From: Diadema antillarum
Taxonomy: Eukaryota
DNA length: 64,000 nt
Assembly (NCBI RefSeq): GCF_040938485.1
Contig: NW_027271016.1
Location: 1,674,001-1,738,000 of the forward strand
Direction of reading: 5' to 3'
Program-made: the position numbers and the translations under genes
Notes under the pieces: generated by a model
Told to the model about the DNA's origin: nothing
Databases searched by the model: none
The model's input: only the letters and a program-made list of their open reading frames with translations
Shown here: positions 1 to 64,000 of the stretch, piece by piece
Position numbering within the stretch: position 1 is the stretch's first letter
How the letters are laid out: each line of letters begins with the position of its first letter

Positions 1-3000
1 CAAGAACTAATGATGTGTATGTGAGTATGTACTTACAATGACCCTGAACGATGGACATGGATACCACCTGCTCAGAGCTCTGTTCCAAGGCACATGAATG
101 CTTTATTAATTATTCATGATGGATTGCCCTGTTGATGGGCACTGCTAGTCTGAATTCATGGCAAAGGGTGAAATGCATGCACATGAAAAAAGTAAGCACA
201 TGTTTCCATGTGCTTCCATACACATTTCAGAATGAATAAAGACTAGCTGTGAAAGTGGAGTTCCTCATGAATGAATATTGAGCATTCCAATCCTGGTCAT
301 TGTCCAGGATCATTGTCTGGGTGTCAACTAACACACTCTCATACACACCACTTGACTTCTGAGCAAAGCTAAAGTTTTGTACAGAGGGTTGAAAATAGAG
401 CAAAATCTGAAACCTAATTGAAAAATCTATGAATCTACTGAATCATGCTTTCATTCTAAAATTGCCTTCAACAAAACTGTACACTATTCAGCTATTGCTC
501 ACATCAATGGCAGTGTTATCTGATGTAAAGCGTTTGAACTATTAAGGATCAAAAGTGGGAAATGTCTTTTGTAACACCTAGTACATCCGTGTGTAAATAC
601 CAATTGGATTTAAGAGCGACTAAAAGACTTCATCATGCAAGAGTGAAATCTGATAGAGAGGAGTGCGTGTGCATGTCATTTTATGTATGCATGTTCCAGG
701 AGGGCTTTTAGATTTGATTTCCTCTTTATTCCTCATAGTCCGATCAACCACAACACAGTGGATCTTTATTCAATTCCAGAACCTATTTGTGCCCTCTAGA
801 GTTCCTGCGCGAGCGGTGTTCCCGACGGCAGAGCATCCAAGTTATACGGAACAGTGTCATTCAATTCGCTGTAGACTCTTTGGCCCACTTAATGTTGCAG
901 TCACAGGGATAAAATGACACACACCAACTCCCGGAGGGCCCTTTTATGACCTATATATCAAGATAAGATATAAAAGTGAATCACATGGCCACCAAAAAGA
1001 GCTTCTGCTACATAGATGTTTGACTATTTGTTAATTTACACACACTATGCCGCTACTCCTCTCCCCCGAAATGTGTCGATAAGATGTTCTATACTGGATC
1101 AAACAACTCCGATCGCACAAGATTTGATTACGAGAAATCGAAAGTTCGTTGTAACCTGCTAATGTCCCGCGGAAGTTTAACGTGAGTGGGCTTTTCTGCT
1201 TGATGTGTTCTGTCAATCAAACTTGGAGAAGCACTAAAGAGTCACAGGGTAACACTTGCATCACGGGGGGAAAAGAGAGTGCTGTCCTTTCATCTGCGTC
1301 ATGCAATGACGTCTTAACAAAATAAAGAAACCTATCTTACCATGGAAACTGGACTGACATAGTGGTACTTTTCTGTATATTTGCGAATATCATTACATCA
1401 TCCTGTTCCTTCATGGTTTCATTAAGTAAATGCAGCATTCTATGACCTGATACTAGACACCCAATAGAGATGGAGGTAGCTAGGCCCTACTGACACTGTT
1501 GTAGCTTTCTTGGTTTCCCGGCCACCGCTCAACTTTAATCTATATTCCGTGAAATTATTTGTATTTCGCTAAATCACCATCAAGTGTTCGTTTTTAGGGT
1601 TCGTTTACTGCTAATTTTCGCGACTTATTTCCTGACCAACTTCGTAACCAAACTGATTCATTTCTTCCTATATTGTATTCATATTCGTTACCGAGCAGTT
1701 GTAGTATACAATCAGAGCAAGCATGATCACCCACACTACTCGACACCCTGTAGGTTGCAACGCGGAAACACACGAGCTTATAAATACGCTTGCTGATATA
1801 TGCGAATCTCCTGTTCTAGGGAGTTCAAGGAGTTCAGATCGGGAACGTGGACAACTGATTGGAAACACGTTCTCCTCTGTCGGGAATGAGAAAGTTCTTG
1901 CGGTCTCCTCGAGATCCGATACTGCTGCATCAGGCCAGGCTTGTCACGGTCCATCCAGTTCAGACCCCACTAGATCCACACGCCATTATCGCAACACTCC
2001 TATATAATTATGCGTGACAGGACAACCAAGTTCTTGCTGCCTTCGAGGAGCTCCAACACCAGTGCCAGGCGTGTAATGTTCCCGATGACTACCCGGATCC
2101 CAGCACGGACCTTCCACCCGTCCTGCAAACAAAAAGAAGTGCCCTATCGAAAACTGCGTAGAGGGGCTTCGAAAAATGATGAATCTATTAACAAAAATAT
2201 CCGTCGTCAGAGCCCAAGTGCTTTTTCAGTGGGGAGAGAGAGAGGAGCAGCTACTTGGTATATTGCCTCCGGATAAGAGCATAATAAGGTAGTTTTTTTC
2301 TGGCCTTCTTCCAGTAAGAGTTGTTTAACATAGTTTGATATGTATATATGCTTAGTGTTGCTGTTGTATCAGACGATTGATTGCCCTTTTTTGTCCCCCA
2401 AAAAAGGGAAATCAAAATAATTGAGTTAACCGGCATGTAAAATCGCTAGACTTCACCACAACTTATACACCTTGTTCAGAAGCTGTTTGTACATTCTCAT
2501 CACGTGAGGCCATCATGGCTATTCAGAGTCCAAAGTCCTGGTCGTCCATTACTCATTCCTTTTACAAGTTGCTTTCGCGGCTCCTTTATTCAGTGTACAC
2601 GAACCAACCTTGACGTTTATGGAACTTGCCCGAATCTCGATGTCACGTTTTTCAATATCCAGTGGTAGCGGAACATTTCTAAGTGTGGGAGGGAGGGGGG
2701 GGGGGGGGGGTTAGCTGGATCAAGGGTCAGTCCTCCCTTCGCACTCCTCCACCCTCCCACCGCACGCCCCTTCCCCCCCCCCCCCCCCCGCCCGCCTCGC
2801 TGGGAAGAATATACCATTACGTGGTATATTTTACTTTAAAGTTAAGTCAAAGAATTCCTCGATGGCCCTAGAATGGTTAAGAGATCACCTAACAAACAGA
2901 AAATAATTCGTAAGTACGCCCACCACTCCTATTCTAAACTGATTTCTTGGCGTACGTGACCTATAAGGTCACCTGTTGGTTTCACGTTTGTTTATATATT

Positions 3001-4009
3001 GTACACTGATAAACTTTAAAACTCATCTAACATTACACTAGTTAAAATAGTCTTCTTAATTGTGGTGTTGTTGTTATAATTGTATGATAAGAGTCAACCT
3101 TACCTTGCTCTACTCTCTTTCCCAGATAATCAACGTTGTTGTGTGTGCACCTATAGACATAGTACAAGTATGTCAATCAAGTTATTATTGTCGTGTAAGA
3201 GAAGAAGAAAAATAAAACCAGGACGGAATAAAGATCCACACCTGGCACCTTCTCAGTTCCCAGAAACAGAGCGTGGTTAACAAAAAAGGAGCAAGGCAGG
3301 ATGAAGGCTAGCGTTAGAACTGCACTAATTTTGTTAGTTTTGTTTTGTAGTTTTTTTCAGCCTTAATGCTCTAGAAATGCTAGCCTCCCGCCCCACCCCC
3401 ATCTAATTAACACTAACCCTTTCTGAGCCAGGAACTTTGGATAGTGTGTACAACGCTATGGGGGTTTTCTGTGCAACTTGGCACTCAAAGCATACAAAAG
3501 GTTCAATGAAAGGATTAGTTCATCAACCTACTCAAACTCAAAAAGAAGTCTATTACTTAATATTCTATTAGGGCAATGTCCATTATTGTAGTTAATGATG
3601 ATCAATGAATGGAAAGGACAGTAATTATACAATGACATTAATTATGATGATGTAACAACAACGATCATTGTTATCATTATAATTGTAATAATAGTTGATA
3701 TATTTTTCCACTGGATACAAAAACGCTATAGAGATGTCCTTCCTGGTCGCCATAGGAGATAAAAATGAATATAAATACACATTAACAGGCAGTGACAGTA
3801 GAAGTACAAAGCATATATTATATACGGATAACAAAATAAGTAGGTCTTCAAATTTCGTTTACAGTGATCCAGTGTCGGTGATGGTTTCAGAATAGGAGGG
3901 GGCTTATTTCACAGCTTGGGAGCAGTACAGGAGAAAGCTGCATCGCCAGCTAGTTTGTGGGTGTGTCGTTGAGTGAAAGTAACTGACAATGAGAGACACG
4001 TGCGCCTAG

Positions 4010-4275
4010 AGTGGGAGTGTTGTACCAGACACTCTCTAACGTACTCTGGAGCTCTATTGTTTATTATTTTGTCGACCAGAAGGAGAAGCTTGAAGGATAT
4101 TCTTGCCTTGACTGGCAGCCAATCGAGTTGACGTGAGAGGAGTGGCATGAGAACGTGAACAAATATGGTACACAAGTCTAAAGGCAGTATTTTGTACTCT
4201 CTGCAAGCAATCCACATCATCTTGACTGATTCCGCCAAGAAGAGCATTACAGCAGTCGAGCGGCAATAAGACAAA
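4010..4275 (-). mobile_element. L2/CR1-clade LINE remnant (C-terminal end of ORF2, frameshifted)
   Basis: Two overlapping minus frames give LDCCNALLGGISQDDVDCLQRVQNTAFRLV and then LDWLPVKARISFKLLLLVDKIINNRAPEYVRE. This matches the remembered L2/CR1 ORF2 tail pattern (LDYCNxLL...LQRVQNxAARLV...LHWLPV..RI.FK.LL). Confidence 0.85.
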
Positions 4276-4363
4276 TGCACGGACTGCAGCGTGGTAAGTA
4301 GAAGCATCAATGAATTTTTCTGATCCTCCACAGATTTCTGATATATTAGTTAGCTAACTTGCA

Positions 4364-4720
4364 GGGGTGGTATTCTGAACACCGTTTTATCTCTGTTGTA
4401 ACTTGTGTTGTAACTTGTGTTGTAAGTCTGTGAGTTACAACACCGCTAAAACAGTTGTAAATCGGTATTCTGAAAACTATTTTAACGGTGTTGTAAGTCA
4501 TGATAACCACGCCCATCGCAATAATCATATCCAATAGGAAATATCGTTAGAAGTAGCATCTAAGACATTTCAACCAATAAGATTGCTCCCTTGGGCAAAT
4601 GCGCCTTGCTTAACTCTGCGCGTTTTAACAAGCGCTCATTCTCTGGCGTGCGCACAAATAGGACAATGGCATGCGCAGGTAAAGAGAGCCAGAGATGAAA
4701 TAAAGTTACAACATTATACC
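4364..4720 (+). mobile_element. Truncated, older relative of the foldback element at 4993-5777
   Basis: Starts CAGGGGTGGTATTCTGAACACCGTTTTATCTCTGTTGTAAC, the same terminus and GTTGTAAC repeats as the 4993 element. It also contains GACAATGGCATGCGCAGGTAAAGAG, similar to GACAATGGTATGCGCGGGCAAAGAG in the right arm. No matching second terminus seen. Confidence 0.7.
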
Positions 4721-4992
4721 TTCTTACCGGTTTTGACGGATAGTTGGTGCGGTAGGGGATTCGCAAAACTATCTGAAATTGAGTCTTTTTATTTGAAATT
4801 TTGTTGAAAAAATAAGATATCTGGCGTTCATATATTGAGGAACGCAAATGTCATGGTTTATGGGAGCTAGACGCTTCTAAATTAAGTTGAGCCATTGCAA
4901 TGCCATGTCATTATCATTGTTATTTTATTATTATCATTGTTATTATTATTGTTGTTGTTGTTGTTGTCACTATCTTCAGAAGATATCTCATG

Positions 4993-5777
4993 CGGGGGTG
5001 GTATTCTGAGACCGTTTTATCTCTGTTGTAAGTCTGTTGTAACAAATCGGTATTCTGAACACCGTTTTATCTCTGTTGTAACTTCTGTTGTAACTTCTGT
5101 TTAACTTGTGTTTTATCTTGCGCACTCTTTGCCTGCGCATACCATTGTCTTAGGGTATGCGCACGCGCGTAACAGTGGGCGCAAACCTGAACACCCATTA
5201 GATTACACGGTATTCTGAAAACTGTTTTATCTTCTGTTGTAAGTCACGCCCCGTGCAAATTCATGCTTCTGAGATAAAACAGGGTGGAAGGTGTTTTAAC
5301 TCCGTTGTAACTATCGTTTTAACTTATGTTAGATAGTGAGATAATTCATCAAGTCAATATTGTGGTATGCGAGTTCAAAATAAAAAGATATACAAAAAAT
5401 AAAAGCAATGTATGTACAGAAAGGCAAAAGATATATATACCATAAGTTAAAACGAAAGTTACAACGGAGTTAAAACACCTTCCACCCTGTTTTATCTCAG
5501 AAGCATAAATTTACACGGGGCATGACTTACAACAGAAGATAAAACAGTTTTCAGAATACCGTGTAATCTAATGGGTGTTCAGGTTTGCGCCCACTGTTAC
5601 GCGCGTGCGCATGCTTTAAGACAATGGTATGCGCGGGCAAAGAGTGCGCAAGATAAAACACAAGTTACAACAGAAGTTACAACAGAAGTTACAACAGAGA
5701 TAAAACGGTGTTCAGAATACCGATTTGTTACAACAGACTTACAACAGAGATAAAACGGTCTCAGAATACCACCCCAG
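4993..5777. mobile_element. Foldback / long-TIR non-autonomous DNA transposon
   Basis: Arms 4995-5328 and 5441-5775 (~335 bp each) are near-perfect inverted repeats around a 112-bp AT-rich spacer. They carry internal GGTATTCTGA and GTTGTAAC repeats. No clean TSD, so no superfamily is assigned. Confidence 0.9.
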
Positions 5778-6924
5778 ATCTGTGAAACACGAGTGCTTAT
5801 CTGTTGCATCAGAGGAAAAGATAACTCCAAGATTGCGCACATGATCAGAGGGAGAGATGAGAGTTGTACCAAGAGCAAGTTTGATGTCAATTCAATTCAA
5901 TTCAGTTCAAAGTTTATTTCATTTTTCGACAAAACATATGTTTCACTTCATTTGATAACAGAGAATAAGGTGAGTAGAACATAGTGAAATGAAAAGACTA
6001 CAACAATTGAGGACCTATAGTAATCATACATTGTATAGTAAGAAAGAAACAGAAGTGATGTCCTGTATAAGCTGAAGGTGGCGTTGTGAGGCAAGTACAA
6101 GAACGTCTGGGTCTTTGAAAAATAATATATATCGATGATAATAACGACATGAATAACGACAATTTCGAAAAGAACCCCTTGTTTCAACATTGCCATGACC
6201 ATGGCCATTACAGCGATAATGGAAGGTGTTGCTAACTGTGACACACCAAAGGCGAGTGGAATCAAATCTTACGTGACCTTTTTTCCCCATAATGCAAACA
6301 AGATTATACAATCTGTACCATAACTAACGGAGAAATGAAAACGCTATATTCTTGAAATCGCCAGTGAAAGAAAGAAACGAGAATCTCTGAAGAAAGAAAA
6401 AACAAAGAGGACACTCCAAACACGTCGTAGGCAGATGGCTTACTGCTCCATCGACTGCAGACGGCTCGTTAGCTACTGTCGTTACTCTAGCAACGCCCCG
6501 CTCCGAACGAGGATAAAGTGTTGGTATTCATCAAAATCATGGCCATTGCTTTGTCCTTTCTTGACCTTCGTGTATAACGGCATGAAAACATCTATAACGA
6601 AGCTGGCGAGTCTCCTGCGAGATCACCGCGCCAAGCATTCTCGCCAATTATGATTTGCTGGAAAACCTAACAGCAACACTTTCTTTGCATTTAATGAATT
6701 TACACCCACGAAATTGATTTTTCCAGCATTTCATATTACCCATATTTTTCTGTTTTTCCCTGTAGACGCTAGTTGATTTCTATAGAATATTCTACCTCTG
6801 AAAAATTAAATTACTTCAGCAACTGCAACATGATATGTACATTTTTCACGTGACATGCTTTCATTAATAGGAGCCGTGTAAGCCATCAAAAAAAAAAATA
6901 AAAAATAAAAAAACTTGTGAAATG

Positions 6925-7319
6925 GATACAGTTCCTTATTCCGAAGGTTCGCTATTTCAGATTCGAAAATCAGAAAAACGAAATAAGGTTCGTTATTTCG
7001 AAGGTTCGCTAATCCGAAAATAAAAAAGGTCATTATTGTGAAGATTTCGTTAATCTGAAAACGAATTAAAGTTCGCAATTCCGAATGTTCATTAGCATGC
7101 ACCTTTCTTTCATTTTCGAATTGACGAACCTTCGGAATAATGAAGCTTCGGAGTAACGCCACAGATGTTCAAATTAATGAACAACCCCAATTTCATTTTC
7201 GGATTAATGAACATCTAGGTATATGGAATTTGTGTGTTTCGGAATAAGAACCAGCTCCTGATTAACGAACCATATTCCATTTTCGGATTAATGAAGTTTT
7301 GGAATAATGAACATCACCC
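6925..7319. mobile_element. MITE-like repeat built from TTCGGAATAA / AACGAACC motifs
   Basis: Many copies of TTCG(G/C)-AATAA-like motifs in both orientations. The ends are imperfectly inverted (GTTCCTTATTCCGAA versus TTGGAATAATGAAC). Confidence 0.55.
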
Positions 7320-8206
7320 GTTGAAATTGACTTCCACAAATTTGTAGGGATGATGTACCACTTTTCTGGAAAACGTTCAACACAATTACCTCGAACTGTT
7401 ATATTCTGTTTGCTTCTTAAAAGAGTATTTCACCTCAGTTAAATGTTACCCAATACCCGTTGAAGAATTAAAACCTTACATATGGAATAGAAAATTCATT
7501 TCTCAAATGCTTTATGATTGCCTTCAAGGATGTATAGGCTGAGATTAAAGAAGTGCAGTCACGAAAACTTTGCGGATGGGTGTTTAATGGTGTATATTTC
7601 GACAGTGAGCAAGGACTGCTTGATACACTGAGTATAGTTCTGATGAGGCCGCACTGAATATATTCACATGCATCTTCCATTGCGATCAATGTACACATGT
7701 AATCAAGCACATTGTGACTCAAGGCTTGAGATTGATTAGTCAGGATTCTCCTTTCAAGTATTCCTTTGTATTTCCTATAAAACGTTATTTCAAGCGCGCC
7801 AATAATGCAAAATACCTCTATTTCACGAAGATATTCGATTCTCTATTTTTTCATTACCACGAGACTTTCTTAAAGACGTAAACTTACAACAGACATGACT
7901 GGGTGACAATTTACGAGAAAACTTAAAATCACTATTTTTTTTTTACTGGTCCAAGCATGTGATAACTTCGCTAGTGATTAAATGAAATTGAGCGCACAGT
8001 GTAACGCATGCTTTAATGTGAAGTCAGCGGGGCATCATGGTAAAAAATGCGAAGACCTAACCATAATTGCCTTTTTAGGATATTCCCTTACCAAATTTTT
8101 CCCGAGGGAATAACCAATAGTTCCGTTTGACTTCAGCTAAATAGGACGTTCGGAATAATGAGTTTCTTTATTACTGGCCATGACCCGCAAATCACCTTAG
8201 TAAAGA

Positions 8207-8352
8207 NNNNNNNNNNNNNNNNNNNNNNNNNNNNNNNNNNNNNNNNNNNNNNNNNNNNNNNNNNNNNNNNNNNNNNNNNNNNNNNNNNNNNNNNNNNNNN
8301 NNNNNNNNNNNNNNNNNNNNNNNNNNNNNNNNNNNNNNNNNNNNNNNNNNNN
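8207..8352. other. Assembly gap (146 N)
   Basis: Run of N. Confidence 1.
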
Positions 8353-9164
8353 ACTTTTTGATGATATCCTTTATTTCAATTTCATTCAATATCAGCATCT
8401 TACATTATTCACCATGAAACGAACACAAACAAAACTTAGCAGCTATATTTTTCTAACTTGTGCTGCTAAATCACACTTTTTTGACATGCAGTCACAAATG
8501 TAAATATTTTAGACAAATTCATGCCATGTGCATTAAAGTGACAAAAAAAATTCTACATAAATCTCATGATACATAATCCACTTTCATCAACTTTAACGGA
8601 CTCATCAAAATCTGCTTATCAGACAAAATGGACACTTAAAAATACAGCATTTCACAAAAGCCTATACAGTAAACTAGTATCTCATAAGCCATAATTCAAT
8701 TACGTGAACAAAATTCATATTTTTCTAACCTACCACCGTACCGCCAATATCTGATTTTGTTATACAAAACAAACAAAAAACAAAAAACAAAACAAAACAA
8801 TAATCCCACTATGCTTGCTACATTTACCAAAAGAAAACAAACTATAATCCTACTTAACCACACTTATACTTTACCGCTCTAACAACAGCTATCCAACCCT
8901 AGCCCCGAGCACACACACACGCTTCACTGTAAAAACATCGGTGTTAGATTTAACACCACGGGTGTTAAATCTAACACCGATCAAACTTCAATAAAGGACC
9001 ACACCCACAGATGTTAAAAATGCACTGTGATGGTGTTGAAAAGTGTTCACCTGACACTTCGTGGTGTTAATTTGACACTGAACAGGCCCGTAGCCAGGAT
9101 TTTTCAAGGGGGGGGGGGGGTGCGGTCACTAAAAAAACGGACCTTCGGTACCAAGACCAATGAT

Positions 9165-9165
<1 letters not shown>

Positions 9166-9242
<77 letters not shown>
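9166..9242. repeat. Compound (CA)n(TA)n microsatellite
   Basis: Read directly from the sequence. Confidence 0.98.
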
Positions 9243-9244
<2 letters not shown>

Positions 9245-9613
9245 TTTGGACGACCGAACTACAAAAGTTGTATAAGAATTTGCGCGCGAAGCGCGCAGCA
9301 AATTGTGAATTTTGACTGTTTTAATGACGTTTTAAAGTCTCGAGGAAATTTGTATTTTTGTCTGTTGCATGCAATCGCGTTACGGTATTTCATCTAGGAA
9401 ATAGTAAAAACTCATTTTGCCAGGAAGTTGCAAAGTTTAATTGTGCTCGAGACTCTGCGCGCGTAGCGCGCCGCAAAACTGAGAATAGTGATTTTCCTGG
9501 TGTTGTTTTAACTTTTATTTTTTCTATTGTATACCCGCGTTAGCAGGCCTGAAGCCAGGATTTTTAAAGGAAGGGGGGATTGCGTTAATTAACAAAACGG
9601 TCCTTTGATACTG

Positions 9614-9935
9614 TCCCGGGAGGGGTAGCGACAATTAAAAGGTGGACACCATGCTCATACATGGACTTTCAAAATGGCCCCTAAACGAGTAATGATCATA
9701 TGATTTTTCGGGCCTTAAAAACAAGTATTCCTTAAATGTTTCCTGCACCATAAAGAAGTACTTCATCATGATTGAACAATATACCATTTTCCCAAATTTC
9801 GGCCTTTTTGATACCCTTTGATTATATACGCTCGTACATCACACTTTCCATCTAATCCGTGAGAAAAAACGACCCCTATTACGCGTTTTCTTTAGCGAGT
9901 ATGGTCACGGTGTCCACCTTTCAGTTGGAGTTTTC
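9614..9935. mobile_element. Small inverted-repeat element nested in 9083-11613
   Basis: 13-bp inverted repeat AAAGGTGGACACC (9638-9650) / GGTGTCCACCTTT (9909-9921), preceded by CCCGGGAGGGGT. Outer boundaries are approximate. Confidence 0.5.
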
Positions 9936-10152
9936 CATCCCATTGGATGCTGGTTGGAAGATGAAACATTCACTTTACTATACAGTATATCAGCCGTTGG
10001 TATGCGAGTTTGTCAAAAACGAAAATTAATAAGAAAATTTTTACAACAAAATGAATTGTAAATGTGAACCATTTATATTTTGCCTCCTTGTGGTAGGATA
10101 TTTCCAGCATTTCCGAACTTTCAAATAATCATTTTAGATTTAATAATATTAA

Positions 10153-10479
10153 AGGTAGTAGATCCGATTCGCAAACATCTCCAATATCAGTCAAATGTCA
10201 TATTAACCATCATGCTAAGAAGGTTTTCTTTGTGAAATTTGGAGGTCAGTGAAATTCAAAAATTAAACATCCGTTAGCCATTGGAAGAAGTTGAGTGGAA
10301 ATTCAGACCTCAGGCTTAGTGCTCAGATGTTTTCCTATTTGATTTTGATCTGTCTTACTGTGCACACTAAGATACATACTGGAATGGTTATTTCTTATTT
10401 ATTAAATTATAGTAGCATATTTGGTTACTAGCTGTCTCTAGGCATTTTCGAATTTGGGCTGCAAAGAGATCCACTACCT
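10153..10479. mobile_element. TTAA-flanked MITE (Kolobok-like)
   Basis: TTAA-AGGTAGTAGATC ... GATCCACTACCT-TTAA: 11/12 TIR match and TTAA on both sides. The AG start fits Kolobok better than piggyBac (CCC start). Confidence 0.8.
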
Positions 10480-12566
10480 TTAAGTTAGAAGAGAGATAAG
10501 TAAATAATGATAAGATAAAGAAACAAAAAAGAATGAGTTTCTTTTGTAATACTATCTGACAAACTTTTTACTTTACCATTTTACTTCATAGCTCAGCACT
10601 TTCCATTCTCTCTTATACCCTCTTACCCATTACATTTAAATGAAATACAACTAAAATGAGTTTGCGCGCCTGCATAATACTCTTTGGAAGTTATAAGTGA
10701 GAATGTTCTTAGGTTTTGGCTCACTTTAAAATGAGAACCAATAGAACTGTCACACTGCTGACAACGGCAGACAGTGAAGGTCAACGGCTCAAATTTTCGT
10801 TGGTAGTCTCGTCACGTGATAGTTCTGTATGGATTGTACACGTTCCCTATGACAGCAATTGTGAATGGGTAGTCTAGCTTTACTGCAAATTTGCGTCAGG
10901 ACTGCTCAACCAATGGACAAGATTTTTATGTCACAAAAATGGGCAGAACCTCTACTTTCTGAAACCGTGCGCCCCAAGTTTGTGCGATCTTCCGTTCTCG
11001 AGATATCCCGTCTGGAAGAATTGCAAGACGGCAAAATATGCTCAAATTCGTCAAATTTGGACTGTTCGCCATAGACAATTTTACTCATAAGGTACTTTTC
11101 TGATCTAATTTGCGTCACTGCAACAAATGTTACAATAAAGATATATACACATAAATAATCCCTAAAGTGTCCACTTTCAGAATCCGGGCGCCCCAAGTTT
11201 GCTTCTTAAACAGTTTAAAAGTTATGGCAGATTTTGTGGAAAAACGCGTCGATTTTTGACCCGTTTTACGTGTTGTAGCGTTCGCGCGGAAGCGCGGCTT
11301 CGCAGATGACCGAAAGTTTTCAATATGTAATAGCTTGCACAAATTGATACATAACATTTGTGTTTGTGTGCATGGGGACGATCCGATGGTTCATACAACA
11401 AAAGGGTTTGGTACAATTATTTTTAACATTGTTAAACGTACTCTTCCACATTTACGTAGCATAAAATGTGTCTTTATATTTATTTGGATTGTTATCTTGA
11501 GAATTGCTAAAAACCGTTATTATGAAAAAGTGGACCTTTCAGAATTTGGGGGGGGGGGGGGGGGTGCGTACGCACCCGACGCACCCCCCCCCCCCCCCCT
11601 GGCTACGGGCCTGCTGTACCTGGTGTTATTTTGACACTGTACTGGTGTTAATTCAAAAATGACACCACATGGTGTTGATTTGATATTTGCTGGTGTTAAT
11701 ATCAATGGTTTAACACCCGTCCAGCTTCAATAAGGGACCACACCAGCTGGTGTTACTTTGGTGTAAATTTATTTTCACATTTTTGCAGAAATCTAGTATT
11801 TTAATGTAAAATTCTTGATCGTCTTGTTTAAATTAAAAATGAACAAGAAGTGCAGTTACTAAGAAACTCTTCAAAAAACAGTTTAAAATTTGGAAATGAC
11901 ACCCGTAGGTGTTAATTTAACACCATAAATGAGCACCGAAAATTTAACACCAGCTCGGTGTTCACTATCTAACACCGGACTTTTTGCAGTGTTGCACACG
12001 CACGCACACGCACGCACACACATCACAGTTAAGTCTTCCGTACCATGGCACAGAAAAGAGATAGAAGATGACCGCTTGACCTTCGGGTGCGGTGGTGTGC
12101 TATAACTGAATCTCGCATGGAAATGACTAGTATAGCAGCTCGTTCGTCATACTGTCAAAATGATTTATACGGTTCCATATTCAGTTCATTTTCTTCGGAT
12201 TTGCACAAGTAAATACCCGTGTATAGGTAATCCGCTGCCCTATTTTCCCGTTGAACTTGGACAGGTCATTCGTAAAAAAAAAGAAAAGAAAACGAAAACG
12301 AACTCGGTACCAGGTGACGTGCCGGGGTTGCAAGATACCGACCAACAAAATCAAACATCTCCATTCTTACTGTCATGTTGACGTTAAAGACAGGAAAATA
12401 TATACAGCTGAATGTCTGTTTTTTTTTTTCTTTCTGTTGAGAATAACTGTTGCTCCGTCTGGCTAGCATTGTTGCATGTTGCTTAAGAATGTCCTAGTAT
12501 TCATTTTGTGCATGAACATCATTTCTGGAATCTGGAAAGGAAGAGTCCTGTGGTGGATTAGTTTCA

Positions 12567-26252: not shown

Positions 26253-27327
26253 CTGAAAGGTACCGACTGCTGGAAAACATTCCACCGATAAAGAGTGTGT
26301 TGATATACAAAGTTGAATTCATTCATATTATCCATACATGAAGTATTTTCAGGAAAAAAAAAAACAGATATCACGAGAGAGAAGAGAATGTGTGTGTTTG
26401 TGTGAGAGAGAAAGAGATAGAGACTGATAGACAGATAGATGAAGAGGGAGGGGGGGGGAGGGAGAGAGAAGGAAGGAGCGGGAAGGAACGCGGTAAGTGA
26501 GGATGCGGCGCCGCGAAAGTCAAATCGCAAGTTAGCTGACATCGGAGTATGGATTTGGACTAGAGACCCATGACGCCGGGGCTTGTGCTTCTTCTTTTTT
26601 TTTTATCTCTCAGCGAAAAAAGTCAGCGAGAGTGTTGCGACTAGAACCCATCACAGTTTTCGCCCGGTCCCTTGAGATCACGACAGAGTGGCAAGAAACC
26701 GTGTAGAGCAATCAAACAGGATCAGTGCCGAACGACGCCGCGGTACTCCCCGACATCGCTTAGCTAGAATCTACGTCCCCTTTCGAGTAATAGATCAGCT
26801 TCGCTGTCTCATCATATGATGATACATACATACATGTCCCTTGATGATGACTGACAGTGATTACAGTTACGTTAGCAGCAGTAGCAAATAAGCCTTCAAG
26901 ATTGCGAACTGTTGCCACAATAGTTACATTAGTTGTAGAATGGATTTTTGTGTTATGTATTTATGTGCCTTATCCATTACTTGATAAATCATACTTGTCA
27001 TAAGAAGAACTACAGTTGTATATCATATGTCCTATGTTTGGTTCACTCATGCAAATTGGGTCGCTTGCCTTGTAAGTAATCACTACATGAGGGATATCAA
27101 ATTCTTTTCATGCATCGAGATACGGAAGCACGATTATATGCTGTAACATTTTTGAAAGCATTGCAGAAATTTAGTAGCTGAATCACATCAAGACTTTAAT
27201 AATCTACTCAATCTAAACACGGAGCAATTTTTGGGTTGCAACACGTAATTTATCGCATCCAGTGCTATTGGCCGAATGGACCCGTAACATAATTTTTCGG
27301 TGTCGTCAGTGTTATTGTATCCGAATG

Positions 27328-27493
27328 CAGTCAAACCTGTCTTAGCGACCACCCGTCTAAAGCGATCACCTGCCGTATACCACCACTAAAAGCAATTCCC
27401 TCCAAGAGGAAAAAAAAAACATGCTAAAGAAACCTGTCTATAACGGCCACTTTTTCGTCTCCCTTGGGTGGCCGCTATAGACCGGTTTGACTG
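27328..27493. mobile_element. Tc1/mariner (pogo/Tigger-like) MITE
   Basis: Inverted ends CAGTCAAACCTGTCTTAGCGACCACC / GGTGGCCGCTATAGACCGGTTTGACTG. Flanks are TG and CA rather than an intact TA TSD. Confidence 0.7.
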
Positions 27494-30306
27494 CATCCTT
27501 AAAGACGCATTTATAATAAAGATTTCACTGTACATTCGCGCGGAAAGCATAATAAAGCTTGACAGAGTATGGCAACGACATAAACTAATAGAGAACATTC
27601 GGCTTTGATGTCAGAGAAAGACTTGGATTCGTTGAGAATATGGCAGCTGTAATGTTTTGTTTTCTCCCCACCAACTCTATAAAGTACCAAAGTGTGATTT
27701 TGTAGCCATTCTTCGCCATGGAAACTGGTTCTAAAACAAGTTCACGTGGCCCAAGTGTTTAGGCGCGCACGTGGTTTCAACCCAGGCTACAACAATAGAC
27801 TCTGACATCATCACTTTGGTACCGTATAACTGCAGAAAACAACAAAAACAACTGCCCAAAAATGAAACAAATTAAAACAGAAAACCCTTCGTCAATTCAA
27901 CCAGTATTAACGGGGGAGTGGGGGCCATAGAATGTTTAAAAGAGAAAATGTATACTGTCGCACAAAAAGGGGGAGTTTTCAAGAACATGGGTTCACAGAC
28001 TGTACCACATTAGCCATGGTTACGGGAAATGGGCCAATTTTGCCGGATTACAAATTATTTTTTCTTGCCAAAGAGATTAGGGAACGAATGTGGCCCAAAC
28101 GTGATGTAAGAAGCTACCTGTTGACGGGTCCACGCTACATTGACATGATTAAACCCTAAAAAGTATCAAGCGTACAACGAGTTATACTTTCCTCTTCTTG
28201 TTAAAAGTTCAAATTTCAAATTTATTTCCGTTTTTCAACAATAACACAACATATACACCTCTCTTTCTTTAGTGACAGAAATAATGTAAACAAGACAATG
28301 TGGATTGAACAGAGTAAACAACGATAACAAAAACCTTACAGTAGCGATGCATTAATAAGTGCTGAAGTAATCAAAATGAAGTACATCAATATGCACTGTG
28401 CGAAAAACGTAGGAACCCACTGAAAAGACAATGCTGTGGAATGTGGGCCCCTCTTGGAAAAACGATCAATGAGAAATTGGTTGAAACAACAACAAACAAA
28501 CAAACAAACAACAACAACAAAGTTTGTTGGTCTCTACCAGCTGCATCCTTATTTTGAAATTATGAATAGAACATTCAAGATATGCAGAAGAATCAACTAC
28601 ACGCTATCGACTTTCTGACATTGCTGAATATGTTTTCACACTCGAATGGACGATGGTTAATATATTCCTATCGATTTTTGGAGCGATTGACAACGCAACA
28701 GCAGCTACCACAAAACATAATATGAGAAGGAGAATTGTTCTTGTTGTTGTTTTTCTTTCTTTATCTCTATCTTATTCTCTCCTCCTCCTCTTCCTCCTTC
28801 TTCAATCAATAATTCCTGTGCGTTTAATTAGTTTAGGAACAAATTTGACTTGCGCACGGGACCCTTTCCCCATCTGCAGGGTTCGATTTGGATGCTGACA
28901 TTCACTAGGGCAACCCCGAGAAAACGCCTGCGAAATTAGAACAATTTCCCTAAAGCCTGGAGGGGTATGTAGATGTTTACTCAGTACAGCCACACACTTT
29001 TCTCTCTCTCTCTCCCTCTCTTTCTCTTTTCTCTTTTTTTTCTAAGGAAATCGAGACAAAATGCTGTTGTTCATGGTGGCGATGTTTACGTATTCTTCCT
29101 GAAAAGACTATTTTGGCCGACGGGTTATGTTTCGCTGTTCTTGCGCCTCACAGAGCCTTTTGATTTCTTTGTTCTTGCATTGCCACTCATTCATGTGCAA
29201 AACCAATAGATAAGACAAACTTTCTCGGAGCTAAATTGGAAGGTTTTCGGATGAAATTTGCAATTCATTAAAACATTATTTCCTGATTCTTTCATTATGA
29301 GGTAACAATATTTAGCACAGTTGTGCAGATATCCTATTACAGTTATAAAGTAATTAGGAAATTGCGTTTTGCACTAAGAAATGAAAAGTTAGTCTTCATC
29401 ACACATTTTTATGTTGAATGAAAACATCTGAAAGCTTCAAATATTACTTGATATTCGAAAAAGTTTCAAAGCATCATTAAGATCGCACTGGCACCCTTCA
29501 TTTAATTCCAAATAGATGGTCCTTGTCATGATTTTCCTACACGTCCATCAAGACACTAACAGTTGATGTAAGTTGATAATTGTGTTATTTAACAGGATTA
29601 GTTGAGTTAAAAGTTATACGCACATTTTAGATCACCAACGCTGTCATGGTTACAGGATTGTATATATATATATATATTTAAATGTCATTAATGATCCAGC
29701 GCAATTTCCTTGAATTTGCCGCCGGTCGGTCACTCTTCTTCTACCTATCAACATTTTCAAAACAACTTTTTTTTTTTTCGCTTGAGTTGAGGTCTTTGTA
29801 AGAGTGATTGTACAGAGAAAGGAAAGACGTGTGGTTCATCCGTCGGTCAACCCGTTCCTGTAGTCACGCATGACGAATAGTTGAAGAGTTTGATAGCAAA
29901 ACGTCTTAAGCGCCTCTTTATCTAAATCATCATTTGAGAGTAAGTCCATTATTAGCTTGTGCAATATAAAACTTATTCAATGATACCTTACTTGTTGCGC
30001 AACAAGGATTGTTCTTGAAGTCATGACGAAAAACAATTCCGTAATTTTCATTATTCTTTTGTGTTTTTAGCAGCTTTTAGCTACAAATATATCATATTGG
30101 CGGGAATGTATATAGTTAACGCATTTTACCATCAAACTCTTCAATACTTACCTATCCACATCGTGTCGCAAAGCACTGTTTCTCCGACACCTAAAGAGAG
30201 AGAGAGAAAGAGGAATGAAAACAGAGCGAACAAATTTTGTACCTAAAATCTATAGGTTCATTGATAGGTGAACATGGAGAGGGGGGGGGGGGGTAGAGAT
30301 TGAAGT

Positions 30307-30348
<42 letters not shown>

Positions 30349-31693
30349 GAAGAACAGACATAGGGAGAGAAAGAGTAAAGAGAAAGAGACGGGGGAGAGA
30401 GGGAGATAGAAATTCAATCACCACTTTCAGAAAATAATTAGATACTTTATATACTTCCGCATCGGGATCAGAGTGAACATGCAAACTCTTTAACAAAAAC
30501 CAACAGACACGAGCAGAAAGCAGGACAGGCCTGCTATTCCATTAGTCCATTTATGTCAGGGAGGCTGGAATCCGTCTACAACTGCCGCTTCTACCTTTTT
30601 CTTTACTCGTCGAAGAAAGTTTTCGAAACCTCGTATGACGAGTTTGTTAAAACTGTCTTTGGCGTGTATGCCGAAAAGCCTGAGAGTTTCAAATTTTTCG
30701 ATGGTCTGCAGTTATCATTTATGTGTATACTGGAAAACAATGTGAGTGTAACTTGTATACTACGAAATCGTACTTTATGTGGGATAAGTTACTTTCGGTC
30801 TTTGTTCAAGCCATAGTTAAAAGATGTTCAAAAAACATATCCATATGTATAATTAGATATTGATAAACAATAATGAATGAAGCTGCTAATTATCTTCCTG
30901 TGATTTCCCAACTGCATCATCGGTCTTCATCGACATACGAGTACATGAGCTCCTGTTGTACGTTTCCTTGCTGATGTTGTTTCCGATAGCTTTAAACAAA
31001 TCGGACGTTCTTATATGGCTGTTTGATCTGATAGAAAACAAAGAGCTGATGCTGCATGGTGACGTCCTAATGGCTATATGCATTTAATGTAATAAATGAC
31101 TAATGCCTTTTCTTTCTGTCACGATCTGTCTGAATTAAAGAGGAACCTCCGGCACTCTTGTCAACCTTTGTCAAATCGTCCCGCTTTTTGCTGCTCCATA
31201 AATGTCAACCTTTGCGATCGGTGCACGACGCGTCGTTCGCTCTCGCACGAGAATCGCACCCTATCCACCACCGATGTGTCGGTTCACATTCTTGTCGTCA
31301 TTAGCATTCTAAGTACTTTCCATACATACGTAATCATTCGCTCGTGTTGCCAACTTTCAGTTTGATCCCTTTCAGACTCATTTTATGTGCTACATAATCA
31401 TTAACCCCCTTTTTTCAACTGGATATATATTTACTTCTTTCTTTTCTGTGAGTGATCCGTTGTTCTGTTTTTTTTTTAGTACCAGTTTACCCAAATTTGA
31501 TGTCTTGAGGCTTACAACAAACGAGAACTTTACTGTAACACTTTCTTGTAGTTTTCTGAAGAGTCTATACACCTTTCAACACACCAAGTATACGCGGATG
31601 CGTATGTGATAAGTGAAATGATGACTATTCCTCGCGTTCCCTGTTCTAGTTTTGCGAGAGACATCAGAAATGTGGAGTTGATTTAACACACAT

Positions 31694-31724
<31 letters not shown>

Positions 31725-34700
31725 GCACTCCGAACACAACTGCCCTAATATGATATTATTCTATACCGGCCGCTTGTTTGTATCTTTAGCTGTAACACTT
31801 GCACACAACTGTCGCCATGACATTTAATATCAGGAAGTGACCACAAAGACTGCGCATGCATGTCTGAAGAATCCAGTGCGTCAACAAAGAGTGAATTGGT
31901 CTCCGATGGGATATAGAGGGAATATCCAGTGGAGGGCCTGCTAAACCAAACTACACAAGTTTCTTCGTGTGGGACTGGATCAATTCCTTGAAATGATAAT
32001 GTGCATTTCCCGAATGTTTCGACCATATATATTCAGAGCGAAAGTCATGGCTTCAAAATGAATGACAACGACTATTGGCTTATGGAGGGCGTTAGATACG
32101 ACCCCTATGTTTTTGTGAGATCATGTTTTGTTTCTTTAGCTATACACAATTGTTATGAGTACGAGATGTTATACTCTGGAGTCAATAAAAAATGCAGAGA
32201 CATCAAAACTGTAAGGAATATGTATTCATACTAACAGCGAATAGATGACACACACACATTCTAAACATTCTATGTATATTCCTGTTGCATATTATAATAT
32301 AGCTATTCGTTCGGAGAACCAAAATTGATTGTTAAGATCAGTCTCGATGGAGCACATCTTGAAAACTCGAATATGAAATATAAATTCGAAAGTACATATA
32401 TTTCCTTCTATAGGTAAATCAAAGCAAAGTTTGCGTGTGGAAGACTGCCACAAATAACACTGCTGCAGCTCAAGTGCGAATGTATCAAAGTTTGTGATTT
32501 AGCCTACGTATTTAATACAACTTAGTCTGTACTTTTCTCTCCGTCCTCTGTCTGTCTCTCTGTTTATATCTCTCTCACTTTTGTCTTTTTCTTTCTCTCG
32601 ATTGCTATATCTTTCTTTCCTCTATCTCTCTCTTTCCTTTTTCTTAATTGAAGTGGAACAACGAGGAGCAAATGCTCACAAAAACACTAAGAAACTAACA
32701 AACGAACAGCCAATGGGAATTTCAAGCGATTGCTGATTCATATGAAATAAAAACATATAAAACGAGCAAAGAATGAAACCCTGTTGTAGCTGAGACTACT
32801 AATCTCCGTTAGATGGGAACTATTTGTCACATAAGCATTCCAGTGGTGGGAATTACACCTGTTCGCATTTGAAAAAAAAGGAGATCGTCTGTATTACCTT
32901 GTGAAATCTTCAAAGGGTATTTCAGAGTGTCTCAAACTTACTTATTACTCTTATTCTCATCAATGTAAATTCGAATTTCACTGATTTACGCCAATAAACC
33001 GCGCGTTTCCGAATCAAGGCTGTTCCTTTTACACGAGTCTTCTGCCACGTACAGTGTATCACAATGTTTGAATCCATGCAGAAAGATTAGGAATAAGACA
33101 TGGCATGATAGATTCCTCATGCCTTCATATTTATTTCCACGAAATGCATATAGATTCCAACATCAATTCCAGATGCGTTTGACGCCATGCTGCGGGCCCA
33201 TGTATAATAGCAATGATGCTAACATTATGTTTGCTGATGTCCCATTTATATGGGATTTAATATTGCATTTACCATTAATACGAGGGGGATTTCACAGAAG
33301 AGGGTCATAATTGTACGCCCTTAGGTGCGTGAATACTTTCTGTTGGGATCCCCTTGACATCTTCCATGACTTACATCATGTACATTGAACTCAAACTGTG
33401 TTTCTCCACTGTTGCTTTTCTTAAATCAATAATTGACTCAGTCGCACGCAACATACGTATGCCCTCAAGCGAAATTGACGGTAATGCTTGAAGATACATT
33501 TCAAGATTTCGTTGTTGATGTTTTATTGTCTGTCTCTTCCTTTAACTCTTCAATTTTTAGTCCTTCCCCTCCTTTTTCAGTCATGCCGCATCGAGAGGAT
33601 CCCCTCTCATCCATTAAATGATCCAACCTTGGCATTTACCGCCCAACCGAAAGTTGGCAATCTCATTCATGCGTTTTGGCGGGAAATTCTACCCTGGCAC
33701 AAATTTCCCTGAAGGCACTCGTGCGCTGCCAAGTAGTTGCACAGCCAAATATCTCGACAATCAGCAAGACAAACCGAGAAAAAAAGAGAGAGAGAGAGAG
33801 AGAGATGAAAGACTTCAACTTGGAAATCGGAAATTGTTCCTCCACTTTAACTCCAATTGTTTCTGTCATCGAGATAAATCCATAATTTGATCACTTTACC
33901 TTTGCGCCGATAGACGATCACTATAACTTGAACAGTCGCTCACTGAAGGATTCTTCTTTTGCAACAATGTCGACATCTATGTGAGTGTGTGTGATTGTGT
34001 GTGTGTGTGCGTGTACGTGTGTGCGTTTTTATGATTTGACGATGATAAAGCTTGACATTCAACATCAAATTTCTTGTAATTTGAACTTATCCCACATTGC
34101 TCATACAGATACACTTTGGTTGCTCCTTCCACTTTTTTTCCTCTTCTTATCGTTTTCCAGCCGTCTCAGGTTTTCGTATCACAGTGAGCAGAGATATACA
34201 GACAAATGTGTATCATTGTCAACTCACATGCGGCATTTCGTTCAGCGGTAGAAATGAAACATTCATTATAGATGTTTTTCCTGTCTTGCAATCAGACAGT
34301 ATCATGAAAACACAAGTCCTCAACGACAGTCATGATAATAAGACGGAGCCTTTTTTTTTTGTAAGGAGAAAGTAGGCGCTAATCGAAAGATATCGCATCA
34401 TGTTTTAGCCCACACGCAAATGTCTCTGGATAAAAAGATACTGTGACGTCTCCTTCAGGCGCCTCAATATCGCAATAAACATGACAAAGATAACTGATTG
34501 CTAATAAAAAATGGAACGTTTCTTTTTTTTTCCGAACACCAAATTGGGGACAATTATCTTAATGTCAGATTGATATTTGCGTAGGTGGATATTTCATATA
34601 GCCCTGCACTCGACAATATTGGCATATTTCTTCTTTTTTTCTCTCTTTCTCTTTCTCAATGAGGGAATCTATTCATGATAATATTCTGAACTTGATCCGA

Positions 34701-35119
34701 TCAAAAAAATAAAAAATGGGGAGGGGAGTGGTTATGGTGCATAAAAGTTTCGGTCAGTGCCCAAATCAATGACGAGCTTTAAGATGGGCACACGGCTGGC
34801 AAACCCATTTATAATTTGCGTGGGATAGCACCCTCATTAACACCTTAAGTGGTCCGGATAGAGCTCGACGCTCTGGAAGTGCTCGGGCACTCGGCCGTGA
34901 AGGAGAAAGTGCCCTCCCGTCGGCGAGCACTTCATGGTCAGTCGGCTGCTTCGGGTCATGTTTGTCCGGCACTCCAACTGTGTCCGCAGTTTCTCTAGCG
35001 TCGAGCATGACAACACTTCCCTTGACATCCACGTGTCACAACCGTCGCATGCAGGTTTACGAGTCCTTTACACACAGATATACATTGTACAGACACACGT
35101 GCGCGCGCTCACACACACA

Positions 35120-35150
<31 letters not shown>

Positions 35151-35698
35151 CAACGGCGTAAATCCGTACTGAGGAGTGGGGGGGGGGGGATGGTCACCAT
35201 CACCACTATTACAAGCCCATAAACCGATCGGCGCAGCCTGGGGGGGGGGGGGGGGAGAAGCTTGGTGCACCCCCCCCCCACACGCACACTTTACGGGGAT
35301 CGGATGGTCCCACTCTTTTGCATGAAATGTAAAGTGGGAGGAAGAGTGGCAGCAAAAATATGAAGACTTTTTGTTCTTGTTGCTTTTTTTTTTTGCTTGT
35401 CAGATGACTTGCGGCAGAAATCAGACCTTAAAAGTATGAAGACATTTTTTGTTTTGAAATATCTGTGAGAGAGAGCGGAGCGACCGGGTTAACTGGGGGA
35501 GGGTGTGTATGGGGGGGGGTGTCCCTCTCCCACACGAGGAAGATTTTGCATTTTCAGACCTGAAATTCAGCGATCTGGTGCACATTTTTGGTGACATTTT
35601 TGTTTGTTTTTTCTTTAAAAAACTAATAGAAAATGAAATATTCACAATATATTATTCAATGACTAAATCGTGGTATTTCAGCTCTTGCTCCGCCTGTG
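35151..35698. mobile_element. Poly-G MITE-like repeat(s)
   Basis: Ends CAACGGCGTA.. and ..CTCCGCCTGTG, several G/C homopolymers and a GGAGCGACCG motif. Possibly composite. Confidence 0.45.
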
Positions 35699-35737
35699 CG
35701 ACATCACTGCGAAGGCCTAGTAAATAGTGGGGCCTAT

Positions 35738-37649
35738 CACCGGCGTAGACAGGATTGGGGGAGCGGTTATGAGATCGTGAGGAAGCGAAGCAAGCGAGGG
35801 GGGGGGGGAGGGTATGGTAGGGGATTTCTCACTCCCACGGTGAAATCTTTTTACATTGAAAATTTTGACACTTTACAGTCCAAAAACTGCCGTTTGTAGC
35901 TATATTCTTCGCTTTGGAAATTAAGGGGGGCACACCGTGCGCAACTGCTGTCAATCACTGGCAGCAACATCAGGAGAATGGCATAGCGATTAAATGCGAG
36001 CGAGCGGAGCGAGCGAGCTTGAAAATTTTGACATAATGCTTTTACATGCTAAAAAACTGCCGTTTTGTAGCTATACTTCTTCGCTTTGGAAATCAAGGGG
36101 GTGGGCCGCACCGGGCTTAACTGTTGTCAGTCACTGGCAGCAACATCAGGAGAATGGTATAGCGATTAAATGCGAGCGAGCGAAGCGAGCGAGCTTGACA
36201 ATTTTGACATTTTACAGTCCAAAAACTGCCGTTTGTGGCTGTATTTTTTTGCTTTGGAAATTAAGGGGGCGCACCGGGTGCAACTGCTGGCAATTACTGG
36301 CAGCAACATCAGGAGAATGGCATAACAATTAAATGCGAGAGAGTAAAGCGAGCGAGCTTGAAAATTTTGACATTTTACAGTCCCAAACTGCCGCTTTTGG
36401 CTGTATTTTTTCGCTTTGGATATTAAGGGGAGGGGGCGCACCGGGCGCAACTACTGGCAGTTACTGGCAGCAACATCAGGAGAATGGCATAACGATTGAA
36501 TACGAGCGAGCGAAGCGAGTGAACTTGAAAATTTTTGACTTTTTTACAGTCCCAAAACTGTCGTTTGTGTTACAGCTATATTTTTCGCTTTGGAAATCAA
36601 GGGGGTGGGGCGCACCGGGCACAACTGCTGGCAATTACTAGCATCATGCAACATCAGGAAAATGGCATAACGATTAAATGAAAGCGAGCGAGTTTGAAAA
36701 TTTTGACATTTTACAGTCCCCAAACTATCGTTTGTGGCTGTATTTTTTCGCTTTGGAAATCAAGGGGGGGGGGGGGGACACCGGGCGCAACTGCCGGAAA
36801 TTATTGGCAGTAACATCAGGAGAATGGCATAACGATTAAATGCGAGCGAGCGAAGCGAGTGAGCTTGAAAATGTTGATATTTTACAGTCCCAAAAACTGT
36901 CCTTTATGGCGGTATTTTTTCGCTTTGGAAATTAAGGGGGCGCACCGGGCGAAAATTGCTGGCAGTTACTGGCAGCAACATCAGGAGAATGGCATAACGA
37001 TTAAATGCGAGCGAGCGAAGCGAGTGAGCTTGAAAATTTGACATTTTACAGTCAACAAAACTGTCGTTTGTGGCTGTATTTTTTCGCTTTGGAAATTAAG
37101 GAGGCGCACCGGGCGAAAACTACTGGCAATTACTAGCAGTAACATCAGGAGAATGGCATAATGATTAAATGCGAGCGGGCGAAGCGCGCGAGCTTCCGAG
37201 CTTCAAAATTTTTGACATTTTACAGTCCCCAAATTGCCGTTTGTAGCTATATTTTTTCACTTTGGAAATTAAGGGGGCGCATCGGGCGAAAACTGCTGGC
37301 AATTACTAGCTGAAACATCAGGAGAATGGCATAATGATTAAATGCGAGCGAGCGAAGCGAGCGAGCTTCAAAATTTAGACATTTTACAGTCCAAAAACTG
37401 CCGTTTGTAGCTATATTTTGCGCTTTTGAAATTAAGGGGCCGGGGCGCACCGGGCGCAACTGCTGCCATTCACTGGCAGCAGCATCAGGAGATTGGCATA
37501 GCGATTAAATGCGAGCGAGCGGAGCGAGCGAGCTTTAAAATTTTGACATTTTTACACTCCAAACACTGCCGTTTGTAGCTATATTTTTCGCTTTGTTTGT
37601 CCCACTTTTGTGGGGGAACCATCCCCCCCCCCCCCCATCGACGCCTCTG
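35738..37649. mobile_element. Poly-G/poly-C MITE-like element containing an expanded tandem array
   Basis: Ends CACCGGCGTAGAC ... TCGACGCCTCTG next to G and C tracts. No TSD seen. Confidence 0.6.
35862..37592 (+). repeat. Tandem array of ten ~168-bp units
   Basis: Anchor CAGGA(G/A)A(A/T)TGG at 35971, 36147, 36310, 36477, 36655, 36817, 36982, 37146, 37319 and 37486 (spacing 162-178 bp). The whole unit is conserved, with no unique spacers. Confidence 0.97.
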
Positions 37650-38679
37650 CATATGAGGGTGCTTTTGTTCAGTGAAAGATCTGCTGCACACTCTTTGATA
37701 AATTAGGGAAAATATACGTCAATCTCAAAAGTGTACAAAGTCTATCGAAAGGGATCCTGTATAGCGGAGCTTTTACATGTTTATGATTGCAATACAACGA
37801 TCTGGTGCATAGTTCTGCCGATATTTGGACAATTTTCTATTAAGAAAGTTCGAGATTTGTACTCGTCTCGGGAATTGCTTGGGGGATAAATGATTTGTCT
37901 GCCTAAACACTTCCGTAGGGGCGGGGCAAATGCCCCTTTGCCCCCCCCCCCCCCCCATAGATTCGACGCCCCTGATCTTCCTTGGGTATGCTCATAGATG
38001 TATCCTGACTGAGTCACCAGTCAATGTCGTTTCTCAGGAATGATTCAGGAAATGGAGGGGGTTCAATTATGGCAATATAGTTTTTGTTATTGTTTGTTTG
38101 TTTGTTTGTTTGTTTGTTTTCGTACATATCTTGCAGATGGTCCCCAGTTACTCGCGTCATATAATAGCATGTTTACATATAGGCCTATACTATTTGACGT
38201 TGTCAACGTCTGAGCCATACCTTACAGTGTACGTCAATGTTACTTTCTTCGCATATATCTTCCTACAAGATAGAATACTGTTCAGCTCTGTTACCTGTCT
38301 GAAGGCCGGCGTACAAACGTCATGCAATATGCCAAAATTGATACAATCACATTTCTGCTTCCTCCATTTTTTTTTCAAAATTCAGGGGGGGATGATTGTA
38401 CAGGCCATCCCCCCTCCTCCATTTCAGGGGGGGGGGGGATATACCCCCCCCCCCATCCCCCCCCCCCCCGGGATTTACGCCCATGACACACACACGTGCC
38501 AGTATGTTATAGAAGACACGAAGTTTTTTTCAACTGAAACAAAGACTTGTATTATTTTGCGTATACATAAAATGTTACTTTATTATTGTATCATTTGATA
38601 TCACTTGTAAGTTGTGTGTATACGATTGTGATAATAACCTAATTCATACTGTGTTGTGTTTTGTTGGAAAAAGGAGAAT

Positions 38680-38945
38680 GAAATAAAATGAAATGAAATG
38701 AAATGAAAAGTTACGTTTGGGCTGCTGTTCTGTAACAGACCTATAATTTCCTCATTAGCAAAATGATGAGCAAACAGACCCAGAATGCAGCTTATAATTG
38801 TGACACGCATGAGCACATTCCCACTCATAATATTGATTATTTTCACATTATAAAAATTAAAAACACCTTCAACATGTACCCCCTTGACATAACCTTGTAA
38901 AATCTCAACCATATCAATTCTTCACTATCAGTGCTCTAGCGCTGT
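38680..38945 (-). mobile_element. Highly degraded CR1 LINE 3' remnant
   Basis: Minus-strand fragments LEH**RIDMVEILQGY..VEGVFNF and CHNYKLH resemble the CR1 tail LEYRR.R.DMIEVYKI...GHNYKL. Followed by a (TTTCA)n tail. Confidence 0.5.
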
Positions 38946-39987
38946 AATCATTTAGCAATGATGATTCCTTAAAGGAGAGGAGATAGTCCAACAGTTGCTC
39001 GATTGTTGAGAAAAAAAATTATTTGTACTATATGTCAGGGAACTACACTAATAGACGTACCCCTCCCCCTCCCCCGATGAGTCTATATAGTATGATCACT
39101 GTTTAACTACGCTAGTACTCTATTACTAGTATGTGATGCTGCCGAAAGAATTGAAGATGCATCATCTGCACTTGTTCAGGATGGGTAATTTTACACCATC
39201 AACTTGAGTATGTGGGATTTGTCGTCCAGATCAACAATACGAAGAGGGGATATACAGGAAACAGACACAAGGGAGACACAAACAAAGGCTACTGAGCTTT
39301 CTGCCGGATAATAGCATTTGAAAGTAGAGTCGATCGGCATATATATTTTTGGGCGTCTCTATTAACTGTTGCCTAGGGGCGCTGATATCTAGTACAAGGG
39401 TCTGCAGTAAGTATCTCGCGTATACAGGCACACAATTAGCGGTGCGGGACACCGCTATCGCCGCAATAAAAACATGCAGACGAGAGTTCGAATCACCGGC
39501 TAGGTACATTCGGACACTGAAAATGTACGGGATGCATTCTCGTTACCAGTACAGAAGATCACAGTTTTGTAGTTTTGTGCAATCGATGAAAGTTCATGAC
39601 CCGCGCTAACCGTCCAACAGCAGTCTAAATGCGTTCCAGTTCTTCATACTCTTGGGCTTTACTGTGTTGTTATGTTCGCCATCAAACTGCAAAGGTAACC
39701 GGCAAATGTCCGAGTCATTGGTCTAATAGCAATGTACGATTAAAGTTCATGTGGTAGCCACAGAGAGGACAAAGAGTTGAATTAGGTAGAGGTAAAACTT
39801 CCCGGCGAATAGGGTATTGTTAAACACGTAGTCATCGCCTGTAATGAGGTCAGTGTCCCTGATAATCATATTTGACAATAGGACACTTTGGAGCTGACCC
39901 TCTAGCAGAGGTGGTACAAGAAGAGCTAGACTGGCATGTTTCGGATATTTACGTCCTTTTACTGCATTTCTTTTTTTTTAGGGGGAG

Positions 39988-40304
39988 CTGCTGGAAAGAA
40001 CACAGTGTCCCACAGTGTGTTCACAGTGTGTTCACATACAATGTAGTTGACTATGTGAAAATTCTCGGATTTATCAGTGTGAAGATGATTTCACACTGTG
40101 GTGTGATTTTCACAGAGAGTTCACATAGTAATGTTTTGTTTTACACCGTGAATTGATGATTCACAATGTGTTCACAATGTTAAAACGCTCGAATTTAATA
40201 GTGTGAAGAGATTTCACACTGTGGTCACAATGTGTAAACACTGTGTTTCACACTGTGCTAAACACTGTGCTTCACACTGTGGAACACTGTGTTCTTTCCA
40301 GCAG
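39988..40304. mobile_element. EnSpm/CACTA-like MITE with subterminal repeats
   Basis: Perfect 21-bp TIR CTGCTGGAAAGAACACAGTGT / ACACTGTGTTCTTTCCAGCAG. Many CACAGTGTG/CACACTGTG motifs inside. Confidence 0.8.
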
Positions 40305-40314
40305 GGGGCTGTGG

Positions 40315-40515
40315 CATAGTGAGTGCCTACGTCCTTGGACAAGATATTTTACTCGCCATGACCCAGGTGTGTAGATAGCAACCTAGCAACGCTATTATAG
40401 GGAATAATACTGGTAGGGTCCTCTGGTAGAGAAGTGGTAACACTGAAGAAAATACTATGCAACGAAGACCATATTATCATTTCCGCAAGTTGTTGTTGTT
40501 GTTGTTGTTATTGCA
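40315..40515 (+). mobile_element. SINE 3' portion
   Basis: GTCCTTGGACAAGATATTTTAC..GACCCAGGTGT resembles a conserved SINE core (GTCCTTGGGCAAGACACTT..GACCCAGGTGT). Ends in a (GTT)n tail. Confidence 0.55.
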
Positions 40516-41813
40516 ATTGAAGGATGCGAATTCTGTTTAAACGTCCATTTTTAGAAGATTCCCACTGTACGTTCTATTATTCACCAATGACTGACACTCA
40601 CTGGTGAGTTTGTTATGTCATTATTTCCCTAAAGGTACTGCAATATTGCACAGATACTTTGACACTGGTTTTAGTGGAATGCTTCAGGATAAGATAACAT
40701 GTCCAGTTCAGCACGATCTGATTTCAGAAAGTTTGTCAAATACTTGTGATTCATTAGTTCTTCTCACAAAGCTACAAATCATAGCAACTCTCAAGATAAT
40801 CAAGACACATGTTTTTACCATCTTATTTAAAGAGTATTAAGCAGCTGCTTGATTCATTCATTAATTAAGAAACAAAAAAAAGTCTTGATATCAATTCACA
40901 TACTACTACTTTTTCATAACAATTGTAAAGATGAGATTATGATAAGAATCATGTTTCAACGGCTACAAGCTGCAAACATGGTGCTAAAAAAAATAATGCG
41001 TGATTCGTAAATGTCTTTATGCGTAATTCCGTTATGCGTAATTCCGTTAATGTAACTTGATACGCTTGCACCTTTTCTTGAATACATCATGGAAGAAGAT
41101 CTTCATCTCAAAAGCAAAGAGTTTGAGACAAGCTCTCCATCAGTCAGAGTGGCATGTTGACAACAGTTTTTTTTTTAAAGTATCAGGTAAAAGAAAGCAC
41201 GTCAAGGTAATATTCAAGTTTTCTTAATAGCGTTTTCGATCGTTACCCATTGTTGGAACGACTTCTTCTAGCTCATCAGTGATTGGTCGCTGTTATTGTC
41301 TGACTATATGACATACAGACAATTTAGATGACTTTGACATAAAGAGATTTACGACCGTTAACCGATAATGCAACGACCGGTCCATTACTTCCTTGGAAAA
41401 ACTTTGTATCCTCAGGCTCTCTGATGAACTGTCACGAGAAATGTCACGGCAATGAAAAGGGATTCCGATGATGATATAGCCCGCCCATCCATAAGCGCGT
41501 CGATATTTTAGGATTCCACCGAACAGCGTGCGGGCTGCGTAGCTGACGAATCTCCCTTATAGCAAATTGACCGATCACGTGGTATATATCCAATGCATAT
41601 CTCTATTACGACCTGGCGCTGCGCACAGTCGGTGAAAGTGTCGTTCCATGCTGAGACCGTAATGAGCAGTGGATGTGTATGCATCCATCCAGTTGGTTAA
41701 GCATAAGTGACACATCTGGCCCTACATTTCGAAGCAGGTGTGTAAGTTTGCTTAAATGCACCACTGGAAATAAAATAAAACATAATTATGCACGTATATA
41801 GTTATGTATATAT

Positions 41814-41859
<46 letters not shown>

Positions 41860-41874
41860 GTGCATGAGGCTGAA

Positions 41875-42017
41875 TGCACTATAACAATATAAGCACCGAC
41901 AAATTCTGAATTTGCCCCGAAGGCCAGTTATATTCAATGAGGCCGCAGGCCGAATTGAATATAATTGCCTGAGGGCAAATTCAGAATTTGGAGGTGCTTG
42001 GTACTTGTTATAGTGCA
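41875..42017. repeat. ~143-bp imperfect palindrome with a GAGGCCGCAGGCCGA loop
   Basis: Arms TGCACTATAAC..AAGCACCGACAAATTCTGAATTTGCCC..TTATATTCAAT and ATTGAATATAA..GGGCAAATTCAGAATTTGGAGGTGCTT..GTTATAGTGCA. Confidence 0.9.
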
Positions 42018-42236
42018 ATAAGATGTCATGCACTATGTGATATATAAAATAGCATACATACCCAGGCAAGATAAGCCTACATCATTTCTAACAGTTACAC
42101 GTGTCTACACAAGCAATAATACCAGTTTCTTTGAACCTGTGTAGACAAAATCCTGAAGATCCAAATTAGTCTAGGGTCTACGTGGTTATATCTAACGTTT
42201 TCTAGGCCCTACGATAGGTTAGGTCTAGGACCCTAG

Positions 42237-42539
42237 CAGAGACTCCAACTCTCCCGTTTTCGACGGGAGATCTCCCGCCGAAAGCCCATTTTTGCACAAT
42301 CTCCCGTTCTCCCGTTTGAGATTTGATTTCTCCCGCCCTGGCTCTGTGTCTCCCGGTGGAAAGGATTTCTTACTTATTTCTATCGTATGTTGAAAAAATA
42401 AGCCTTAGATAGCACCAGAGAACATCTAGAATCCTAGGAACTTCGCGCTTCGCACACATCAACTTGGAGTCTCCCGTTTGCTAGGGGTTTCGGGCGGGAG
42501 AATCTCCAGATCAGAAGGTGGTTGGGGTTGGAGTCTCTG
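42237..42539. mobile_element. hAT-like MITE with a 6-bp TSD
   Basis: Perfect 13-bp TIR CAGAGACTCCAAC / GTTGGAGTCTCTG, CCCTAG directly on both sides, and internal CTCCCG/CGGGAG repeats. Confidence 0.85.
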
Positions 42540-42829
42540 CCCTAGGGGCCCTGGCCTAACGTTTTTATACTAGATCTACGTACCGGTACGCTGTACTGTA
42601 CGTCACTTATACGAGCGACAGAGCTAGTCAACACTTGACCCTACAATAGGTCTAACACTAGCTACCATGGATCTAGCAGTAACACTAACAGTAACACGTT
42701 AGACGCCCTACTTACTGCACTGTGGGTCCAGGACCAGGACTAGATGATGTTTTGTAGGATTAGGGATCTACTGGATTTAAACACAAGGCTCGTGCCAGGC
42801 CCCATGCCATGCTGCACATGCGGATTCCG

Positions 42830-42901
42830 AGAGTGTGTTGTGAATGTCGTAGTAAAGTTCATAGCGTAGCGTGGTGATCAAAGAGCGCTTATTTTAGCGT
42901 A
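42830..42901 (-). pseudogene. Crypton-like ORF remnant, downstream piece
   Basis: Reads KRSLITTLRYELYYDIHN. This resembles the Y.K.SL.T.RYGL motif that follows FYAEVR..DG in Crypton/DUF3504-related proteins. Confidence 0.6.
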
Positions 42902-44765
42902 TAGACCGATTCAAGCGACTGTTCATGGAAGTGCGCCCTCTTAAGGCGACGCCATAACTGGGGGCCAAACAGGCTGGGTCGGCAAGCGCCCTGCGTGCGT
43001 AGCAAGGGTGCCAGCGGCAGCCAGTGCTTTTACCACCCGGCGCCAGCCGGCCAGCTAGCTATCTCTGGCGCTGGCAGCGATCGACGCATCTGGCTTTGTG
43101 ACAACAAGAGTCTACTTTTTTTTTTCGCTAGCTAATTAAAAAAAAAAAAAAAAATAAACAACTTATACCGACTATGAGTGAATGGGTAGATGACATACGG
43201 CTGTAGCCAAAACTTGAATTTCAAGGTAAATATCGGCACGATCCGTGAATGTTTGTAGACTATTTCTTTGGCGATGACTTGGGTACTCGCGTGTAAGCCC
43301 CGTAGATTCACATTTGTGGAAGAGAATAAAAACCGCTGGGGAGAATTATTGCTAGGCGCAGGCAGACGTCTTGCTAATAAGCCTAGGCTGTTGACAAGTT
43401 AACTGATATATAAGTAAATACAAATAATGAATAAGAATCTTGAGCTAGATATGGCGTAATAAATTGCAAGCAATCAGTTAACTTAACCTAATTTTAGGGC
43501 AGGCTAGGCTTTACTCGGGAGTGTCGGGCCAGCAGAGTACAATCTGTCTAACGTTAGATCTTGTCTAGAAATCTAGGCAAGAGTCCAGACTAGATCTAGA
43601 CCTATTGACTTCTAGAACCCGTCCCTACACGACGGTTGTCGATAACTTCAGGCAAGCCTAACTAAGCAAACCAAACGGAATATAAATCTAGGCGTTTCTG
43701 ATAGGCCGTATATGCCTAAACTTACGAAACGACTACGTCGCCTGATGTCTACAACCAAAACTTCTACTGCTTTAGGTCTAAGTAACCTTGCATAACATCA
43801 CGCTAACGCCTAATATCATAATCTACAAAAGTGATTTTTAAATCATACTTTATTAGTATGATTATGAAACGGATGTTTGCCACCATCCATGATTTAATAT
43901 TTATAAGTATCACTTTATCAAAAGTCAAATTCAGAGTTCCAGGCCAAAATTGAATAGGCCTATGGTTAATTCAGTGCTGAACATTGAAGAAGTGCAAACA
44001 ATATAAGAATTTAACGCATCTTGAAACATTTATTTAGCTGTAGTGTAGACTGTAAAATGTTTGTCATAATAATACAGTCTAGCCATGAAGTGTATTCTAA
44101 CTTTGGCAAGTAGGACACGAAGGATTTGTTAAAAAAAAAAAAAAAAAATCAGTGAATTATCAAATTCTTTGATCTTTGATCTAAACTTGTCTTCTAAGAT
44201 GAACAACTTATTTTACGAATATGCAGTGATAACCTAATTAAATAGAGAATCTAGTAGACATAGTTTGTTTCGAAATCTGTGCATTTTTATACCGTTGTAT
44301 TTTACTTAATTGTCTTAATTTTGCCTTGATTTATTATGCGTCAGCGGTGTCTGAATTTCACACACTGCCGTGCTGTTTCCATTTCCATTTTTCTGTTATT
44401 TGTGTACCCAACAACTGCACGATGTGTTTTCCTGATCCTTCCTTTGAAGCTTTCAAAGTAGATCAATATGTCTGAATCACTCAATTTGTCCAAAAGAAGG
44501 GCATTAAAAGCCGCTGAATGACTTTTCCACACAGTGAGTAAACAATCACAATTATGATATTAGCGCGGCGCCGGCGGTCGCCGGCCGCGGCGCAGCGGCC
44601 AGGCCCGGCTAACTATGCGCGATGGGTACGCTAGGCTGCTAGCTGCAAGTGCAACTCGCTGGGTAGCTAGCTCGCTGGAAGCCCCCGTTGGCTCCCAGTT
44701 ATGGCGACCGTTATAGCGCCGCTAGCGGCGGTAGGTGAATAGGTCATCGAAATTGAATCGGTCTA
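42902..44765. mobile_element. TA-flanked non-autonomous DNA transposon with TAG...CTA termini (possibly Academ-like)
   Basis: Perfect 13-bp TIR TAGACCGATTCAA / TTGAATCGGTCTA. A second inverted motif CGCCATAACTGGG.GCCAA at ~42950 and 44687-44706. GC-rich subterminal arms and TA on both sides. It interrupts the Crypton-like ORF. Confidence 0.75.
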
Positions 44766-45013
44766 TACTGTACACGCCACACGCTGCCCATTTCCACGGC
44801 GCACTTCCGCGTAGAATGTACGGAGGAAGCGGCACAAATCATGGGTTGACTTGCTCAGTAATATCCGTCGGATTGATTCCTTTTTCAGAACAGTAGGAGT
44901 CCAAAATTCGTAGGGCGTATTTGATGGCATCCTTTGTGTCCTTATTGTCTAAGATACTGTTTATGTAGATCAGTCTCTCTAAAAGTAGCGAACCTGTTCA
45001 TTTCAGCTTCCAT
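44766..45013 (-). pseudogene. Crypton-like ORF remnant, N-terminal piece (two frameshifts)
   Basis: MEAEMNRFATFRETDL / NSILDNKDTKDAIKYALRILDSYCSEKGINPTDI / LSKSTHDLCRFLRTFYAEVRRGNGQ. Matches the remembered Crypton N-terminal pattern (RF......L....NK....TK.A....F...C......L...L..FYAEVR..DG). Confidence 0.75.
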
Positions 45014-45588
45014 GTTTAAATCTACCGCTGAAAGTCTAGTCCCATCACACAGATAAGTTGCTGGCATAGCCAGCCTGCGAGAATTGGGAATAACGATAAT
45101 ATCGAGCAAAACATATCGCGGTTGTGGCGCAATCGCGTTGATAAGGTGCGGGATTCAAGTACTCGATGATTAAAATGAGGGAGCAAAAACCGATATCAAA
45201 TCGATAGTGGGTTATCGTTTGCAATCGTTATATTTTGCGTGCACTATAACTTTTGTCGTGCACTGCCGGCCTGTATCATAAGTATGTATGCTATTTTATA
45301 TATATATATATGTATATATATATGTTCAAATTCTCTAGTATGTGAATACATAGGCCTACAATGCATATGTATATCTATGTATATGCACATACATGTATAT
45401 ATGCATATTTATTTATTTATTCATTTATTTATTTATGTATTATATAACACATATTATATACTCATATATTCCTTTATTGTATAATGTTCAAACAATTTGA
45501 TTTATGTGAGCCATGACGGGCGAAAAAGTTTAAATCCGTCTGTATGTGTCCGAGAATGAAAGCGACGGGGAAGAGGATGATGGTTTAA

Positions 45589-45965
45589 AGGGATTGTATA
45601 GTTTTGGTTGAGACCTAACTTCAGGTTTCTAACATTTTTTGTTGAGATAATTATAAGCCTCTTTTGAAATGTGAAAGAGCATGCAATTCCAAGGGGAATA
45701 CAAGGTATATTTGATGGAAATTGGTTTACAAATGGCTGAGATATCCAAAACAGAGCAATCCTGATAAAAGGTGGGACCCACCTGTTATTATGATCGCTTT
45801 GTTTTACTTTGTTTTTGGATGTCTCAGCCATATCAAAGCCGATTTCCATCAAAACTCGAATTCCTCTTAAAATGGCATGCTGTGTACTATTTCATAAGTG
45901 GTTTCTTAGTATCTCGCAAAAAGTTATAGTCCAATCCTCGTCTCCACCAATACTATACTATCCCT
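45589..45965. mobile_element. TTAA-flanked MITE (Kolobok-like), copy 1
   Basis: TTAA-AGGGATTGTATAG ... CTATACTATCCCT-TTAA (12/13 TIR match), with an internal palindrome centred on GTGGGACCCAC. Confidence 0.88.
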
Positions 45966-47229
45966 TTAAGTCTTTCCAAGGAGGTAGTAGGCCCTCCTCG
46001 ATCTTTCCAGGTTGTCGTGTAATAGGGGTCAACTCCGGATGCTATACTAATACATTAAATAAGTGGGAACTACATAAGAGAGGTAGAGACTAGCCGCCTT
46101 CCGTGATATTGTATGATATTCCGCGATGATGTACTTAACGACAATGATGAGGACACTTCAAAAAAAAAAAACAAAAAAAAAAACACCACAGACTATTTCC
46201 GGTAAGGTAAAAAGTTTTGGTGCAGCTCACGCTGATCTTTTAGTAATTCGGAATAGCCAGTACACAGATCGAATGACTTTACCACTTTTATCTTGTCAAA
46301 AATTGGAATACATTGAAGATGATCGGAATGCTAACGATGAGAAACAGAAAAAATAACGACAAAATGGTAATGGTAATAATAACAATAATCATGATTAAAA
46401 TTGATGATAATGATAAAAATAAGAATAACACCAAGAACCCTCATACAGCAAAATTCAGAACTGAGAAAACTTACATAGCTACAGAAAAACGGCACAACAT
46501 TGATAATTAAGTAGCTCTAAACTCATCATTTGAATAGGTTTAAAACATCAGGATCTGAAATGTTCAGTAGTTGATAATATGTATATGACAAAAACGATAG
46601 CAATATTAAAGAATATTTATAATCCCAATGTTATGCACAACATGACGTTTGGATTATTTGTCCTTTTGTTTTGCATTTTTCTTTCTTTTTTGCGGGGGTG
46701 GAGGTACTTGTATGTAGTGATTTGCTCGTGATATAACGCATCGGGTTGTTATTGACCAAGAATTGACATCATGTGTTTGATACATCTACATTTTATAACC
46801 GACTACTGGTACTTGTCTTCTCAAACCCCTACATTGATAGCCAGGAAGACATTCAGTGTTTGTATTCTGAACAAATTGCAATGGCTGGGGTCGATATGCT
46901 GGGAGGTAGATCAATATGCGCATGCGCGAAAGAGAACTCTTCAGATTGTGGTTCCGTACCAAGAGAAGCCGGCGCCCTGTTCATGTAAAGGTACGGTCTG
47001 TAATGGGATGGAGCGGTTTGCCCTGTGATTGTAACGCACGGGGTTGTTATCTGCTGCAGAAATCGAAGCATGCTAGCTCCTTGTATGTAGGGAACGGCAA
47101 TAACATCGCCAACTCTAAGGTCGTCGACCATTATGTACCATTCGCGTAATTACGTTCGCTTTTCCGACTTCTTAAGGCATAACCAGAAGACAAGATAAGC
47201 CTAGGTTAGTCATACACATTATATACATT

Positions 47230-47378
47230 NNNNNNNNNNNNNNNNNNNNNNNNNNNNNNNNNNNNNNNNNNNNNNNNNNNNNNNNNNNNNNNNNNNNNNN
47301 NNNNNNNNNNNNNNNNNNNNNNNNNNNNNNNNNNNNNNNNNNNNNNNNNNNNNNNNNNNNNNNNNNNNNNNNNNNNNN
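47230..47378. other. Assembly gap (149 N)
   Basis: Run of N. Confidence 1.
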
Positions 47379-49014
47379 CTTTGATGCAAACACATTTTAT
47401 TATAGTGAAGTGCTGATAGGGCAATATCTGTTTTCGAACCGAAAATGGTCTCTGGGGATATTCGCAATTACTGAAATGGCAACAACGCAAATTCACTATT
47501 ACCTCGTAATAGGTCATCAATGTTGATAAGGCGTCTTGTTGTTGAAAATGGCTTCAGGATATAATTTTCTTTTTGGTCAATTGATTTGCCTTATAGTTCA
47601 CAAGAATATCTATTGACCAAAAATTTAGATAGAGGCCATCTATGGCCAAGAAAAAAAAAATGGTCTTTTTCTTCTCTGCAGATGTGAATTTTGGCAAGAA
47701 GGTCAATAAATACAAAGTGTTCAAAATGCAAATATGCCCTAGATGAAATAAGGTTATCATTTGTAAAAGTTACATTATTACCCTCTACGTTGCCCTGACT
47801 GTAGGATACGACGTGAGCGATCATTATAACAATTTGCTAAATGATTGCCCCATATACCCGTGTGTTTTTGGTCTTTCATAGACCTTCATTTCGTGTAACG
47901 ATACTACAAAAGGGGGCAAACTATTTTGATCCAAGAATCTGGGCAATGGAGACAGAGATTTAGAATCCTTCCCACTTTGTTAATTTGCAGTTAGCACAAT
48001 TATTATTTGTCCAGATCCTCTTAAAAACCAAACATTCCGTACAACATGGAAGGAAATGGTCACTTCTTGCAAACTACTCTTCGAAAAAAAAAAGTCACAG
48101 AGAAGAGAATGTATGTCATAGACTTATTTGGTGCTTCCACCAAGCAGGCAATGCGTATTTGAAACAGATTCTATGATCTATTCTATTATATGGTTCTATT
48201 CCTTTCTTTGCGAGAATCTATCTTTTGTTCATTGCGAGGAGTGCCAAAGCGATTTGCCACGAAACAAGTCATGGGAAGTGGGAGTAGTAAATGTTGTTAT
48301 GGAGGCCGCAAACTGTGGGAGAACTGATGAGGTAAAATCGAGACGAAGCAATATATTTTGCAGTAATGGGAAGAAAAATCTGTAATTTGTCACTTGCGTG
48401 CAGGTGAGTCGCCTGCACGTGACTGTCCAAAGAATGATTTTGTTGTTTGTTTGTTTGTCATGTGTTTTGTTCTACACTTGCTGCAGAGCGAGATAATTCG
48501 CTCTGACCACGACGAAAGCTATTTTCTGCTGGTTTGGAAAGCGACATGGAGGCTTTTTTGTTTTGTTTTGTTTCGGACCACCACCTCATCCTAGTTGAAA
48601 CGTACGAATTAAGTGGTTTAGACCATGGAGAGACTAGAGAAAACCAAGGACCTGCAATACCTCATTCGGGGTAGTAAAGTAGTTTGGGCTTTTTTTTTTT
48701 CAGCCATCAGAGCCTCACCGCCAGCTTAGGTGTGGAATGAACTCATCTCGCAAACAGTCTCCCATCGTGATCATTGTTAGTCTGTATAGTATGAGTTTGA
48801 GCAGGTTCTTCATCACGAGCACGGAAGTGTATTACTATCTGTCAAGAAACTCTTTACAGCCCCGCCTACTTCGTAAATCGAGATACCATCACCACGGCAA
48901 CCAAGCGTGATTGACAATGATGACTATCTAGGCTTTAGTGTTGGATAATACACCTCCTCCTTCACTGTGTGCGTGGGTGTACGTGTGCATGAGAAAGAGA
49001 GGAGAGAGGGGGTG

Positions 49015-49028
49015 GGGAGGAGGAGAGA

Positions 49029-49076
<48 letters not shown>

Positions 49077-49095
49077 TGACAGACAGAGAAGATAG
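49015..49095. repeat. Purine-rich (GA)n/(GACA)n microsatellite
   Basis: Read directly from the sequence. Confidence 0.95.
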
Positions 49096-50112
49096 AAGAG
49101 AGCAGGCATTCTGATATCAGTAAAAGACAATGACATGAATGTCTGGAGACCGCATTTTCATCAGGTTTAAACTAAACTAAATGCTACTATTGCCAGGTAT
49201 TAACTTGATTTGATTCATTTTCATTCGTTTGTTTGACAGGGCCTATAATTATAGTCAGCGGTCTCATCACCACGCATAAATAAAGAAGCATATTGATATC
49301 ATGACGCAACGCCGAACGCAGAGCATGTATGTGACTTGGGCATTACAGCGGCATTGTTGAACGGAACTTGCTTTTTTGAAATGCTTGAAGGCTAAAGCTG
49401 TGGTTTGTTTTCATTCTTTGACAGATTACAATCAATATCGGCGCATTAATTGTGTCAGATGGTTTCTTTTTCCTGTAATAAGCTGCTTTTAAACTTGTCT
49501 CATATGCATATTAATTCGTTACTCACGAGCCTCGTCTGGTTGTTTGTGTTTGATCGCGGAAGAGTATTATCACGCCCGAAGAAACATTATGTACTTCGCG
49601 TCATTTTCCCCCGATCATTGTTGCGAAACTCGGATAAAAATTTGCATGGATTTTTAACCACAGACTGCCTCAGAGCAAAATTTGGAATGTTTACTCTGTG
49701 GAAACAACATGAAAATGATTTGCCAGTATCACGTTTTACGATTCCCTGGGGGTGTTTATTATGGTAGTCCAACTTTGCAACCCTTTTCGTTATATTATCG
49801 TACCAAATTTTGACCTGATTATTGCTTGATGAGAACGCGTAGAGAGTCTCACTCTATGGCAAAACTTTGTGAATCTCTTTCCTTCTTTGCAGCATCAAAA
49901 TGAAAAGGTTTCCCTCGGGAGAAGTGAATTCGTTCTCTTGAGAAGCGGACAGACGACTTCTTGGAGGAAAGAAAACCGCCACCAGCGGGCGTCGTGAGTG
50001 GAATAATTGACTGAAATCAGAGGAAAGTCAGTAAATCATGCAAAAAACACCGCCTCTTGGAGTCACTATAAATCAATGACAACCCTGTCTTACATATTTG
50101 TGTGAGCGTCTG

Positions 50113-50150
<38 letters not shown>

Positions 50151-53100
50151 TGTGATTTAGTCAAAATGTCTTACTGTTAGTTAAGCCATGTCATTATGCG
50201 CTGTCGTTTTGTTTTCTGGAAAAAAAAATGACACCAGTTACAGAGTGAATAATGGTCATGTCGGATTTTAAGTTCGGAAACGAAACGCAAAGGAGGCCAA
50301 ACCATCCGCTCTGTTTGTTGGTTTGTTTGTTTGTTTGTTTGTTTGTTTGTTTGTTCATTTGTTTGTTTGCTTTTGCGGCACAACCCGCAATCTTCTCTTT
50401 CGTTCTCTTCTTTCCAGCGATGTTAGCTCTCACCAACACCACGAAATATAATACATCACTCTCAAGTCAAAAAAATGTAGGAGAGTTTGACACGGTTTTG
50501 GCGTGCTCTTTTTGAGTGACGTGGCGCTGGAGAAAAGTGAGCTGAACTTCAATAAAGATGTGTGCACACAAAGTAAGCTCCTCGGATGGAGTGGGAAAAT
50601 CCAGGAGACTACCTCAATACGAGTATACGAGGAGTGATTTATCGCGTCTTAAGATGAGAGTAAGATGATACGTGCCTATTAGGCTGCGAAGTGACAAACT
50701 TTGAGTGTTCACACGGGCTTACTGTGCGGTCGAGTGCTGGAAAGAATGGGGAAAAAAGATAAAAGGGAAGAGAAACTTGTAAAAGGCAGATCTGCGAGGA
50801 TACAAGGAGACGAATGATACGCACCAAAGCGTACCAACTAGAGAAGACAACTAGACGAGTAAGAGATGTGATGGTGGTATGCGAGATAGATAGGTAGATA
50901 GATGGAGGATAGATAGGTAGATAGATAGAGAGAGACACACACACGCACACGCACTGGGGGAGGAGGGAGGGAGAGGGAGAGAAGAGGGAGAGGGGGAAGG
51001 AGAAAGAAAATTGGAGAGAGAGGGGTGAACAATATGAAGCAATGAGCCACAAATTTACCAAAGACAACACGAGCTTTTCTTTTCAGCGAAGCAGCATTGT
51101 GTTTACTTGCATACTTGAGCTGAAATCGCAGCGCAATATACAATTAGTATTCTCAGTGCTTCGTATGCTTTAAAGGAACTGAAAACAGCACAAGAACAGA
51201 ACAAAAAAAAAAGAGGTACCGACGCTCTCTTTGTCCAGAGGAATTTGATTATCAAACTCTAAAAACCGCCATCTCAGAAGATCATGACTCAGATTAAACA
51301 AAGCCAGATGTATTTGAAAGGCGGGAAATCGATATCATTCGCTCAAAGTGATATCGATTCCAGTGTACTGAAGAAAGGACGCTGTGAATTCGTGACCGTC
51401 GTTCCTATGAATATCTTAAACAACTTCAACTGCACAATTTCTCCGCTAATACACGAGGTATAGGATAATATCTGCGTCTACTCACGTCAGATACAATTAC
51501 AAAATCATTTCAACAATATGTTGAAAAGCACTTGCAGCAGCACGTAGTTGGAAGCGCAGTCAGAATAAAAGTCATTTAATTATCACAGCCATCAATGTAA
51601 TTATCAGTTGTTTCATTGTCACCATCATTAGGACCTATACTATCATTGTTAGCAACTTCACTATGCACTTCAAAAGGGCTTAACACAATAGGAAAAAATG
51701 AATTGGCAGGAGAACACAGAATTATATTTTTTCTGTCCAAACCAGCAGACATTTATGACCTTTTGCATTGCAGATTTGTATTGTTTTTGTTTACAATAAC
51801 AATATACCTACACATAATACTTTGAAGGAAATCACATGGTTTTTAAAAGTGGGCTTATATCTCTGGTCGCCAGACAGAATTAATGGTAATGAATTCAGCC
51901 TGTGAATATTGGGAGCGGTGTCATCTACACTTGGCAATTATTGCAGAAATTTTATCCTTACTGCATAGATTCTGTCCTTGCTCTGTCTTTGGTCTTTATA
52001 ACCACATCCAAACGTGTTTCCAAGACGGCGGATGAGTGTACCAAAAGCTCTCGTGGAACTGCCAGCACCCTCCCGCCTGCATTTGCCGATGCAAACAGAT
52101 GGAATGATGGCCATTATGGTTTGTTTTGAAATGCTGATCTTTACTTCAACAGGTGCGGAAGGGATTCTGATGAGTGATAGCTAATGGCTGCATTAAAACT
52201 CAAAAATTATCTTAGTGCGAAAATTACAATTTGTGTGATGCATAAACCAGGTGTATGTGTGTGTTGCTGTCTGTTGAGCAAGACGAGAATGCAATTTTTT
52301 TTTCAGAAGACATGAGATTTTCCAGTATCTTTCCTCACAGTCATGATTGATTCAATTGTAGCGCCAGATAGACATTACCTGATCTATCTGTCTCTACTTT
52401 TATCAGTCTGCCATGATGAACAGTACATCTATCACCCTGCCCTTTAAAAGTAAAAGAAAATGAGCATACATAAACTGTTCACTTTGTTATCAAAAAGATA
52501 ATTAAGTTTTTTAATCGGAGTCAGCGAATTCAAGCTCTCTTTTTGTACCCATTCAGGATTAAACCTTGCTCCGCTAATTCGGCCAAAACACGTCTCTGTT
52601 TCCCATTATTGCTACATGCAGTCAGTTTTTGGAGAGATTCTGCCTGTAACTAGCCTAGATTTCCAAACATGAGACCAAGTGATTTGCAATTTATCCTCTT
52701 AAAAAAAAAAGAAAGATGATTTTGACAGGCCTGACCGCGGTGAGCAGATGGTTATTTGACCTTCGAAAATGGGATAGTCCATCTGTAGTTTCTGAGCAAA
52801 GACGTGAAATGGATCTTAACATCAGGTCAAGACATTACGGCGACTGTATTCTTCGAAATCACTGGAGGTTAGCTGGAAGTCATAATGTCAATACATCCCA
52901 TGGGTAGAACAATGTGGGACAAGTTCCGACAGAACTGCCATGTTTTCTCCTCATTGCGCATCGTGGATGATGTCAACCGGACCGTGCCCCCCCCCCCCCC
53001 CCCACACACACACCGGTCACAATGTGCTTGATGGAGCGAGATGTCAAAACGTCGGCCCTGTTTCATGGGGGGCAATGTCTCTTCGAAAGGCCTACAGATA

Positions 53101-53976
53101 TGAGGTCGATATCGCATTAATGTCAGACGTGTTCGATCGATCAGGCATCCTTGGTGAGTTTCCTCCCTCTCTTCTTCTTCTCCTCCCTATTCTTCTTTTT
53201 CTCTCTCCTTCACTCATCCCTTTTCTCTTCTGTTCGCCCTCTCTCAGTCTCTATCCCCACTCCTCCCTGCCTCTCTCCCTTCCTCTCTCTTTCATTTTCT
53301 CTGTCTCATTCCTTTACTTCGTTTGTCATTTGTACAAAAGTTTGATCTATGATTGTATCATTGTCCATCATACCTTATTCTATGTGCCACAATATGCACT
53401 CCGGAAATCCATGCAAAGAAAACAATCATAAAAACTCCCAGACAAAGACGCAAGATGTCCATGTTACCATTTCCAGAAAACACATGCCCCCACACGCGCT
53501 TCCATGAGCACCGATACATTATGGTATAATATCTGCTTTTTTTCTGTTCTTTAGTTTGTGTGTTTTCTTTTTCTATAGCATTGTCTTGTTTTATATCGAA
53601 AACATTCGCACACTGCCATTACACTTTAATTGGGTATCATTTTTTTTCTTTGGGGGGGGGGGGAGTGAAGCATGATGATAATGAGGAAAACGATGATATT
53701 ACCAAATGTGGAAACGACGATGACCGCAGCAAATATTACGATGTGGTTGTATTCTATTCACGCAGGGAATGCTTTTCACTGAATTAGCATCGATCTCCCA
53801 AGGTGTCCCGAGCCTGTCATCATTCCGCACTGTCTGGCTTCAGTGTTAACACCTTGGCCGAAAGGGACACTTTGTGAGAACAACATCTCGCCAAACAACA
53901 TTACGATGCTTAAAGAGTCTGGGGCATAATAATCGATAGTGGTGCAAAGCTCCAACAAAATGAAAAATGTACTCAC

Positions 53977-54055
53977 TGTGGATGAATTATGAAGTACGTC
54001 GAGCTTTCCCCGACATTGGGTTCTACCCAGTTACAAGGCGATCCTCCAGGTGGAG
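53977..54055 (-). other. Candidate 79-nt exon (PPGGSPCNWVEPNVGESSTYFIIHP)
   Basis: Acceptor CCCTTACATCTATAG and donor ACA/GTGAGT. Only one of the three frames is open. Confidence 0.3.
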
Positions 54056-55254
54056 CTATAGATGTAAGGGTTTTTGAAAATTTATATCCTGCCTCATGCT
54101 GCTCGAGCAAATGAGGCACTTACGAGGTAAGAAATAGAGCCGTTCCGTCGTCTATTACTTTTTTGACCTTTCCATCACAATCGTATATCGCCGAAGCGTC
54201 CTTTAAACAGCTTCCAATTATCATCTTAACGTGGCAATTTCAGCGTGAATACATGTCGTGAATTCTTAATCCAACTCCTGAAAATGCCACCTTAATTGTT
54301 CACGTTCTATTTCTTTTTTTTTTTGTCTTTATTCTTATTAGGTAGTGATGGGACATTTAAAAGAGACTAAAAATAATGATAGGAAAGACAAAAAGACTTT
54401 CGACGATAGGAGTCTCTCTAGGCAGCAACACACAAAAACAACTTTCAAAGATTCTGCCTGTTGCTGTGGTAGTGTAGCTCGTGTTACAAAGGGTTAATGT
54501 TCCTTGTGATGTTGCGGTTTGATTTTCGTTCCGTTTAAGGAGCTGTAAAAGGAAAGAAAGAATGATTATTTCATCCATCTGGTTACTGAGCAGTTATACT
54601 ACCAATTCCTAATTCTTTGTTAAAATCACGCAATGGATTGCTGCTTGATTTTTTTTTAACTTTTTCATGGGGTCCGATTCTTATTGACAATAATGAAATT
54701 CTTCTACTTTTCATGTTCGAAATATGGTTGTTCAGTGCTGTTACGCCCACTTCTGGTTGATGATATAATTTCGCAAATACACCATGTAATTTGAATCCTC
54801 CACTAAAAAGAACAAAATTTCCTATCCAAAATTCCGGATAAGGCTCCATTTGTACAGTATAGAGTCGATTTCCCCCTTTAAATTCGAAATCGGGATCGGT
54901 TGTGGTTGCTCAATCAGCTGCCTTTTAAGTATCTGATTCGTCTTAAAATACAATGCAAAGTATGAATTACGCGTGCATTATACGGCCTAGCACGTGCGAA
55001 TGGTAAAGACACCAATGAAATGCAACCTAAACCTGTGTTGTCTGCTCCTTTCATCTCACAGTCACAATAAATCAATGTCGTTTGTACATATTCATATATA
55101 CTTTGAGGGTAGCATCAATTTAAAAACAAACTAACGTCGGTATGGACTGTAAGTGGAGTTGAATAAGAGACTGTTTTTGGCGTCGGAACGAGGGAAATTA
55201 TTGAATGCTTGCAAGCAACCACAAAACCGGAGTCCAGAAGGAATGGGCAATACG

Positions 55255-55478
55255 TGGTTCCATGGCATTAAACTTTGCTCCTTCGACAATTGCTCCTGTA
55301 AAATATCTGCACGCTTATCCAAACATAAAACCTACTCACAAACATAACCCTAACCCTAATCCTAATCCTCGCATCAAACTAACTCTAAAACCCTATCACA
55401 ACTCTTACTTTAATCCTAAGTCCTTGGAGAAAATCAGACCGGCGCAATTTGTCGTAGGAGCAAATGTTGTCTCACCGC
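55255..55478. mobile_element. Inverted-repeat element with a degenerate (CCCTAA)n core
   Basis: TTTGCTCCTTCGACAATTGCTCC is inverted against GGCGCAATTTGTCGTAGGAGCAAA, around AACCCTAACCCTAATCCTAATCC. Confidence 0.65.
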
Positions 55479-57028
55479 GATACGTCACATGCGCAGGACC
55501 AGGCCCTGAGGACAAAGTACCTTACCTGAAAGTATTACCTCTACTACTATAAAGGACCCTAAGGAAGTACCTCGAAATTGATAGTCTGCGGCTACATCCA
55601 CTCAGCTTTTTTTGAAAAACTGAGTACACTTCCTGATGTTGATTTTTTTTTCTGAAATCCGTTAGGTCGATCTGTCTGGTCTATGAATATACTGGTATAC
55701 AATCTAACGTATCTGTTGAATCAACTAGTTTCATACTTTTTTTTGTTTTTTTCTTTATAGCTCTTCGGGACTTGTCTTGTAGACTAAACCTGCATTGTCT
55801 CACAATGGAACAACGTACAAGACTATGAGCATGATAGCAGCACAGTGTAACCAGAATACTTTCTTTTCGTCTTCTAAATGTCATTAAAAAAGAGCCTTTC
55901 AATTAAAATGTGCATTTACCATGTAACTGATATGTTTCTTTCTACATTATGCATCCCTCTCTCTGTTTAAGAGTCTTAATTGTTTTAATTTTACATTTTC
56001 TGTAAACTGTCATTTCACTCGAAGATTTCTTCCTGTTGACAGTTGCTGCATGTGAAAAGTATAACGCTACCCCCCCCCCCCCCGTTTAATAACCACATGG
56101 GAGTTTCACCGAGGAGGGATGGCGTGTCGCTATCAACACAAGCTTCGTCTCGGTGGATATGTTTCGACGCTTGTGAAACTAGTGAAACGCAAGTAATGAT
56201 AATGATAATACTAACAATTATGATAGGTCCGAATGCAGAGGACATCATGCTAAGTGCTTGACAACTGCAGAAGAGAAATTCACCTTAAGGATCCGTTTAG
56301 AACACTGCTCTGAATCCCTATCGCTTTAGTTATGATAGACTATGGTTTAGAAGTAATAATAGAAAACAAAGGGAAATTCGGAAGTTCCCTACTCCGCGGT
56401 GAATGCACTCTAACGATGCGATTAAAACTTTCTGATTACTAGTAGTGTTTCTCAGTACTTTCGTCAGTTAAATATTTCACGCACGACGGTTGCTTTTACA
56501 ATAAGCAGTATAAAACAAATATTACAATATTGAAACTCTCAACAGTTGATTGCATATCAAACAGAGCGTAAAGTAATTTTTGTCGTTTATGTAGAAATTC
56601 ATACTTCAATTTTCTCCTTAATGATATTCAAGGCATTAAGGTCAGAAGATATAAATCAGCGTAGTAATTTTCTGACGCTGTTCCAAGTGTATCATACCTT
56701 TATCGAGGTTGATGAATTATGCAACTACAATAAATCAGTGACACTTGCTGGTCTATTAAGGGTTTGTGTATGATATCTAAAGAAGAAATAATGAGGTTTC
56801 CAGGCGTCATCGTTGTACTGAATATAAATATCATTACTGTAGAGGAAACCACCCAAGATACTGATTGTGACATGAGATAGTTATGAATGTAAAGTTATAT
56901 CATGCATACTTAATATAACTGGACATAGAGAGACGCGGATATAGTTTGCTGTAGGTGGGTGTTGAAGAAAGGACCAATCAAAACTCTTTGACGTAATCGC
57001 GGATTCTCGTTATCTACTTGTCACTTAG

Positions 57029-57413
57029 AGGGATCGTACAGTCTTGGTTGAGACCTAATTTCAGGCTGCTAACATTTTTTTTTTTGTGAGATAATGAGAA
57101 ACCTCTTATAAAATATGAAAGAGCATGTAATTCTATGAGGAATTCAACATTCATTTGATGAAAATTGGTTTTGAAATGGCTGAGATATCCAAAAAAAAAA
57201 AAGAAGAGCGATTCTAATAAAGTGTGGGACCCACACTTTGTTACGATCGCTTTGTTTTTGGATATTTCAGTCATTCCAAACCTGATTTTCATCAAATAAA
57301 CTTTGAATTCCTCTTAAAATGGTATGCTCTGTGCTATATCACAGGTGTTTTCTTGGTATCTCGCAAAAAGCTAAAAGCCCAATTCTCATCTCCACCAATA
57401 CTGTACCATCCCT
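57029..57413. mobile_element. TTAA-flanked MITE (Kolobok-like), copy 2 of the 45589 family
   Basis: TTAG-AGGGATCGTACAG ... CTGTACCATCCCT-TTAA, collinear with 45589-45965 along its whole length. Confidence 0.88.
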
Positions 57414-57954
57414 TTAAAGTGTCCGGTTTAGAAATGGCCTGCAATATGACTACAGCAACTGCTGAACTTTGACAATTAAGCGGCCTCGTAGTAACCCTAT
57501 TGTAAGTTCTGCTTTTATGGGGTACTTCCTATTGATTCGGGTGGGGCAGAACAAGTGAAAGCTATACGAGACATACCTTTTTCATTTTTGCTATTATTTG
57601 CCATGTTTCTTCGATAGTTATTTAGTCAATATCGGTTATAGCGACATCACCCACGTCTCTTTCTGGTCCTCTATGACATTGTGCAAAGACGAGGTGAGTA
57701 AATAGCGGATCAACGAAGAGTATAATCGTATTGAAGAGACGTAAATTCAGATTAGTGTGACATGGCAAATTGCTTCGTAATTAGATGATTTAATTCAAGT
57801 CACCCATAAAATATGCAACAGTAATCTACAGTTCAATACAAGATATTATTGATCTTGTTCGTGTGTGATTTTTTTAAGGCAGAATTAAGAGGGGAGTCAT
57901 CCTCAATTAAAGTAATTAGTGCCGTAGTCGGAGTCAAATGCATTTACACATCCA

Positions 57955-58620
57955 TTAATGTGTTCACATCTAACAACGATAGCATACCACTAACTTCCCC
58001 GCTTTCATTAGGAAGGTATGCATGTCTCCTACGCTGTGATTTTTTCATGGCACTATTGCAAGTCTGTGCTCGAGGTGCGAAGAAAATGCAATGTGTTCGT
58101 CGCATCACCACCCCTCCCCCGTTTGCTTACATCTTACAATGTTGACATTACCCTAGCTTCTTCCTTTTGGTATGAATGTTTCCTACTCTACGATTTTCAT
58201 TGACACTTTCTATGATAAACCTATATGCTCGAGGTGCCAAGAAAGTGCAATGTTTTTGTCAATGTATAGTTTATCGAAGTGTTTGTTGCATCACCAGACC
58301 ACAGTATATTCACATCTAACATTGATAGCATTACGCTAGCATTCCCCCTTTCAATTAGATGACATGTATGTTTCTAGCACTAAGATGGCGCTTCCTACTG
58401 CAAACCTATGCTCCAAATGCAAATTTGTCTTGCCTATGCATTGCCAATGTATGGTTTATCGAAGTGTTGGTTGTATCACAAGACCCAGTGTGTTCACATC
58501 TAACAGCGATAGCATTACGATAGCTTCTCCCTTTCATTAAGACTGTATGTTTCCTATACACTGCGATTTTCCATGGCATTTGATAATGCAAACCTATGCT
58601 TGAGGTAGGAAGAAAGGGCA
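57955..58620 (+). repeat. Old tandem repeat, about four diverged 165-185-bp units
   Basis: TTCACATCTAAC-like anchors at 57963, ~58127, 58309 and 58493. ATGCTCGAGGTG and TTTATCGAAGTGTT recur. Confidence 0.75.
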
Positions 58621-58635
58621 ATATTTTGGTCATAC

Positions 58636-58722
58636 CTCTGCATTGCCCGCGTATCATTAATCGAAGGACCAGTCTTCCAGGCTCCACTCCGCTACATTCA
58701 GAAAAGCTCAAGTCCTCTCCTG
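58636..58722 (-). other. Candidate 87-nt exon (GEDLSFSECSGVEPGRLVLRLMIRGQCR)
   Basis: Acceptor CCTCCTCTGTAG and donor GAG/GTATGA. Open symmetric phase 1-1 frame. Confidence 0.3.
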
Positions 58723-58812
58723 CTACAGAGGAGGTTATCAGCGAGGTGTTACAATGTTTGAATTCTTCAATAAAAGACTTTATTTTCACTTCCTACTCTT
58801 CAAAAGATGTGA

Positions 58813-58851
<39 letters not shown>

Positions 58852-58890
58852 AGGAGTTCGGTTGCATCCCTTGCGTTGTGTTTGAAGACA

Positions 58891-59028
58891 CAGGGGCATC
58901 ACGAGCTTTTTCCCAGGGTGGGATACATTTATATTTCCACACATGATAAGTAAAACTTTTGAATGGGTCTGAAGGGGGGGGGGGGTACGTTTGCACCAAC
59001 ACCCCCCCCCCCCCCCCCCGTGACGACC
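58891..59028. mobile_element. Short poly-G/poly-C MITE-like remnant
   Basis: CAGGGGCATCACG ... poly-G, poly-C ... CGTGACGACC, with a degenerate inverted end. Confidence 0.45.
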
Positions 59029-59839
59029 AGAAGACACCAAGATCACAAAACGCAGGTGAGGGGTTAAACCTAATCTATGTATCGCCCACCAATATCAGTG
59101 AGATGCAGACTAGACACAATGGTGACCAACGATGTCCGAAATTTGATCTATAGATTCAAGATATGACAATGCAATGTAGGACATTTCTCAGTGACACAGA
59201 GCTAGGCAACACACAAAACAGAAAGAGATTAAAAAGTGATAAATAAATAAATAAAAAAATCCAAGAATATTGATTATATTGATACAAACCCAATTATATT
59301 GATTTGAACCCAATGTAATAATGATGATTATTTTCGGGTGAATGTAATATTGATTGTTGTTATAATAATAGTGTAAATTGTAGTTTTGTTTTGATAACGT
59401 TTTCAATGTGTGGTTATGATAATGGTAATTTGGATATTGTTAGGGAATAAAATGAAGCTGAAGAAGGAGAAGTGGAAGAAGAAGAATGTAAAGAGTGTAA
59501 AGAATGTAAAGAATGTAAAGAGGAGGGGAAAGAAGATAAAATGAAGAAGAAGAAGAAGAGGAGGAGGAAGAAGATGTGAAAGAAGTTGAATCTTTTAAAG
59601 TAATTTTGATTATTTATGATGATGAGAACAGTGGTGTTAGAAACTGTAAATGCATAATTGTATTTGTTTTGCTGTAAATGTTAATACTGTGCAATAGTTA
59701 AGATGAATATGTTTGTTTTTTTTTTTCATTCTATGTGTTTTACTATCCTGTACATATTCTATAGTAATCGTGTTCATTTCTGTGAAATGTCCGCAATGCA
59801 GCCTGCGGGCTGCAATGGATACTCATCAATAACATACCC

Positions 59840-59932
59840 TTTTCAATTCCATTCATTTCCATTCAATTCGATTCAATTCAATTCAATTCAATTCAATTCA
59901 ATTCAATTCAATTTTCAATTCAATACAATTCA
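59840..59932. repeat. (ATTCA)n microsatellite
   Basis: Read directly from the sequence. Confidence 0.95.
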
Positions 59933-62794
59933 AGTAGATCAGAAAACAAGGGAAATTCGGTACACGAAAACGTCAAATATTTGTCAAAATTTCACGCTAT
60001 AACTGTAGAGAACTAAACCAAAGGACATCCTGGCCTTTAAGCATACAAAAAATAGAGAATAATAGTTACATGGAGTTCGGAAAGACGATCAGCCTACACC
60101 CTGTGAATGACAGCTAAAAAAAAGGAGGGAATAATCTCTTCGTGTCGTCCAGAGAAACGGTAGCATACACCAAGTGAATGAAAGCTGAAAAAAGGAGAGA
60201 TAGATTGCTAGATGCACTTCAGAAAAATTGTTAGGCCTACACCCTATAAGTGAAAGCTGTTCAGAATGGATGGCACCACCACATCGACTATGATACATGG
60301 CTGACTTGAGTTCAGACGACTTGGATTTTGCCAGGAAGTAGGTTACGTGATCATTGATACCGCTCGTGAATTGGGGTCCCACGTCGCGCTTTCTCTACGC
60401 CTCTTTGACCTTGGCACTTACTTAAATGGCATACCCATTTTGGGTCTGGCACCTCCGTACCCCGCTTCTCACCATAAAGCAGGCAGGCGGGCAGGCGGGC
60501 AGGCATATTTTGAGTACGTCATTGTCAATTTCATCGACAATTTGTTCATCTCGTGCGTCCTTCTCTACGAGGGTCTTTTTTCCCCTTTTTTCAGAGGGGT
60601 CGTCAGAAAACAGTGGAAAGTGGTAATAGTGGCAGTGGCACTTCGCCGGCAGTATAAAATAATAAGACTTCATGCCAGGCAGTCGTCATAATGTTAAAGG
60701 TAATTTTAACCTTTGGGAGCAGTGATTTTAAAGATGTTCGAGTTATCACGATTGATGCACATGTGTAGGCCAGTTGTATCACAAAACAGCCTACCATGTA
60801 AAAATTTTGCAATAAAACATAGAATATAAGGAGATACTACTGTTTTTCTCAATAAACAATAACTGTAGACGGTTTATTCTAGAAACAATCGTATCATAAC
60901 TATTGTTCACATTTTGTATATCTAACAATACATAACATTGATTATACGGATTTACATTTTAGAACTATTTTGAAGCACTAAAGCTGGGTTTTTGTGTCAT
61001 CTGCAAATGGTAAATACTGCCTTTAATTCTGCTCTCGTATAGCATTTGTATTGGTGGGCGACAGCAGCGGTGGTGTTGCAAGGAAGTATGTGCTGTGAAT
61101 GAGGAGTCTCTTTTCCCCTATTTTGTTCTCTAAAACGGGGAAAAAAAATCTCGCACTTCCTTGTGAAATATGCTCGCAAGCGTCGCTAAGTGCTTCTTAG
61201 GGGGATACAATGTGTTTACTATACGATACAATCAAGCAGTATTAATAATTCCATACGTGTTTTCTCTTTGAGTTGGTGTATACATCTGCAATAATGCATC
61301 TGATGTTCAAATTAAGTGACCAGTCCTTACGCCATCCTGATAAATCCAGACTCCTAAACCCGAGAAAAGGATCAAATATCGTGATCTTGCTAAAGAAGTA
61401 TGAACATTGAGGTAATATTCAAACTTTTGTAATTCTTGCCCCCTTTCTGAATTTTTGAAATAAAAAGAACGTTTAAAGAGCAAAACTTGTAGAGTTCTTG
61501 TCTTGTTTTGTATGAGCATGTTACTATAGTGTTAATTCACCGGATTGTGTTTGAATGCTTGTCTACACGTATTGATGCAAAAGTGTTTTCTTCAGCGATC
61601 GGTTTTCATGCTTTTTATATGTGGCAACTATACTTTATATTACGAGAAGTGAAAATGGAACGAATTATACCTCTTTGAAAATCTTAGCGTCTGAAAAAGT
61701 TAGATATCCCAAAATAAGCAAAAATCGATATTGGGCTACTTCATTCGGGTTTCGTCGAGAAGGGTAACATAACAGGAGTGGTAATAGTGTTGACTTGTTG
61801 GAGTGTCTAACGCAGGCGGTTCCGGCGGCGACCTCGCCCATCGTGCTTCCGCATGGGCGACCTTGGTTAAATCGGGCGGGAAATTTTTGCTGCACATGCG
61901 TTGCTCTCTAAATTTACCTGCTTTTCCTTCGAAGAGTCCAAGAACCCGACAAACAATCCATACCCTCTCAAAAGAGGGGCGGCATTAAGGACGAGAAATG
62001 GCCGGCATCCATCTAACTATTGATGACACACACTTCAAGTGCAGCAATGATCGATTTCTTTTTTCCCTGTCCCGTTCCAACAGCAGTGTTCGACGCCATT
62101 CCAGTTTGACACATTATGTGTTCAACGCTTTTCCTACACGAACCATACGAAACATGCGTTCTTGCATGAACCATTGCACGCATTCACAAATTCACGTGAA
62201 CAGAATATAAATACATCGTCCCGCTTTCCCACATTCGAAGAAAAAGAGATATGCGCAAACTAATATGTGTTACTGAATGAATTGTGCGTACTTATTCAAG
62301 TCAATGATTGTTGCGTCGAGTTGTTTTGAAGTATTTTTGAGTAATAGCCTACGATAAAAACTCATGTGCAATCACACTCGAGTATGTATGCCAATGAGAT
62401 TTTATCAAGGCTATCGATCAAAAATATCGAATAATCGGTGTGTACCGTAGATCGATGAAGGTCAATTTGAGTAATTACTAAAAATAAAAACTCATTTATC
62501 ATGGCTATTACTACTCAGTATATGACTGTGTGTGTGTGTGTGTGTATGTGTGTGTGTGTGTGTGATTATGTACAATGTTAACAGAAGTTGCATTTTTATT
62601 TTGCCCTTTCTCTCGAAAACTGTATCAGTCATTACTTAAACTTAAAATTGACACTGAGTCTTACACATGTACTTCGAGTATTGAAGAAGATGACAAGAAG
62701 CATTTTGACACCAATGTCACTGCCGAAGTGGGACTGATGGCGTGATATGGCCCTGAGGCTTCATCCATGCAGTACATGAGTATGATCAAATTAC

Positions 62795-63187
62795 CTCCGG
62801 TAATTTGGCTCAGTCGGTAGCGCGTCTACCTCCAGATCCAAACGACACGGGTTCGATTCCCGAGTCTAAACTGAGCAATGTTGTGTGTAATCATACCGTC
62901 CCCTCTAGTAGAGGCAAAACACTCTGTCCCACGGATAGGGCATAAAATGGAGGTGCCCTATGTGAGAGTCACAACTTGTGCACGTGAAAGATCCCGCTTC
63001 ATTCATTCATCGCAAAGAGCAGAGTGCATATCCCAGTGAAGTGGTCTCACCTCACATCAAACTGGACCCTATGGAAGACCAGCTTGTGCAGCTGAATATA
63101 GGCTTTCCAGCCGTCTTCTCAGATGGAAAAATGAAACTAACAAACAAACAAACAAACAAACAAACGAACAAACGAACAAACAAACAA
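62795..63187 (+). mobile_element. Full-length tRNA-derived SINE with a Deu-domain-like core and a (CAAA)n tail
   Basis: A box TGGCTCAGTCGG (62806-62817) and B box GGTTCGATTCC (62850-62860). Central TAAAATGGAGGT..CACGTGAAAGATCCC..CGCAAAGAGCAG..CCCAGTG resembles the DeuSINE core (from memory). Ends in a tandem CAAA tail. Confidence 0.85.
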
Positions 63188-64000
63188 TAGCTAAAAGTAT
63201 ATTCAATGGAAGCAAACAGAACACTGTACGTTGTATCAAACATGCATAAATCTGATATAAAATATGAAAATATGTCTCAGGTATAAAAGTAATACTTAGT
63301 TATTAAAGTTTAGTCAAATATGTAAGTCATTAGATTTCACACGTTTTCCATGGAAAGTCATATCGGCCTCAGTGACACATGCAAACTTATTGTAGTGAAG
63401 CTGGCGTGGCCTGCTTTAACTCGGAGTGAATTTACAAGTGATTCTTTTTTGATTTAACACCAACAGTGCGAAACAATAAAATATATAAGAAAAACATTTT
63501 TGGAACATATTCTAATGGGTCATTGAATGCAAGAGGCGAGCAAGTTAACTTCTCTATTTCCATCGATCTTGACTTTTGTACACGACATAATCTTTTGGTT
63601 GCCTTTTCTTAACAATCCTGTTACATTACTTATTGATGTCTCTCTACTCAACAAAGCGTATATAACTTATCTGTCCCCGAAGAAATACACGCAGAAAGAA
63701 TATTAAATGCTTCTGACTGATATGGACTACCAACTAAAGTTGGCATTTTCTTCACATTACTTTTGATATGAGAAGATGATGTATCATTTTCCTAAACCTC
63801 ATGTGTCAGAAAAAAAGGTAAGTGTTTATCATGCAGAAATAATCTCAAGCAAATGCCATAGGCAAATGGACAAACGTATAATGACCGAAAAGATTGTATA
63901 TGCAAACATATCTGCTTTCCCAATATTTTTTAATATTTTATTCATGTCGTTATTGGGCGACTTCGCCGTTCACCGTCTGTTTGTCGCCGACAGCGAGAAA

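Follow-up and report, generated by a model that had tools for sequence, protein, structure and literature searches.

The window analysed here, a 64-kb stretch of DNA from a Diadema-like sea urchin genome, contains a broken minus-strand reading frame interrupted by other repeats, which the sequence-only reading took for a decayed Crypton-like element. It raises the question of whether an autonomous tyrosine-recombinase transposon has decayed at this locus, or whether the copy comes from a family that had already lost its recombinase. We found that the segment at 41846-45303 is, with high confidence, a dead member of a 1,278-bp family, non-autonomous and high in copy number, that derives from a CryptonA-type DNA transposon of ~2,065 bp (Table 1). 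It belongs to a pre-existing non-autonomous family and is not a privately decayed autonomous copy. Non-autonomous CryptonA derivatives are an already known kind of element and the locus itself is ordinary, being a dead non-autonomous DNA transposon with others nested in it.

Table 1. Features of the element in the 64-kb window (strand as in the window; a point marks features given no strand).
Feature	Position	Strand	Details	Evidence
Whole composite	41846-45303	-	Member of the non-autonomous 1,278-bp Crypton family, with two insertions nested in it	25-copy alignment
5' head	45282-45303	-	Terminal 22 nt; degenerate box ATAGCAT at 45288-45294	Conserved in non-autonomous and full-length copies
5' leader	45014-45281	-	ATAGTGCA box at 45240-45247 (in the upstream copy of the 11-bp repeat)	First 180 nt 90-100% identical to full-length element
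Recombinase ORF remnant	44775-45013	-	Residues 1-81 of 434, in three frames; private TGA near 44841	tblastn, E 2e-21
Nested TIR element	42904-44763	.	1,860 bp, non-coding; TATA at 44764-44767 and 42900-42903	Absent from 24 other copies
ORF remnant, continued	42777-42899	-	KRSLIT(T)LRYEL, corresponding to ~residues 82-92 of the full ORF and followed by diverged sequence; indels private to this copy (+5, +3, +4)	
Nested MITE	42237-42539	.	303 bp; TIR begins CAGAGACTCCAAC; CTAGGG duplicated at 42540-42545 and 42231-42236	Absent from other copies
'Splint'	42025-42061	-	Inverted copy of joined tail and head; TA-rich spacer between the boxes ATGCTAT and ATAGTGCAT	
Palindrome	41875-42020	.	146 nt; both arms end in ATAGTGCA boxes	Conserved in full-length element
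3' tail	41846-41874	-	8-nt spacer, inverted ATAGTGCA box (41857-41864 on the plus strand), TA-rich terminus	

The ends of the copy were set at the points where the flanks diverge in an alignment of 25 copies, which replaces the boundaries proposed earlier (41858-45250) and leaves the window copy with both of its own ends intact. With the nested inserts removed, the copy matches other family members along their full length at 91-97%. The family numbers hundreds of copies in the genome, most of those sampled being solo and surrounded by unrelated flanks; solo insertions such as those in L005, L007, L016 and L028 lie outside (TA)n. The family occurs in two species. Joint recurrence of the two ends, which had been put forward as the test of the unit, is seen in these hundreds of copies and also on a coding element of ~2.07 kb. 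The 11-bp direct repeat said to bracket the unit does exist (41875-41885 and 45240-45250) and is conserved in all copies, but because the true ends lie at ~45303 and ~41846 it does not delimit the unit; it is an internal ATAGTGCA motif, present five times, 30-55 nt inward of those ends.

Both of the insertions recognised from the sequence are real, although their limits shift slightly: the larger (given as 42902-44767) is a 1,860-bp element proper, and the MITE (given as 42237-42545) is 303 bp with CTAGGG on either side. The 24 other copies are contiguous across both sites. The larger element carries an 11-bp TIR beginning GACCGATTCAA and has at least 335 first-look candidates in the genome, at 91-99% identity; the MITE has at least 2,252 candidates, 98-100% identical among those scored, and its word depth in sequencing runs is very high. 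The uninterrupted family site reads ACAGTATACGCTAAGCGC, and therefore both TA dinucleotides are older than the insertion. This bears on the earlier proposal that removing the insert and one TA leaves a single frame with one stop. The arithmetic holds and the history that it implies does not, as the repair depends on 5 nt inserted at 42891-42895 in the window copy alone, and the same insertion makes the stop. Further private indels are found near 42871 (+3) and 42806 (+4). On this reading, the copy inserted first, and later received the 1.86-kb TIR element, the MITE, its private indels and the stop.

Searching the window by tblastn with a natural, intact 434-aa ORF as query recovered residues 1-16 at 45013-44966, 16-53 at 44964-44860 and 55-81 at 44855-44775 (combined E 2e-21), and these matches, together with the translations, confirm a minus-strand ORF starting at 45013 and broken by two frameshifts. 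The frameshifts are common to the family, which indicates that its master copy was already non-coding; family copies read through the continued part of the remnant (42777-42899 in the window) in a single frame (for example, L003:1352-1681:-). One natural in-frame remnant copy is 73% identical over 63 aa to full-length ORFs of the same genome (E 4e-27), which bears out the earlier suggestion of a decayed Crypton-like element by tying the remnant to DUF3504-type recombinases. The window's own peptide pieces gave a weak QRICH1 hint only (E 0.17, Pfam) and, among ESM Atlas features, mere hints of SAM-like integrase domains. Every protein query was a natural open frame or a stop-free piece, none being a consensus or repaired ORF. 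The window copy keeps residues 1 to ~92, in three frames, and the catalytic C-terminus reported missing from it is in fact absent from the whole 1,278-bp family; as the copy encodes no recombinase, it is classed as non-autonomous.

The intact 434-aa ORF lies elsewhere in the genome, inside an element of ~2,065 bp. We compared 10 full-length copies of this element, which are 92-99% alike and have common 5' and 3' ends at which unrelated flanks diverge; several have open frames of 442-508 aa. The parent encodes one 434-aa tyrosine recombinase, whose N-terminal domain is SAM-like/QRICH1 and whose catalytic domain is DUF3504/integrase. Pfam scores were 30.2 bits for DUF3504 (cut-off 29.7), and 27.2 for QRICH1 and 25.3 for Phage_integrase, the latter two slightly under their cut-offs. 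A fold search gave Cre (2.8e-6) and QRICH1 (9hjt_H) as best matches, and a PDB sequence search with the full ORF returned no match. In the partner ORF (L058:1351-2652:+) the full catalytic set of a tyrosine recombinase is present, as R175/R177, K209, H298, R301, H324 and Y333, which do not vary among 12 relatives, and database relatives of the full-length ORFs (E down to 1e-283) bear ZMYM2-, KIAA1958- or QRICH1-like names. An intron-containing QRICH1/DUF3504 locus in this genome that resembles a host gene (L041/L042) could suggest that the remnant is a pseudogene of a domesticated DUF3504/ZMYM-like host gene rather than a transposon. We give this almost no credence, since the parent retains all catalytic residues and the family is dispersed in hundreds of copies, which end sharply at common points and have unrelated flanks.

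Both termini of the derivative recur in this coding partner. Over the 5' 180 nt and the 3' 240 nt the two are 90-100% identical, and in the interior identity falls to 60-85%; the derivative retains the first ~600 bp of the parent (leader and codons 1 to ~92) and its last ~320 bp, and ~410 bp of its interior does not align to the parent at all. An internally deleted Crypton, as first proposed, is therefore right as to the deletion and wrong as to its simplicity: judged by alignment, the derivative is a deletion plus ~410 bp of unalignable sequence. Non-autonomous Cryptons more numerous than their parents have been described previously (PMC3212892). The family resembles CryptonI-1N1_RPro, CryptonA-1N1_OL and CryptonA-1N2_OL (PMC3212892) in sharing only a few hundred base pairs at the 5' and 3' ends with a coding parent that it far outnumbers; it differs in host and sequence family, in retaining a frameshifted ORF start and in the unalignable interior.

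We found no long terminal repeats. The element boundaries are TA-rich and fuzzy, and the extreme ends are weakly inverted (ATAGCAT versus ATAGTGCAT). There are five ATAGTGCA boxes in the 64-kb window, all within the termini of the element. The 22 nt of the head recur without mismatch, inverted, at 42040-42061 within the splint; for comparison with the splint we used the natural head-to-tail junctions of L014 and L020. Joining the ends gives a lox-like site, and the inverted copy of the joint adjoins the 146-nt palindrome, whose folding energies are -63.5 and -64.9 kcal/mol for the two strands (z ~ -13), neither strand folding better than the other. In natural variants at L030, L049 and L062 the palindrome has collapsed. 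The splint reverse-complements tail plus head and so formally resembles the internal complementary region (ICR) of DIRS elements; a remnant of a DIRS-like tyrosine-recombinase retrotransposon has to be considered. Such an origin is very improbable: each of the ten full-length units has a length of ~2.07 kb and one ORF and lacks RT/RNase H, their flanks begin to differ exactly where the element ends, and the protein belongs to the DUF3504/QRICH1 type, that of CryptonA. The likeness to the DIRS1 ICR (PMC13465315) is one of layout only: part of the interior is complementary to the termini once these are joined, here without reverse transcriptase; Pfam found no RT signal in the 434-aa ORF.

Natural head-to-tail junctions are present, and tandem arrays have a 1,237-bp period; dimers of this kind in genomic DNA would look like the junctions of circles. 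Those at L002, L030, L035/L036 and L040 share a shortened junction (GTTATA joined to TAAAATAGC), 33 nt shorter than the full one. One junction common to arrays at several loci would fit a satellite of Crypton origin whose present spread is due chiefly to unequal crossing-over or segmental duplication rather than to recombinase-mediated transposition. We consider this unlikely to a high degree, given the predominance of solo copies with unrelated flanks among those sampled, the (TA)n found on both sides of about half of the copies, and the pairs that lie in opposite orientation inside one (TA)n tract.

The arrays and the AT-rich targets, together with a 5' end that recurs, inverted, in the subterminal 3' region ahead of a 3' hairpin, also recall a non-autonomous rolling-circle element of the Helentron/Helitron2 type which has captured a DUF3504 gene fragment. 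The layout (subterminal inverted repeat, 3' hairpin, tandem arrays) is indeed that of Helentron/DINE-1 ends, but the likeness stops there. Across the 10 full-length copies, the ~2,065-bp unit has a single ORF and is without reverse transcriptase, DDE transposase or Rep/helicase; the ends are unlike Helitron termini; and the supposed captured fragment is the start of the partner's own ORF, in the same position. This idea was dropped as having scarcely any chance of being correct, because the partner with identical termini encodes a tyrosine recombinase only.

For the CryptonA derivative, we suggest that the recombinase of the parent moves copies in trans. The enzyme would presumably recognise the ATAG(TG)CAT boxes at or near both ends. 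Joining of the ends, as a circle or a head-to-tail dimer, would place two inverted boxes around a TA-rich spacer, as a lox-like core, and this core may then cross over with TA-rich targets. Such a crossover would explain the insertion into (TA)n, the fuzzy TA-rich boundaries with their apparent lack of target duplication and, by way of insertion beside resident copies, the tandem arrays. The flanking TA runs need to be interpreted cautiously, as part of them could have grown, as microsatellites, out of the TA-rich ends of the element itself and need not reflect target choice. We tentatively propose, at somewhat less than even confidence, that the end structure is the recombination site, hitherto undescribed, of animal CryptonA elements, composed of inverted ATAG(TG)CAT boxes flanking a TA-rich spacer after tail and head join, a splint beside the palindrome, and further boxes on the palindrome arms. 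If true, this reading would account for the tandem arrays as well as for the targeting of (TA)n; an extruded cruciform, or a folded strand, may serve to present the joint.

A possible parallel is with Cre/loxP and other simple tyrosine-recombinase core sites, by way of the Cre-like fold and of joined ends that place two inverted boxes around a central spacer; here, the head-side boxes are imperfect and the spacer is TA-rich and 12-13 nt long. Classical tyrosine-recombinase core sites have a spacer of 6-8 bp. Cryptons insert via microhomology between one terminus and the target (PMC9977147). As in CryptonF-1_cRei of Chlamydomonas (PMC9977147), insertion may proceed here through identity between a short terminal motif and the target (CACCG/CAYCG there, TA-rich here), apparently with no true target duplication; that element belongs to group F rather than A, and its activity has been observed, whereas here we infer activity from young copies.

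Sea urchin Cryptons are already known, and Kojima and Jurka (2011, PMC3212892) reported that animal Cryptons have terminal repeats of no kind. The element described here agrees with CryptonA (PMC3212892) in its single ORF, DUF3504-type tyrosine recombinase, N-terminal SAM-like domain, lack of long terminal repeats and, apparently, of an obvious target duplication, and animal host. It differs in its compactness (~2.07 kb), its repeated 8-9-nt end box, internal inverted joint, 146-nt palindrome and (TA)n bias. Hundreds of young derivatives and ten near-identical coding parents make this a clean case, in which the exact ends of an animal Crypton can be fixed; defined ends are of value as the cis-requirements of animal Cryptons as a class are essentially unknown. 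The boxes, the lox-like joint, its internal inverted copy and the palindrome are concrete substrates on which the choice and cutting of DNA by a Crypton recombinase can be studied. The vertebrate ZMYM2/3/4, QRICH1 and KCTD1 domains arose from the Crypton recombinase protein family, and their DNA-binding preferences are also of interest.

This genome contains two further Crypton families (L066/L067 and L063/L068), in which a crude inverted-repeat scan detected no large palindrome. In an oyster relative (42-44% identity), an inverted copy of the putative 5' head sequence immediately precedes a hairpin whose arms are 29 nt long (~105 nt overall). The layout is comparable in a Lytechinus variegatus relative (60% protein identity): its borders are (TA)n, AAATAGTG forms a box in the head and recurs inverted in the tail, an inverted pair lies upstream of a 129-nt palindrome, and the tip of the hairpin is similar.

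We searched the genome, a eukaryotic assembly of 1.75 Gb in which the window is G000:C128:1674001-1738000, by DNA with each half of the interrupted copy and obtained 414 and 374 first-look candidates, counts that would be inflated up to two-fold if the assembly contains both haplotypes; 40 candidates were scored per search, at 97-100% identity for one half and 90-100% for the other. At other loci the halves adjoin without a gap, and a local BLAST comparison of the region with 40 fetched loci resolved a single repeat unit comprising window positions 45310..44764, 42891..42539 and 42236..~41845. The sequence-only reading had proposed a decayed Crypton-like ORF split by an insertion of about 1.86 kb, with a MITE also inserted; both insertions are confirmed, other loci being contiguous at the first site and other copies running without a gap across the second. 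Once the two nested elements are deleted in silico, full-length alignments of the window copy to other copies have 91-97% identity. In an alignment of 25 copies with their flanks, the 5' end lies at AAAATAGCATAC, preceded by TATAT, and the 3' end at CATGCACTATATATATAATAT(A), and outside both ends the flanks are unrelated between copies. The two ends co-occur in contiguous full units at many other loci. The 11-bp direct repeat that had been thought to bracket the unit does exist and is conserved, but it lies inside the ends.

Features of the window copy (window positions; copy on the minus strand)
Feature	Position	Description
5' end (head)	about 45303-45297	
3' end (tail)	about 41846	
11-bp direct repeat	41875-41885 and 45240-45250	30 and 55 nt inside the ends
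Palindrome	41875-42020	146 nt; after the splint; followed by an 8-nt spacer, then the tail
Splint	42025-42061	42040-42061 is an inverted repeat of the 22-nt head
303-bp MITE	42237-42539	TIR starts CAGAGACTCCAAC; CTAGGG on both sides, a 6-bp duplication; at least 2,252 first-look candidates
1,860-bp element	42904-44763	11-bp TIR; TATA on both sides; at least 335 candidate copies in the genome

A search of the genome with Pfam models gave 36 matches to QRICH1 (PF25561) and 93 to DUF3504 (PF12012), many of them in single open frames of 320-590 aa. Without its nested elements, the window copy aligns with the loci of a coding partner at 81% over positions 8-544 and at 86% over positions 999-1313; this parent is thus an element of about 2,065 bp with the same two ends as the non-autonomous derivative. 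Ten parent copies, with unrelated flanks, share 92-99% mutual identity. In several the frame stays open over 442-508 aa; counted from a conserved ATG, the ORF has 434 aa, and no second ORF is present in the unit. The parent ORF is a tyrosine recombinase. In Pfam it scores above the cut-off for DUF3504 (30.2 bits, cut-off 29.7) and slightly under it for QRICH1 (27.2) and Phage_integrase (25.3); residues R175/R177, K209, H298, R301, H324 and Y333 are invariant across 12 relatives; and a fold search with its AlphaFold model (mean pLDDT 69.7) has Cre recombinase as its top hit (E 2.8e-6), with human QRICH1 (9hjt_H) in third place. The closest database protein is an uncharacterised one from Diadema setosum (97% identity), and other relatives, named ZMYM2-like, KIAA1958-like or integrase, come from echinoderms, bivalves, corals and a horseshoe crab. 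As Kojima and Jurka use the term (PMC3212892), the parent is a CryptonA-type element.

The window copy, on the minus strand, is broken twice by the nested insertions. Its coding fragments alone gave only a weak Pfam match to QRICH1 (E 0.17) and hints of an integrase SAM-like domain among Atlas features. The predicted homology to Crypton/DUF3504 proteins is nevertheless significant: the natural 77-aa remnant shares 73% identity across 63 aa with the ORFs of parent loci L049, L054, L056-L062 and L069 (E 4e-27), and tblastn of the natural full ORF matches 45013-44775 in three frames (E 2e-21). The ORF read from 45013 with two frameshifts consists of pieces of one protein in three successive frames from the ATG at 45013. 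Because nearly all family copies have both frameshifts, the master copy must already have been non-coding; the N-terminal part stays in one frame in a few older-looking copies (for example L040:3060-3290:-). Private to the window copy are a TGA near 44841, additions of 3 nt near 42871 and 4 nt near 42806, and a 5-nt insertion at 42891-42895, which is the source of the stop noted earlier. Removing the insert and one TA does arithmetically leave one frame with one stop, but this is not the history, because the private 5-nt insertion restores the frame. The 1.86-kb element either duplicated TATA or inserted without duplication, rather than duplicating TA, because the uninterrupted family site reads ACAGTATACGCT; this form, across 42891/44764, is also present in run contigs. 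As a gene, the window copy is non-functional.

The derivative is 1,278 bp long: in place of about 1.2 kb of parental sequence, at about 647-1843 of the extracted L058 copy, it has some 410 bp that does not align. An internally deleted Crypton thus describes what is missing, but not the unalignable sequence in its place. Identity between derivative and parent is 90-100% in the first 180 nt and last 240 nt, and 60-85% between them; on sequence comparison, such a pattern has the usual signature of cis-acting ends under selection. The Crypton interpretation therefore stands, with corrections to the origin of the frameshifts, the ends and the deletion. Non-autonomous Cryptons that outnumber their parents have already been described (PMC3212892), and the window copy adds a member to a known kind of element; its interest is moderate and comes from an unusually well-defined end architecture.

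All five ATAGTGCA octamers in the 64-kb window fall within the terminal regions of the element, and the parent has them at the same relative positions; a degenerate box, ATAGCAT, lies within the head. The inverted head is adjoined by about 15 nt that match the 3' tail, likewise inverted, so that the splint as a whole reproduces the joined tail and head in inverted form. The palindrome folds equally stably on both strands (-63.5 and -64.9 kcal/mol, z about -13), which gives no support to a strand-specific hairpin in this family. The predicted tail-head joint is present in natural head-to-tail dimers (L014, L020, L030), where the palindrome reaches across the joint (-77.4 kcal/mol) and ATGCACTAT stands opposite ATAGCAT with a 13-nt TA-rich spacer between, a lox-like arrangement. 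At L049, L062 and L030 the palindrome centre is lost and the tail kept; these natural hairpin-deletion variants could act as controls for the need of a palindrome.

Of 44 sampled 5' flanks, about half are (TA)n tracts, as are many 3' flanks; some tracts hold two oppositely oriented copies, and the 3' boundary shifts within the TA run between copies. The boxes would be putative recombinase binding sites, with crossover in the TA-rich spacer and TA-rich targets; the ends of resident copies would themselves be good targets, and arrays would result. Such a mechanism agrees with the Goodwin model and with what has been observed directly in Chlamydomonas (PMC9977147). An alternative joint, 33 nt shorter and without the tail box, recurs at several loci in arrays of 1,237-bp period; we speculate that dimers with this joint are perhaps unresolvable and move or amplify as blocks. 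The window copy retains intact recombination ends and could in principle remain mobilisable, as a composite of 3.46 kb.

Relatives from two other hosts were examined, both single copies whose ends we infer. That of Lytechinus variegatus (P0003, locus L071; 60% identity) has a comparable layout, with (TA)n borders, a head box AAATAGTG and its inverse in the tail, a 129-nt palindrome with a similar hairpin tip and, upstream of it, an inverted pair. In the oyster relative (P0050, locus L072; 42-44% identity), 15 nt of the putative 5' head region recur in inverted orientation immediately upstream of a hairpin that has 29-nt arms and spans about 105 nt. A crude scan of two other Crypton families of the D. 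antillarum genome found no large palindrome.

Only runs of organism A contain the window's unique flanks, and the derivative, the MITE and the 1.86-kb element have high word depth in runs of both organisms A and B; these families are thus common to two related species. Relative to the derivative, the 1.86-kb element is commoner in organism B than in organism A. It is non-coding, with some 150-200 bp of GC-rich subterminal sequence at each end, and TATA flanks other copies of it on both sides too. The MITE is extremely abundant and young, with 98-100% identity among scored candidates and a word depth some four orders of magnitude above that of unique flanks; another Crypton copy, L018, has one in its tail. 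Just upstream of the window copy, positions 45585-45900 resemble unrelated loci L008, L012 and L019 in both orientations (67-79% identity) and look like an older palindromic or MITE-like repeat.

The best QRICH1 plus DUF3504 matches, L041 (G000:C273:183247-186561) and L042 (C699:2813227-2816541), are probably a host QRICH1/ZMYM-like gene, because they are split into several pieces as if by introns. They are 99.6% identical over 3.3 kb, and many other matches also form near-identical pairs on different contigs, which suggests that both haplotypes are included in the assembly. Loci L066/L067 represent a Crypton family of about 1.94 kb with an ORF of 455-459 aa, starting CGTGCGTGCGTGTAC and ending GTGTGTGTGTACGTGT, with short direct GTGTAC-type repeats at both ends; since these ends lie in GT-rich sequence, different Crypton families may target different simple repeats. 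Three DUF3504 matches in open 529-aa frames, spaced about 2,592 bp apart at G000:C104:750907-756490, suggest another Crypton family arranged in tandem.
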